A stretch of 55,360 bases of DNA from Oscillospiraceae bacterium (GCA_017828855.1 JAFZZV010000081.1:1-55360), one strand, 5' to 3'; positions 1 through 55,360 are shown, counted from the first letter of the stretch. Numbers and translations are program-made. The notes: a model not told the origin generated them from the letters alone.

Positions 1-1
1 C

Positions 2-343
2 GGATATCTCTATTTCTTCTCGCGTCCGCTTCCCGGTGACGATTCAGGATCATGGCATTCCAGCGACCTGTGGTACATACACGGGACCCTGGACAGATGC
101 TGGCGTCCCTTCACGGAGTATGACTACAAACTGTCGGACACCATGGTCACCTACTGGACCAACTTCTGCAAGAACGGAGATCCCAACGGAGAAGGCCTGC
201 CTGAGTGGCGTCCGTATACGAAAGATGACAGATTCACAATGGTATTCGGCGACGGGTCTATCGGCCAGGGAGAGCCTGAGTTCAACCCGAACCCCGATCC
301 GAACGCTGCCCGCTGGCAGGTCGCTGACAACCCGTGGGTATGA
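2..343 (+). CDS. Type-B carboxylesterase (PnbA-like), C-terminal fragment; the 5' end lies outside the window
   Basis: Frame 2 is open from base 2. The translation ...SWHSSDLWYIHG...TYWTNFCKNGDPNG matches the catalytic-His loop and C-terminal YWxNF..G.PNG motif of type-B carboxylesterases. It parallels the paralog at 52289..53851 (FHSSELWFVF, NYWTNFARCGNPNG). Confidence 0.8.
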   Translation, partial: GYLYFFSRPLPGDDSGSWHSSDLWYIHGTLDRCWRPFTEYDYKLSDTMVTYWTNFCKNGDPNGEGLPEWRPYTKDDRFTMVFGDGSIGQGEPEFNPNPDPNAARWQVADNPWV

Positions 344-398
344 TCCGATCCTGAAAATGCGGGTGTTACTATCGTAATCCGGAAAACACGCTTCTAAG

Positions 399-436
399 GC
401 AAAGAGGGAGAAACAGAACAGTTTCTCCCTCTTTGC
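399..436. terminator. Hairpin between convergent genes (putative bidirectional terminator)
   Basis: Perfect 16-bp inverted repeat gcaaagagggagaaac / gtttctccctctttgc with a 6-nt loop. There is no clear U-tract on either side. Confidence 0.5.
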
Positions 437-455
437 CGTGATTTATCAGTTGTCT

Positions 456-641
456 TCATGCTTTGGGTGTAAGGATCAAGCCCAGTATCAGGCAGACGAT
501 GCACAGTCCCAGTGCTGCAAGTGTATTCCGTTTATCCTGCTTCTTTATTATCCTATAACAGAGCATGCCGAAGAATACTACCGTCCCCATACCTCCGAAC
601 ACGCCCAGCAGCGGTCCGAGCGTTCTGAATATCTCTGTCAT
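456..641 (-). CDS. Small hydrophobic protein (about 61 aa), unknown function
   Basis: The ATG at 641 is preceded by a GGGAGAAAGAA RBS. The protein has two hydrophobic segments (LGPLLGVFGGMGTVVFFGML, LAALGLCIVCLILGLIL). The longer 89-aa ORF start has no RBS. Confidence 0.45.
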   Translation of the reverse strand: MTEIFRTLGPLLGVFGGMGTVVFFGMLCYRIIKKQDKRNTLAALGLCIVCLILGLILTPKA

Positions 642-852
642 TTCTTTCTCCCTTTCTGTGTATTCAAGCAGTTTTGCATTCTGTTTTTTCTTTTTGTGAT
701 TATACCACAACACACATTTCATCACAGATACGTTCGGCTACCTCCACCGTCCCGTATTCGGAAAAAAGGTCAAAATGTTCTCTATGTTTTCCTAACAAAT
801 GATAAAATAGGTATATATACCAGAAGAAATCTCATCGGAAAGGAATCGATAA

Positions 853-2637
853 ATGTCGGATAAGAAAATGATGAGCGGCAATGAAGCTATCGCCCGCGGA
901 GTATGGGAAGCGGGGGTACATGTCGCTGCTGCCTATCCCGGCACTCCCAGCACCGAGATACTGGAAAACATCGGTGCTCTGTATAAGGACGACATCTACT
1001 GCGAGTGGTCGTGCAATGAGAAAGTCGCTTTTGAAGTGGCATCCGGAGCGTCGATCGGCGGAGCCCGCGCTTTCTGCGCTTTCAAGCATGTCGGTATGAA
1101 CGTAGCTACGGACCCGATCTTCTCAATGGGTTACGCAGGAGTCAACGGCGGACTGGTCTTTGTCACTGCAGATGACCCGGGATGCTGGTCTTCACAGAAC
1201 GAGCAGGACAACCGAAATTACGCACCTCATGCAAAGATCGCCATGCTTGAGCCTTCTGATTCTCAGGAATGCCTTGATTACGTCAAGGCTGCGTATGAGC
1301 TCTCTGAGAGATTCGACACTCCTGTCATGATCCGCGTCACCACGCGCGTATGTCACTCCAAGAGCCTCGTGGAAACAGGCTCCCGCGAGAATATCAGCGT
1401 CAGAAAGTACGAGCGCAATACTTCAAAGTTCACGCTCCTGCCGGCCGTGGCCATTGCCAGACACCCTGTCCGCGAGAAGCTCCTGACAGAGCTCGAGGAA
1501 TTCGCTTATGACAGTCCTCTGAACAGAGTCGAGGAGACTGAAGGCGCCACTGTAGGAGTCGTTACCTCCGGCATCTCTTATCAGCATGCCAGAGAAGTAT
1601 TCGGGGACACTGCCTCTTTCCTGAAGCTCGGCATCACCTATCCCCTCTCCAAAAAACTTGTCAGTGAATTCTGTTCAAGATACCAGACGATCTATGTGAT
1701 AGAGGAGAACGATCCTTATCTCGAGACGCAGATTAAGGCTCTCGGCTTTACCAACGTCCACGGCAAGGACCTCATTCCCATTTGCAATGAGCTCAACGCC
1801 GGCATACTGCGCAAGGCTCTGTTTAACGAAGAGCCGGGCGAGACATATCATGTGGAGGCCAAGGCTCCTGCCCGTCCTCCCACGCTCTGCGCAGGATGTC
1901 CGCACCGCGGATTCTTTTTCGCTCTCACCAAGGTCCTGGATCAGGTCGTTCCTGTCGGTGATATCGGCTGTTACGGTCTGGGCTGCCAGGCCCCCTTCAA
2001 CGGTTTTGATTTCTCCCTGTGCATGGGAGCGGGGTTCTCTGCTCTAGTCGGACTCGCGCAGGCACTCAAGCGGCAGGGCGATGCCAGAAAGCCGCTCGGG
2101 ATGCTGGGAGACTCCACATTCTTCCATTCCGGCCTGACATCGTTGATCGATATCGTCTCTTCCGAATCCAACGTCATTGCCTGCGTGATGGACAACTCCA
2201 TAACTGCCATGACCGGTCATCAGGACAATCCCGGGACAGCCAAGAACCTCATGGGCCAGCCTTCCCCGCAGATCGATATAGTAGCGCTGGTCAAAGCCTG
2301 CGGTATCGATGACGATCACCTCCGTGTAGTTGACCCAATAGATATGAAGGCGATGGATGCCGCTCTTCAGGACGGCATCTCTGCAAACGGTCCCTTCGTG
2401 ATCGTGACGAGACGTCCATGCGTTCTGATCAAGGAAGTTGCAAGAGCGAACGGCAGGAGGCATGCGGTCATCGATCCCGAGAAATGCGTGGGATGCAAAC
2501 TGTGCATGAAGGTGGCATGTCCTGCCATCGCTTTCCGGGACGGGCACGCAGTCATCGCCGAAGGCTCGGGATGCACCGGATGCGGGCTGTGCACTCAGCA
2601 GTGCAGGCTCGGCGCTATCAGCATTGTGGAGGCATAA
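853..2637 (+). CDS. iorA: Indolepyruvate:ferredoxin oxidoreductase, alpha subunit
   Basis: 594 aa. The N-terminus MSGNEAIARGVWEAGVHVAAAYPGTPSTEILE is typical of IorA. The TPP-binding region contains GDSTFFHSG. The C-terminus has two CxxCxxC..CP 4Fe-4S motifs (CVGCKLCMKVACP, CTGCGLCTQQC). Confidence 0.92.
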   Translation: MSDKKMMSGNEAIARGVWEAGVHVAAAYPGTPSTEILENIGALYKDDIYCEWSCNEKVAFEVASGASIGGARAFCAFKHVGMNVATDPIFSMGYAGVNGGLVFVTADDPGCWSSQNEQDNRNYAPHAKIAMLEPSDSQECLDYVKAAYELSERFDTPVMIRVTTRVCHSKSLVETGSRENISVRKYERNTSKFTLLPAVAIARHPVREKLLTELEEFAYDSPLNRVEETEGATVGVVTSGISYQHAREVFGDTASFLKLGITYPLSKKLVSEFCSRYQTIYVIEENDPYLETQIKALGFTNVHGKDLIPICNELNAGILRKALFNEEPGETYHVEAKAPARPPTLCAGCPHRGFFFALTKVLDQVVPVGDIGCYGLGCQAPFNGFDFSLCMGAGFSALVGLAQALKRQGDARKPLGMLGDSTFFHSGLTSLIDIVSSESNVIACVMDNSITAMTGHQDNPGTAKNLMGQPSPQIDIVALVKACGIDDDHLRVVDPIDMKAMDAALQDGISANGPFVIVTRRPCVLIKEVARANGRRHAVIDPEKCVGCKLCMKVACPAIAFRDGHAVIAEGSGCTGCGLCTQQCRLGAISIVEA

Positions 2638-2641
2638 GGAA

Positions 2642-3214
2642 ATGACAAAGAGCTTTCTTTTGATAGGCGTAGGCGGTCAGGGCACCATTCTTATCTCCAG
2701 GATCCTTTCCGCCGGATTCGCTGAAATGGGTTATGACGTCAAAATGGCGGAGATCCACGGGATGTCGCAGCGCGGCGGATCCGTCACAACGATGATCCGA
2801 TACGGTGATAACGTGCACTCTCCGAACTTCGGCGATGCCGAAGCCGACGTCATCATCTCCTTTGAGAAATCTGAAGTTCTGCGCGCTCTGCCCCAGCTGA
2901 AGAAGGGCGGTACAGTCATAACAGATTCCTATGAGATATACTCGGTACCTGTTCTTACGGGAGCCAGCGAATATCCCTTTGACGCTTTGGATCAGGTCAG
3001 GGCCGAGGTGCCCAACACAATCGTAATAGAAGCCTTCCGGGAAGCTGAGAAGCTAGGGAACAGCAGATGCCAGAACATAGTTCTGCTCGGCAAGCTGGTC
3101 AGGACGATGGGGCTGGATGAAAAGATCGACTGGAGATCGCTTGTGGCGGCTAACGTTCCCCCTGCGACAGTCGACATAAATCTAAAAGCGTATGATCTCG
3201 GATACAGCATGTGA
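2642..3214 (+). CDS. iorB: Indolepyruvate:ferredoxin oxidoreductase, beta subunit
   Basis: LLIGVGGQGTILISRIL...EIHGMSQRGGSV is the pyruvate/ketoisovalerate oxidoreductase gamma-type fold typical of IorB. The ATG lies 4 nt after the iorA stop. The ORF-track start at 2624 overlaps iorA and is less likely. Confidence 0.88.
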   Translation: MTKSFLLIGVGGQGTILISRILSAGFAEMGYDVKMAEIHGMSQRGGSVTTMIRYGDNVHSPNFGDAEADVIISFEKSEVLRALPQLKKGGTVITDSYEIYSVPVLTGASEYPFDALDQVRAEVPNTIVIEAFREAEKLGNSRCQNIVLLGKLVRTMGLDEKIDWRSLVAANVPPATVDINLKAYDLGYSM

Positions 3215-3226
3215 CGGGGTGGAGAT

Positions 3227-4141
3227 ATGTACAGACATTTTGAAGAGATCGCTGAGGCGGCAAAGAACCTTCCCGAAAAAAGCAGGATGGCTGTTGCCGG
3301 CGCTGCAGACAAAGCCGTTTTGGAATCCGTTCTGGATGCTCTCGACGGCGGTATAGTAACTCCGGTCCTGGTCGGAGAAAAAGAGGATATCAGTGCTCTT
3401 CTCAAAGAGATGGGGCGAGATCCTGAAAGCTTCGAGATCGTCCAGGCCGCTGCAGGAGAAGAGGGACAGAAAGCAGTCGACCTCGTCCGTGACGGCAGAG
3501 CCTCCGTTCTCATGAAAGGAATGATAGAGACCCGCGACCTTCTCAGACCTGTTGTCAATAAAGAAAACGGACTGCGGACCGGATCCGTCATGAGCCATGT
3601 CGGCTTCTTCGACAGAGTCCCCGGCACAGACCACTTCATCATACAGACTGACGGCGGGATGCTTCTTTATCCCACACTTGAAGAGAAAAAGGCCATCATA
3701 GAGAACGCGGTAAGCGCGCTTCACGCGATCGGGATCGAATGCCCTAAGGTCGCGGTGCTTGCCGCTGTAGAGACAGTGAACCCCAAGATGACTGAGACCG
3801 TTGACGCTGAGGCACTCAAAAAGATGAACCGAGACGGTGAGATAACCGGCTGCATCGTGGAAGGACCTATAAGTTACGATCTGGCTATGAGCAAAGAGAT
3901 CGCCGAACACAAGAGATACGACTGCCCTTACTGCGGAGATTTCGATGTTCTCGTAGTGCCGACCATCGCTGCCGGAAACATAATCGGCAAATGCTGGACC
4001 GTGACCTGCAAAGCGCTGCTGGGCGGTATCGTCGTCGGGGCAAAGGCACCTATCGTACTGACTTCCCGCGGTTCCACCGCTGAAGAGAAGTTTTATTCCA
4101 TCGCTGTCGCGGTCCTCGTGGCGGAAGGGAGCCGGAAATGA
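3227..4141 (+). CDS. ptb: Phosphate butyryltransferase-type phosphotransacylase
   Basis: 304 aa with the Ptb-like layout (AVAGAADKAVLESV..., VLMKGMIETRDLLR, TSRGSTAEEKFYSIAVA). It starts 13 nt after the iorB stop. Confidence 0.88.
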   Translation: MYRHFEEIAEAAKNLPEKSRMAVAGAADKAVLESVLDALDGGIVTPVLVGEKEDISALLKEMGRDPESFEIVQAAAGEEGQKAVDLVRDGRASVLMKGMIETRDLLRPVVNKENGLRTGSVMSHVGFFDRVPGTDHFIIQTDGGMLLYPTLEEKKAIIENAVSALHAIGIECPKVAVLAAVETVNPKMTETVDAEALKKMNRDGEITGCIVEGPISYDLAMSKEIAEHKRYDCPYCGDFDVLVVPTIAAGNIIGKCWTVTCKALLGGIVVGAKAPIVLTSRGSTAEEKFYSIAVAVLVAEGSRK

Positions 4142-5220
4142 GCAGGATACTGGTGATAAATCCCGGCAGCAAAAGCACCAAGATCGCCATGTATGAGGAT
4201 CACCTGCAGCTCTGGCAGCAGGATATAGAGCACGATGCCAAGGTCATAGAGAGCTACCCCACAATATACTCACAGCTTGACCTCCGTGCCGGGACAGTCA
4301 TCGAAGCTGTCAGACAGCACGGTGACCGGCTGGAGGATCTGGCCTGCATCATGTCAAGAGGAGGGCTCCTGCCTCCCCTGGCTTCCGGAGCTTATGAAGT
4401 AAATGAAGAGATGCTGGATGTCCTGGAGCACAGGCCCATAAACCACCATGCAAGCAACCTGGGTGCAGCCATAGCTTACAGTCTGGCTGTCCCTCTCGGG
4501 ATCAAGGCTTACATCTACGATCCGGTCACAGTCGATGAAATGATCGACATCGCCCGCATCACAGGACTCAAAGAAATAAAAAGGCATGGTCAGGGACACA
4601 ATCTCAACATGAGGGCTGCTGCACTGAAGTACTGCGGGGAAAACGGTCTGGATTACCGCGCAACGAACCTGATCGTTGCCCACCTCGGAGGAGGCATCAC
4701 GCTGACTCTTCACTCATGCGGACGGATCATAGACATGGTCTCGGACGATGAAGGCCCCTTCTCTTCCGAACGAGTCGGCCTCATACCGGGATACAAACTC
4801 GTAAAGCTTGCCTATATGGACGGACACGATTACGGATCCATGATGAAGCTCATGCAGAGACAGGCCGGGCTTATCTCTCTCATAGGAGAAGGAGACACGA
4901 GAAAAGTAGAAGAGCGGATAAAGAACGGGGACGATGAAGCAAGGCTCGCGTATGAAGCCATGGCGCTGTCGGTATCAAAAGCAATTGCATCGCTGTCAGC
5001 CGTCGTTGACGGAAATGTCGATCAGATAATTCTCACAGGCGGCATTGCCCATTCAGCATACTTCACCGGCATGATAGAAGAACGGGTGAGATTCATTGCT
5101 CCCGTCTGCATCATTCCGGGCGAGAATGAGATGCAGGCACTGGCTGACGGCGCATGCAGGGTGCTGAGCGGGGAGGAGACCGCAAAGCAGTATTCGGAAC
5201 CGGCTGAACGCCCGTTTTGA
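4138..5220 (+). CDS. buk: Butyrate kinase-type acyl kinase
   Basis: 360 aa. The N-terminus RILVINPGSKSTKIA, HASNLGA and ILTGGIAHS are butyrate/acetate-kinase family hallmarks. Its ATG overlaps the ptb stop (ATGA at 4138..4141). Confidence 0.92.
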   Translation: MSRILVINPGSKSTKIAMYEDHLQLWQQDIEHDAKVIESYPTIYSQLDLRAGTVIEAVRQHGDRLEDLACIMSRGGLLPPLASGAYEVNEEMLDVLEHRPINHHASNLGAAIAYSLAVPLGIKAYIYDPVTVDEMIDIARITGLKEIKRHGQGHNLNMRAAALKYCGENGLDYRATNLIVAHLGGGITLTLHSCGRIIDMVSDDEGPFSSERVGLIPGYKLVKLAYMDGHDYGSMMKLMQRQAGLISLIGEGDTRKVEERIKNGDDEARLAYEAMALSVSKAIASLSAVVDGNVDQIILTGGIAHSAYFTGMIEERVRFIAPVCIIPGENEMQALADGACRVLSGEETAKQYSEPAERPF

Positions 5221-5241
5221 GATATGATCGTATTTGACAAG

Positions 5242-5276
5242 CATCCGGCAGGAAATGATCCTGCCGGATGTTTTCT
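5242..5276 (+). terminator. Rho-independent terminator of the ior-ptb-buk operon
   Basis: Stem catccggcagg / cctgccggatg followed by ttttct, 22 nt after the buk stop. Confidence 0.75.
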
Positions 5277-5410
5277 GTATGTCTGTTATCAGGCTGCAGC
5301 CCGCATTCACCTGATGTAACTGAAGAAAGTGTGGCGATGCAGAAAGTCCCGGAAAACTCAGTTTCCGGGGCCTTCTCGGTGATTCTTAATAGGTTTTCAG
5401 ACAGTCTGGA

Positions 5411-6937
5411 TCAGGTGTTATCAGTGTGATCCTTAGGTGCATTCGCGTCTCCGGCGCCTCCGGACAGAGTCCAGTGCCTGTATACGCCTGCTGCATCCTT
5501 GGCTGCGCGGGCTTTCTGAGCTGCTTCCGTATAGAGGCCGTACTCATGAGTCACAAGGCATTCCATGTAACTGGGGTCGGTGTGGGAGTTCCTGGGCAGC
5601 GGCACATCCTGCTCGCCGGCCAGTATGTCCTGAACCTTCTTTACGTCCACGGTATGCGTCGTGCTGCCGTCTTCCACTATGACAGCGGCGGCTACGCCTG
5701 CCGCCTGGCCTGTACCGACGCACTGGGGGATCAGATTCACGTTGTCAATGGCGATCTTGTCCGCCGAGATATGACGTCCGGGAGCCAGGATGTTCTCCAC
5801 CTTCTGAGGCAGTATCGCGCGGTACGGGATCTCAATAGGAGCGTTGTCGTTCAGCGTATCGACAGTGCAGTGCCACGCTATGCAGTCTTCATGCTCCTTC
5901 GGGAAAGCCCAGTCGTTGGAAGAGATGACGTGCTCACCGACTATGCGGTGAGAACCTCTGGTGCCGAGCTGAGGAGCAATATCATAGAGGAAAGCATTCC
6001 TGAAGATATCAGGGCAGGCAGTCCTGTAGTATTCGATGACCTTGCGGATAGCCAGACGGGTCTTCATTTCGGTATCGGTCTGGTCGGCGATCTTGGAGCA
6101 GTCATGTTTCGGCTGCCAGTTATTCATCCAGCTGACATCGTCAGTTGGGCCGTCGATCATTCCTGCACGGAAACCGTGTATCTCTGCGACAGCATTGTTA
6201 AGAACCCTGGATTCTTCCGGATGTTCTGCCATCCATGCGCTGAAGGCTCTCTTGCTGAAACCGCCGATGCGGTATACGAGAGCTGTGGAAGAGCAGCGGC
6301 ACTCGTCGTCGATGGCTGACGATGTCGGCGCTCCGGACTGACGGCAGAGGTCAGCGTCACCGGTAGCATCGATGACCACCTTGGCAAGCACTGCCTGGCG
6401 GCCTTCCTTGCTCTCGAAAATGACGCCCTTGCAGACATTGCCTTCCATGATGGGTTTAGTGCCCCAGCTGTGATACAGAACACGGATGGAATCCTTGTGC
6501 TCGTTGAGCATCACGTCCATCTCGATCTTCATCTGGTTAGGCTCGACCATGAATCCATGCTCGATACGGTCGCGTGTCGCGCCTCCCACATTGCGCCAGT
6601 ATTTTATTAGGAGAGGATCGTTGCTTCCGGTGAGTTCAGCGGGAGGTCCTGCTACAGCACCGGGAATCTTGGAAAGGCGGGTGAACCATTCTTCCTGTAA
6701 ACCGCGGACGAATATCTTGTCGTGGAACGATAGACTGGGGATAAGCAATACGTATCCGCCTGTCACGTCGCCGCCGCAGTATCCGTACCTCTCCATGAGG
6801 ATGATGTTCTTGCATCCCGCACGCGCAGCAGCTATGGCAGCACTATGACCGGCAGCTCCGCCGCCCACTACGAGAACGTCGCATTCATCATATACGGGGA
6901 TAGTTGTCTGAGGCTCTGTATAGGTCTTACCTGTCAT
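5411..6937 (-). CDS. FAD-dependent oxidoreductase (FAD_oxidored-type)
   Basis: 508 aa. The N-terminal dinucleotide-binding motif is DVLVVGGGAAGHSAAIAAARAG...MERYGYCGGD. The RBS is GGAGGTAAAAAAGG-ATG. The substrate cannot be inferred. Confidence 0.8.
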   Translation of the reverse strand: MTGKTYTEPQTTIPVYDECDVLVVGGGAAGHSAAIAAARAGCKNIILMERYGYCGGDVTGGYVLLIPSLSFHDKIFVRGLQEEWFTRLSKIPGAVAGPPAELTGSNDPLLIKYWRNVGGATRDRIEHGFMVEPNQMKIEMDVMLNEHKDSIRVLYHSWGTKPIMEGNVCKGVIFESKEGRQAVLAKVVIDATGDADLCRQSGAPTSSAIDDECRCSSTALVYRIGGFSKRAFSAWMAEHPEESRVLNNAVAEIHGFRAGMIDGPTDDVSWMNNWQPKHDCSKIADQTDTEMKTRLAIRKVIEYYRTACPDIFRNAFLYDIAPQLGTRGSHRIVGEHVISSNDWAFPKEHEDCIAWHCTVDTLNDNAPIEIPYRAILPQKVENILAPGRHISADKIAIDNVNLIPQCVGTGQAAGVAAAVIVEDGSTTHTVDVKKVQDILAGEQDVPLPRNSHTDPSYMECLVTHEYGLYTEAAQKARAAKDAAGVYRHWTLSGGAGDANAPKDHTDNT

Positions 6938-7085
6938 CCTTTTTTACCTCCGGTATGTGTTGATTTGAGATACTTATATTATAAACAAACATACGGGCAA
7001 AATGGAAAGGCTCCTGCCGGATCCTTTCCGATCATATCCGGATATCCATTCGGACTATAATTGATCCGGGGATCCCGTTATGCGA

Positions 7086-7889
7086 TCAGTGACGGTGTCC
7101 CGGACCACCGCCCTTATTGTTGCCGGGGCCGCGATGGCTGCCGGCACTCCCGGGATCCCTTCCGCTTCCGGCCCCGCCCGGCTTTTTCCGCGCATTTGCG
7201 ACACCGGGGCCAAGTCCGCTGATCCTGCCGCGGTTTCCCGGACCGGTCTCCATCATCGGAGCTCTGTATATAGGTGCGGGCTTTCGAATCGTGCGCCTTG
7301 GAGCGACAGGTTTCGGACTGATGTAAGGCCTGAAGTATCTTTTATGCACCGGTACATGAGGTCTGTAACTGATCCGGAACAGTCTTTCCAGCAGCGACGG
7401 CCTTTTATATCTGCGGTAGGATGTGATACGGTTCGCGACAGTGAGTGCGCTTATGACCGCTGCTGCTCCCGCAAGCAGTTTGCCCGCGCCGTCAAAAACA
7501 GATGAAGTAGCTCCCCCCGTGAGGTCGACGTACTGATCCTGCTTGTCCGTGATCGACACTTCCATCCCGTATTCGGTGAACATCTGTGCCACAGTGGTCG
7601 CTTCCTGCGAGGTCAGGTTCTCTCCGACCACCACAGGGACCATGCTAACAAGATTTGAGGATTCTTCATCGGTATACCCGAAGACATCCTCCAGAAGATC
7701 GCCGGCAGTCACCCTGTCGCATGTACCTGTCGATACCAGAACCAGATTGTAGACGTTTGTTGATCTTGCCGCGGAAGACGCCTTGTTCAGAAGGGATATC
7801 GAAGGCGTAGCATTCTGAAGGCGTGATCCGCAGTAAGGACAGAAATTGGTCTGTTCTGTAAGTTCAGCGCCGCAGTTACCGCAATACAT
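7086..7889 (-). CDS. Zinc-ribbon protein with an L7/L12-C-terminal-like domain, one TM segment and a Gly/Pro/Arg-rich tail
   Basis: The ATG at 7889 has a GGAGGAGAAATAAAC RBS. The N-terminus is MYCGNCGAELTEQTNFCPYCG. Residues about 45-115 (VLVSTGTCDRV...LTSQEATTVAQMFTEYGMEVSI) resemble the L7/L12 CTD pattern. A hydrophobic stretch is LLAGAAAVISALTV. The tail is rich in G/P/R. Confidence 0.7.
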   Translation of the reverse strand: MYCGNCGAELTEQTNFCPYCGSRLQNATPSISLLNKASSAARSTNVYNLVLVSTGTCDRVTAGDLLEDVFGYTDEESSNLVSMVPVVVGENLTSQEATTVAQMFTEYGMEVSITDKQDQYVDLTGGATSSVFDGAGKLLAGAAAVISALTVANRITSYRRYKRPSLLERLFRISYRPHVPVHKRYFRPYISPKPVAPRRTIRKPAPIYRAPMMETGPGNRGRISGLGPGVANARKKPGGAGSGRDPGSAGSHRGPGNNKGGGPGHRH

Positions 7890-7977
7890 GTTTATTTCTC
7901 CTCCTACAGTTTTTTTGACGACCATGAATAAAGTATATATCAGATAACATACCGGAATAGACAAAGGCACTGAAGAA

Positions 7978-9855
7978 TCAGATCGTATGGCTGATCATAT
8001 AAGCGCTGCGGAATGCGGTCTGAAGGTCTCCCATGCTGTTGCAGTCGCCGATGTGATAGAACTGCTTTCCGCAGTTCATGTACTTCACCGCTCCTGATAC
8101 ATCGGACTTCATCCCGGCTGCAAGAAGCACAGTTCCGGCTTTAAGTGTCTGCTCTTCCCCGTTCTCATCTATGTATGTAACACCATCCTCAGTGATCCCC
8201 GTACATGTCGCGTTGAGAATGATCTTCAGGGTATCCTCATACTCCCTGACTGCAGCAAGGAACATGCCGTAATAGTGATCCCTTCTGGCTTCTTCCGCAA
8301 TGACGTCCTTCATCTCGATGACTGTGACCCGCCTGCCGTTTTGCGCCAGATGCAGCGCAGTCTCTACACCGACCTCACCGCCGCCTACGATGATCACATC
8401 ATCAGCAACGCTCTTTTCATCCCCGTAGACGTCCACAGCAGGCTTCGCCCTCTCTATGCCCGGAATCGGCGGGATAACCGGCCTGGATCCTGTCGCTGCG
8501 ATGACCACGTCGTATCCCTGCTTCTCCAGCCAACCGGGATCCGGTTCGCTGTTCAGTTCGACATCTATCCCCGCGGACTCGTCTATCTTCCTTTCATACC
8601 AGTTCAGAAGATCCTTCATCGGCCACTTGAATGAGGCGTACCGACTGTGGTTCATCATTCCTCCGAGCCTTCCGCTCTTCTCGAACAGCGTAACAGCGTG
8701 CCCGCGGCCGGCGAGTTCAAGGGCCGCTTTCATTCCGGCAGGTCCTCCTCCTATGACGGCGACTTTTTTCTCGCGGGTTACCGGAACGTTCCTCCTGTCG
8801 ATGGTCTTTTCGGAAGCGAATCTGGGGTTGACCACGCAGACAGAGAGATTGTGGTTCGGATTATGGCACTTATTGCATCTAAGACACGGGATTATATCGT
8901 CTGCCCTGCCTTCATACAACAACCGTCCGTAGTCCGGATTGGAGATGAATGCCCTTGCCATGGATATCAGATCCGCACTTCCTTCAGCGATCGCGTTCTC
9001 GCAGTCCTCAGGCTTGAAGAAACCTGCTGAAGCCGCGATCATCTGCTTTACGCCGGCTTTCTTTACGTAATCAGCCATATAGAGAAAAGGCGTGCGGCTC
9101 TTTGCGAAGCCTGTCGGGTGCTGGTTGTCTATCTCCATGGAGCGTATGGTGAGTATATCTATGAGCCCCTCTGCTTCTTTTGCGAATGCCACGGTATCAT
9201 CCAGCGTCCAGCCGTTAGGGTCATCCTCATGTCCGGAGACCGAAGCTTCTATCAGGAAATCTTTCCCGCACTTTTCCTTGATCTTCCTGCAGAGCTCCAG
9301 AGAAAAGCGGATGCGGTTCTCAAAACTGCCGCCGAATTCGTCTGTGCGTTTGTTCATGATAGGGGACATGAGCTGCCCGGTCAGTACCATCTTGTATGAC
9401 ATGTGGATATATGTCCCGTCAAATCCGCAGTCCGCCATATATTTGGCAAGATCGGAGTATTTGTCTGTGATTTCATGCAGCGATTCTGCAGAATATCTCT
9501 CCTCACTTGGCTCACCGCCTCTTCCTTCCGGCAGCACCATGATGACTCCGTGTGCTCTTGCCCCGTAAAAGTGGATCGCATCGGCCATCTGTGCCATATA
9601 TGTCCATGTGTCCGGGTCAGAAGAATCCCACCCGTTCGATCCTTTCCATATCTTGCCGAACTGATTTCCGTCACAGGTCACGATCGCCGCGCCGCCTCTT
9701 GCGCGTTCCGCGTAGCATTCTATGAGAGTGTCAGACGGCCATGTCTCTCCAGCCTGGGCATGATAAGGCTGGGAGGGAGGACAGATCATCCTGTTCTTGA
9801 GGATGACGTCTCCTATCTGCAATGGCGAGAGCAGATTGGGGTAATGGGGATTCAT
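7978..9855 (-). CDS. OYE-family 2-enoate / 2,4-dienoyl-CoA reductase-like flavoenzyme (TIM barrel + Fe-S + FAD/NAD domain)
   Basis: 625 aa. It has an N-terminal NADH:flavin oxidoreductase barrel, a Cys cluster CLRCNKCH...CVVNP, then KKVAVIGGGPAGMKAALELAGRGH and VIIVGGGEVGVE Rossmann motifs. The RBS is AGGAGGAAAAATAC-ATG. Confidence 0.88.
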   Translation of the reverse strand: MNPHYPNLLSPLQIGDVILKNRMICPPSQPYHAQAGETWPSDTLIECYAERARGGAAIVTCDGNQFGKIWKGSNGWDSSDPDTWTYMAQMADAIHFYGARAHGVIMVLPEGRGGEPSEERYSAESLHEITDKYSDLAKYMADCGFDGTYIHMSYKMVLTGQLMSPIMNKRTDEFGGSFENRIRFSLELCRKIKEKCGKDFLIEASVSGHEDDPNGWTLDDTVAFAKEAEGLIDILTIRSMEIDNQHPTGFAKSRTPFLYMADYVKKAGVKQMIAASAGFFKPEDCENAIAEGSADLISMARAFISNPDYGRLLYEGRADDIIPCLRCNKCHNPNHNLSVCVVNPRFASEKTIDRRNVPVTREKKVAVIGGGPAGMKAALELAGRGHAVTLFEKSGRLGGMMNHSRYASFKWPMKDLLNWYERKIDESAGIDVELNSEPDPGWLEKQGYDVVIAATGSRPVIPPIPGIERAKPAVDVYGDEKSVADDVIIVGGGEVGVETALHLAQNGRRVTVIEMKDVIAEEARRDHYYGMFLAAVREYEDTLKIILNATCTGITEDGVTYIDENGEEQTLKAGTVLLAAGMKSDVSGAVKYMNCGKQFYHIGDCNSMGDLQTAFRSAYMISHTI

Positions 9856-10087
9856 GTATTTTTCCTCCTGTGCAAACAGCGTTGTCCAAAACTCACGTAG
9901 GCACCTTTTCAGACATTTTTCTCAAGCTTCCGTGAGAGCGGAGTCATGTCCAAATAGTAGCAGTTAACTCTTTTTATGTGAAGGACATTTCCTTTTCAGT
10001 TCCTGCAGCCTGGCTGCCGTATCTGTTATATAATACCGACAGAGATCTTTTCTGTGAGAATAATTACCTTTTTCAGGAGCATCTCAT

Positions 10088-10669
10088 ATGCCTTCTTTCA
10101 GTGACAAAGAATACAGAGAACTCAAATACACCGCAGGTGATGTCATCTCCGACATGTCATTTGAGAACTGCTCTTTCCTGAACTGTGTTTTCGATGCATG
10201 TACCTTTGAGAGATGTGTGTTCAGCAGCTGCAGCTTCACATCATGCTCTTTCGTCAGTCCAATGCCTAAAAACACTGATATGAGATTCTGCGATTTCAGG
10301 AGATGCAGGATCATCGGCGTCAGTTTTATGAGTTTTGTGGATGACGAGTATATACGCAAACCGGTTAATTCCATGCTCGAATGCAGACTCAAATACTGCC
10401 TGTTCCATGATATGTCTTTCCCGGACTATGATTTCAGCAGCAACGAGTTCTCTCAGTGTGAGTTCACGGAGTGTGCTCTCAACGGCGCTGTGTTCCGCAA
10501 ATGTGACCTAGCCGGGACCTCTTTTTCCAATTCTGATCTCAGGAGGGCAGATTTCAGACAGGCTGACGGCTATGTGATCGACATCTTCAACAACAAGCTT
10601 AAAGATGCCAGGTTCTCATCTCCGGAAGTCCTAAACCTTCTGTCTTCTCTTCACATCGAGATCGAGTGA
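10088..10669 (+). CDS. Pentapeptide-repeat protein, Qnr/MfpA-like size and layout
   Basis: 193 aa of consecutive A(D/N)LxX-type pentapeptides (FENCSFLNCVFDACTFERCVFSSCSFTSCSF ... CDLAGTSFSNSDLRRADFRQAD). A short C-terminal helix follows (EVLNLLSSLHIEIE). The RBS is AGGAGCATCTCAT-ATG. Confidence 0.8.
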   Translation: MPSFSDKEYRELKYTAGDVISDMSFENCSFLNCVFDACTFERCVFSSCSFTSCSFVSPMPKNTDMRFCDFRRCRIIGVSFMSFVDDEYIRKPVNSMLECRLKYCLFHDMSFPDYDFSSNEFSQCEFTECALNGAVFRKCDLAGTSFSNSDLRRADFRQADGYVIDIFNNKLKDARFSSPEVLNLLSSLHIEIE

Positions 10670-10752
10670 ACCTACGGTTTCTGCAGACGCTTATTTGAAA
10701 CCGGTTCTGTCCGAGACTATAATCTCATTAATTTGACAGGAGGACATTGGTT

Positions 10753-11295
10753 ATGATCAACAACGAAACGATGCAAAGCATCCTTGCGAGAAGAAGTTAT
10801 AAGATCTTCGACAGCAGACCGATCGATGACGAATCTCTTGAGACCATCGTCACCGCCGGTCTGTATGCCCCGACGGGGATGAACCGCCAGCCTTGGCACT
10901 TCACTGTGATCAGGAGCCCGGAAATGATGGAGAAGTTCGGAGAAGCAAGAAGGTCTCTTCCCCTTCCTCCCGGTGTCCCGGCCGGCGCTGCCGCTGCAAT
11001 GGGAGATCCCATGAGGAACGCACCGGTGATGATCATTGTTTCCGGAAAGGACGGCGGTACGACGCCCCAGGACTGCTGTCTCGCAATGGAGAACATGTTC
11101 ATAGCAGCTGCTTCTCTCGGGATCATGAGCGGGTGGGACCACGCCACCGTTATGGATGTATTTCCGAACAATCCGGAACTTAAGGCAGAGCTGATCCCCG
11201 AAGGCTACAGTGTTTATGCTGCCGCTTTCTTCGGATATCCTGGTCCGGAGGTAAAGGATCGCGGGGAGAGAAAAGGAACGGTTGAATACCTTTGA
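10753..11295 (+). CDS. Nitroreductase-family protein
   Basis: ILARRSYKIF...LYAPTGMNRQPWHFTVI is the classic nitroreductase N-terminal motif. The ATG at 10753 lies 8 nt after AGGAGGA. The ORF-track TTG at 10747 is less likely. Confidence 0.85.
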   Translation: MINNETMQSILARRSYKIFDSRPIDDESLETIVTAGLYAPTGMNRQPWHFTVIRSPEMMEKFGEARRSLPLPPGVPAGAAAAMGDPMRNAPVMIIVSGKDGGTTPQDCCLAMENMFIAAASLGIMSGWDHATVMDVFPNNPELKAELIPEGYSVYAAAFFGYPGPEVKDRGERKGTVEYL

Positions 11296-11311
11296 AGTCT
11301 TATTGCCATAC

Positions 11312-11337
11312 AAAAAACGCCCGCATGGGCGTTTTTT
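11312..11337. terminator. Bidirectional rho-independent terminator
   Basis: aaaaaacgccc-gcat-gggcgtttttt: a GC stem flanked by an A-tract and a T-tract, between convergent genes. Confidence 0.8.
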
Positions 11338-11391
11338 ATTCATGCCTGACGGCGATCAACGAATGCCTCTCCGTGTTCAGGAGATAAGGGA

Positions 11392-12294
11392 TCAGAGAAC
11401 ACCTTCTATCGGAGAGTTATCGACAGGAGTGTAATACCGTCCCGTTGATATTACATTCTCGTAGAACCGCACCGCATCATCTGCCAGGTCTTCATAGATA
11501 TCGAGCACATGACCGAATCCTGAGTGAATTATCAGTTTACAGTTAGGGAGGCATTCCGCTGTTCGGATCATGAGTTCAGGCCTGGATATAACGTCCTCCG
11601 TTCCCCCGAACATCAGCACCGGTGTACGTATCGTGCGCAGTGCCTGCCTGAGGTTCTCCTCGGTCCGTGTGGCAAGCAGCGCAGGTCCGATGTTTATCTT
11701 CAGTGTCTCCGGTGACTCAAATATCTTCTCATAATCCTCAGAAGCTCGCAGTGCGCGGTCTGTTTCCCTGCAGATGCGGCGCCGCTCCTGCAGCGCTGGA
11801 TCATCAGTCGGGACAAAAAAGAAATCGGGAAGAGAGCAGAATTCCGGCGCATCCGGATCCTTTTTATCAGTCACCGTATTCCCGCTCAGCACTCCTTCCA
11901 CAGGAATGCCCTCAGGACTCAGAGGCCCGGCTACCGATGCAAAGAAGCAGACCAGACGTTCCGGATGCCTGAGACACAGATGCCATCCAACACCGGAGCC
12001 ATGCGACGCACCGGAATACACGAACCGATCTGCGCCGATCCTGTCCGCAAAAGCCACTACATCGTCTGCAAACCTGTCATACCACCCGAGCCCGAAGTTC
12101 TCTTCCGTGTGTGTGGACCTGCCGAATCCACGGTCCGTAAGAAGAAAAACATGGAACCCTCTGCGTGCCATCTCGCGCTCGAACGAGAAGGCTGTATATT
12201 CATGATCGATCTGACTGCAAAGGATAAATCTGTCCCCGCTTCCGTATTCCTGATAGTAGATATCGGTATTCTCATCAACAGAACAGTACGGCAT
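11392..12294 (-). CDS. Alpha/beta-fold hydrolase
   Basis: 300 aa with the nucleophile elbow G-A-S-H-G (YSGASHGSGVG) and a C-terminal HSGFGH catalytic-His region. The RBS is GAGAGGAAGGAAAG-ATG. Confidence 0.75.
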   Translation of the reverse strand: MPYCSVDENTDIYYQEYGSGDRFILCSQIDHEYTAFSFEREMARRGFHVFLLTDRGFGRSTHTEENFGLGWYDRFADDVVAFADRIGADRFVYSGASHGSGVGWHLCLRHPERLVCFFASVAGPLSPEGIPVEGVLSGNTVTDKKDPDAPEFCSLPDFFFVPTDDPALQERRRICRETDRALRASEDYEKIFESPETLKINIGPALLATRTEENLRQALRTIRTPVLMFGGTEDVISRPELMIRTAECLPNCKLIIHSGFGHVLDIYEDLADDAVRFYENVISTGRYYTPVDNSPIEGVL

Positions 12295-12709
12295 CTTTCC
12301 TTCCTCTCTGTATCTCTTTTTTCAACTGCCCGGTGAAAACACAGCAACTGCAGCCCGTTGCAGATATTATAACCCGCGCAGAGGTTTTGGGTATCATCTT
12401 AGTCACGGATCATCAGGCATCCGGACAGGGCAGCTTGACAATGTGATTTTAGAACTGATCATTCCCGATCAGAAAGCGGTGCAGAATCATGCACGGACTG
12501 ATCATGTTGAATAATAGTTTCTTCCTTTTCAGATCAAAATATAGTAAAATTACGGAGGATCAGAACGCTCATCAGAAGCTGGAAAAGATAGCTCAAACTT
12601 ATCGCATCTTCTCATGAGCCCTTCATCAACGATCGGTCGGAAAAAGTGACCGGGACAAGTCCTGAGAGTCGTTTTGCCGCCCGGGAAATAATAAAAGGAG
12701 ACGATTTCT

Positions 12710-14281
12710 ATGATCAAGATCGATGCAAACGCCATCGCTACGACCAAGGCCGGCAAACTGCAGGGCGCAGAGATAGACGGCGTCTATCGCTTTCTCGGTA
12801 TCCGCTACGCGCAGTCTTCCGCGGGCAAGAACAGGTTCATGCCCCCACAGCCGCTGATTCCCTGGGATGACGTAAAGCCCGCCCTGTCTTACGCAGGCAA
12901 ATCCTGGCAGTGCGACACTCCCCGCATGGAGGATCCCGAGATCCGCTGCACAAGATATCCTTCCGCCTATGAGAAGCTCATGACCGGAAGCAACGAGATG
13001 GGCGGCGACGGCGACGAGGACTGCCTCGCACTGAACCTTTGGACCCCCGGTCTCAACGACGGCAGGAAGCGCCCCGTAATGGTATGGTTCCACGGCGGCG
13101 GAAACATCGCCGGCGCAGCCGAGGCCGACTGGCACGACGGCTTCAACATGGCTAAAAACGAAGATATCATCTTCATCTCTGTAGGACACAGGCTCGGCAT
13201 CTTCGGATATCTGTACCTGTGCGATCTCGACGAGCGCTTCAAGGACTGCGCCAACGTCGGCCATCAGGACATGGCAGCTGCGATGCAGTGGATCCATGAC
13301 AACATCGAGGCCTTCGGCGGAGATCCTGGCAACGTCACCATAGTCGGACAGTCCGGCGGCGGCGGAAAGGTCGCGAACCTTATGTCCATGCCGATGGTCA
13401 AGGGCAACGTCCACAAAGCCATCATCCAGTCCGGCGGATTCCGCGGGGCCACTCCGGAAGAAGGAAGCGCTATGACCAAGCAGTTCCTCGACTTCCTCGG
13501 CATCGACAAGACCAACATCGACAAGCTCTGGGATTACACCCCGCAGGAGCTCATCCAGAAGCAGAGAGAGATCAATGCCACACGTACGGTCGGCACATAC
13601 TTCGTCTGCCCCGTCGTCATGGACGGCAGAGTAGTCAAGTACGATCCGTTCGACGGCGCTGAAGGGTCCGAGTTCTGCAAGGACATCACCCTCATCACCG
13701 GCTATGACAAGGACGACGCGGTCCTGACGGCACTGATGGACCCCAAGATGTTCAAGTGGACAGAGGAAGATGTCAAGAACGCCATCAAGAACCTCGGATT
13801 CGATGACGCTCAGGCTGCTGACATCATCAGGATCTACAAGGGCTACATCGGCGAAGACGCACAGCCCGTACATCTCTTCACCACCTTCCTTAATGACCGC
13901 AACCACACCAAGGCCACATACACCAGGGCTCATTCCAGAGAGCTGGTCGGCGGCGGCGCACCGGTCTACAGCTACTGCTTCATGAGAGAGGGCAACGACC
14001 CCGAGTTCAGAGCCGTACACGGCGTTGAGATCCCGTTCTTCTTCGGAAACGCGGACTATGCACCGGCGCTCTGGAACTGCGACACCCACTATGATGCAAT
14101 GAAGCTCAACGTGGCAGCCCGCTCCGCATGGGCGGCATTCGCCAGGACCGGCAATCCCTCCAACCCCTACATGCCCGTTTGGAGACCCTATGACAGCGAG
14201 ACCCGCTACACCATGTGTGTGGACATCGACAGCAAACTCGTCAGCAAGTATCACGAGGAAGCGTACGATTACGTCTTCTGA
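12710..14281 (+). CDS. Type-B carboxylesterase (para-nitrobenzyl esterase-like)
   Basis: 523 aa with FLGIRYA, EDCLALNLWTP, VMVWFHGGG, the nucleophile GQSGGG and the His loop AVHGVEIPFFFG. The RBS is AAAAGGAGACGATTTCT-ATG. Confidence 0.92.
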   Translation: MIKIDANAIATTKAGKLQGAEIDGVYRFLGIRYAQSSAGKNRFMPPQPLIPWDDVKPALSYAGKSWQCDTPRMEDPEIRCTRYPSAYEKLMTGSNEMGGDGDEDCLALNLWTPGLNDGRKRPVMVWFHGGGNIAGAAEADWHDGFNMAKNEDIIFISVGHRLGIFGYLYLCDLDERFKDCANVGHQDMAAAMQWIHDNIEAFGGDPGNVTIVGQSGGGGKVANLMSMPMVKGNVHKAIIQSGGFRGATPEEGSAMTKQFLDFLGIDKTNIDKLWDYTPQELIQKQREINATRTVGTYFVCPVVMDGRVVKYDPFDGAEGSEFCKDITLITGYDKDDAVLTALMDPKMFKWTEEDVKNAIKNLGFDDAQAADIIRIYKGYIGEDAQPVHLFTTFLNDRNHTKATYTRAHSRELVGGGAPVYSYCFMREGNDPEFRAVHGVEIPFFFGNADYAPALWNCDTHYDAMKLNVAARSAWAAFARTGNPSNPYMPVWRPYDSETRYTMCVDIDSKLVSKYHEEAYDYVF

Positions 14282-14303
14282 TCATTCTTCCCGCTTCAAA
14301 TCA

Positions 14304-14339
14304 CAGACCCGCAGGCTACTGCCCGCGGGTCTGTTCTTG
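14304..14339 (+). terminator. Rho-independent terminator after the carboxylesterase gene
   Basis: Stem cagacccgc / gcgggtctg followed by ttcttgt. Confidence 0.65.
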
Positions 14340-14356
14340 TATTCGTGGTCGTCCAG

Positions 14357-14443
14357 TTATCTTGTAGGGATTATTTCCAGCCAGTACCCGTCTGGATCCT
14401 GAACGAAGTAGATCCCCATTGCCGGATTCTCAAGCAGATACAT
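14357..14443 (-). pseudogene. Remnant of the 3' end of a VOC/glyoxalase-family gene
   Basis: The minus-strand translation MYLLENPAMGIYFVQDPDGYWLEIIPTR* matches the terminal beta-strands of glyoxalase I/VOC proteins (..F..DPDGY.IEI..). An in-frame stop lies 11 codons upstream of the Met, and AT-rich sequence replaces the rest of the gene. Confidence 0.55.
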
Positions 14444-14467
14444 ACTGACAGTAGTATTTATTCTATT

Positions 14468-14483
14468 CTGATAGTATTATCAG
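14468..14483. promoter_or_regulatory. Inverted repeat upstream of the XRE-family regulator (candidate operator)
   Basis: ctgata-gtat-tatcag (6-4-6) in the AT-rich region 60-75 nt upstream of the ATG at 14545. AGTATT-like repeats flank it. Confidence 0.3.
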
Positions 14484-14544
14484 TGTATTCAATTGTGTTC
14501 CTTCAAAGGGGATAATATACACAGCAAGAAGCGGAGGCAGAGAA

Positions 14545-15618
14545 ATGAGGCTGGAACTAGCAGAGAACATACGCATGAACCGCAAACAGAGAAAACTGAC
14601 GCAGGAACAACTCGCGGAGATTCTCGGAGTCACTACCGGTGCAGTCTATAAATGGGAGTCCGGGCTGTCGGTCCCCGAACTTGACCTTATAGTCGAGATG
14701 GCTGATTTCTTTGACTGTTCGATAGATGCCCTCCTCGGTTTCAGGATGGACGACAGCCGCCTTCCTGCAGCAATACGCAGGATACGCTCGTTCGTGCGCA
14801 ACCGCGATCCCCAGGCAGTGACAGAAGCTGAAAAAGCTCTACAGAAATACCCGAATTCATTTGAGCTTGTCTATTTCTGTGCGATGACTTTCTTCGCGTT
14901 CGGTTCCACGCCTCTTGATGCCAATCTGTTAAGACGCTCTCTTGAACTGATGGAAAGGTCGATCGATCTTCTTCCGCAGAATAAAGACCCGGAGATAGGC
15001 GAGTCGACGATAATCGGAGAGATGGCAGAGGTCTTCCTGCTTCTCGGAGAAAAAGAAAAAGGTATCGATCTCCTCAAGCAGCACAATACCGGAGGGATAT
15101 TCAACGAATCGATAGGCATCAATCTCATTATCAACCTGGACCGTCCCGAAGAGGCAGAGCATTACCTGAATTCTGCGATGCTGAAAAGCACGTGTTCACT
15201 CATCGATACCGTTTGCGGAATGGTATACGTCTTCTTCGCTCACAAAGACTATAGTTCAGCAGAAGACATCCTGATGTGGGTCATCGGACTGATCAAAGGC
15301 CTTAAGAAAGATGCTGCATCAGGGCTGACTGACAAGGTCTTCGCCGAGTTCCTCGCGATGCTCGCCTGCGCGCTGAAGAAGGAAGGAAAGAACGACGCGG
15401 TGCTGCCGCACCTGCACGAGGCTTCGGAAAAGGCAGCCAGATTCGATGCTTCTCCCGATTACAGTATTGGCACTATCCGTTTCGTCTCAGATGCAGATGA
15501 AGCGATCGCTATCGACCTGCTGGGTGTCACAGCCGATGACGCCATTCTGAACATTCTCAATCGCCTCGGTGACGAAGAACTTATCGATGAATGGAGGGAT
15601 ATATGCGATGAGAGATGA
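14545..15618 (+). CDS. XRE-family HTH transcriptional regulator with a long helical (TPR-like) C-terminal domain
   Basis: The N-terminus RKQRKLTQEQLAEILGVTTGAVYKWESGLSVPELDLIVEMADFFDCSIDALLG is a canonical Cro/C1 HTH. About 290 aa of helical repeat-like sequence follow. The RBS is GGAGGCAGAGAA-ATG. Confidence 0.85.
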   Translation: MRLELAENIRMNRKQRKLTQEQLAEILGVTTGAVYKWESGLSVPELDLIVEMADFFDCSIDALLGFRMDDSRLPAAIRRIRSFVRNRDPQAVTEAEKALQKYPNSFELVYFCAMTFFAFGSTPLDANLLRRSLELMERSIDLLPQNKDPEIGESTIIGEMAEVFLLLGEKEKGIDLLKQHNTGGIFNESIGINLIINLDRPEEAEHYLNSAMLKSTCSLIDTVCGMVYVFFAHKDYSSAEDILMWVIGLIKGLKKDAASGLTDKVFAEFLAMLACALKKEGKNDAVLPHLHEASEKAARFDASPDYSIGTIRFVSDADEAIAIDLLGVTADDAILNILNRLGDEELIDEWRDICDER

Positions 15619-16912
15619 CCGTGCCGGCTCCGCCAATGTGTTCTCGAACCGGAACTTTTGCCTGTGTTTTATCGGCGCTCTCATATCAGGTCTCGGATCG
15701 GTCCTGTACAGTTTTGCCGTGAGTTTCTATATCCTTGAGATCAGTTCCAACAATGCTTTTCTCCAGGGACTGTATCTCGCTGCATGCGGTGCCGCGCTGG
15801 TCCTCGCCACACCTCTCGGAGGGGTGCTCGGTGACAGGTTCAATAAGGCCAGGATCATGACAGTATGCGACTTCATCAAGGGCGGTATCATCATTCTGTC
15901 CGTGATCATGATGACATTGTTCAGTTCTGCCCGCGCGCAGACGGTCATCCTGTTCATTTCCGGTTTCACAGGCGAATTCGTGACAGGCATATTCAGTCCC
16001 GCTTCAAGCGCTCTTATGCCGTTTATTCTGGATGACAGCCAGCTGCAGCAGGCTGAAGCCTACTCCTCTGTCAGAAGTTCACTGCTGAGCATAGCAGGAA
16101 CCGCCCTGGCCGGGATACTGTATGCCGTCCTTCCTCTTCCGAATCTGCTTCTTTCGGTCGGCGTTTGCAGCATACTGTCCGGTCTGGCAGAGATGTTCAT
16201 TCGTTATGAGCAGGAGACATCGGGAGAAAAGATGAACGGGGGTCTTTTCCTGGCAGACATCAAAGACGGTTTTTCATACCTGAGATCCCAGACAGCCATT
16301 ATGGCACTGATGACCTCCATCCTGTTCATAAACTTCTTCATCTCCCCCATCGGAAACAACTTTATACCTTATTTCATCAAGACAGACGTAGAGAATGCAT
16401 CGTCGTATATATTTGACGGTACGCTTACGCCTGAGATGTGGTCATCCGTATTCGGAATTCTGGTAAGTGCCGGCACCATCATGGGGTCGCTGCTCCTCAG
16501 CATCTCCGAACAGAAGGAGCGATGCGGCAGAAAGACCGCACTGCGCCTTTGTCTGCTGTCTGCTGTTTTTGTTGCGATCACCGCAGGTTACTGGATCCTG
16601 GTCGCGCGTGCTGTTTCACTGAATCTGTTTCTTGTCATGTTCAGCATTTCCCTTTTCATCATAGGATTGCTTATCGGTATCGTCAGCATCTCGATGAGTA
16701 CTGCGATCGTGAGGATGCTTAGAAAAGACAAACTGAGCAAAGCCTCCAGCATATTGACCACGCTCTCTCTCGGTCTTACACCTCTGTCCTCTGTCGCCGG
16801 CGGGATCATACTGCAGTACCTGGGCAGTCCGATTCTGCTGTCTTTCTGCTCTGTCGGCTTTACTGCCGCTGCGCTTCTTCTCCTCTTCAACAGGGAGATA
16901 GACAGTATATAA
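15608..16912 (+). CDS. MFS transporter
   Basis: It has about 12 hydrophobic segments and the MFS loop motif GGVLGDRFNKARIM. The ATG at 15608 has a GGAGGG RBS 9 nt upstream and overlaps the regulator's stop by 11 nt. Confidence 0.85.
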   Translation: MRDDRAGSANVFSNRNFCLCFIGALISGLGSVLYSFAVSFYILEISSNNAFLQGLYLAACGAALVLATPLGGVLGDRFNKARIMTVCDFIKGGIIILSVIMMTLFSSARAQTVILFISGFTGEFVTGIFSPASSALMPFILDDSQLQQAEAYSSVRSSLLSIAGTALAGILYAVLPLPNLLLSVGVCSILSGLAEMFIRYEQETSGEKMNGGLFLADIKDGFSYLRSQTAIMALMTSILFINFFISPIGNNFIPYFIKTDVENASSYIFDGTLTPEMWSSVFGILVSAGTIMGSLLLSISEQKERCGRKTALRLCLLSAVFVAITAGYWILVARAVSLNLFLVMFSISLFIIGLLIGIVSISMSTAIVRMLRKDKLSKASSILTTLSLGLTPLSSVAGGIILQYLGSPILLSFCSVGFTAAALLLLFNREIDSI

Positions 16913-17055
16913 GTTCATGCAGGACCCTGGCCACAGCCGCGGCATTTAAACTGTTTTCGGTTTTTCCGCTTACTGTTAGTATGATGCTGCTTTTTAGAAT
17001 AATTACAAAGACACTATCTACATCAAAATCAAAAAAACAATGATGAAGTCTGTTC

Positions 17056-17064
17056 TGGTATAAT
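17056..17064 (+). promoter_or_regulatory. Extended -10 promoter element (TGgTATAAT)
   Basis: tggtataat lies 59 nt upstream of the dipeptidase ATG. There is no good -35 box. Confidence 0.35.
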
Positions 17065-17122
17065 CAACTTGACCACTTCTGTTACTGCACAAGACCAGAT
17101 CACCACCCCAAAAAGGAGCACC

Positions 17123-18082
17123 ATGAACATCATCGACCTGCATTGCGACACGGTATTGTATTGCTTCGCAAACAAAAAGAACCTTCACACATATGACGGA
17201 CACATCAACCTTGAGAAACTGAAAGCAGGAGGCAGCCTAGCTCAGTGTTTTGCTTTCTTCATCCCACCGCGGGAATTCATGGAAAAGAATCTGGGACACG
17301 TGTACGAACCATGGGATCTGTACAAACAGCTTCTTGGTTACTATCGTGACATCCTTGCTGACGCTTCAGATACGCTGAGGCCCGCATACTCCGGCAGTCA
17401 GATCATTGAAAACAGCAATAACGGGTTTATCTCTGCGATTCTGACGATAGAGGATGCCGTCGAACTCGACGGTAAGATTGAACGGGTGGACGAAGTCTAC
17501 GAGGACGGTGTGCGCATGATAGCGCTGACCTGGAACTTCGAAAACAGTGTCGGTTTCCCGAACAGCCGTGATCCGGAGAAACATCTGAAGTGCGGTCTGA
17601 AACCGTTCGGATTTGAAGTAGTGGAACGCATGAATGAACTCGGGATCATCGTTGATGTCTCGCACCTGTCTGAAGCAGGGTTCTACGACGTTGCAAAGCA
17701 CAGCAAGAAGCCTTTCGCCGCAAGCCACAGCTGCTGCAGGGCACTTAAGGATCATCAGAGAAACCTGACAGACGATCAGCTTAAAGTAATCGGCGACACC
17801 GGAAGCGTAGTCGGGATCAATTTCCATGACCAGTTCCTCAACGAACGAAATGGCTATTCAACCGTAGATGATGTCGTCAGTCATATTCTTCATATTCGCG
17901 ACCACGCAGGCATTGACAGTCTTGCCTTCGGTTCTGATTTCGACGGCATCCCGAGCACTCTTGAATTCGGGGATTACAGCGGCCTACCGCTCATCCTGAA
18001 TGCTCTGGAGAAGCATTTCACCGGTGATGAGATCAACAAGCTGTGTCACGAGAACGCTTTGCGGCTGTTCTCCCAGACGTAA
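17123..18082 (+). CDS. Membrane dipeptidase (peptidase family M19)
   Basis: MNIIDLHCDT..., IALTWNFENS, IVDVSHLS and GSDFDGI are M19 metal-ligand motifs. The ATG at 17123 follows AAAGGAGCACC. Confidence 0.88.
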   Translation: MNIIDLHCDTVLYCFANKKNLHTYDGHINLEKLKAGGSLAQCFAFFIPPREFMEKNLGHVYEPWDLYKQLLGYYRDILADASDTLRPAYSGSQIIENSNNGFISAILTIEDAVELDGKIERVDEVYEDGVRMIALTWNFENSVGFPNSRDPEKHLKCGLKPFGFEVVERMNELGIIVDVSHLSEAGFYDVAKHSKKPFAASHSCCRALKDHQRNLTDDQLKVIGDTGSVVGINFHDQFLNERNGYSTVDDVVSHILHIRDHAGIDSLAFGSDFDGIPSTLEFGDYSGLPLILNALEKHFTGDEINKLCHENALRLFSQT

Positions 18083-18186
18083 TTTCTTCGCGGCAGAACA
18101 ACTCAATAGGCGCAGCGTCAAAATGTACAGCGACCGCCTTCTTTATAGTCCAGCAGACGATCCCCTAAACCATAGGCCCAAAAAAC

Positions 18187-18226
18187 GGACCCACCCTTAC
18201 ATGCAAAAAGCATGTCGGGTGGGTCC
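18187..18226. terminator. Bidirectional terminator hairpin
   Basis: Stem ggacccaccc / gggtgggtcc, with an A-tract before it and ttgttcgttt after it, between convergent genes. Confidence 0.7.
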
Positions 18227-18245
18227 TTGTTCGTTTATACAGATA

Positions 18246-20003
18246 TCAGATCTTGCAGAGTTCAACGAATTCATCTATCTCATCCGCGAGGATCTGCAGG
18301 GATGAGCGCCAGAACTCCTTGTCAGTCAGGTCGATGCCGGCGACTTCCGCTGCTCCTTCCACCGTCGTCGTACCGGTAGCCTTGAGCAGTTCCTTATAGA
18401 GAGGAACAAATGCCTCTCCTTCCTGCAGGTATTTGGCGTAAAGACCTCTCGCAAACAATCCGCCGAAAGCATACGGCCAGTTGTAGTAACTGAGTCCGCC
18501 TCCGTAATAATGGCTCTTGCACGCCCACATGTAAGGATGAAGCACCTCGTGATCCAGTCCGTCACCGTATGCTTTCTTCTGTGCGTCTACCATGAGCTCG
18601 CAGAGGCGGTCTGCGAACATGAAGCCGTCCTCCCTGTTGTCGAACACGGACTTCTCGAAAAGATAGCGCGAATAGATATCGACTATTATCTGATTTGCGT
18701 CCATCAGCTGGCTCTCGATCAGAGCCCGGCGTGCGACTGGGTCCTTTTCCGCCCTGATCGCAGCGTTCATGCAGACAACTTCGTTGAAGGTGGAAGCTGT
18801 CTCTGCCACAGGCATAGATACATCGATATTCAGGATGGAGTTGTTCCTGAGACAGTAGTTATGGAAAGCGTGTCCCAGCTCATGTGCAAGCGTCACGACA
18901 TCTCCGAGCGTCCCGCCGAAGTTGGTAAGCACGCGGCTCTGCTGGTGAGTGTGCACCGGAGCGCAGAACGCTCCGCCCACCTTCCCGTCATGCGGATAGA
19001 AATCGATCCAGGCTTCGTCAAAAGCTCTGGCTATCATGTCAGTCTCTTCCCGATCGAATCCCGAGAACAACTTCACCAGATAGTTTTTCGCGTCTTCAGT
19101 AGTGTACTCGTCGTGGTTGCCCTCAAGAGGTGCGAAGAGATCATAGAACGGGAGACCGTTCTCGTGCCCCAGCAGCCTGGCTTTGGCTTTCATGTACTCC
19201 CAAAACTTAGGGAGATACTCCTCCATTGCCCCCAGCAGCGCATCCAGTGTCTCCTTCTTCATGTTGGAGATATGCAGCGTCTCATCCAGAGGTGATTCAT
19301 ATCCGCGAAGTTTGCAGCGGTTGATCACTTCCAGCTTGATGGAGTTGAGGGAATATGCGATACCGTCCTTGATCCTGTCATATGCTTTGATCTCCGCTTC
19401 ATAAGCGCTCTTTCTGACCTCGGGATCAGGATCGTAAGCCTTGTTGCGGATATCGGAGAGCGTCGTGATCTCACCCTTGTACTCGACCGGAACCGTGGAG
19501 GTCAGAAATCCCTGCATGTCTGACCAAGCGTCAGAACCACTGATCTCATACAGACTGATCACCTCCTCTACCTCGGGAGACAGCGTGTATTTTGCCTTAT
19601 CCTTGATGTTTTTGAGATAGAATTCATGTTCTTTCAGAAGCTCATCATCACCGATCACTGCGTCAAGATCATCGATCGCCGCGACGTATTTGGTGAATTT
19701 CGTTCCCGGTCCTGCAAGAGCAGCCAGCTTCTGCGAGAACCTTCCGGACGCTGCTGTAGCTTCGGCATCGGAGGTATTGACGCTCTGCCTGAGCATCGAG
19801 TAGCCGAACAGATCTTCCGCTACAGCATCAAGCTCCAGCTCCAGCGTGAGTCCTTTCTTGATGACTTCAGCCGGATCCCCGCTCAGATCCTCCGAGAAAC
19901 GGATGGTCTCTGCGATAAGTTCATCCAGCCTCGCCTCATCGGCTGCGAACTTCGGTTCATCATAGCCCTTATAATAAACTTCAAGCGACCAGTCTTTGTT
20001 CAT
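18246..20003 (-). CDS. pepF: Oligoendopeptidase F (peptidase family M3B)
   Basis: 585 aa with the zinc motif HELGHAFH and M3B-like overall length. The RBS is AAAAGGAGTTATATAG-ATG. Confidence 0.9.
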   Translation of the reverse strand: MNKDWSLEVYYKGYDEPKFAADEARLDELIAETIRFSEDLSGDPAEVIKKGLTLELELDAVAEDLFGYSMLRQSVNTSDAEATAASGRFSQKLAALAGPGTKFTKYVAAIDDLDAVIGDDELLKEHEFYLKNIKDKAKYTLSPEVEEVISLYEISGSDAWSDMQGFLTSTVPVEYKGEITTLSDIRNKAYDPDPEVRKSAYEAEIKAYDRIKDGIAYSLNSIKLEVINRCKLRGYESPLDETLHISNMKKETLDALLGAMEEYLPKFWEYMKAKARLLGHENGLPFYDLFAPLEGNHDEYTTEDAKNYLVKLFSGFDREETDMIARAFDEAWIDFYPHDGKVGGAFCAPVHTHQQSRVLTNFGGTLGDVVTLAHELGHAFHNYCLRNNSILNIDVSMPVAETASTFNEVVCMNAAIRAEKDPVARRALIESQLMDANQIIVDIYSRYLFEKSVFDNREDGFMFADRLCELMVDAQKKAYGDGLDHEVLHPYMWACKSHYYGGGLSYYNWPYAFGGLFARGLYAKYLQEGEAFVPLYKELLKATGTTTVEGAAEVAGIDLTDKEFWRSSLQILADEIDEFVELCKI

Positions 20004-20023
20004 CTATATAACTCCTTTTGAGG

Positions 20024-21367
20024 TTATTTCTCCATGTTGTCAATGTCAGGGAGCGTCTTGTGCCACAGTTTCTTCTCGAACTGCCAGACCCCCAGCAAGC
20101 CGCGGAACCACTCATCTGCCGCCTGTCCGACCCAGAGTCCTACCACTCCCATGCCCAGCGCCATGGTGCAGACATATCCGAGACCGACATCAAGTACCCA
20201 GATTCCCGCCGCAGCTATGACCATCGGCCAGAACACGAATCCGGCTCCCCTTAAGCCGAACACGTATGAGTGGTTCATGCTCCTCGCGATGCATGTGATT
20301 ATATCTATCGTGAACAGCGGTCTGGCGATAGCCTTGATGGTTTCCGATTCTGTGAATATCCCCATCAGCTGATCGCAGAACAGCCTGCACGTGATCCCTC
20401 CGACCAGATTGAAGGTCAGCACCGCGATGAATGCATGCCTGATGAAGCGGTGCGCTTCGTCCAGTTTCCTCGCTCCCATATAGTGTCCGGCGATGATCTG
20501 GGCTGCCTGCCCGATGCAGATCCCGGCGATATACGGATAGTTGTTGATAGTCTGAGTGTATATCTTTGCGGAGAGGACATCGGTGGAGAATCCCGTCACG
20601 AAGCGCGTAGTGACCATTTGGGCAAGCATATAGCAGATGCCTTCCATACTGCACATGATCCCTACCTTCATGACCTCAAGGATGGTCTTCCAGTCTATAT
20701 CAAAGAGATCCTTCGTCTGCTGTCCCCACTTCTGTCTCATGAACAGGCTGAGGATCATGATCAGACCTACTGTCTCGGAAATGAGACGTACATATGCGAT
20801 CCCTTCAACCCCGCCCACAGGAGTCTTTCCGGTGACCACGAGCCACGACCCCGCAAGATTCACGATATTGGTCACTATAACGACCAGCATCGGTATCGTG
20901 GAACTGCCGTGGCAGCGGAAATGAGTGGAAGTCATGGACGAGATGAACTGGAACAGGCATGAGGATCCCAGGATCCTAAGATACACGGTCCCGTCAGGAG
21001 TGAGTTCCTCCGAGAGGCCCATGAACCCGATCATCTCCCTGGCGAAAATGACCGTAAGGATGCTCATCAGAAAGCCCAGGATCGCAGTTACGGAATAACT
21101 GTTCATCATCAGTTTGCCGGATTCCCTCTCCTTACCCGCTCCCAGGAGCTGGTTCTCCATGATCGCAGTTCCCGACGACATCATGAAGGATGCTATGATC
21201 ACGACATTCAGGACCTGGCTCGCCACTCCCACTGCAGCAGAAGCGCTGTCCGAGACGCGGCTCAGCATGAATGTGTTTACGGTTCCCATAAGGGAACGGA
21301 GTATCTGCTCCACAAAGATCGGCACCGCGATCCGGAAGACGTCTACCCAGGTATACTTCTTTTCCAT
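20024..21367 (-). CDS. MATE-family efflux transporter
   Basis: 447 aa with about 12 TM segments. The N-terminus VPIFVEQILRSLMGTVNTFMLSRVSD is typical of MatE repeats. The RBS is TAAGGAGCTCAA-ATG. Confidence 0.88.
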   Translation of the reverse strand: MEKKYTWVDVFRIAVPIFVEQILRSLMGTVNTFMLSRVSDSASAAVGVASQVLNVVIIASFMMSSGTAIMENQLLGAGKERESGKLMMNSYSVTAILGFLMSILTVIFAREMIGFMGLSEELTPDGTVYLRILGSSCLFQFISSMTSTHFRCHGSSTIPMLVVIVTNIVNLAGSWLVVTGKTPVGGVEGIAYVRLISETVGLIMILSLFMRQKWGQQTKDLFDIDWKTILEVMKVGIMCSMEGICYMLAQMVTTRFVTGFSTDVLSAKIYTQTINNYPYIAGICIGQAAQIIAGHYMGARKLDEAHRFIRHAFIAVLTFNLVGGITCRLFCDQLMGIFTESETIKAIARPLFTIDIITCIARSMNHSYVFGLRGAGFVFWPMVIAAAGIWVLDVGLGYVCTMALGMGVVGLWVGQAADEWFRGLLGVWQFEKKLWHKTLPDIDNMEK

Positions 21368-21533
21368 TTGAGCTCCTTATGCCTTGCAGCCTGTTTTCTC
21401 TCTTTCTGTCTTATCCTGCCGCGCAGACCTCTCCGCACCTGCAGGATATTTCTGTTGTTTCTATTATATTATGACCTTTTTCCGTTTTGAACGAACTCTC
21501 CTCGGGAACCTGTTCCGCGGATAGGTCCTTCCT

Positions 21534-22352
21534 CTATATGCACAGACCTCTGATGGCGTCCATATCTTCATCGCTTATACTGAATCCGAACACATCTATA
21601 TTGTCTTTCTGGTGGGCGGGGTCATGTGATTTCGGAATAGAGATCACGCCGTTCCTCCAGTTATAGTTAAGCAGGAGCTTTGACCAGGACACTCCGTATC
21701 TGCCGGCGATCTGAGCGAGTTCATCCCGCCCGCGGCTGAAGTTCAGCGGACCCCAAGCCATGGGAACGATCCCGTTCCTTCGGCAATAATCTACGGTTTC
21801 GCTGCTCGGTGTCTCCGGGTTTATGCGGATCTGATCTATGACCGGCTTTACTCTGCAGAACGAGAGCAACTCGTCAAGATCTTTCGGCGTGAAGTTGCAC
21901 ACGCCGATATTGCGCAAAACGCCTCTGTCATACTGCTCCTCGAACACAGCCCATATCTCTCTCAGCTCTTCCGGTGTATTAACCGGATGGTGCATCATGT
22001 AGACATCGATATAGTCCGTTTTGAGTTTGTCCAGACTCCTGGCTATCGCATCCTCTGTCTCTTTTCTTCCCAGAACGGGATCTGTTCCTTCCCGGCTCTT
22101 TATCTTCATCTTGGTCTCGATGAAAAACTCACTGCGGCTGATCCCGCTGTCTCTGACTGCCGTTCCGATGACCTCCTCGTTGCCGTAGCTCTCGGCAGTA
22201 TCGAACAGTCTGTAACCCGCCTCTATACAGGAATTCATCTCCTTCGTAGTGCCGGTGTATATTCCGGCGAATCCTCCCTCCTTACCGAAGGAGTTGGTCC
22301 CGGAGCCTATTGCCGGGATCCTGTTTCCGTTATTCAGTGTGAAATATTCCAT
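21534..22352 (-). CDS. Aldo/keto reductase
   Basis: 272 aa with FTLNNGNRIPAIGSGT, FDTAESYGNE and IPKSHDPAHQKDN (AKR active-site/cofactor motifs). The RBS is AGGAGGATCAT-ATG. Confidence 0.88.
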   Translation of the reverse strand: MEYFTLNNGNRIPAIGSGTNSFGKEGGFAGIYTGTTKEMNSCIEAGYRLFDTAESYGNEEVIGTAVRDSGISRSEFFIETKMKIKSREGTDPVLGRKETEDAIARSLDKLKTDYIDVYMMHHPVNTPEELREIWAVFEEQYDRGVLRNIGVCNFTPKDLDELLSFCRVKPVIDQIRINPETPSSETVDYCRRNGIVPMAWGPLNFSRGRDELAQIAGRYGVSWSKLLLNYNWRNGVISIPKSHDPAHQKDNIDVFGFSISDEDMDAIRGLCI

Positions 22353-22483
22353 GATGATCCTCCTAAAAGAATGCTTTTCCCCTGATTTAGTATAACACCC
22401 CGCATTTCGAAGTGCGCTGCCTCGTTAACCGTGAAGACTCATATGGTGGTATACTGAAAGAGCAGAAAGTGAGGTATTGCGAA

Positions 22484-23734
22484 TTGAATTATCTGGATGA
22501 AAGCATTTCCCTGGTCGCCGAAACGGACCCCGAGGTAGCACATTCTATTCAGCTGGAACTGAACAGGCAGAGAAGCAATATCGAGCTTATAGCTTCCGAG
22601 AACATCGTGTCTCCGGCTGTTCTTGCCGCCATGGGAAGCGTACTCACTAACAAATATGCCGAAGGTTATCCCGGAAACCGCTACTACGGAGGATGTGATT
22701 TCGTCGACGAGATCGAAACACTGGCGATCGAACGCGCAAAGAAACTGTTCGGGGCAGAACATGCCAACGTTCAGCCGCATTCCGGTGCGCAGGCCAACCT
22801 TGCCGCCTATCAGGCAGTCCTCTCTCCGGGGGACAAGGTCTTCGGGCTGAGCCTGGCTGCAGGCGGACACCTGACTCACGGAGCCCCTGCAAATGCATCT
22901 GGAAAACTGTATGATTTCACGCAGTACGGCACCGATCCGGACACCGGGCTGATCGATTACGATCTGCTGGCTGAGCGCGTAACCGACGAAAAGCCGAAAC
23001 TGGTCGTGGCGGGGGCCAGCGCGTATCCCCGCATCATAGATTTCGAGCGTATCGGCAGGATCGCGCATGACAACGGTGCCTTGTTCATGGTGGATATGGC
23101 ACATATCGCCGGCCTTGTCGCTTCCGGAGACCATCCCAGTCCGGTTCCCTATGCCGATATAGTGACTACAACTACACACAAAACGCTCCGCGGTCCCAGA
23201 GGCGGAATGATCCTCTGCAGGTCCGAATTCTCGAAAAAAATCGATCATGCCATTTTCCCGGGTTCCCAGGGAGGTCCTCTGGAACATGTAATAGCGGGAA
23301 AAGCGGTCTGCTTCCGTGAGGCTCTTGCTCCAGAATTCAAGGAATACCAGCACCGGATAGTACGCAACTCCAAAGCTCTGGCTGAATCGCTGCTTGAAAA
23401 GGGTTTCAGACTCGTGACCGGCGGGACAGACAATCACATGTCCCTTATTGATCTCAGACCTCTTGGAGTGACGGGAATCGAAATGCAGCACAGACTGGAC
23501 TCAGTCAGGATAACTGCAAACAAGAACGCCGTACCGAACGATTCTCAGAAAGCCTCCGTGACGAGCGGCCTCAGAGTTGGCACACCGGCCGTCACCACAA
23601 GAGGCTTTAATGAAGACGACATGTGCGAGATCGCTGAACTCATCTACCTGACAGCATCGCGGTACTATGAAAAGAAGGACGAGATAATCGAGCGCGTAAA
23701 AGTTCTATGTGACGCCCATCCGATATATGGTTGA
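22484..23734 (+). CDS. glyA: Serine hydroxymethyltransferase
   Basis: [35 protein letters not shown] and [14 protein letters not shown] (PLP lysine). There is no in-frame ATG near the N-terminus. I chose the TTG at 22484 (GTGAGG 9 nt upstream, giving 416 aa). GTG at 22469 or 22412 remain possible. Confidence 0.9.
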
Positions 23735-23740
23735 TATTTA

Positions 23741-23780
23741 GAGCCTTCCCGAAGATCGGCTAGGGAAGGCTCCTGTTTTC
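23741..23780 (+). terminator. Rho-independent terminator after glyA
   Basis: Stem gagccttccc / gggaaggctc followed by ctgttttc. Confidence 0.8.
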
Positions 23781-23812
23781 TGCTTATTTGCCCTGTCTCA
23801 GGAGGCAACGAT

Positions 23813-24319
23813 TTGAAAAAAGCAAAATCCGTCAGGCTGTACAATGTGTTGTTCCCAATCTTTATTCTGGTCTCGATCCCGTCTCCGCTCTGGCTCATAC
23901 TGATACCTCTGAATTACCTGTGGGACAGGTTCATTCTGTCCAGAAGCCTGAAGGATCTGGACGATCTCGAACTGCTCTGTTCCAAGACCTCCTGGAAGAT
24001 ATGTCTTGCCGGTTTTCTCTCGGATATAGCCGGAGGAGCATTCCTGTTCCTGGTGATGATCCTTTCGGATAAACTGTTCCCTGATTTTTCGGACCGCATC
24101 GGATACGGTCTTTCAATGGATCCTTTTTACAATATCGAGAGTTTTCTGACCACGTTTTCCGCAGTAGTTCTGTCCGCTCTTCTCATCTATATTGCGGACA
24201 AAACCATCCTGAAAAAAGCCGGCCTTGACCTTCAATCTGCCTCCCGCGCGGCGCGTGATCTGGCTCTGTTCACCGCTCCGTGGCTGTTCTTTATCCCCTC
24301 CAGATGGATCTACAGATGA
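23813..24319 (+). CDS. Hypothetical integral membrane protein
   Basis: 168 aa with four hydrophobic segments. The TTG start lies 7 nt after AGGAGG. No recognisable family. Confidence 0.55.
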   Translation: MKKAKSVRLYNVLFPIFILVSIPSPLWLILIPLNYLWDRFILSRSLKDLDDLELLCSKTSWKICLAGFLSDIAGGAFLFLVMILSDKLFPDFSDRIGYGLSMDPFYNIESFLTTFSAVVLSALLIYIADKTILKKAGLDLQSASRAARDLALFTAPWLFFIPSRWIYR

Positions 24320-24402
24320 CCTCTTAGAAAAAAGAGGCCTTTTCTTTTATTCTGCGTATTATTGTTTAGCAGAAAAAACAGTGCATTCAGGAGGCAGTAT
24401 AC

Positions 24403-25473
24403 ATGAGCGAAAAGAAGGACAAAGTCAGGGCTCTCATTGAAAAGGGCAAGAGAGACGGCAAGCTCTCCGGTTCGGAGATCAATACCATCCTTGAAGATCT
24501 CGACTTCGAAGAGGAAGAGATCGACAAGCTCTACGATACCTTTGAGAGACATGATATCGAGATAGTGGAGGATTATGATACCGAGCAGGAAGATTCCTCC
24601 ATGCAGCAGGAGCAGGACGATACAGCGATAGCTGACCTGTCCTATGCCACCGATGACAGCGTAAAGATGTACTTCAAGGAGATGGGCAGATATCATCTGC
24701 TTGCTCCGGACGAAGAGCTTGAACTTGCAAGGAAGGCGAAGGACGGGGATCTTAAAGCAAGGCAGTTCCTTGCGGAATCCAATCTGAGGCTCGTCGTGTC
24801 GATCGCAAAAAGATATATCGGGAGAGGCCTTCCTCTTTCGGATCTGATACAGGAAGGCAACCTCGGCCTGATCAAGGCGATAGAGAAATTCGACTACACA
24901 AAGGGATTCCGCTTCTCGACATACGCGACATGGTGGATCAGACAGGCTGTCACCAGAGCCATCGCAGACGACGGCAGGACCATCAGGGTACCTGTCCATA
25001 TGGTCGAATCCATCAACAAATACAAGAAAGCAGCTGCCAGACTGACTTCCGAGACCGGCCGTGAACCTACGACTTCCGAGCTTGCCGAGGCACTCGGCCT
25101 GACAGAGGAAAAAGTCAAGGAGATCATCAAAGCGTCACAGGACACTGTTTCCCTTGACTCCCCTGTAGGTGAAGAGGAGGACAGCACTCTATCTGACTTC
25201 GTGGCGGATGATAAGGAGGTCACCCTGAGCGATTCGGTCGATCAGACTCTCCTCAAAGAGCAGCTTTCTGAGGCTCTGTCTATCCTTTCCAAGAGGGAGG
25301 AGGATGTCATCAGAATGCGTTTCGGGCTTGACGACGGCAACCCGAAGACTCTCGAGCAGGTTGGCAAGAAGCTCGGTGTCACCAGAGAGAGGATCAGGCA
25401 GATCGAAGCAAAGGCTCTCCGTCGCCTGAGGATCCCGCTCGCCAAGATGGGCTTCTCCGAATACGTCAAGTAA
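24403..25473 (+). CDS. rpoD: RNA polymerase primary-type sigma-70 factor
   Basis: It has an acidic region 1, region 2 ([35 protein letters not shown]), region 3, and region 4 ([27 protein letters not shown]). The RBS is AGGAGGCAGTATAC-ATG. Confidence 0.92.
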
Positions 25474-25490
25474 ATATACCGGACAGAAAA

Positions 25491-25540
25491 AGCTCCTGTC
25501 TCTCATCATCCGTAAGGATATGAGGCAGGAGCTGTTTTTC
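25491..25540. terminator. Bidirectional terminator hairpin
   Basis: Outer stem agctcctg / caggagct with inner pairing, an A-tract upstream and gttttt downstream, between convergent genes. Confidence 0.65.
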
Positions 25541-25562
25541 TGCAATTTTTTCAGCTGTCAGC

Positions 25563-26078
25563 TTACGTATGAGCGGAATCGTAGAGGTCCATGAACAAAG
25601 CCGCAACTTCTCCGCTGAACTCCGAGTAATTATCCGGCCAGGCCATATAGCTGTGCGCTGACAGGTATTCTCCGTTCTCCATCTTTATGGTCAGGGAGAA
25701 ACCATGCCCATCCAGCACCTGCTTGTTGCTCAGCGAGAATCCGTTCCACTTTTTTACGTTGTTCCTCTCAACTATCTCGTCCAGTTTCCTGAGGAACGAC
25801 TCATCCGTGACGAACTCCTCGGCGTCTTCTTCAGCGACTTCGTCGAGCCTTATCCTGACAACGACTTTGCCGTCCTTCAGTTGAGCTTCGTACGTGGTGC
25901 CCGAATTCATATAGGACCCGCCTGACGCGTTGAACCGGAACGAAACTATCGGCGCCATCTTGATCCTTTTGCCTCCCCGGCTTCCCGAATACATGGAAAA
26001 CCGCAGAATGACCGTGAAAGCAATGACAACTGCCAATAGTACAGCGCTTACGATTCCCAGTATCTTAAGGATCCTCAT
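25563..26078 (-). CDS. Hypothetical membrane-anchored protein
   Basis: 171 aa with an N-terminal TM/signal anchor (ILGIVSAVLLAVVIAFTVIL). Its ATG overlaps the stop of the upstream isomerase gene (ATGA), implying co-translation. No recognisable family. Confidence 0.6.
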   Translation of the reverse strand: MRILKILGIVSAVLLAVVIAFTVILRFSMYSGSRGGKRIKMAPIVSFRFNASGGSYMNSGTTYEAQLKDGKVVVRIRLDEVAEEDAEEFVTDESFLRKLDEIVERNNVKKWNGFSLSNKQVLDGHGFSLTIKMENGEYLSAHSYMAWPDNYSEFSGEVAALFMDLYDSAHT

Positions 26079-27550
26079 TTAAAGGGGTTCTCCGTGGGAT
26101 ACGGCTGGCTCTTGGGTCTGTTGTACTGGATGTCACCGACACCCAGGAACTTGAATACCTCAAACAGCGAGCTGCCGTGGTGGCCAAACGCGACTGCACC
26201 GTGATGCGGGAATCTCTTCTCTATGAGGACGTGTCTGTAGAAGCGTCCCATCTCGGGGATAGCGAATACACCTATGCCGCCGAAGCTTCCTGTTGCGACG
26301 GGAAGCACTTCGCCTTCCGCGATGTATGAGCGGAGCTTGCCCTCGCTGTCACACTGCAGACGGAAGAAGGTGATGTCGCCGGGGGCGATGTCGCCTTCCA
26401 GGGTTCCTCTGGTGAAGTCAGGCTCGGATCCTTCCGGCTCGAGCAGTCTGTGCTGGATGAGCTGATACTTGATCGCCCTGTCTGCGCACATCTTGCAGCT
26501 GGGGGTGTTGCCGCAGTGGAATCCCATGAAGGTGTCGGTGAGAACATAGTCATATTTGCCTTTGATATTCTCTTCCCACATGGACTTGGGTACGGAGTTG
26601 TTGATGTCGAGCAGGGTCACCGCATCCTCGCTGACGCAGGCTCCGATATACTCAGAGAGCACGCCGTAGATGTCGACCTCGCAGGATACGGGTATACCTC
26701 TGGATGCGAGTCTGGAGTTGACGAAGCAGGGTTCGAATCCGAACTGCTCCGGGAACGCGGGCCAGCACTTGTCCGCGAAAGCGACATACTTTCTCGCGCC
26801 TTTGTGCTGCTCAGCCCAGTCAAGGAGTGTCAGCTCGAACTGAGCCATCCTCTCGAGGAGCTCGGGATAATAGCGTCCCTCGCCCATCTCCTTAGCCATG
26901 TCGTCGCAGACTTCCTTGATCCTTGCATCGCCTGCGTGCTGCTTGTAGCTGACCAGCAGGTCGAGTTCGGAGTTCTCCTCTATCTCGACGCCCAGTTCAT
27001 AGAGTCCCTTGATGGGAGCGTTGCAGGCGAAAAAGTCCTGAGGACGCGGACCGAAAGATATGATCTTGAGGTTCTTTACGCCGATAACTGCTCTGGCAAT
27101 CGGGACAAAACGCGCGATCATGTCTGCGATATCTTCGCTCGTTCCGACCGGATACTCAGGAATATAGCCCCTGAGGTGCCTCATACCGAGGTTGTAAGAG
27201 CAGTTGAGCATACCGCAGTATGCGTCTCCTCTTCCGTTGATCAGATCCCCGTCACCTTCGGCAGCAGCCACAAACATACAGGGCCCGTCGAAGTTCTTTG
27301 CGATCAGGGTCTCAGGTGTCTCAGGCCCGAAGTTCCCGAGGAAGACCACGAGGGCATTGCATCCGGCTTTGTTGACATCCTCGACCGCCTTCAGCATGTC
27401 AAGTTCATTCTCGACGGTCACGGGGCACTCATACAGTTCACCCTTGAACGCCTTGGTGATGGCCTCTCTCCTCGCTATGGAGAGCCCTATCGGGAAGCAG
27501 TCACGGCTTACGGCAACTATTCCCAGTTTGACTTCCGGAATATTCTGCAT
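26075..27550 (-). CDS. L-fucose/L-arabinose isomerase-family sugar isomerase (short, about 490-aa type)
   Basis: The layout and motifs resemble the FucI-like family (KLGIVAVSRDCFP..., ALVVFLGNFGPE, CEVDIYG, HHGAVAFGHH). The ATG at 27550 follows AAGGAGAATCTACA. Confidence 0.75.
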   Translation of the reverse strand: MQNIPEVKLGIVAVSRDCFPIGLSIARREAITKAFKGELYECPVTVENELDMLKAVEDVNKAGCNALVVFLGNFGPETPETLIAKNFDGPCMFVAAAEGDGDLINGRGDAYCGMLNCSYNLGMRHLRGYIPEYPVGTSEDIADMIARFVPIARAVIGVKNLKIISFGPRPQDFFACNAPIKGLYELGVEIEENSELDLLVSYKQHAGDARIKEVCDDMAKEMGEGRYYPELLERMAQFELTLLDWAEQHKGARKYVAFADKCWPAFPEQFGFEPCFVNSRLASRGIPVSCEVDIYGVLSEYIGACVSEDAVTLLDINNSVPKSMWEENIKGKYDYVLTDTFMGFHCGNTPSCKMCADRAIKYQLIQHRLLEPEGSEPDFTRGTLEGDIAPGDITFFRLQCDSEGKLRSYIAEGEVLPVATGSFGGIGVFAIPEMGRFYRHVLIEKRFPHHGAVAFGHHGSSLFEVFKFLGVGDIQYNRPKSQPYPTENPFK

Positions 27551-27602
27551 TGTAGATTCTCCTTCTCTGTATTTCTTCCGGCCGACCGGCCGGATCATTA
27601 AC

Positions 27603-29081
27603 TTATCTCTTTATCTCTCTGAAGACGTCCCTTAGTGCCGGATAGATCTTCCTGTACTCCGAATACCGCGCGGAATACTTCTCTGCGAGCACCGGATCCG
27701 GGAACACTGTCTCCTTGACTCTGGTCAGCGCGTCGGCGCAGCTCTTCACGTCCGGATACAGACCGGTACCTACCATCGCGAGCATCGCGCCGCCGTAGCC
27801 CGGTCCTTCTTCCGTGACAGGTATATCCAGCGGGATGTTCAGCACTGAGGAGAAGATCGTCTGCCAGAGCCTGGACTTTGCTCCTCCTCCGCAGATCTTG
27901 GATCTCTCTATCCTTACACCTACGGATCTTGCCACTTCTATGTTATCCCTTATCGCGAAGGCTACACCTTCCAGGACTGCCTGGGCCATGTCTGCTCTGG
28001 TCGTATTCATGCTCATCCCCATGAACACGCCTCTTGCGTCCGTGTCGTTGATCGGGCTCCTCTCGCCCATCAGATACGGCAGGAAGAATACTTCGTTCTC
28101 GCCAAGCCGCTCCGGTCTGATCTCATCCTGGACCGCCTGGTAATCCTTCTCTCTGAGTATCTCATCACAGAACCATTTATTGCAAGAAGCTGCGGAAAGC
28201 ATGCATCCCATCAGGTGATAATTACCGTCCGCATGCGCGAATGAATGCAGGGCATTGTCCACGTCCTGACTGAATACCTCAGACGAAATGAAAACGGTTC
28301 CTGACGTGCCTATAGAGATATTGCAGTTGCCGTCTCCCACCGTCCCGGTCCCGACCGCCGCTGCGGCATTATCTCCTGCACCGGCAACGACCCTGACCTC
28401 GGCAGGCAGAGAGAGCGCGGTCGCGATCTCCGGGCGGAGAGTACCTATTACATCATAGCTCTCGAACAGTTTCGGCATCTGATCTTCCCTGACAGAACAG
28501 ATGTCCAGCATCTCCCTGGACCACTTTCTGTTCTTAACATCCAGAAGCAGCATTCCGGAGGCGTCTGAATAGTCACAGGAATGCACTCCGGTGAGTTTGT
28601 AGTTGATATAGTCCTTCGGGAGCATTATCCTTCTGATCCTGGCAAAATTCTCCGGCTCATTCTTCTTCATCCAGAGCAGCTTGGGAGCGGTGAATCCCGC
28701 GAACGCTATGTTTGCCGTATAGCCGGAGACGACATCCCTGCCTATGGTCCTGTTGAGATAGTCTACCTCCTCGGATGTCCTCCCGTCGTTCCACAGTATT
28801 GCGTCACGGATCACTTCATCCTGTGAATCGAGGACCACCAGACCGTGCATCTGTCCGCCGCAGCCTATTCCCGCGACCTGTGACCTGTCAAATCCCACCA
28901 GAAGCTCTTCCGCTCCGATGAGACATGCGCTCCACCAGTCTGTCGGGTCCTGTTCGCTCCAGCCGGGCCGCGGCATGGAAAGGGGGTATTCCCTGGTCAC
29001 GGTCCTTTTGATTGTTCCTTCTTCATCTACCAAAAGGAGCTTCATGGAAGATGTTCCGAGGTCGATCCCTATATAGTACAT
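27603..29081 (-). CDS. xylB: Xylulokinase (FGGY carbohydrate kinase)
   Basis: MYYIGIDLGTSSMKLLLVD...GWSEQDPTDWW and CGGGAKSRLWQTIFSSVLN are typical XylB/FGGY motifs. 492 aa. Confidence 0.85.
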   Translation of the reverse strand: MYYIGIDLGTSSMKLLLVDEEGTIKRTVTREYPLSMPRPGWSEQDPTDWWSACLIGAEELLVGFDRSQVAGIGCGGQMHGLVVLDSQDEVIRDAILWNDGRTSEEVDYLNRTIGRDVVSGYTANIAFAGFTAPKLLWMKKNEPENFARIRRIMLPKDYINYKLTGVHSCDYSDASGMLLLDVKNRKWSREMLDICSVREDQMPKLFESYDVIGTLRPEIATALSLPAEVRVVAGAGDNAAAAVGTGTVGDGNCNISIGTSGTVFISSEVFSQDVDNALHSFAHADGNYHLMGCMLSAASCNKWFCDEILREKDYQAVQDEIRPERLGENEVFFLPYLMGERSPINDTDARGVFMGMSMNTTRADMAQAVLEGVAFAIRDNIEVARSVGVRIERSKICGGGAKSRLWQTIFSSVLNIPLDIPVTEEGPGYGGAMLAMVGTGLYPDVKSCADALTRVKETVFPDPVLAEKYSARYSEYRKIYPALRDVFREIKR

Positions 29082-29124
29082 CTGGTCCCTCTTTTCGGCC
29101 TAAACCCGTTCGTCTTTTGACTAT

Positions 29125-29377
29125 ATTGTATGCTTTTTGTATGTTCATGAGCATGTTTTCCTCTGTACAAAATAATATGCTCAAATTAGTAAAAATAACC
29201 ATTATTTGCAGTAAGCCGTTGATAGAAGAAGAAAAAAGCGCGAATTATACCCGCAGTTTTGCTATTGTATCAGCTCTGTGATATTTCACATGGCCGATCA
29301 AGAAAATTGTATGCAGATTGAGAGACAATATGTTATTGAAATATGTACAGTTTTGCGGTGTAATAACGATTGTATGA
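29125..29377 (+). promoter_or_regulatory. Divergent AT-rich control region with four copies of (A/T)TTGTATG
   Basis: TTGTATG occurs at 29126, 29137, 29307 and 29370, all in the same orientation. The first two are spaced 11 nt apart. TGTACA occurs at 29164 and 29344. The region lies between xylB (-) and the isomerase-like gene (+). Confidence 0.35.
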
Positions 29378-29401
29378 TAAGAAAGGAGCCTGTATTAATT
29401 T

Positions 29402-30925
29402 ATGGTTAGCTACAAAGTTAAAATCGCTATCGCTCCATGTCGCCGCAACATGCCCAACATGAACATGCCGGGCAGAAACGGACAGCCTCCCAGAAGGCGT
29501 ATGATGTGGGGCAGGGAAGCTGCTCTTGATGTCAAGAACGAAGTCCTCCCTTATATCTTTGAAAATTTCGCAAATGAGCATGTCGAATTCGTGACTCTCG
29601 ACGGATGGGACGAAGACGGCATGATGTATGACTACTCCCAGGCTGATTCCATCGCCGAATACCTGAAGGCTCAGAAGCCGGATGCTCTTTTCATCCTTAA
29701 CCTGAACTTCGGAAGCGAGGAAGTCGCCGGAAGGCTCGCGAAACTCATGGATCTTCCCACCCTCCTGTGGGCTGTTCAGGATACGTATTTCGGTGATCCC
29801 GATGCCACCGACGTTCACGACGAAGCGTACGGCGGACGTCTCCTTGATGCGCAGTGCGGTATGTTCGCAGTCTCCAAGATCCTCCAGAGATATCAGGTCA
29901 AGTTCACGCACATCCCGACCTGCAAGGTCACCGATGAAGTGTTCAAGACCAACTTTGAGGATTTCTGCGCCGTCACCTGCATGCTCAAGAACTGGAAGAA
30001 CATGCGCCTGATGCAGCTCGGCAACCGTCCTCTTGCTTTCACCAGCATGATGTTCAACGAGGATGAGCTCCTCGAGAAGTTCGGCATCGAGGTATTCCCC
30101 CTCTCCGGACCGGAAGCCTCCAGAAGGCTCCTTGATGTAAGAGAGAAACATGCAGACGAGCTTCAGGGCATCGTCGACAAGTTCCTTACCTACTTCAAGG
30201 CCGGCGATATCGAAGAAGCAAGGAATTCCGAAGCTCTCAGGAACTCTGCAGCCTGCTACCTGTTCTACAAAGAACTCTTTGAGACCACAGGCGCTTCCGC
30301 CATTGCATGCGACATGAGCTTCTCAAGGGCGATCGGACCTAGCTCAACAGCTGACATCATGATGCTCGCCAACGAGAACAAGTTCGTCATGTTCGAAGGC
30401 GACATGCACGGCGGCATCACGGAAGTCATCCTCTCCAGCGCAGTGTTCGGAGAGAAGCTCCCGTTCTTCGGAGAGTTCACCGCAAACCATCCGACGAACC
30501 CCAACGCAGAGCTCATCTGGCACACCGCGGTATATCCGCCCGCCATTGCCGGCAACGACAACTTTGAGCCCTACATCATCAACAGCGGATGGGGTGCCCA
30601 GACCGGTCTGGAAGTCAAGAAAGGCGATTATTCCATCGCCCGCTTCGACACGATGAACGGCAAGTATTCGATGCTCATCGGTGAGTTCAAGGCTGTAGAC
30701 GGCCCGTTCACCAAACAGCATTACATCTGGGGCGAATTCAAGGATTGGCACAAGTTCGAGCAGGCCACCGTATACGGCCCCTATGTCCATCACATGGTGG
30801 AGATGGAAGGTGGTCCCCATGTCACGAGACGCCTCAAGGAGTTCTGCCGTTATGTAGGAATCTATGCGGACGTACCGGATGAGAGAGACACCCCCTTTGC
30901 TCCGTATTTCTACGAGACCAAATAA
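29402..30925 (+). CDS. L-fucose/L-arabinose isomerase-family protein (divergent second paralog)
   Basis: 507 aa. Its length and C-terminal pattern (YSIARFDTMNGKYSMLIGEFKAVDGP...HHMVEMEGG.HVTRRLKEFCRYVGI) resemble the FucI/AraA C-domain. The RBS AAAGGAG lies 13 nt from the ATG, so the start is somewhat uncertain. Confidence 0.6.
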   Translation: MVSYKVKIAIAPCRRNMPNMNMPGRNGQPPRRRMMWGREAALDVKNEVLPYIFENFANEHVEFVTLDGWDEDGMMYDYSQADSIAEYLKAQKPDALFILNLNFGSEEVAGRLAKLMDLPTLLWAVQDTYFGDPDATDVHDEAYGGRLLDAQCGMFAVSKILQRYQVKFTHIPTCKVTDEVFKTNFEDFCAVTCMLKNWKNMRLMQLGNRPLAFTSMMFNEDELLEKFGIEVFPLSGPEASRRLLDVREKHADELQGIVDKFLTYFKAGDIEEARNSEALRNSAACYLFYKELFETTGASAIACDMSFSRAIGPSSTADIMMLANENKFVMFEGDMHGGITEVILSSAVFGEKLPFFGEFTANHPTNPNAELIWHTAVYPPAIAGNDNFEPYIINSGWGAQTGLEVKKGDYSIARFDTMNGKYSMLIGEFKAVDGPFTKQHYIWGEFKDWHKFEQATVYGPYVHHMVEMEGGPHVTRRLKEFCRYVGIYADVPDERDTPFAPYFYETK

Positions 30926-30941
30926 CCTCACAGGATAACAG

Positions 30942-30977
30942 AGCCGCTCCGGCAAGACCGGAGCGGCTGTTTTTTTC
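30942..30977 (+). terminator. Rho-independent terminator
   Basis: Stem agccgctccgg / ccggagcggct followed by gttttttt. Confidence 0.85.
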
Positions 30978-30984
30978 TTCTTTC

Positions 30985-31665
30985 TCAGTACAGTTCCTCA
31001 GCCAGTTCTGATGCTCTCCTGCGTATCCGCTCTCTGGTGAGCTCGTCATCAGTCAGCACATCCAGCGGATAGTCGATCTGAAACAGCACGTCCATCATCA
31101 GCATGGCGAATGCAGCCATATCCTCAGCCGGGTCAGTGCCTGCAGGGATCTTCTTCAGTGAAGTCTTATTCTGCCACATCTTCCTGATCATGCAGAACAG
31201 CGAGAAATACGTCACTGCGGACTCCAACGTGTCCTTTTTGAAAAACACCATCTTCCTCTTCGTGTCAATAAGTCCGTTCCTGCTCTCATAACTGAAATAA
31301 CTGTCAGGCACGGACGTGATCTCCGGATGTTCCATTCCGAGAACATCCGACACGCTTGCCGCGATCCGGTATAGTCTGAATACCGGCTGCGATATCCTCA
31401 TCTGCCTCTCATACCTGCGGATCAGAGCCTCCGGGCTCATCACTGCAATCCTTCCGGACCCGCCGAGATCTTCCGCTATATTTCCTCCCTCGTAATCAAA
31501 GAGCGAGAAGAAATCCTTTCCGTCCATACGATCGAGTATCACTTCCACATTGGTCTTCCTTCCGGAAGCTGCTTCTCTCTTCAGTTCCCGTATATCATCT
31601 GTCCAGTCAGGAAAAATCCTCTCCCTGCCTTTACCCCATGATTCCATAAAACGGTTGCTATCCAT
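30985..31665 (-). CDS. Hypothetical protein, no recognisable domain
   Basis: The ORF is open to 31734 (GTG). The ATG at 31665 (MDSNRF...) has AGGAG 9 nt upstream and a TATAAT box about 25 nt further up, so I prefer it. The protein is soluble and helical-looking. Confidence 0.55.
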   Translation of the reverse strand: MDSNRFMESWGKGRERIFPDWTDDIRELKREAASGRKTNVEVILDRMDGKDFFSLFDYEGGNIAEDLGGSGRIAVMSPEALIRRYERQMRISQPVFRLYRIAASVSDVLGMEHPEITSVPDSYFSYESRNGLIDTKRKMVFFKKDTLESAVTYFSLFCMIRKMWQNKTSLKKIPAGTDPAEDMAAFAMLMMDVLFQIDYPLDVLTDDELTRERIRRRASELAEELY

Positions 31666-31827
31666 ACGGTATTTCTCCTGTTTTTCCATTATTATACCCC
31701 AACACCGTCTCTCTGCGGGATCTTCGTGTTTCACAGCTGTGAGGATCCGCTGTATTATTTGTTAATCAACCTGCCGTGTGCTATCTTTTAGAAGATACAC
31801 TGAATCTATCGCTCCAGAGGTGCAGAA

Positions 31828-34302
31828 ATGGAGAAGACCTATACATTCAGAGACGGTTCTGTATATAAAGGCAGCCTCGGTCCCCTCGGACTTCCGGAAG
31901 GCTTCGGTACGAGGCGATGGGACAACGGGCGTTCCCTTGAAGGGAACTGGAAGGAAGGGGTCCTTACCGGCACTGCTGTCTTCCGATACAGCGAAAAGGC
32001 TTATTACGAGGGTTCTCTTGCTGATACTAAGCGCCAGGGCGACGGGATCATGCATTACGAGAACGGATATGTCTTTTCCGGTACATGGGACAGTGACCGC
32101 CGCGTATACGGGACTCTGACATTCCCGGACGGTGTCACGACGATGACGGGCAATTACAGAGATGACCGGATGAACGGAATGCAGACCGTACTCCTGAGCA
32201 ACGGCTATAAGATAATCGCCAACTGGGAAGATAACAAGTTCGACGGCGGGAGCGGGATAATCAGATGCCCGGACGGCGTCGAGTTTGAAGGAGACATCAC
32301 GGATCAGGGCGGATGGAGCCCCAAAGGCCGCGGTGTGATGACCGATGCCAGAGGCACGCGCTATGAAGGAGAATGGGACGGTTTTTCGAGGACCGGCATA
32401 TACAGGGTAAGGTTCAAGGACGGAAGGGTAGTCAATGCGGAATACAACCACGACCTTCTTATCCGTGTGATATCCATGGGCAACGATCCACTTCCTCCTG
32501 CAATCAATTCGGACGGAAGCACCGGAGACACACATGTTCCGGAGCCGGAAGTCGAGCATCTGTCTGAAGATGTCCCTGCGGAAGATCTTCCTGAGAGACG
32601 GACGTTCGAAGTGCCGGAAGAAGGTGTCCTGAAAGTCATCGAGGACCCGGAAGACAGCAGCTACTCTCCTGAGATACAGGAACTGTTCCGCGACATCATC
32701 GGGATGCATGAGATAAAGGAAACGCTGGACGGCATCTTCAAGAGGTTCAAGGTCGATGCCCTGCGCAGGGAACGCCTGGGGATCGAGGCTTCAAAGAGAG
32801 GTGTGAACTTCATAATCTGCGGCAATCCGGGTACAGGCAAGAGCACTTTGGCCAGGATCATCGGCAGGATGCTGTACCAGACAGGGATACTGCCTACAGA
32901 CACCTTTATCGAGACCGACCGCTCGGGTCTGGTCGGAGCCCATATCGGGCAGACGGAAGAGAACGTAAAAAAGATCCTCGAAAACGCCCGGGGCGGCACG
33001 CTGTTCGTGGACGAGGCATACGAACTGTTCGAGGAGGACGCCTCCGTGGACTTCGGCCATATCGCACTTGATGCTCTCCTAAAGGATATGGAGGATCACC
33101 GCGGTGAATACTGTCTCATCTTTGCAGGATACCGACAGCGCATGGACGATATGATCCAAAAGGCCAATCAGGGACTTGCAGGCCGTTTTGACTACAGGCT
33201 CAACATCCCGGACTACAGTCTTGAGGACCTTCTCGATATCCTTGTTTCCATGGCGGCGAAGCAGAACTACTATATCCGTGAGGACGCCAGAGAAGTCATT
33301 CTGAGAGAATTCTCCAGGCAGAAGGTCGACGACCGATTCGATAACGGGAGATGCTCCAGAAGGATCCTGGACAGAGCCATCGAGCGACAGGCCGGCCGGC
33401 TCTCGGAGAACATGGAAGAGATACGTGACGAAGATCTCTGGATGCTTCTTCCTGAAGATTTCGGCACGCTCTCCATAGATGAAGAGACTCTTCAGGACAG
33501 CCTGAGCAAACTGGATGCTCTGATTGGGCTGTCGTCTGTAAAAAAGGAAGTCAGGGTCATGACCAACCTTATGACGGTCTGGAACGAGAGCCGCAAAAGA
33601 GGTCTGTCCACGGCTGACAGCGGCTACACGATGAATCTCGTTTTCACCGGAAATCCCGGGACGGGCAAGACCACTGTAGCCAGGCTGATCGGGGAGATCT
33701 ATTATCATATCGGCCTTCTGAAACGTCCCGACACCTTCGTTGAATGCACCCGTGCGGATCTGATAGGTGAACACATGGGTGAGACGGCTCCGAAAGTCAG
33801 GGAAAAGGTACAGAGCGCTCTCGGAGGGATACTGTTTATCGATGAAGCGTACTCGCTCGTGAGCGATGATCAGGACAGCTACGGCAGGGAAGCTGTAGCG
33901 ACCCTGGTCTCGGAGATAGAGAACCACAGGGAGAACCTTGCTGTCATCCTGGCAGGATACACTGACGAGATGGAAGAGTTCCTCTCAACCAACCCCGGTC
34001 TGAACAGCAGGTTCCCCAAGAGGCTCGAGTTCCCCGATTACACCTCGGAAGAACTGACTGAGATGTTCCGGTACAACATGAAGAAACGCGGATACATCCT
34101 GGATGTTGACGGAGAGACCCTCTCGGGATGGATCGAGATGGAATCCCAAAAGCCGGATTTCGGAAACGGAAGAGGAGTCCGCAATCTTTGCGACAGAAGC
34201 ATCGAACGCCAGTCCGCGAGGATAGCATCCTCCGCAGACATGAGTTCTCTCTCAGATGAGGAGCTCGTCACCGTTACCGACAGCGATATCCTGTCAGTGT
34301 GA
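31828..34302 (+). CDS. MORN-repeat protein fused to two SpoVK/CbbX-type AAA+ ATPase modules
   Basis: 824 aa. Residues about 5-200 are YxGxW/GxG MORN-like repeats (YEGSLADTKRQGDGIMHYENGYVFSGTW, RYEGEWDGFSRTG). There are two Walker A motifs (GNPGTGKSTLAR, GNPGTGKTTVAR) and two Walker B motifs (LFVDEAYEL, LFIDEAYSL), each preceded by the SpoVK-type LIG..xVK helix. Confidence 0.85.
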   Translation: MEKTYTFRDGSVYKGSLGPLGLPEGFGTRRWDNGRSLEGNWKEGVLTGTAVFRYSEKAYYEGSLADTKRQGDGIMHYENGYVFSGTWDSDRRVYGTLTFPDGVTTMTGNYRDDRMNGMQTVLLSNGYKIIANWEDNKFDGGSGIIRCPDGVEFEGDITDQGGWSPKGRGVMTDARGTRYEGEWDGFSRTGIYRVRFKDGRVVNAEYNHDLLIRVISMGNDPLPPAINSDGSTGDTHVPEPEVEHLSEDVPAEDLPERRTFEVPEEGVLKVIEDPEDSSYSPEIQELFRDIIGMHEIKETLDGIFKRFKVDALRRERLGIEASKRGVNFIICGNPGTGKSTLARIIGRMLYQTGILPTDTFIETDRSGLVGAHIGQTEENVKKILENARGGTLFVDEAYELFEEDASVDFGHIALDALLKDMEDHRGEYCLIFAGYRQRMDDMIQKANQGLAGRFDYRLNIPDYSLEDLLDILVSMAAKQNYYIREDAREVILREFSRQKVDDRFDNGRCSRRILDRAIERQAGRLSENMEEIRDEDLWMLLPEDFGTLSIDEETLQDSLSKLDALIGLSSVKKEVRVMTNLMTVWNESRKRGLSTADSGYTMNLVFTGNPGTGKTTVARLIGEIYYHIGLLKRPDTFVECTRADLIGEHMGETAPKVREKVQSALGGILFIDEAYSLVSDDQDSYGREAVATLVSEIENHRENLAVILAGYTDEMEEFLSTNPGLNSRFPKRLEFPDYTSEELTEMFRYNMKKRGYILDVDGETLSGWIEMESQKPDFGNGRGVRNLCDRSIERQSARIASSADMSSLSDEELVTVTDSDILSV

Positions 34303-34444
34303 GACCGGGATGCCGAGGACACAGGTGCTGCATTTTGCAGAGATTTTTGCAAGTGCCTTGTCTTCCGTATAATTCAGTATTGAAAAAAAACTCCCAAGAT
34401 GTGAAAATATTCCTTGTCGAAAAAACACCACAGGAGGGTAAAAA

Positions 34445-35236
34445 ATGAGAGTCGTTATTCAGGACAATTATGACAAGATGTGCAAATGGGCAGCCGACTA
34501 TATAGCCAACAAGATCCGCAGCCACAAGGAAGACAGGCCTTTTGTGCTTGGCCTGCCTACCGGTTCTTCACCGATCGGCGTATATAAGGAGTTGGCCCGT
34601 ATGAATCAGGCCGGCGAGCTTTCCTTCGCCAATGTCGTCACATTCAACATGGATGAGTATCTCGGTCTTCCTCACGAGCATGACCAGAGCTACTGGTACT
34701 TCATGCATGACAATTTCTTCGACCATCTCGTCGACATGAAGCCTGAGAACATCAACATCCTGAACGGAATGACAGATGATCCGGAAGGCGAATGCGCGCG
34801 CTATGAGGAGAAGATTGCTTCCTACGGCGGGATCGACCTGTTCATGGGTGGGATCGGCGTTGACGGTCACATAGCTTTCAACGAGCCGTACACCTCTCTT
34901 ACATCCAGGACCGGCGTGAGGAACCTTACGACAGATACCCGCATCGTCAACTCCCGTTTCTTCGGAAACGATCCTGAGAAAGTACCTTCTCAGGCACTGT
35001 CTGTCGGCGTCGGGACGGTCACGGATTCCAAGGAAGTCCTGATACTGATCAACGGTCACAATAAAGCAAAGGCTCTCGCCGCCACCGTGGAAGGCGGAGT
35101 ATCACACAAGTGGACATGTTCCGCTCTTCAGATGCACAACGGTGCGATCATCGCATGCGACGAGGCTGCCTGCGGAGAACTGACAGTGGACACGTACAAA
35201 TACTTCCTCGACATCGAGAAGAACGAGAGACTCTGA
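34445..35236 (+). CDS. nagB: Glucosamine-6-phosphate deaminase
   Basis: 263 aa with [26 protein letters not shown] and [13 protein letters not shown]. The RBS is AGGAGGGTAAAAA-ATG. Confidence 0.92.
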
Positions 35237-35252
35237 TCCATACAAAAAACGC

Positions 35253-35295
35253 GGAGACGTGTTTCCTATTCCGGGAAATGCGTCTCCTTTTCTTA
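35253..35295. terminator. Terminator hairpin between convergent genes
   Basis: Long stem ggagacgtgtttcc / gggaaatgcgtctcc (with G-U pairs), an A-tract before it and ttttctt after it. Confidence 0.75.
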
Positions 35296-35322
35296 TATCT
35301 GTCTGCTAAAAGTGATCTTCTG

Positions 35323-35733
35323 TCATTTGAGGATCAGCCATGCCGCAACTGCAGCTGCAATGAGAATAATGATCTTCCACCAGGTTCCACCCACCGTCTG
35401 CCTGTGTTCCGCCAGCGCTGTCATCACGGCAGTTATTCCGCTCTCTTCTTCCTGTCCGCATTCTGTGAAAGTCCCGTCTTCCGTCCTGCGCAGCTTCGTG
35501 CCTGTCGGAAGCAGGAAGAGCTGTTCTGTCTGAGGATCATTAGTGATGAGGTCTCTGATCCTGACAGGTGTCATACAGTCAGGCTCCATAAAATAGAGCG
35601 GCTCTTCCCTGCCGGTCAGGACTCTCCACCCGCTGTCTTCACCCAGGTCCTCCTCCCGGTACATGTATCCTATCTTCTCGCTCCCGTCAGCAACAGGATC
35701 GCTTGCAAGAGCGTAGAGATCCATCCAGTCCAA
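35323..35733 (-). CDS. Tail-anchored protein with a DUF2185/Imm33-like soluble domain
   Basis: The TTG start lies 6 nt after AGGAGG. From memory, KIGYMYREEDLGEDSGWRVLTGRE resembles the DUF2185 (Imm33) signature. The C-terminus has a TM segment WWKIIILIAAAVAAWLIL. Confidence 0.5.
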   Translation of the reverse strand: MDWMDLYALASDPVADGSEKIGYMYREEDLGEDSGWRVLTGREEPLYFMEPDCMTPVRIRDLITNDPQTEQLFLLPTGTKLRRTEDGTFTECGQEEESGITAVMTALAEHRQTVGGTWWKIIILIAAAVAAWLILK

Positions 35734-35952
35734 CAGTAACCTCCTGCTTATCGCGTGATCTCAGCCGCACCGGTTCAGCGCACCGCCAGTATACAAACAG
35801 TATATTTATGCATGCGTATAACAGCTACGGCCGCTGCGGGTATTATACCCCTGAAGGATTGTCAGAAACAACAGCCGCCTAGCCGTATGCTCCGTGGCGT
35901 TATGTGTCCCGCCGATATGATATACTTCACAAAAAAGGGAGAAGTTACTTTC

Positions 35953-36468
35953 ATGAGCGAACTTAAGGAGATCTACTTTGCCGGAGGCTGCTTCTGGGGA
36001 ACTGAAAAAGTATTTCAGTCTCTCCGCGGAGTGATATCAACTACAGTAGGATATGCGAACGGAACCGTCGCTTCTCCGACGTACGAACTGGTAAAGACCG
36101 ACACCACCGGCCACAGGGAGACCGTAAAGGTCGAATATGACCCGGATGTGATAAGCCTGGATAAGCTCCTCAAGGCTTATTTCATCTGTATCGACCCGAC
36201 TGTCAGCAACCGTCAGGGAGAAGATATCGGAAGCCAGTATCAGACCGGTGTGTACTACACGGACGAGGAATCCGGCAGGATCGCTGCTGAAGTGTTTGAG
36301 AAAAAACGTGGTGAGATATCACCTTTCTGCGTTGAGCTCGGGCCGCTGTCATGCTTTTACGACGCAGAAGAGTATCATCAGGACTATCTGATAAAGAACC
36401 CCTCCGGATATTGCCATATCACGCCGGCAGAGTATGATGAGGTCCTGGCTCTCAACGAAACGGACTGA
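35953..36468 (+). CDS. msrA: Peptide-methionine (S)-S-oxide reductase
   Basis: IYFAGGCFWGTEKVF...GYANG is the MsrA active-site motif. The ATG at 35953 follows AAGGGAGAAG and gives 171 aa. The upstream part of the 237-aa ORF is not MsrA-like. Confidence 0.9.
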   Translation: MSELKEIYFAGGCFWGTEKVFQSLRGVISTTVGYANGTVASPTYELVKTDTTGHRETVKVEYDPDVISLDKLLKAYFICIDPTVSNRQGEDIGSQYQTGVYYTDEESGRIAAEVFEKKRGEISPFCVELGPLSCFYDAEEYHQDYLIKNPSGYCHITPAEYDEVLALNETD

Positions 36469-36491
36469 CAGGAAACAGATTGGTGAATAAC

Positions 36492-37733
36492 ATGGAAAAA
36501 TGGAAAGCAGAAAAACTCGCCCGTGCGCTGGTAGAAGTCGGCGTAAATATCCAGGAAGGAGAGACTCTTCTCCTTCTCAGCGATATCGAGGCACGCGATC
36601 TTGCCAGAGAAGTCGTTGCCGCTGCATTCGCCCGCGGGGCGGCTGACGCTGAGATCATGTGGACCGACCAGATCTCCGAACATCTGAGGGCGCTCTACGG
36701 CACTCCGGACAGACTGAAGGTGATGCCTGAATGGAAAAAGGAAGGCATGGATTCTCTCCTCGGAACAGGCAGTACAGTCCGGATGAGCATCTTCGGGTCA
36801 TACCCTACCCTTAACAGGGATGTACCCGATGAGAACCTGATGGCACTGTCCGAAGCCGGAAACGATCTGCAGAACGTCGCGAGGAAATACGTTCACAGAG
36901 CAGTCCTGAAATGGACCGGAACGGTATTCCCGACAATGGACTGGGCAAGATCCGTCTTTCCGGAGTACGACGACGGGGAGGCATATGCAAGGCTGGAGGA
37001 CGCCATATGCAGGATGATGCACATTGACGAGTTCAGCGATCCGGTCAAGAACTGGAAAGACCACTGCAGAGAACTGGCCGATCGCTCCGCGAAGCTGAAC
37101 TCATATGATTTCAGCAAACTGCACCTTATGAGCGAACTGGGAACCGATCTCTGGATCGGGCTGGTCGAGGGCCACATCTGGCTGTCCGCAGGAGAGATGG
37201 GTGCCGAGAATGTGAACGCTCCGTATGTCGCCAATATGCCGACCGAAGAGGTGTTCACCGCACCTGATTTCAGGTCTGTTGAAGGCATCGCATATGCCTC
37301 TTTCCCTCTTTTCATCAACGGGAAGCTGGTCAGGGACTTTTCAATAACCTTCAGGAACGGCAGAGCCGTCGACTGCTCCGCAAGCGAGGGCCTGGATTTC
37401 CTTAAAGCAGCCCTGTTCCGGGACGAAAATACGAGGCGGCTCGGAGAAGTTGCGCTTGTTTCCAAGCGCTCTCCTATAAGACAGATGGGAAGGATCTTCT
37501 ACAACGGGATGATAGACGAGAACGCCGCCTGCCATCTTGCATTCGGGACGTCGTTTCCCGATTGCGTGAAGGGCGGAACACTGATGTCGGAGGAGGAACT
37601 GTTTGACATAGGAGTCAATCACGCGGTAAGTCATAACGACTTCATGGTCGGGACCGATGACATGACAGTCATCGGGATCACTCATGGCGGCACTGAAGTC
37701 ACTGTCATGGAACACGGCGACTTTGTCCTCTGA
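36492..37733 (+). CDS. Aminopeptidase, family M29 (AmpS/PepS-like)
   Basis: KLARALVEVGVNIQEGETLLL...., PTEEVFTAP, EVALV and HLAFG are M29 motifs. The start is ATG 36492 or TTG 36480. Confidence 0.85.
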   Translation: MEKWKAEKLARALVEVGVNIQEGETLLLLSDIEARDLAREVVAAAFARGAADAEIMWTDQISEHLRALYGTPDRLKVMPEWKKEGMDSLLGTGSTVRMSIFGSYPTLNRDVPDENLMALSEAGNDLQNVARKYVHRAVLKWTGTVFPTMDWARSVFPEYDDGEAYARLEDAICRMMHIDEFSDPVKNWKDHCRELADRSAKLNSYDFSKLHLMSELGTDLWIGLVEGHIWLSAGEMGAENVNAPYVANMPTEEVFTAPDFRSVEGIAYASFPLFINGKLVRDFSITFRNGRAVDCSASEGLDFLKAALFRDENTRRLGEVALVSKRSPIRQMGRIFYNGMIDENAACHLAFGTSFPDCVKGGTLMSEEELFDIGVNHAVSHNDFMVGTDDMTVIGITHGGTEVTVMEHGDFVL

Positions 37734-37752
37734 TAGCTAAGCTTTTTCTGCC

Positions 37753-37791
37753 GAAGCAGGCGATGCATCACCATCGTCTGCTTCTTTTATT
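37753..37791 (+). terminator. Rho-independent terminator
   Basis: Stem gaagcaggcgatg / catcgtctgcttc (one mismatch) followed by ttttatt. Confidence 0.7.
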
Positions 37792-37853
37792 GTCTGTTTT
37801 TGCTGTTATTACTCGCTTCAGCATGGTAGTATGTTAACAGGAATAAAACAGAG

Positions 37854-39089
37854 GTGAATAAAGTGCTTAAGTTCAATAAGAATGACCCCAAAAGTCCCGC
37901 GATCTTCTACATCTACTACTTTGTAGTGTATTTCGGAATTGCCATCCAAGGCAGTTTCCTGACGCTGTATCTGACAGAGTCCGGGCTGCCGGTCAAGACC
38001 ATCGGTCTTCTCAACGGCATCATTCAGATCCTGTCCCTTTTCGTCCTGCCTGTCCTCGGACGGATAGCAGACAGAGCACCTACAAAAAACAGAGTGCTCT
38101 GCATCGAGCTGGCCATCTCGATCACAGTGCTGTTCATGCTCAGCAAAGCCAGAAACCTGATAATGATATGCGTGTTCAGGATCCTGTATGCGATGTTCTT
38201 CACACCGATATCCAGCGTCTATGAGACCATCACGATGGAGTTCTGCAGAAAGAACGGCTGGGAATTCGGCCCCATCCGTATGAGCGGTACCATCGGATAC
38301 TCGATCATGTCATTTGCTTCCGGATTCGGCCTCAAGGGAAACATCAGCGCCATCTTCCCCATGCTCATCGGCAGTTATACGTTGACTTTCATCCTTGCGC
38401 TGTTCCTTCCCAGATCCTCGCGGGTCGCGAGGGTCGTCGTATCCCCGAATGAAACCTCCGACACCAGGAGAGTCCTGGCCGTCCTTAAGGACCGTCAGGT
38501 CAGGAACGTGATGATCATGTTCTTCGTATACTCCCTCTCAAGTTCTGTCAACAACACTTATTTCGGCAACTACGCGAAAGAGATGGGAGGAGATTATGCC
38601 ATAATCGGCATCGCGCACGCAGTCCTGGGGCTCTCAGAACTTCCGTTCCATCTCGGTCCGGGAAAGAGATGGCTTCAGAAGATCGGAGTGGAGCGCTCTC
38701 TTCTGGTCGTTCTTGCCGTAGGGACCTTCAGGTGGACCGTGTGTTCGCTGACGAACGATCCGTGGGTGCTGACAGCCACCATGGCACTCAACGGCATCCA
38801 ACTGGTGCCCGTTATCATCGGAATGGCTCAGTTCCTGTATGACCACGCGCCTGAAGACCTCAAGGTTACAGCTCAGACGAGCCTGAGGCATTCAGTACAG
38901 GTCATTGCGGTCCTTGTTGCGGACTTTGTCGGAAGCGGCCTGCACCACCTCTTTGAGACGCTCGGCAGACACCCCATCAAAGGGCTTTACGCCTGCATGA
39001 TCCCCCTGAACATCCTGGGGATAATTATCGGAGCGAGCTCGATCAGAAAAGGAGAATCTGCGGGGGATCCTGTCTCTCCGGTTGAATAA
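37854..39089 (+). CDS. MFS-type transporter
   Basis: 411 aa with about 12 TM segments and the loop motif VLGRIADRAPTKNR. It has a GTG start; the alternative GTG at 37863 sits 6 nt after GAGGTG. Confidence 0.8.
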   Translation: MNKVLKFNKNDPKSPAIFYIYYFVVYFGIAIQGSFLTLYLTESGLPVKTIGLLNGIIQILSLFVLPVLGRIADRAPTKNRVLCIELAISITVLFMLSKARNLIMICVFRILYAMFFTPISSVYETITMEFCRKNGWEFGPIRMSGTIGYSIMSFASGFGLKGNISAIFPMLIGSYTLTFILALFLPRSSRVARVVVSPNETSDTRRVLAVLKDRQVRNVMIMFFVYSLSSSVNNTYFGNYAKEMGGDYAIIGIAHAVLGLSELPFHLGPGKRWLQKIGVERSLLVVLAVGTFRWTVCSLTNDPWVLTATMALNGIQLVPVIIGMAQFLYDHAPEDLKVTAQTSLRHSVQVIAVLVADFVGSGLHHLFETLGRHPIKGLYACMIPLNILGIIIGASSIRKGESAGDPVSPVE

Positions 39090-39137
39090 TTCCCCCTTCG
39101 GTATTATCATTACCAAAAATCAAAGGCGGTGAAGTAC

Positions 39138-40532
39138 ATGGATCTCATAGAATCCATCAACAGTTTCGTCAACGGCATAGTGTGGGGCTGGCCGACCATG
39201 ATCCTTCTTGTCGGTACCGGCGTGTTCCTGTCCGTAAAGATCGGCATGCCTCAGATAACGAAGTTCCGGCTGATGATGAAGACCTGTCTCGGAAGAAGCA
39301 GGAACGGCAGCTCCGGAAAAGGATCAGTTCCTCCGATACAGGCGCTTGCCACAGCCCTCGCGGCGACTGTCGGGACCGGCAACATCGTCGGTTGTTCAGG
39401 CGCCATCATCTCAGGCGGTCCGGGAGCCGTGTTCTGGCTCTGGGTAAGCGGCATCTTCGGTATGTGTACGAAGTTCAGCGAGGTGACTCTCGCCATCAGG
39501 TACCGGAAGAAGAATTCCTCGGGCGAGAACGTAGGCGGCCCGATGTATTACATTACAGACGGTCTGGGAAAAAGCTGGAAGTGGCTGGCAGTCATATTTG
39601 CCGTAGCAGGGGCAGTCGCCTCCTTCGGAATAGGATGTCTGAGTCAGATAAGCTCCATGGTCACCGCCATCAACACTGCAGTGACATCATTCGTTCCTGA
39701 AGCCGCAGAGAAGAGCGGGATCATATCGCTGGCGATCGGGATCGTATCAGCCGTGGCGCTGGGCCTCGTCATTGTCGGCGGGATCAAACGTATAGCTCAG
39801 GCCGCAGAGGCTCTCATCCCCGTTATGAGCATCATATACATCGTGTGCGCCGTAATAGTAATAGCAACTCATATCACTTCTCTTCCTTCTGTCATCGTAT
39901 CGATATTCAAGGGAGCATTCTCGCCCAGGGCAGTGATCGGCGGGACCGTCGGGATCACGCTCAAGAATGCGGTGAGCAGCGGTCTCGGAAGAGGCCTGTT
40001 CTCCAACGAGGCCGGACAGGGCTCTGCTCCAATAGCACACGCAGGATCCGACACCGACGATCCGGTGGAGCAGGGTCTGTTCGGGATGCTCGAGGTGTTC
40101 TTTGACACGATAGTCATCTGCACGATAACCTGTCTCGCCGTCCTGATGAGCGGCGTGGGCATCGAATATGTGACCGGTGACAAGAACGTCCTTCCCATAG
40201 ATGCATTCGCGACCGTCTTCGGCGAGAAGTTCGGCAGCCTGTCCGTTGCCGTCTCGCTCCTGCTGTTCGCGTTCACTACCATGATCACCTGGTCTCTTTA
40301 CGGAGTCAGATGCGTTGAGTTCCTGACCGGAAGCCAGAGATTCTCGGGGATATACAGGATCCTCTTCGTCGCTGCAGTAGTATACGGAGCCACCGTACCG
40401 CTGGGTCTCGCCTACAGGATCTCGGACACTCTCAACGGGATCATGACGATCCCCAACCTTGTGGCCGTTCTGGGTCTTTCCGGTACGGTGACAGACCTTG
40501 CGAAAGAATACTTCAGCCGTAGTAAACAATAA
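39138..40532 (+). CDS. Alanine/glycine:cation symporter (AGCS family)
   Basis: WGWPTMILLVGTG, ALATALAATVGTGNIVG, GGPGAVFWLWVSGIFGM and SNEAGQGSAPIAHA are AGCS hallmarks. I prefer the ATG at 39138 over the GTG at 39129. Confidence 0.9.
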   Translation: MDLIESINSFVNGIVWGWPTMILLVGTGVFLSVKIGMPQITKFRLMMKTCLGRSRNGSSGKGSVPPIQALATALAATVGTGNIVGCSGAIISGGPGAVFWLWVSGIFGMCTKFSEVTLAIRYRKKNSSGENVGGPMYYITDGLGKSWKWLAVIFAVAGAVASFGIGCLSQISSMVTAINTAVTSFVPEAAEKSGIISLAIGIVSAVALGLVIVGGIKRIAQAAEALIPVMSIIYIVCAVIVIATHITSLPSVIVSIFKGAFSPRAVIGGTVGITLKNAVSSGLGRGLFSNEAGQGSAPIAHAGSDTDDPVEQGLFGMLEVFFDTIVICTITCLAVLMSGVGIEYVTGDKNVLPIDAFATVFGEKFGSLSVAVSLLLFAFTTMITWSLYGVRCVEFLTGSQRFSGIYRILFVAAVVYGATVPLGLAYRISDTLNGIMTIPNLVAVLGLSGTVTDLAKEYFSRSKQ

Positions 40533-40566
40533 CCACTGCTTAAAAAGAAAGGAACCAAGCCAAATC

Positions 40567-41541
40567 ATGACAGACGTAAAAGAGAAGATCCTTCTTGGCG
40601 GAGTGAAGCAGAAGATACATTACGTTACGGATGACCCTTCCAAACCGGTCCTGCTATTCCTCCATGGCGGCCCCGGTGTATGCAACCGCCACGACATAAT
40701 GACTCATCACAGAGACCTGCTGGACACCTTCACTATCGTTACGTGGGATCAGCGCGGTTCAGGCGGATCATTCTGGGGGATCCCGGAAGAGACCCTCACC
40801 GTTAAAAGGCTCACAGACGATGCGTCAGAACTCACTGAGTGGCTGTGCAGAAAGTTCAGCAAGGACAAGATATTCGTGATCGGAGGCAGCTGGGGCAGCG
40901 AGCTCGGGGTATGGCTGATAAGCAGGTATCCTGAGAGAGTAGCCGCCCTGTTCGGATTCGGTCAAGTCGTCGACAATACCCTCAACGAGGACATAAGCTA
41001 CGATTTCACGCTTAAAGCCGCAAGAGAAGCCGGCGACGAGGATTCCGTCAAGAAACTTGAACAGGTCGGTCCGCCGTCAGTCGGTCAGTACAAGGGCGGA
41101 TTTGACGGAATGATGGTGCAGCGCCGCATCCTTATGAAATACGGCGGTTACTCCAAACAGAAAGGCAAGGACAACTACTGGGACGCAATGGTAGTCCCGA
41201 TGCTTAAGTCCCGGGAATACAGTTTCACCGACATCATAGGTCTGCTTCTGGGATACAAACGAGTCCTGAAGGCTATGTGGGAGGAGATCGGGCCCACCTG
41301 TTTCCCGAAGACATGCACCAGATTCGATACCCGCTTCTATATATTCGACGGAAGGCTTGATATGAACACCCCTTCCGAACTGGTGGAAGACTGGTACAAC
41401 ATGATAGAAGCTCCTGACAAAGATCTGGTGTGGTTTGAATCGTCAGGGCACAACCCCATGAACGACGAGCCGGACAAATTCAAGAAGCTGCTCAGGGAGA
41501 AGGCTCTCAACGTCGTATCGGAAGAAAACTGCGTTATCTGA
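40567..41541 (+). CDS. Alpha/beta hydrolase, prolyl-aminopeptidase-like (S33)
   Basis: It has LFLHGGPGV (the HGGPG motif) and the nucleophile elbow GGSWGS. The ATG at 40567 gives 324 aa. Confidence 0.8.
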   Translation: MTDVKEKILLGGVKQKIHYVTDDPSKPVLLFLHGGPGVCNRHDIMTHHRDLLDTFTIVTWDQRGSGGSFWGIPEETLTVKRLTDDASELTEWLCRKFSKDKIFVIGGSWGSELGVWLISRYPERVAALFGFGQVVDNTLNEDISYDFTLKAAREAGDEDSVKKLEQVGPPSVGQYKGGFDGMMVQRRILMKYGGYSKQKGKDNYWDAMVVPMLKSREYSFTDIIGLLLGYKRVLKAMWEEIGPTCFPKTCTRFDTRFYIFDGRLDMNTPSELVEDWYNMIEAPDKDLVWFESSGHNPMNDEPDKFKKLLREKALNVVSEENCVI

Positions 41542-41564
41542 TCCAATATACTGACATAAAACAC

Positions 41565-41602
41565 GCCCCGTACCGGAACGGGATCACGCTCCGGTACGGG
41601 GC
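41565..41602. terminator. Bidirectional terminator hairpin
   Basis: 12-bp stem gccccgtaccgg / ccggtacggggc between convergent genes, with a T-rich run downstream. Confidence 0.75.
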
Positions 41603-41621
41603 ATTATGTTCGTGTTTTGTT

Positions 41622-42734
41622 TTAGAAGACAGATCTCAGGAGGATGATGTTTCCCTGTCTTCCGTTGGCTACTATCACCGCGCCGAACGCATAACTGTCG
41701 CTTTCGTCGCAGCAGAACGACCCTATGACCATGATCAGTCCGTTCTGCTCGTCACTGAAAGTAACCTCGTCCTCACGCACAGCTCCTATGAAAGTCGAAT
41801 ACCCTATCTCTTCGCTGGAGATCGGCCACTTCTCGCTCTCATTCATACCCATGGAAGGATACAGATCCATCGTCGTACCGAACTGTCCGAACGAGATCGC
41901 ACATGTCCCCAGCTCATAATATGTCAGGTCTTCGTTCTCGAAGATCATCATGTACTTCCACTGACCTTCCGACTCATACGGGGCAAGCTGCAGAAGGCTG
42001 CTCGGTACACCGTGGTCAAGATAGTACCTGGCTGCCTCAAAGTCGCTCACGGAGACAGGACCGGGATCGTTCCAGTTCCCTCCGCTCTGCGTGCCGCTGC
42101 TGCCGTTAGATGAACCCTGATTCCCGCTGCTCGATGACCCTTGGTTCCCGCTGCCTGAGGAGCCCTGAGAGCCTTGATTTCCGCTGTTCGAAGATCCCTG
42201 TGAACCCTGATTGCCATTGTTTGAGTTGTTTGAGGGCCCCTGGCTGCCCTGATCTCCCCCGTCGGGCGTTCCCTGCGATCCCTGGCTGCCGCTGTTTGAA
42301 GAGCCCTGGTCTCCGTTGTTTCCGTTGTTTCCAAACAGTCCCTCCGGCCACGTAAAGGTAGGCGAGCCGCTGCTGCCGTTGTCAGGATCGCTGAATTCCG
42401 TTCCGAACTTGCTGTCTATAAACTCCAGCACTTTGACCTTCACCAATGGAAAGGCATAATATGCGATCGCGGCAACAAGCGCCAGCACTATGATCTTCTT
42501 CAGGAATCCCCCGCCGCTTCTGTTCTTTGCAACCGGCTGGGTGTTCATCCTGACTTGGTTGGAGCGCTCAGGCATCACCTGATACTGCATCTGCGGCTGA
42601 TATGTCTGCTGGTTCGTATAGACCTGTTGCTGCATTGATGGTTGTACCGGTACCGCGTTCTGGACCCTGGCACCGCATTTAGGGCAGAATACCGCATCAT
42701 CCGGTATCTGCGCTCCGCATTTGGAACAGTACAT
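41622..42734 (-). CDS. Zinc-ribbon / single-TM protein with a Gly-Ser-Asn-Gln repeat linker and an unknown C-terminal domain
   Basis: The ATG at 42734 follows AAGGAGACAGAG. The N-terminus is MYCSKCGAQIPDDAVFCPKCG, followed by a Q-rich linker and a TM segment IIVLALVAAIAYYAF. Then come about 85 aa of GNQGSQGSS-type repeats and a 150-aa globular C-terminus. Confidence 0.75.
   Translation of the reverse strand: MYCSKCGAQIPDDAVFCPKCGARVQNAVPVQPSMQQQVYTNQQTYQPQMQYQVMPERSNQVRMNTQPVAKNRSGGGFLKKIIVLALVAAIAYYAFPLVKVKVLEFIDSKFGTEFSDPDNGSSGSPTFTWPEGLFGNNGNNGDQGSSNSGSQGSQGTPDGGDQGSQGPSNNSNNGNQGSQGSSNSGNQGSQGSSGSGNQGSSSSGNQGSSNGSSGTQSGGNWNDPGPVSVSDFEAARYYLDHGVPSSLLQLAPYESEGQWKYMMIFENEDLTYYELGTCAISFGQFGTTMDLYPSMGMNESEKWPISSEEIGYSTFIGAVREDEVTFSDEQNGLIMVIGSFCCDESDSYAFGAVIVANGRQGNIILLRSVF
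42075..42332 (-). repeat. Imperfect in-frame tandem repeat encoding (G-N-Q-G-S-Q-G-S-S-x-S)n
   Basis: The peptide reads GNQGSQGSSNSGNQGSQGSSGSGNQGSSSSGNQGSSNGSSG. The DNA shows recurring ggttcccgct / gattcccgct / gatttccgct units. Confidence 0.8.
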
Positions 42735-43068
42735 CTCTGTCTCCTTCTGTTTTACGGTAAAAAAGCTTGGAAATGGATTCGCAGGCAATGCTGGAAGTCA
42801 GGCTGTTTCTTTTCGCTGATGAACTTCCGGTCATGGCTGGCGTCGTTATGTTTGACCGTCCTTAGACAACGGGCTCCTATCCCGTGGTCTTCCCGTAGAT
42901 CCGGTCCTCCGGATGACCAGCCACCTGCTTTCTCATATAGTACACTATTTTCTGTGATAATGATATCTTCCCGATTTTAAACGCAAGAATCAGACTGCGT
43001 CTCAATTACTGTCACATGTTTGCGTGAGATCACTGTCAGCCTCTATACTATTACCAGGAGGGAAAAAC

Positions 43069-44256
43069 ATGATATACAGTGATTTTAACGGCATCAGTCT
43101 ATCCAGACTAGGCTTCGGATGCATGAGGTTCGCCACGGATCCCGTGACCGGAGCGATCGATCAGGACAGGGTCAACACCATGTTCGATCTGGCAATAAAA
43201 GACGGTGTGAATTACTTCGACACCGCTTATCCGTATCTCGGCGGCAACTCGGAGATCGCCGTAGCCGAGGCTCTCAGAAAGTACCCCAGAGACAGTTATT
43301 ACCTTGCCGATAAGTTCCCCGGGCATTCGCTCCCCGGTCCGGTCGACAATATCGCTCTTTTTAACGTCTCGCTGAGAAAGTGCGAGACCGATCATTTCGA
43401 TTTCTATCTGCTGCACAACATCAACGAGTGGTCAGTCAAGATCTATGAGAGTGAAGACTATCACATCATACCCGATGTACTGAAACTCCGGGATGAAGGC
43501 AAGATCAGACATCTGGGCTTCTCTTTCCACGGAGGTCCGGATCTTCTGGAATATGTCCTAAATAAATATAAAGGCATGTTTGAGTTCGTTCAGATACAGT
43601 GCAACTATCTGGACTGGACGCTGCAGAATGCGAAGAGAAAATATGAGATCATTACAGAACACGGCCTCAGTGTCTGGGTGATGGAGCCCTGCAGGGGCGG
43701 TAAGCTTGCCGTGCTTTCGGAAGAGAATTCCGCAAAGCTGAAGGCGTTCCGCCCGGATGCATCCGATGCATCCTATGCTTTCAGGTTTCTCCAGGGCCTG
43801 GACAATATCAAGATGGTCCTGTCGGGCATGAATGAAGTATCACAGGTCGAAGACAACCTGAATACCTTCCGCGAATACGATCCTCTTACGGAGGATGAGA
43901 CCTCTGTGCTGTTCGAGATCGCGGAGAGCCTCAAGAAAGGAGTTCCCTGCACCCAGTGCCGCTACTGCTGTGCCGGATGCCCCATGGAACTGGACATCCC
44001 TTATCTGCTTGAGTGTTATAACGACTACAAGTATGCAGCTACTACGACTGCCTCGGTACGCATAGACGGTCTCGCGGAAGAGAAGAAGCCTTCCGCCTGC
44101 ATCGGATGCGGCCAGTGCGCACATGCATGTCCGCAGGGCATAGATGTCCCGTCAGCTCTTGCCGAGCTTGCAGAGATGTATGAGAACGGCCCGAAATGGT
44201 CGGTGGAAGCCCGCCCGAGGCATGAATCAATACTCCGCGACCTGCGCAAAGACTGA
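43069..44256 (+). CDS. Aldo/keto reductase with a C-terminal 4Fe-4S ferredoxin-type domain
   Basis: LGFGCMRF, NYFDTAYPYLGGNSE and the C-terminal motifs CTQCRYCCAGCP and CIGCGQCAHACP. The ATG at 43069 follows AGGAGGGAAAAAC. Confidence 0.85.
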   Translation: MIYSDFNGISLSRLGFGCMRFATDPVTGAIDQDRVNTMFDLAIKDGVNYFDTAYPYLGGNSEIAVAEALRKYPRDSYYLADKFPGHSLPGPVDNIALFNVSLRKCETDHFDFYLLHNINEWSVKIYESEDYHIIPDVLKLRDEGKIRHLGFSFHGGPDLLEYVLNKYKGMFEFVQIQCNYLDWTLQNAKRKYEIITEHGLSVWVMEPCRGGKLAVLSEENSAKLKAFRPDASDASYAFRFLQGLDNIKMVLSGMNEVSQVEDNLNTFREYDPLTEDETSVLFEIAESLKKGVPCTQCRYCCAGCPMELDIPYLLECYNDYKYAATTTASVRIDGLAEEKKPSACIGCGQCAHACPQGIDVPSALAELAEMYENGPKWSVEARPRHESILRDLRKD

Positions 44257-44296
44257 CAGCACGACTGCTGAAACGCAATATATCCCTTTATACTGC

Positions 44297-44320
44297 AAGC
44301 CGCCCCTTCCGGGGCGGCTT
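44297..44320. terminator. Bidirectional terminator hairpin
   Basis: aagccgcccc-ttcc-ggggcggctt between convergent genes. The T-run gttttt lies 5 nt downstream. Confidence 0.75.
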
Positions 44321-44336
44321 ACGTGTTTTTATCGCT

Positions 44337-45944
44337 TCAGTTGACTGCCGATCCGCATTCAGGGCAGAAAGTACCGTGAACGACGGCTCCGCAGTTGGGA
44401 CAGATCCTGCCTGAACCGGGAGACTTCGTCTCGGAGATGCTCTTGTCCTTTGGCCAGGACACCTTGTAGGACAGTTCCCTGGTGATCGTCTCGCCCGCAG
44501 GAACGGTGACCGTTCCCGTGACGATCCCGGTCTTGTCGTCCTTCTCCATCCCGGACAGTTCTTTGACCTCGACCGTGATGTCCTTCTCGCGAGAGACCGG
44601 TATCTGATCCTTGATCTCTACGGACATTTCAGCTGCGGAAACATTCGTAACTTTCGTCTCGAACACATGATCCACTGTCCGCAGACCTTTGAGGAACGCG
44701 TTGGATGCTTTCCTCGAAACTTCTTTTCTGGTGACCTTTATCCGTTCCTCTTCTCCGAGAGTTATGACGATCTCTTCCTTTGTCAGATCCGGATCCACAG
44801 TGACTGTACCCAGGTATTTGCCTCTGAGGAATACTCCTGCAGCTACCGATGTGCTGAACGGGATATCCTCAGTTTTTACTTTTGCTGTCAGGAACGCTCT
44901 GGGATCAGCGGAAGGTGCCGCGGATACGACATATTCCGCCGGCACCTGGCTGCTCTGCAGATCTGCGACGGTGCCGTCATAGTTATCCAGGACATCTCTT
45001 TTCCCGGGGATGACATATTCTGTCATCGTATCGTCATCGCTGACCTCGGCCTCTTCCATCGTTATCCTGACAGGGGCTGCTGCTGCCATCGCCGCACCCA
45101 TCGCCATCGGCGCAGCGTCTTCCATGGCCTCATAGGCACGATCGACCATCATGTCCATTGATGCCGCCTTTGCCGCCATGCGCATGGATGACCTCATCAC
45201 GTTGGCTGTGCGGAAATCGAGATAGACCGGTGTCAGTTCCGGGAGCGTGCTTCCGGCTGCAGGGTTTCCGGTATAAAGGCTGATCGAAACGCCGTTCCAG
45301 TCCTCGCCTGTGTGCTCCGTGATCTTTGCACGCATGCGGACCTCCATGGGACCTTCTCCGTCAGTGTAGAGCTCGTAGACAGGACGCCACTCGGCGCTGT
45401 TGTCAAAGTATCTCAGTTCAAACGGATACGTTCCCGCCTTTTCCGCGGTTATATCAGCAACGACAGCCGGCAGCTGTTCCTTTTTAATTGCCTTCTCTTT
45501 TTCTTTTGCAAGCTGTTCTGTTTTCTTTCTTCCTTCCAGAATCTGACCGTACAGTTTTTCTATCCTCTCGGGCAGTTTATCGATATACTCCTGGATCTCG
45601 GAAGCGGTCTGTGCCGAGCGGTTCGTGAAATCCCCGTTGGACTGCCACATCTCTATCTGCATCTCTCTGATGCCGATCTGCCTCTCGATCTCATCTATCT
45701 GTTTCTGAATGATATCGGATTCCTTTTCCTCCAGATGCTCCCCGTAAGTCTCGAACCTCTGATTGGAGCACTTTATGCCCTCGCTGCTGAACAGACGGAC
45801 CGTATCTGTCCTGGAACTTCCCGTAAGTCCGAGAACATACAGTTTCTGTGTTCCTTCAGACAGCTCGACTGTTCCTCTTCGTACGACTTCCGCTCCTCTG
45901 CGATAGATGCTTACGCTGTCCACCGCCGTTGTTAGGACGTTCAT
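44337..45944 (-). CDS. DUF4140/DUF4139 (MuiA-like) family protein with a C-terminal zinc ribbon
   Basis: 535 aa. The N-terminus is VSIYRRGAEVVRRGTVELSEGTQKLYVLGLT....DTVRL, followed by a coiled coil. The DUF4139 hallmark is AEWRPVYELY...ITEHTGEDWNGVSISLYTGNP. The C-terminus is CPNCGAVVHGTFCPECG. The RBS is GGAGGTAAAACA-ATG. Confidence 0.85.
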   Translation of the reverse strand: MNVLTTAVDSVSIYRRGAEVVRRGTVELSEGTQKLYVLGLTGSSRTDTVRLFSSEGIKCSNQRFETYGEHLEEKESDIIQKQIDEIERQIGIREMQIEMWQSNGDFTNRSAQTASEIQEYIDKLPERIEKLYGQILEGRKKTEQLAKEKEKAIKKEQLPAVVADITAEKAGTYPFELRYFDNSAEWRPVYELYTDGEGPMEVRMRAKITEHTGEDWNGVSISLYTGNPAAGSTLPELTPVYLDFRTANVMRSSMRMAAKAASMDMMVDRAYEAMEDAAPMAMGAAMAAAAPVRITMEEAEVSDDDTMTEYVIPGKRDVLDNYDGTVADLQSSQVPAEYVVSAAPSADPRAFLTAKVKTEDIPFSTSVAAGVFLRGKYLGTVTVDPDLTKEEIVITLGEEERIKVTRKEVSRKASNAFLKGLRTVDHVFETKVTNVSAAEMSVEIKDQIPVSREKDITVEVKELSGMEKDDKTGIVTGTVTVPAGETITRELSYKVSWPKDKSISETKSPGSGRICPNCGAVVHGTFCPECGSAVN

Positions 45945-46039
45945 TGTTTTACCTCCAGATCTGAATAATTGGTTATTTGTGTTTTGAAAAGTATCGTGTT
46001 TACTCTGCCGTTCCCGGTATTTCTCATAACTGTTCCCGT

Positions 46040-47431
46040 TCAGCTCAGATATCTGACGCCGTATTTGCTCGTCAGGGCACTGTCGGAGAAAACAAGCCAG
46101 TTGTCCCTGTCATCAGTATAACCTACGACATTGTTCCTGTTCCCGTTCGGATCCACCGTATCAAGCACCTCTACCTTACCGTACGAGAACTTCATATTGT
46201 ATGTCAGATCCCCTCTGGTATGCCTGATGTCTCCATTGTAATGGCCGTCATATAAGGTACCGGAAAGTACCGCCGTAGGAGGATTTTCCGGCCCGTTGCC
46301 GTAATCCGTCTCTCTGAACGCACCTCTCGGATCGTTCGCTGTCCAATCCGTCTCGAAGAATTCATATGACCTGTTTGCAGTGCCCGCTCCCGAGATGAAG
46401 AACGTCCTGGCGTGCCCTTCCTTGATACGTTCAGAAACGAATTCTCCGATGTAGACCTGCGCATTGTTCTTTCCGTCTATGTTGAACTCAACACCTGCAG
46501 TTCCGTCTCCGTCAAGGACTCTGACAGGTATCATCCCTCCGTTTTCCCTGTATTCCGTCAATACAGGATAGGCTTCTTCCAGCGAACTGAAGACAGCTGC
46601 ATATTCCGTATCGGGGTTCGCTGTCCTGATCCGTTCCGCAATGACCGAAAGCCTTTCGTAAAGGTCCCTCAGGTGATATGCGGTCTGCGTCTCCGCTCTT
46701 ATCCGGTCGGTGCTCTCTGCCGGGAGCTCTGAAGAAGCGACAGCTATCAGCTCCTCCACTTCTCTCTCGGTCCCCTGTTCGACCAGATACATCGCCCACG
46801 CTTTATAGGACGCTTCGAGCACGTCTTTGTTTTCTTCCAGTGCTTCGGGCTTGATATCTGCGAGGATCCTCGCCTCCCTTACACTGTCCACGAATCTTCC
46901 TTCCGAGGATGCAGCCTGAGCGCGTTCCTTTACTATCGCATACATATCATCTATGTTCATCAGGGCTTCTTCTGAATCAGGATGAATGTCAAGTGCCTTG
47001 TAGTAGGATTCCGATGCGGATGAGTAATTCCCTATCTGATATGCCTCGCGGGCTTTCTTCATGTATCTTTTGAATCTGCTCTCCGGCAGGTTTCTGTACA
47101 CGAACACCCCGCCGATGATAAAGACCATCGCGGCTATGATCGCGACCAGCGTCTTCCTGTATCCGCTCTGTCTGTCGGGCACCCGGGGATCCGTGCTGAT
47201 CCTCTCTCCGATCGGCTTCACCTGGTCACCCGGTGCGGGCTCATGTGCCGTGCCGCCCTCAGGCACAACGCTGACCGGAAGATGTTCAGCTGCTTCAAGC
47301 CGGGTATCGAGATCGTTTTCGGGCTCTGCAGAGGCATTCTCCTGCGCGAGCTCGTGATCAACGGATCTGCCGCAGTTCGGGCAGATCTCGGATCCTTCAG
47401 GGATCATACGACCGCAGTCAGGACACAACAT
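46040..47431 (-). CDS. Zinc-ribbon / TM / TPR-like / beta-repeat membrane protein, paralog A
   Basis: 463 aa with the N-terminus MLCPDCGRMIPEGSEICPNCG and a TM segment LVAIIAAMVFIIGGVFVY. The helical module has YYKALDIHPDSEEAL, ARILADIKPE and YKAWAMYL. The C-terminus has VYIGEF...NVVGYTDD. The RBS is GGAGGGTTTGATCG-ATG, 15 nt after the stop of paralog B. Confidence 0.8.
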   Translation of the reverse strand: MLCPDCGRMIPEGSEICPNCGRSVDHELAQENASAEPENDLDTRLEAAEHLPVSVVPEGGTAHEPAPGDQVKPIGERISTDPRVPDRQSGYRKTLVAIIAAMVFIIGGVFVYRNLPESRFKRYMKKAREAYQIGNYSSASESYYKALDIHPDSEEALMNIDDMYAIVKERAQAASSEGRFVDSVREARILADIKPEALEENKDVLEASYKAWAMYLVEQGTEREVEELIAVASSELPAESTDRIRAETQTAYHLRDLYERLSVIAERIRTANPDTEYAAVFSSLEEAYPVLTEYRENGGMIPVRVLDGDGTAGVEFNIDGKNNAQVYIGEFVSERIKEGHARTFFISGAGTANRSYEFFETDWTANDPRGAFRETDYGNGPENPPTAVLSGTLYDGHYNGDIRHTRGDLTYNMKFSYGKVEVLDTVDPNGNRNNVVGYTDDRDNWLVFSDSALTSKYGVRYLS

Positions 47432-47446
47432 CGATCAAACCCTCCG

Positions 47447-49816
47447 CTAATTATCCTTATACACAGCTGCAAACGGCAGGCTCGAGCCCAGCAGCGCCCC
47501 TTCATCCTCAAGGCAGATGCACCATTTCTCGTCGCTGGTGTATCCTATCACATTCGATCTTCCGTCCGGGCCTGTCTCATCGATCACGACAGCTTTTCCT
47601 CCCGCGTAATCGGCATAGAACGTTTTATCGTCATCGGAAGAGATGATAGTCCTTCCCTCATACAGCCCGGCTTTGAGCAGTCCTTCCACACGAAGGTTCA
47701 TGCCCGTTCCGTATACTTTTGCTGAAAAAGCTCCGGATGGAGCATCATCCGTCCACACACATGTGTAATACCATCCGTCCCCTTCATTCGCACCGGAGGT
47801 CAGGATCACATATGAATCAGCAGTACCGATCCTGTTCCCGCCGCTGTTGAATTCCCCGATATACAGCTGCAGGACACGCCCTCCGTCATAATAGAACCCC
47901 GCCTGCCTTCCCAGCAGATCCGAACCTGTCCTGACAGGGAACGTTCCTCCCGCCGCTGCATACTCCGAGATCTCTCCGGACATGCTTGCGAGGATCTCCA
48001 GAACGGCTTCTGTGTCTTCCTGCATATTCAGTTCAAGACATCTCTCCCCCTTCTCGGTGAAGAACTCTGCAAATCTGTATCTTGCACGCGCGTCCTCGGA
48101 GCGCGTGACCACGTTTCTGTAGGCGTCCCGGTCAAGTTCTCTTGAAGCCTGATCCAGCACCAGGCCGAGATCGTTCTCGTCTCCGCTCATAGCAGCTGCG
48201 GCCGCCCAGGAAGAATAGACTTCCTCCAGAAGCTGTGCGATATCTTCCTCTCTGGACGGATGTACCTTCCTCAGTATCCCGATCTGACTGACTGCTTCCT
48301 TGAATTTGGCCTTTTGTGTGTATTCCCTGACAAGGCCGTTCGTTTCGACCCAGTACAGGTCCAGCCTTTCCGATGCCATCGGTGAGTCGGGTATTATCTC
48401 AAGCGCAAGATTGTATTCTTCGGCCGCCTCGGATATATCTCCCTTTCTGTCTGCATCCTCAGCCTTCCGCATATGCCGTCTATATATGTTCTCGGGACGC
48501 GTGAGGTAATACAGGAGGAAAACGGCTACAGCTGCTGCAGCGGCGGCGAATGTCAGAATGATGCGCTTCCAGTTCCTCTCGTCATCCTTCTTCTCTGAGC
48601 TGTTCCCGTCTTCAATGATAGGTTTGCCGGGTTCGGTGTGAGGCATCGCGATGGTATCCTCTGTAACACCGGACAGCGCTGTTTCTCCGCTGTCCTCAGA
48701 GATGCTCACTATGTCTTCCGGAAGCGGCAGGATCTCCGTATCCCGGACAATGCCTTCCGGATCGCTGTCCGCAGTATCCTTCTCTCCGGCCTCCATCATT
48801 GCAAGTTCCAGAGCATTGAAGTCCTCAATTCCTTCTGCCGCATGTGCGTCTTCTGCCGTAGCGTCTCCGGCACTTACTGTCTGTATCTGTATCTCTTCAT
48901 CCGCAGGAACGGGAATAAGCGGAATATCCGTTTCCTTCTCATCCGGAGCCTCAGTCAGCTCCGGTGCATCCGGAACGACGCTCTCTGTCTCACTGTTCGC
49001 AGCCGTATCTGTTTCCGATATCAACGCCTGCTCGGCGGTCTCCGGCAGAGAAATGCTTTCCGGCAGGTCAGATGAACTCTTCTGCAGAGATGATCCGTCT
49101 GCAGTCAGCAGATCATCCTCGCCTTCCCATTCGGAAAAAAGCCCGAGTATGCTCTCTACCGCTTCAGTCAGTTCGGATCCGGTGTAATCGTATCCGGTAT
49201 CCGTGTCGGAAACTGCCGGAGCCTCAGGCAACTGCAGATCCGCATCCTGAAGGAGAGATCCGCTGTCGGCATCGGCAGACAATTCGGTAAGCGGAAGTAT
49301 CTCTTCTCTCTCCTCAGTATCATTACCCTCAGCTGTCCGCGCCGGCTCAGAGCCGTTATCCGATGTCTCTTCAGACTGAAGGAACGGCGGGATCGTATCG
49401 GTGGCAGCTTCAGTTTCTGTCAATTCAGTCTGGATACCGGCTGCTGTTTCGGACAGATCAAACATATCCACATCAGGCAGGAATCCGCCCTCCGCTCCGT
49501 CCGCTGCAATGATATCCAGGATCGCATAGACACCGCTCATATCAGTGAGCGGATCCGGATCCCTGTCCGACTCGTCGGATTGAAGAGGTTCCTGTTCGAT
49601 CTCAGGCAGTTCGCCTGCATTGCCTGCGTCCGGATCCGGGTATGTGCCGTCATCAGCGATGGGCTGCAGGTCTTCACCTGCAGGACTCATCACTTCATCT
49701 TCTGTTTTGCCGGGGAATTCCGTATCCCATTCGGGAATGATGACCTTGGTCCCGCATCTGTAGCAGAAACCGGCATCTTCCGGGATCCTCGCACCGCAGT
49801 GCGAACAGAACAGCAT
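47447..49816 (-). CDS. Zinc-ribbon / long acidic linker / TM / TPR-like / beta-repeat membrane protein, paralog B
   Basis: 789 aa with the N-terminus MLFCSHCGARIPEDAGFCYRCG and an about 390-aa D/E/T/S/P-rich linker. The TM segment is ILTFAAAAAAVAVFLLYYL. Conserved motifs include YNLALEIIPDSPMA, YSSWAAAA, LYIGEF and NVIGYTSD. The RBS is AGGAGGAAAGCGCCG-ATG. Confidence 0.8.
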   Translation of the reverse strand: MLFCSHCGARIPEDAGFCYRCGTKVIIPEWDTEFPGKTEDEVMSPAGEDLQPIADDGTYPDPDAGNAGELPEIEQEPLQSDESDRDPDPLTDMSGVYAILDIIAADGAEGGFLPDVDMFDLSETAAGIQTELTETEAATDTIPPFLQSEETSDNGSEPARTAEGNDTEEREEILPLTELSADADSGSLLQDADLQLPEAPAVSDTDTGYDYTGSELTEAVESILGLFSEWEGEDDLLTADGSSLQKSSSDLPESISLPETAEQALISETDTAANSETESVVPDAPELTEAPDEKETDIPLIPVPADEEIQIQTVSAGDATAEDAHAAEGIEDFNALELAMMEAGEKDTADSDPEGIVRDTEILPLPEDIVSISEDSGETALSGVTEDTIAMPHTEPGKPIIEDGNSSEKKDDERNWKRIILTFAAAAAAVAVFLLYYLTRPENIYRRHMRKAEDADRKGDISEAAEEYNLALEIIPDSPMASERLDLYWVETNGLVREYTQKAKFKEAVSQIGILRKVHPSREEDIAQLLEEVYSSWAAAAAMSGDENDLGLVLDQASRELDRDAYRNVVTRSEDARARYRFAEFFTEKGERCLELNMQEDTEAVLEILASMSGEISEYAAAGGTFPVRTGSDLLGRQAGFYYDGGRVLQLYIGEFNSGGNRIGTADSYVILTSGANEGDGWYYTCVWTDDAPSGAFSAKVYGTGMNLRVEGLLKAGLYEGRTIISSDDDKTFYADYAGGKAVVIDETGPDGRSNVIGYTSDEKWCICLEDEGALLGSSLPFAAVYKDN

Positions 49817-49862
49817 CGGCGCTTTCCTCCTGTCCAGAGCGCTATGTGAACAGTTTCGTTCT

Positions 49863-51248
49863 TCAGTAAATATATATGAACGGGACTCCCAGTTGTCCGC
49901 TGACAGCCGAGTCCGAGAAAGAGATCATCTTTGTATTGTCCTTATTGTATCCCACTACGTTGGCGTCCGGTCCGTTATCCGAGAGTATCTTTACCCTGCC
50001 TTTGCTGTAGGTGATGAAGTAAGTCTCCCCGTCCCTGAACAGTTCCTCCGTCTCTCCGTCCCATAGCCCGTCGATCAGATCTCCCTTTATCACTATATCG
50101 TCGGATGAGTCGGATACATCGGCTCCCAGTTCATGATATACGCATGGGCCGTTCGGCCTGCCCTGCTCCCAGCCGCATGTATAACAGAAGAGAAACTGCC
50201 CGTCCTCTCCGAACAGTTCTGCATAGTACGCAGTCGCAGTCCCTTCAGGTCTTCCCTCTTCATCTATGCTTCCGACTACCAGCTGACAGTCTGACATATA
50301 GCGGTAAAACGCAAGCGCTGTTTCCGATCCTTCCGGCGCATATCGGAACGGTACAGATCCGCCGAGATCCACGAACTCCGCGAACTTTTCAGAAAATGAC
50401 GACATCTTTTCAAAGACCGCAGAGACCTCTTCATCAGCACTCAGAAGGATCAGTTCTTCCGAGTCAGTCCGGAGTTCCTTTAGTACTGCAAAATACCTCA
50501 GCGTATCCACGACGCTTTGCCTGATATCAATGATCTCGCTTTCGGACAGTTCTTCCGACGCAGATGAAAGGAGTTTTTCCACACCGTCCGGATCGTCATT
50601 TCCCGCCAGATCAGAAGCCCATTCCTTGTATATTACCGTAAGCGCGGAATGGTTCATGGTCTCCCTTTCCGGATCTATCTGCGGAAGGATCCTTGCCCTC
50701 TCCAGAGCTTCTTCGAATTTCCCGCTGTCCACGAGGTCCATGACCGCGGTGACCTCTTCGCTCCAGATCGTGTACAGCCTGTTCTGGGCTTCAAGAAGAT
50801 CAGGAATTATCTCAAGAACTGCCCTGTAATCGGATGCAGCCTCAACGATCTCGGAAGCTGCCAGGTGTGTTTCAGCGCTTCTCATCAGGCGCTCCGCGCG
50901 GTTCTTCGGGAGGCTGTACCAATACCAGTATCCCCCTGCCCCGATGATACAAAGAACCAGAAATGCCGCTATCACGGCTGCCACCGCCCTTGGTCCCTTT
51001 CCCCTTTTTTCTTCTGCGGTATCGGGGACTGAGACAGTCTCGCCCGGTCCGTGCCACTCGCCTGTGTTTTCAGGCGGCAGGACCGGTACAGGCAGCTGTA
51101 CCGATGCACCCTCCTCTGTTTTCGGGTTCAGATCCCGATTGGAGAGTTCTCCGGCCGTCACATCGCTTTCACAGGAAACAGGCGCTCCGCATTCATCGCA
51201 GACCGGCGCGTTCTCTTCAAGTTCTTTTCCACATCTGCTGCAGCGCAT
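49863..51248 (-). CDS. Zinc-ribbon / TM / TPR-like / beta-repeat membrane protein, paralog C
   Basis: The ATG at 51248 lies 6 nt after AAGGAG; the ORF-track TTG at 51263 is less likely. The N-terminus is MRCSRCGKELEENAPVCDECG and the TM segment is VAAVIAAFLVLCIIGAGGYWYW. Conserved motifs include YRAVLEIIPDLLEA, ARILPQIDPE, YKEWASDL and NVVGYNKD. Confidence 0.8.
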   Translation of the reverse strand: MRCSRCGKELEENAPVCDECGAPVSCESDVTAGELSNRDLNPKTEEGASVQLPVPVLPPENTGEWHGPGETVSVPDTAEEKRGKGPRAVAAVIAAFLVLCIIGAGGYWYWYSLPKNRAERLMRSAETHLAASEIVEAASDYRAVLEIIPDLLEAQNRLYTIWSEEVTAVMDLVDSGKFEEALERARILPQIDPERETMNHSALTVIYKEWASDLAGNDDPDGVEKLLSSASEELSESEIIDIRQSVVDTLRYFAVLKELRTDSEELILLSADEEVSAVFEKMSSFSEKFAEFVDLGGSVPFRYAPEGSETALAFYRYMSDCQLVVGSIDEEGRPEGTATAYYAELFGEDGQFLFCYTCGWEQGRPNGPCVYHELGADVSDSSDDIVIKGDLIDGLWDGETEELFRDGETYFITYSKGRVKILSDNGPDANVVGYNKDNTKMISFSDSAVSGQLGVPFIYIY

Positions 51249-51384
51249 GCCCTGCTCCTTCAAGTAGTTTTCCCTTCTATTAGTATAGATTATATATCAA
51301 GGCAGTCAGTGTTTTACCATGTTTTTCTTGTACGGGGCACTGTTTTCGACTAGAATCAGACATGTCTGCGTTTGGAGGGACTAA

Positions 51385-52116
51385 ATGGAAAGCAAACTTA
51401 CAAAAGCCATAAGGATCAGTCCCAGCATGTGTGACAGCAGCGGCAGGCTGGGCATTCCGGATACCGCTTCCCTTTTCATGGACATCGCTGCTGAGCATTC
51501 CGACAGGCTCGGGATAGGTCAGATCAAACTCAAATCAGAGGGAGGATTCTGGCTGACGATAAAGACTATTATGCGGTTCTACCGGAAGCCGGGATTCAGC
51601 GAGGAAGCTGAACTGTCAACATGGCCGGAGTATCCGGAGAAGCGCAGGTGCTACCGTGACTATCTCCTTTCAGGAACGGATGGCCCTCTTGCCGCCGGAA
51701 AAACGGAATGGGGGATCCTGGACATGGACACCGGAAGGCTCAGGCATCTGGATTCCATCTATCCCGCAGGTCTCGAACTGTCAGATATCTCCGCCCTGTC
51801 CGATGAGTTCGTCCGCTTTGACGAAGATATGTCCGCCGATGATATTCTCGGCACCTTCATCGTCAGATCCACTGATATAGATCTGGGGAACCACATGAAC
51901 AACGTCGCCTACATCAGAGCTTTTGCCTCTCTGTTCTCATCATCAGACTGGAACAGGATGGATATCAAGTTTATCGAGATCTGGTACCGCTCACAGTCAT
52001 TAGAAGGAGATGTCATTACCGCCCGGAAGAGAGAACGCGGTGACTGCAGCGAAGTCTCGTTTTTCAAGGAAGACGGGACCTGTACAGCGCAGATAAGATA
52101 CAGATGCGGAAGCTGA
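51385..52116 (+). CDS. Acyl-ACP thioesterase-family protein
   Basis: 243 aa with a double hot-dog layout. The first repeat is CDSSGRLGIPDTASLFMDIAAEHSD...GFWLTIK. The second is IVRSTDIDLGNHMNNVAYIRAF. The RBS is GGAGGGACTAA-ATG. Confidence 0.8.
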   Translation: MESKLTKAIRISPSMCDSSGRLGIPDTASLFMDIAAEHSDRLGIGQIKLKSEGGFWLTIKTIMRFYRKPGFSEEAELSTWPEYPEKRRCYRDYLLSGTDGPLAAGKTEWGILDMDTGRLRHLDSIYPAGLELSDISALSDEFVRFDEDMSADDILGTFIVRSTDIDLGNHMNNVAYIRAFASLFSSSDWNRMDIKFIEIWYRSQSLEGDVITARKRERGDCSEVSFFKEDGTCTAQIRYRCGS

Positions 52117-52199
52117 TATTACAGACCGATAATGTCATGGTCATTCTGTATACTTTCCGATTCACTCTCAGTATAAGGTGACGAATTTGATAAGAGCCT

Positions 52200-52228
52200 G
52201 CGGCATTCCCACGAAATGCCGCTTTTTT
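52200..52228 (+). terminator. Rho-independent terminator
   Basis: Stem gcggcatt / aatgccgc followed by tttttt. Confidence 0.8.
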
Positions 52229-52288
52229 CGTCTATAATTTCGATAGAGAGCAAAACAGACTTGCTGAGAACTGAAAGGAAGGAAAAAC

Positions 52289-53851
52289 ATGCTTCGAGTA
52301 GTAAAGACCGAGAACGGCATCGTACGGGGCATACCCGCTGCAGATCCCCGCGTGACCGCGTTCAAAGGCATCCCCTTTGCGAAGCCTCCCGTTGGCGAAC
52401 TGCGCTGGAAGGCGCCGCAGCCAGCGGACAACTGGGAAGGTGAACGCGAATGCTACACCTTCTCCCCGATAAACATGCAGACTCCCCCGGGACTGGATCC
52501 CACCAACATCTATGCCAGAGAGTGGAACGTGGACCCGACTATCGAGATGAGCGAAGACAGTCTCTACCTCAACGTATGGACGAACGCCAAGACAGGAAAT
52601 GAGAAGATGCCTGTCATGGTGTGGTTCTTCGGAGGAGGCTACACAGCGGGAAACACCGCTGAGATGGAGTTCGACGGAGAGCGCATTGCAAGAAGAGGTG
52701 TGATACTGGTATCAGTCCAGTACCGTCTCGGTGTTTTCGGGTTCCTTGCGCACCGCGAACTGATGGAAGAGAATCCGGGCGAACCGGTCGGAAACTACGG
52801 TCTCCTTGACCAGCGAGCCGGAGTGCAGTGGGTCATCCGCAACATCGAGGCATTCGGCGGGGACCCGGGGAACATCACGATATTCGGACAGTCTGCCGGC
52901 GCCGGTTCCACTCTGTGCCAGGTCGGTTCTCCCATGAACAAAGGACTGTTCCAGAGAGCAATCTTCGAGAGCGGCGGCGGACTGCGGACATACGGTCAGG
53001 GCGGCGGGTGTATTCCCCTTGAAAAAGCCCTGAGCAACGGAGAGGATTTCTTCAGCACATACGGGATCAGAGGCCTTGCCGAAGCCCGTGCCATGGATGC
53101 CGAAAAGCTCAACGAGATCGGAATGGAATACGTAAGGAAGAACCGCTTCGAGCCGGTAATTGACGGTGTGTTCCTTCCGGAAGATCCCTCCGACATCATG
53201 GCAAGAGGAAACTACCCTGATATAAGCTACTTGTTCGGATGCACCGGTTCGGAAGGCGACATCCCCGCTCCGGGATATGCTCCTCCCAGAAATCTCAAGG
53301 AGCTCAGAGAGTACGGAATGTTCCGTTACGGTGAGAAGTATATCGACGAGTATCTTGAGCTCTGCGGCTGCCGCGACGATGCCGAGGTCGATATGCTCTC
53401 GCACACCGACGACTCTTTCCGAGGCCGCTTCATGAACAACTACCTGTTCCTGGAACAGCGCATCCGCGCCGGAAAGCAGGACAACTGGATGTATGTCTTT
53501 GACGCATCCATGCCCGGATGGGACCGTCCCGGATCCTTCCACTCATCCGAACTGTGGTTCGTGTTCGAGACACTTGCAAAGTGCTGGCGCCCGTTCAAGG
53601 GCAAACACTACGACCTCGCAAGGAAAGTCTGCAACTACTGGACCAACTTCGCCCGCTGCGGAAACCCGAACGGTCTCGATGCTGACGGGACGCCGATGCC
53701 CGAATGGAAGAGCGCGACAGCGGAAGATCACTACATCCACTACCTCAATGAGGACAGGATAGGACCCTACGGCAAGGGCAATTCTCCTCTCGTTAAGTTC
53801 CGCACGAGAGTTACTTTCGAGCAGCTCAAGGAAAGAGGCATCATCAACTGA
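52289..53851 (+). CDS. Type-B carboxylesterase (para-nitrobenzyl esterase-like)
   Basis: 520 aa with FKGIPFAKPPVGELRW, EDSLYLNVWT, VMVWFFGGG, the nucleophile GQSAGAGS, the His loop FHSSELWFVF and NYWTNFARCGNPNG. The RBS is GAAAGGAAGGAAAAAC-ATG. Confidence 0.92.
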   Translation: MLRVVKTENGIVRGIPAADPRVTAFKGIPFAKPPVGELRWKAPQPADNWEGERECYTFSPINMQTPPGLDPTNIYAREWNVDPTIEMSEDSLYLNVWTNAKTGNEKMPVMVWFFGGGYTAGNTAEMEFDGERIARRGVILVSVQYRLGVFGFLAHRELMEENPGEPVGNYGLLDQRAGVQWVIRNIEAFGGDPGNITIFGQSAGAGSTLCQVGSPMNKGLFQRAIFESGGGLRTYGQGGGCIPLEKALSNGEDFFSTYGIRGLAEARAMDAEKLNEIGMEYVRKNRFEPVIDGVFLPEDPSDIMARGNYPDISYLFGCTGSEGDIPAPGYAPPRNLKELREYGMFRYGEKYIDEYLELCGCRDDAEVDMLSHTDDSFRGRFMNNYLFLEQRIRAGKQDNWMYVFDASMPGWDRPGSFHSSELWFVFETLAKCWRPFKGKHYDLARKVCNYWTNFARCGNPNGLDADGTPMPEWKSATAEDHYIHYLNEDRIGPYGKGNSPLVKFRTRVTFEQLKERGIIN

Positions 53852-53893
53852 TTGGCTCTGTTACTTGTGCAGCTTAAAAAGATTACGATCATT

Positions 53894-53930
53894 GCAGGAT
53901 GACCCTCCGGGATCCGGAGGGTCATCCTGC
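53894..53930. terminator. Strong hairpin between convergent genes
   Basis: Perfect 17-bp stem gcaggatgaccctccgg / ccggagggtcatcctgc with a 3-nt loop. The flanking U-tracts are weak. Confidence 0.6.
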
Positions 53931-53944
53931 TGTAAGTTTATGCC

Positions 53945-55252
53945 TTATGCTTCCATGTCCAGCCCGAATATGCCGCTGGTTCCGTTGAAGGTCGCCCATG
54001 GATCGACGCTGTTGTCATGCACCATGACGTTGAAGTGAAGGTGCGGTCCCGTGGCATACCCGGTAGAGCCTACCTTTCCTATCTCGGTCCCTTCTTCCAC
54101 GAACTTTCCCTGCTCAACACTGAGTTCCGCCATATGGAAGTAGTATGTGCGCACGCCGAATCCGTGGTCAATGACAACTGTAAAACCCGAGACCCCGTTA
54201 TACCCCGCGGCGATCACATATCCCGAAGCAGCTGCAAGCACCGGTGTTCCCTCGTCGTCTGCTATATCAACACCGGCATGCCTGGTCGGCACCGGATTGT
54301 CATTGGTATACCTGAAAAGTCCGAATTCAGTGGTGACTACCCCGTCGACCGGCTGTGTAAAGCAATCGTCATAGAACCTTGTCGGAAACCACGAATCGTA
54401 CGTGACATCTATCATAGCGTTGTAAGCGTCCCTGTTGTCGCTGCTTCCTATAGTGGAGCTCTGGGTCTCCTCTGAGATTATCAGATGCTGGACGGTATAC
54501 TCCTCCTCCACCACAGTAAAGGTAAACTCCTCAACGCCTTCCCGTGTCTCGATGATCCCGGAGTACGTCCCCGGAGGGGTGATGTAACTCACGCTGAAGA
54601 GTCCCTTCGCATAGCCCCGGCTGTCGGTGACGAGCGGAAACGGAGCAGCAACTTCTCCTGCCGAGATAATGACTTCGCCCCTGACTCCGGACCCTGTCAC
54701 CGTTATGACGCTGCCTTCCTTTATATGGTCGGTCTGGAAAGATATCTTCATCGGTATCGCGTATTCCAACTGCGCGGAATAGCGCTCCGTTCCTTCGGCT
54801 CTCAGTTCTTCCCCCTTTGTTGTAACGGTGCTGCCTTCCACGTAACAGACCGCCTCGAGCCGGTAGGTCCCGTTTTCAGGATAAAAAAACCTGAACTGTT
54901 CCGCTTTCCCGGCAAAAACGGCTTCCTCTCCCGAATAGACCGTGATATCCGCATCGCTTGCGTTTTCCGGCAATGCAATAACAGCCTGTTCCATATCCGA
55001 GATCGTGATTTTCCCCGTTTCCTCATAAGACAGGGAATAGTTCTCTTCCCCGGCCACGATCTCGGCGAGAGACAGATGCACCTCATCATTTCCTACGCTC
55101 ATGACATCCCTGCAGAAGAGTTCCGTTACCGCGTCCTCCCTGGCAAGCGCCATGACTCTCTGCTCGCGCAGAAACAAAGCCCCTGCCGCTGCGGCAGCGA
55201 GCAACATCAATGCTGTCAGGATCAGCCAGACTTTCTTTCCGCTTTTTCGCAT
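53945..55252 (-). CDS. Membrane-anchored M23 (LytM-type) metallopeptidase
   Basis: The ATG at 55252 follows AGGAGGATACCGCAC. The N-terminal TM segment is VWLILTALMLLAAAAAGALFL. The C-terminal motifs are RHAGVDIA...GTEIGKVGSTGYATGPHLHFNV (HxxxD and HxH). Confidence 0.88.
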   Translation of the reverse strand: MRKSGKKVWLILTALMLLAAAAAGALFLREQRVMALAREDAVTELFCRDVMSVGNDEVHLSLAEIVAGEENYSLSYEETGKITISDMEQAVIALPENASDADITVYSGEEAVFAGKAEQFRFFYPENGTYRLEAVCYVEGSTVTTKGEELRAEGTERYSAQLEYAIPMKISFQTDHIKEGSVITVTGSGVRGEVIISAGEVAAPFPLVTDSRGYAKGLFSVSYITPPGTYSGIIETREGVEEFTFTVVEEEYTVQHLIISEETQSSTIGSSDNRDAYNAMIDVTYDSWFPTRFYDDCFTQPVDGVVTTEFGLFRYTNDNPVPTRHAGVDIADDEGTPVLAAASGYVIAAGYNGVSGFTVVIDHGFGVRTYYFHMAELSVEQGKFVEEGTEIGKVGSTGYATGPHLHFNVMVHDNSVDPWATFNGTSGIFGLDMEA

Positions 55253-55360
55253 GTGCGGTATCCTCCTGTCTTTTCTGTTAAATTGTACCACGGTCCCGTC
55301 GGTATCACTTAACCGAATCGCTGCAGTTTTGCATTATAATCTATTGGGGGATATCTGACA

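Follow-up and report, generated by a model that had tools for sequence, protein, structure and literature searches.

The closest described relatives of the locus considered here are the TcaA/YvbJ-type proteins of the Bacillota and, for its last gene, the MuiA/DUF4139 family. TcaA contains a zinc-ribbon domain and is the product of a gene in the tcaRAB operon (PMC10611510). Proteins of the TcaA/YvbJ type share with three of the four proteins discussed below a common chassis: an N-terminal Zn_Ribbon_1 domain, a single transmembrane (TM) helix, a large extracytoplasmic C-terminal domain and no enzyme domain. The MuiA family takes its name from an alginate phenotype of Pseudomonas aeruginosa, in which MuiA has been linked to an envelope-stress ECF sigma regulon (PMC10418997). 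Our literature search on DUF4139 found no functional work, and the family is without defined biochemistry. A likeness at the level of fold leads to TPR and MORN repeat proteins, including designed CTPR proteins, the kinesin light chain TPR domain, MORN4 and the MORN proteins of the radial spoke.

In the window, the whole 55,360-nucleotide stretch of Oscillospiraceae DNA that was analyzed, four minus-strand genes lie within 44337-51248: paralog C (49863..51248), paralog B (47447..49816), paralog A (46040..47431) and gene D (44337..45944). A sequence-only reading had described them as an operon with GGAGG-type ribosome binding sites (RBS) and no internal terminator. The ORF coordinates bear out the tight spacing, with gaps of 46, 15 and 95 nt; RBS sequences read directly are GAAGGAG (C), AGGAGG (B) and GGAGG (A and D); and a terminator-like site was seen in none of the three gaps, the predicted fold of the 95-nt gap between A and D being no stronger than that of shuffled sequence (z = +0.64). 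On the minus strand, the region 51249..51384 between C and a divergent acyl-ACP thioesterase gene likely carries the putative promoter of the cluster, as judged from a consensus scan and reading of the sequence: a sigma-70-like match, CTGACT-16 nt-TATACT, lies at 51309-51282, with TATAAT immediately upstream. An in-frame TTG at 51263, upstream of the ATG of C, overlaps the RBS and is therefore unlikely to be the start of C. The GC-rich hairpin at 44297..44320, where the 3' ends of D and an aldo-keto reductase gene converge, had been taken to bound the unit. It is strong (12 bp with flanking A-U and U-A pairs; -36.9 kcal/mol over the surrounding 86 nt; z = -6), but its T-run lies on the plus strand only and serves the aldo-keto reductase gene. 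Because the operon strand reads GCAGTATAAAGG after the hairpin, it is for the operon at best a bidirectional terminator without a U-tract. An Rfam search over the whole 55-kb window gave no match. D is probably co-transcribed with the paralog array in the rumen Oscillospiraceae lineage to which this cluster belongs.

That A, B and C are paralogs is clear from pairwise BLASTP, which aligns them over about 380-480 aa at 28-29% identity, with E values of 8e-35, 1e-39 and 9e-35, a similarity far past chance (about 1e-35 to 1e-40). They follow the common blueprint that had been proposed: a ribbon, an acidic linker, one TM helix, TPR-like helices and a Gly/aromatic beta-repeat domain. The ribbon spans C3-C20 in A (463 aa; 47372-47425), C4-C21 in B (789 aa; 49754-49807) and C3-C20 in C (461 aa from the ATG; 51189-51242), its four cysteines are invariant across the paralog alignments, and all three ribbons pass the 25-bit gathering threshold of Zn_Ribbon_1 (PF13240) with 25.7, 30.7 and 26.3 bits, respectively. 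Linker lengths of about 68 aa (A, where residues 26-91 are disordered), 64 aa (C) and 390 aa (B, acidic and disordered) are near those claimed. The linker of B is hypervariable in length, about 390 aa here versus about 750 aa in a B ortholog; no tandem DNA repeats were found in it, so its length is not explained by them. The TM helix begins near residue 92 in A (92-114; 47090-47158), 88 in C (about 88-111; 50916-50987) and 417 in B (about 417-437; 48506-48568). Two of the motifs reported for the C-terminal region were recovered, YIGEF as QVYIGEF in A and QLYIGEF in B, and NV(V/I)GY as NVVGYTDD in A, NVIGYTSD in B and NVVGYNKD in C; the helical motif ARIL..I.PE is present in A and C but absent from B, which reads IGILRKVHPS.

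Among 48 family members, Lys plus Arg average 4.8 on the N-terminal side of the TM helix versus 2.3 on the C-terminal side; the N-terminal side is the richer in 43 of them and the C-terminal side in none. Asp plus Glu average 24.5% of the linker. From the charge bias and the lack of a signal peptide we infer that the paralogs are single-pass membrane proteins with the N-terminus inside and the C-terminus outside.

The AlphaFold2 model of A (mean pLDDT 83, above 90 in the ectodomain) consists, beyond the membrane, of nine paired helices forming a TPR-like solenoid (residues 116-296; 46544-47086), followed by an antiparallel array of beta-hairpins resembling MORN repeats (residues 300-463; 46043-46534). 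B and C are likewise predicted to carry TPR-like and MORN-like ectodomains after their TM helices. In a Foldseek search with the A model the top matches were the radial-spoke chains 7jtk_S and 8j07_A (probabilities 1.00 and 0.97), which we take to be MORN-repeat proteins of the radial spoke, and the TPR domains of RapH, KLC1, HOP and Sec72 were matched at probabilities of 0.8-1.0. Single-sequence Pfam matches to TPR models are below threshold (TPR_11, 17.9 bits versus 26.8). The profile of the family aligns with consensus TPR proteins over its positions of about 211-250, with E values down to 2e-47 that arise through one repeat matched repeatedly. Profile and fold together place the helical module among TPR proteins, with one canonical repeat directly after the TM helix and the others TPR-like. 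For the beta domain, PF02493 (MORN) matches 3 of 14 family members below threshold (best E 0.0024), and five of the nine PDB sequence matches at E <10 are MORN proteins, all weak and with MORN4 the best at E 0.039. The family motifs YxGxxxxxxRxGxG, WxxDxPNGxF and GxLxDGxYxGxI resemble the MORN consensus YEGEWxNGKxHGYG (PMC8612252). Fold and sequence comparisons agree on a likeness to MORN, with the sequence matches sub-threshold. In the paralogs this domain is predicted to lie outside the cytoplasm, joined to a TPR solenoid and to a ribbon anchor. Our literature search found no bacterial protein described with a comparable combination of zinc ribbon and MORN.

Comparison with TcaA shows a shared chassis and a distinct head. 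Only the ribbon aligns; the TPR solenoid and MORN-like sheet of the paralogs are unrelated to the TcaA ectodomain, and the long acidic tether and tandem paralogy are features of A, B and C and not of TcaA. Against the TcaA family model (NF053815), A scores 14.6 bits where the cut-off is 550, over residues 3-55 only, and B and C give no match.

Gene D encodes a full-length MuiA-family protein of 535 aa, as the earlier assignment to DUF4140-DUF4139 had proposed. It passes all cut-offs for the family, with 152.1 bits for DUF4139 (PF13598; cut-off 31.8), 35.7 for DUF4140 (PF13600; 27) and 199.5 for TIGR02231 (112.6), and the hallmark TGEDWNGVSISLYTGNP is present. Pfam, NCBIfam and a structure model (pLDDT 80) describe a DUF4140 beta domain (residues 1-66), an antiparallel coiled-coil hairpin (75-156) and DUF4139 beta-sandwiches (159-224 and 300-498), with a Met/Ala-rich disordered loop at about 230-292. 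The coiled coil and the lack of a TM helix agree with what had been read from the sequence. The protein ends in a CxxC-x8-CxxC ribbon (C515-C530; 44355-44402) whose cysteines are invariant in 31 homologs; the tail, which reads CPNC-GAVVHGTF-CPEC, had been given as CPNCG-x8-CPECG, but seven residues, not eight, separate CPNCG from CPECG. With its x8 spacer, this ribbon reaches 15.6 bits against Zn_Ribbon_1, under the 25-bit threshold. What sets D apart from other MuiA/DUF4139 proteins is the lack of a signal peptide or membrane anchor and the addition of the C-terminal ribbon and the Met-rich disordered loop. As D has no signal-like or hydrophobic N-terminus, its compartment may differ from that of P. 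aeruginosa MuiA. About 75 of 120 clusters of D homologs carry a C-terminal ribbon, and the ribbon-tagged, Met-loop-bearing subfamily, a large one within the Bacillota, extends across Oscillospiraceae, Erysipelotrichaceae and Lachnospiraceae. Foldseek matches of the D model in the PDB (ribophorin I at E 1.8e-4 with a TM-score of 0.13, and AP2 mu-homology domains) are too weak to indicate function, and those in BFVD are uncharacterized giant-virus DUF4139-like proteins only.

A lack of synteny in every related genome had been set beforehand as a refuting result; it does not hold, as the arrangement of paralogs followed by D was found at eight further loci (L001, L002, L003, L005, L006, L089, L090 and L091). 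All belong to a single lineage of rumen Oscillospiraceae, where the identity of D is 61% or more, and the adjacency is confined to it. The flanks are collinear as well in most of these genomes, the downstream flank of L003 being different, so common descent suffices to account for the adjacency. In every genome of the lineage, L003 included, the genes remain closely packed on one strand and no terminator precedes D, which leaves room for functional coupling with D. Outside the lineage, the predicted co-occurrence of ribbon-tagged DUF4139 proteins with ribbon-TM-TPR paralogs broke down when locus neighborhoods were compared. Among ribbon-tagged homologs further removed from D (identity no higher than 55%), about 15 loci had readable flanks, and none of these has a gene of the A/B/C type nearby; the neighbors are unrelated and variable (PMI/PGM, peptidases, acetyltransferase, SRAP, LOR, nuclease), and a search for a recurrent partner of D in other lineages gave only lineage-local neighbors (a 135-aa protein, LOR, SRAP, nuclease and sugar-metabolism genes). 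Conversely, the A/B/C family occurs without adjacent D as single copies (L004, L085 and L094) and as a three-gene tandem array (L092), and D is likewise missing around the family gene of L086. Paralog copy number is two or three among close relatives and three in the window. The ribbon is dispensable in the A/B/C family, since it has been lost from the C ortholog in L001 and L005, where D keeps its own, and is absent from about one-third of the family clusters listed. Five ribbon-plus-helix proteins are encoded in the 55-kb window; with this chassis so frequent in the organism, four ribbons in a row are less remarkable.

The cluster also stands out by its rate of change. Between the window and L005, the flanking proteins are 82-98% identical, D 73%, A 52%, B 42% and C 52%. 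D evolves fast without paralogs nearby too, at 57% identity between the Oscillospiraceae loci L009 and L010, where the flanks are about 89% identical. Pfam and NCBIfam show no enzyme motif in any of the four proteins, as had been claimed, and together with PADLOC they yield no enzyme or defence domain. In PADLOC-DB 2.0, A, B and C have no match and D has coiled-coil-level matches only (LmuB, E 0.0017; PbeC, E 0.025). Searches of phage and plasmid collections by tblastn found no relatives, no mobile-element genes were seen flanking the cluster, and GC content is uniform.

The reading we prefer, at a probability of roughly 0.5, is that of an array of diversifying surface proteins with a non-enzymatic binding role, to which D was added in the rumen Oscillospiraceae lineage. 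The core of this lineage-specific, fast-evolving cluster would be the tandem of two to three paralogs from an undescribed membrane-protein family, each with a cytoplasmic Zn_Ribbon_1, an acidic tether of variable length, a membrane helix and, outside, a rigid TPR-like solenoid with a divergent MORN-type cap. Given the lack of a catalytic signature, and judging from fold class, the ectodomains probably serve at the cell surface in binding or as scaffolds rather than as enzymes, with envelope polymers, other surface proteins and external ligands as candidate partners. Duplication, copy-number change and rapid divergence point to diversified binding specificity. D would be a cytoplasmic beta-sandwich and coiled-coil protein, an independent module that closes the array on its 3' side and may cooperate with the paralogs without being an obligate partner. 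The ribbons would serve as a common cytoplasmic handle of membrane proteins in this organism and are not evidence for a dedicated four-ribbon complex. Two further N-terminal ribbon genes near D homologs (L020 and L027) are independent cases that encode unrelated proteins and are too few for statistics; they were counted against the independence of D, as was the observation that D, too, outpaces its flanks at this locus.

The sequence-only reading had favored a membrane-associated complex that brings together the ribbon of D and the three tethered at the membrane, the diversified ectodomains sensing or binding different external ligands; in such a model D would be the common cytoplasmic partner or effector. 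Operon-like spacing without an internal terminator, the order of paralogs then D in some eight loci including L003 with its other downstream flank, the divergence of all four genes beyond that of their flanks, and the place of P. aeruginosa MuiA in an envelope-stress ECF sigma regulon (PMC10418997) are all consistent with such a complex. We nevertheless consider it unlikely: co-occurrence fails beyond one lineage in both directions, D having unrelated neighbors elsewhere; ribbons are missing from about a third of the listed family clusters and from the C ortholog of L001 and L005 while D retains its own; the ribbon of D is of another subtype by spacer and score; and D changes just as fast at L009 and L010 with no paralogs near. 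Because the gene grouping is kept in one narrow lineage only, the four genes probably do not form a fixed four-part machine.

The island of divergence in otherwise conserved synteny (42-73% versus 82-98%), the differing copy number among close relatives and the hypervariable linker would also suit an arms race, with the paralogs as phage receptors or decoys, or as an envelope anti-phage or inter-bacterial system, diversified under selection by an antagonist and with D as a cytoplasmic component. Since relaxed constraint on any surface protein also predicts rapid divergence, and PADLOC returned coiled-coil noise, no nuclease, NTPase or other effector domain, phage or plasmid relative or flanking mobile-element gene was found, and GC content is uniform, this is distinctly improbable. 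Single-pass signaling proteins have a similar layout, with a cytoplasmic zinc-binding domain, one TM helix and an extracytoplasmic sensor. By analogy, ribbon and acidic tail might keep a regulator, or D itself, tethered to the membrane and let it go once the ectodomain has bound a signal, and the ECF sigma regulon of Pseudomonas MuiA would fit; yet no sigma or transcription factor gene lies in or beside the cluster in the window or any orthologous locus, some members have lost the ribbon, and the ribbon reads as Zn_Ribbon_1 rather than the HxxxCxxC zinc-binding anti-sigma motif, leaving this account only a slim chance. A bolder and very unlikely proposal makes the ribbon-tagged DUF4139 protein the cytoplasmic partner of ribbon-anchored surface proteins, a new diversifying transmembrane module in gut Bacillota. 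TPR-MORN heads would recognize variable ligands in envelope surveillance or in phage or neighbor recognition, ribbons and acidic tethers would couple the heads to the DUF4139 scaffold, and the conserved Met-rich loop of D could grip hydrophobic or metal ligands; if true, this would be the first mechanistic context for DUF4139.

So far the cluster is no proven system, and by itself it opens no long-standing question. Its divergence island resembles surface-variation and arms-race loci, which makes it a reasonable target in rumen Oscillospiraceae, and a large ribbon-tagged, Met-loop subfamily of the uncharacterized MuiA/DUF4139 family has been identified. The A/B/C family is itself defined here by its ribbon-tether-TM-TPR-MORN-like architecture, for which Pfam and NCBIfam have no model beyond the ribbon. 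Word-indexed searches with A and with an ectodomain profile gave five to eight relatives, far below the true family size, and an exhaustive profile search was needed: it recovered 59 representatives at E values up to 1e-30, and about 70 of the best 150 matches in a library of 50%-identity representatives span the ectodomain.

The cluster at 44337-51248 is best read as a tandem array whose genes are diversifying and encode non-enzymatic surface proteins; A, B and C would each join a zinc-ribbon anchor to a TPR/MORN-like binding head for a putative ligand, and the array ends in the ribbon-tagged MuiA-family gene D, whose role is putative. The observation behind the sequence-only reading is confirmed, and its interpretation is partly supported. 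The four ORFs lie on the minus strand in the order C (49863-51248, 461 aa), B (47447-49816, 789 aa), A (46040-47431, 463 aa) and D (44337-45944, 535 aa), with spacers of 46, 15 and 95 nt and a GGAGG-type ribosome-binding site, as read from the sequence, ahead of all four start codons. A scan found no terminator-like site in any of the three gaps, shuffled sequence folds as well as the 95-nt spacer between A and D, and Rfam returned no match across the entire window. D is probably co-transcribed with the paralog array in the lineage that bears the cluster. As for the proposed bounds of the unit, the 136-nt divergent intergenic region 5' of the cluster does carry sigma-70-like hexamers (consensus matches), and a strong GC-rich 12-bp hairpin (z = -6) does lie 3' of D, between it and the aldo-keto reductase gene that converges on it; the hairpin has a T-run on the plus strand only.

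A, B and C are indeed paralogs, with pairwise identities of 28-29% over the whole post-linker length (E = 8e-35 to 1e-39), and the shared blueprint suggested for them (ribbon, transmembrane helix, TPR-like module and beta domain) is borne out by Pfam ribbon scores, a TPR profile match and the model of A. Zn_Ribbon_1 scored above the Pfam threshold in all three; the other Pfam matches, all to TPR, were sub-threshold, and NCBIfam gave no family assignment for A, B or C, its TcaA model aligning with the ribbon alone (14.6 bits vs a cut-off of 550). While a zinc-ribbon-anchored envelope-protein chassis is known, A, B and C add to it a previously undescribed ectodomain family. The family profile matched consensus TPR proteins at one repeat, immediately after the transmembrane helix. 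AlphaFold2 models A (mean pLDDT 83, above 90 in the ectodomain) with a small N-terminal ribbon, a disordered stretch (residues 26-91), a single long transmembrane helix, nine paired helices (residues 116-296) and an antiparallel beta-hairpin array (residues 300-450). The top PDB matches of this model in Foldseek were the radial-spoke chains 7jtk_S (probability 1.00) and 8j07_A (0.97), which we take to be MORN-repeat spoke proteins, with many TPR domains ranking below them. Three MORN-like motifs occur in the beta domain (YxGxxxxxxRxGxG, WxxDxPNGxF and GxLxDGxYxGxI); MORN proteins made up five of the nine PDB sequence matches of this domain, weak but consistent, and PF02493 (MORN) weakly matched 3 of 14 family members. 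Charge bias supports a predicted N-in, C-out topology for the family: lysine plus arginine averaged 4.8 on the N-terminal side of the helix vs 2.3 on the C-terminal side, with the N-terminal side richer in 43 of 48 members and the C-terminal side in none. The linker preceding the helix is acidic (mean 24.5% D+E).

Related loci from other genomes and metagenomes show how far the paralogs and D travel together. The closest genome is L005, a MAG of the Oscillospiraceae recovered from sheep duodenum. Over the whole region its genes are collinear with those of the window, with an M23 peptidase, a carboxylesterase and an acyl-ACP thioesterase on one side of the cluster and an aldo-keto reductase, an alpha/beta hydrolase and transporters on the other. 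Three paralog copies accompany D in L001, L002, L005 and L091, two in L006, L089 and L090, and at least two in L003, where the downstream flank is different. The L006/L089 lineage lacks paralog A. At about 15 loci with readable flanks, ribbon-tagged D homologs of 55% identity or less had no A/B/C-type gene beside them, their neighbours being unrelated and variable; these included two unrelated ribbon proteins after D in L027, while in L020 a ribbon-plus-helix protein lies two genes upstream of a ribbon-less D. The paralogs and D are separable, since each occurs elsewhere without the other, and their adjacency is a trait of one lineage; in the neighbourhoods read, ribbon-tagged DUF4139 proteins were not associated with such paralogs beyond it. 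Other genes were seen near D homologs: in another Clostridia lineage, a conserved 135-139-aa protein without a Pfam match directly downstream (L017 11609-12016; L020 11530-11937; L046 532-951; 74-96% identity between loci), a LOR (LURP-one-related) protein after D in L016/L025, and an SRAP peptidase gene divergent from D in L009/L010. A Peptidase_M29 gene lies 2-8 kb from the DUF4139 gene in the Oscillospiraceae, Erysipelotrichaceae and L087 lineages (window 36480-37733, plus strand; L013 6254-7507; L087 1240-2475), which may reflect either a remnant of ancient synteny or chance.

That the paralog family is genuine, and bigger than it seemed at first, was shown by an exhaustive profile search that gave 59 representatives (E up to 1e-30), with the ectodomain covered in about 70 of the best 150 matches. 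Single members away from any DUF4139 gene adjoin metal-homeostasis genes in L004, L085 and L094; those of L004 (2969-6337) and L085 (2179-5502), two samples that probably stem from closely related organisms, are A-like and convergent to a block encoding a DtxR-like repressor, an HMA P-type ATPase and a CsoR-like repressor. In L086 two ribbon proteins are paired at a site away from DUF4139 genes, and L092 (261-6007) has three tandem family genes (807, 566 and 420 aa), likewise lacking a DUF4139 gene and followed by a convergent gene. The ribbon itself is dispensable in the family: it is absent from about a third of family clusters among the matches listed, and in the C ortholog of L001 (5149-6507) and L005 (3732-5090) it has degenerated and been lost (N-terminus MRSDIYDKK...VCGAP, one cysteine left), with the rest of the protein intact.

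Protein identities between the window and L005 are 82-98% in the flanks vs 73% for D, 52% for A, 42% for B and 52% for C, and the contrast is sharper against L006, where A is absent. The cluster is an island of rapid divergence (42-73% vs 82-98%) in conserved synteny; the adjoining acyl-ACP thioesterase (51385-52116) has likewise diverged to some extent (69%). In Oscillospiraceae loci that have no paralogs D is equally fast (57% between L009 and L010, flanks about 89%), so its rate is independent of neighbouring A-C. In Erysipelotrichaceae D is not fast (81% between L013 and L021, flanks 80-95%).

D, the neighbour of the paralogs, proved, as proposed, to be a genuine MuiA-family protein that carries DUF4140 and DUF4139 (Pfam, NCBIfam) and a terminal ribbon, and has neither a transmembrane helix nor a signal-like N-terminus; the family is an established one that is functionally uncharacterised. 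Its model (pLDDT 80) predicts an N-terminal beta domain, an antiparallel coiled-coil hairpin (residues 75-156), beta-sandwiches, the C-terminal ribbon and a disordered Met/Ala-rich loop (residues 230-292). At about residues 244-296 (45057-45212, minus strand) methionine makes up 19% of the loop vs 1.9% of the remainder of D, an enrichment retained across 120 Bacillota DUF4139 homologs (mean 17% in ribbon-bearing and 14% in ribbon-less ones); from composition, hydrophobic-peptide binding, Cu(I) binding or an oxidation sink are possible functions. PDB fold matches of the model were weak, and BFVD matches were solely to uncharacterised giant-virus DUF4139-like proteins (Tupanvirus, Pithovirus, Pandoravirus and Orpheovirus; E down to 1e-14; one annotated DUF4139). 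The C-terminal ribbon is a subfamily trait: about 75 of 120 D homolog clusters retrieved bear it, these coming from MAGs of Oscillospiraceae, Erysipelotrichaceae, Solobacterium and Lachnospiraceae, while homologs of about 500 aa lack it; its four cysteines are invariant across 31 aligned homologs.

The sequence-only reading had suggested that the ribbons of A, B, C and D point to a membrane-associated complex. Such a complex is possible, but neither co-occurrence, nor ribbon conservation, nor ribbon subtype supports it. A role in defence found no effector and no database backing in Pfam, NCBIfam, PADLOC or the phage and plasmid collections, and for a role in signalling neither a regulator nor database backing was found. 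The diversifying surface array remains the best-supported reading.

Two further Zn_Ribbon_1 proteins in the window are unrelated to the cluster. One, on the minus strand at 41622-42734 (ORF to 42788; 370 aa from MYCSKCG), is a fifth Zn_Ribbon_1-plus-transmembrane protein; it contains a long low-complexity stretch rich in Gly, Ser, Asn and Gln, and its C-terminal domain matched no Pfam family. Its gene is missing from the otherwise collinear L001 and L005, where the genes for the alpha/beta hydrolase and the aldo-keto reductase are direct neighbours, and so it resembles an insertion specific to its lineage, two genes away from the cluster. The other, of 267 aa with an N-terminal Zn_Ribbon_1, lies far from the cluster at 7086-7889 on the minus strand. 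With five Zn_Ribbon_1 proteins in 55 kb, the ribbon chassis is one that this organism often uses.
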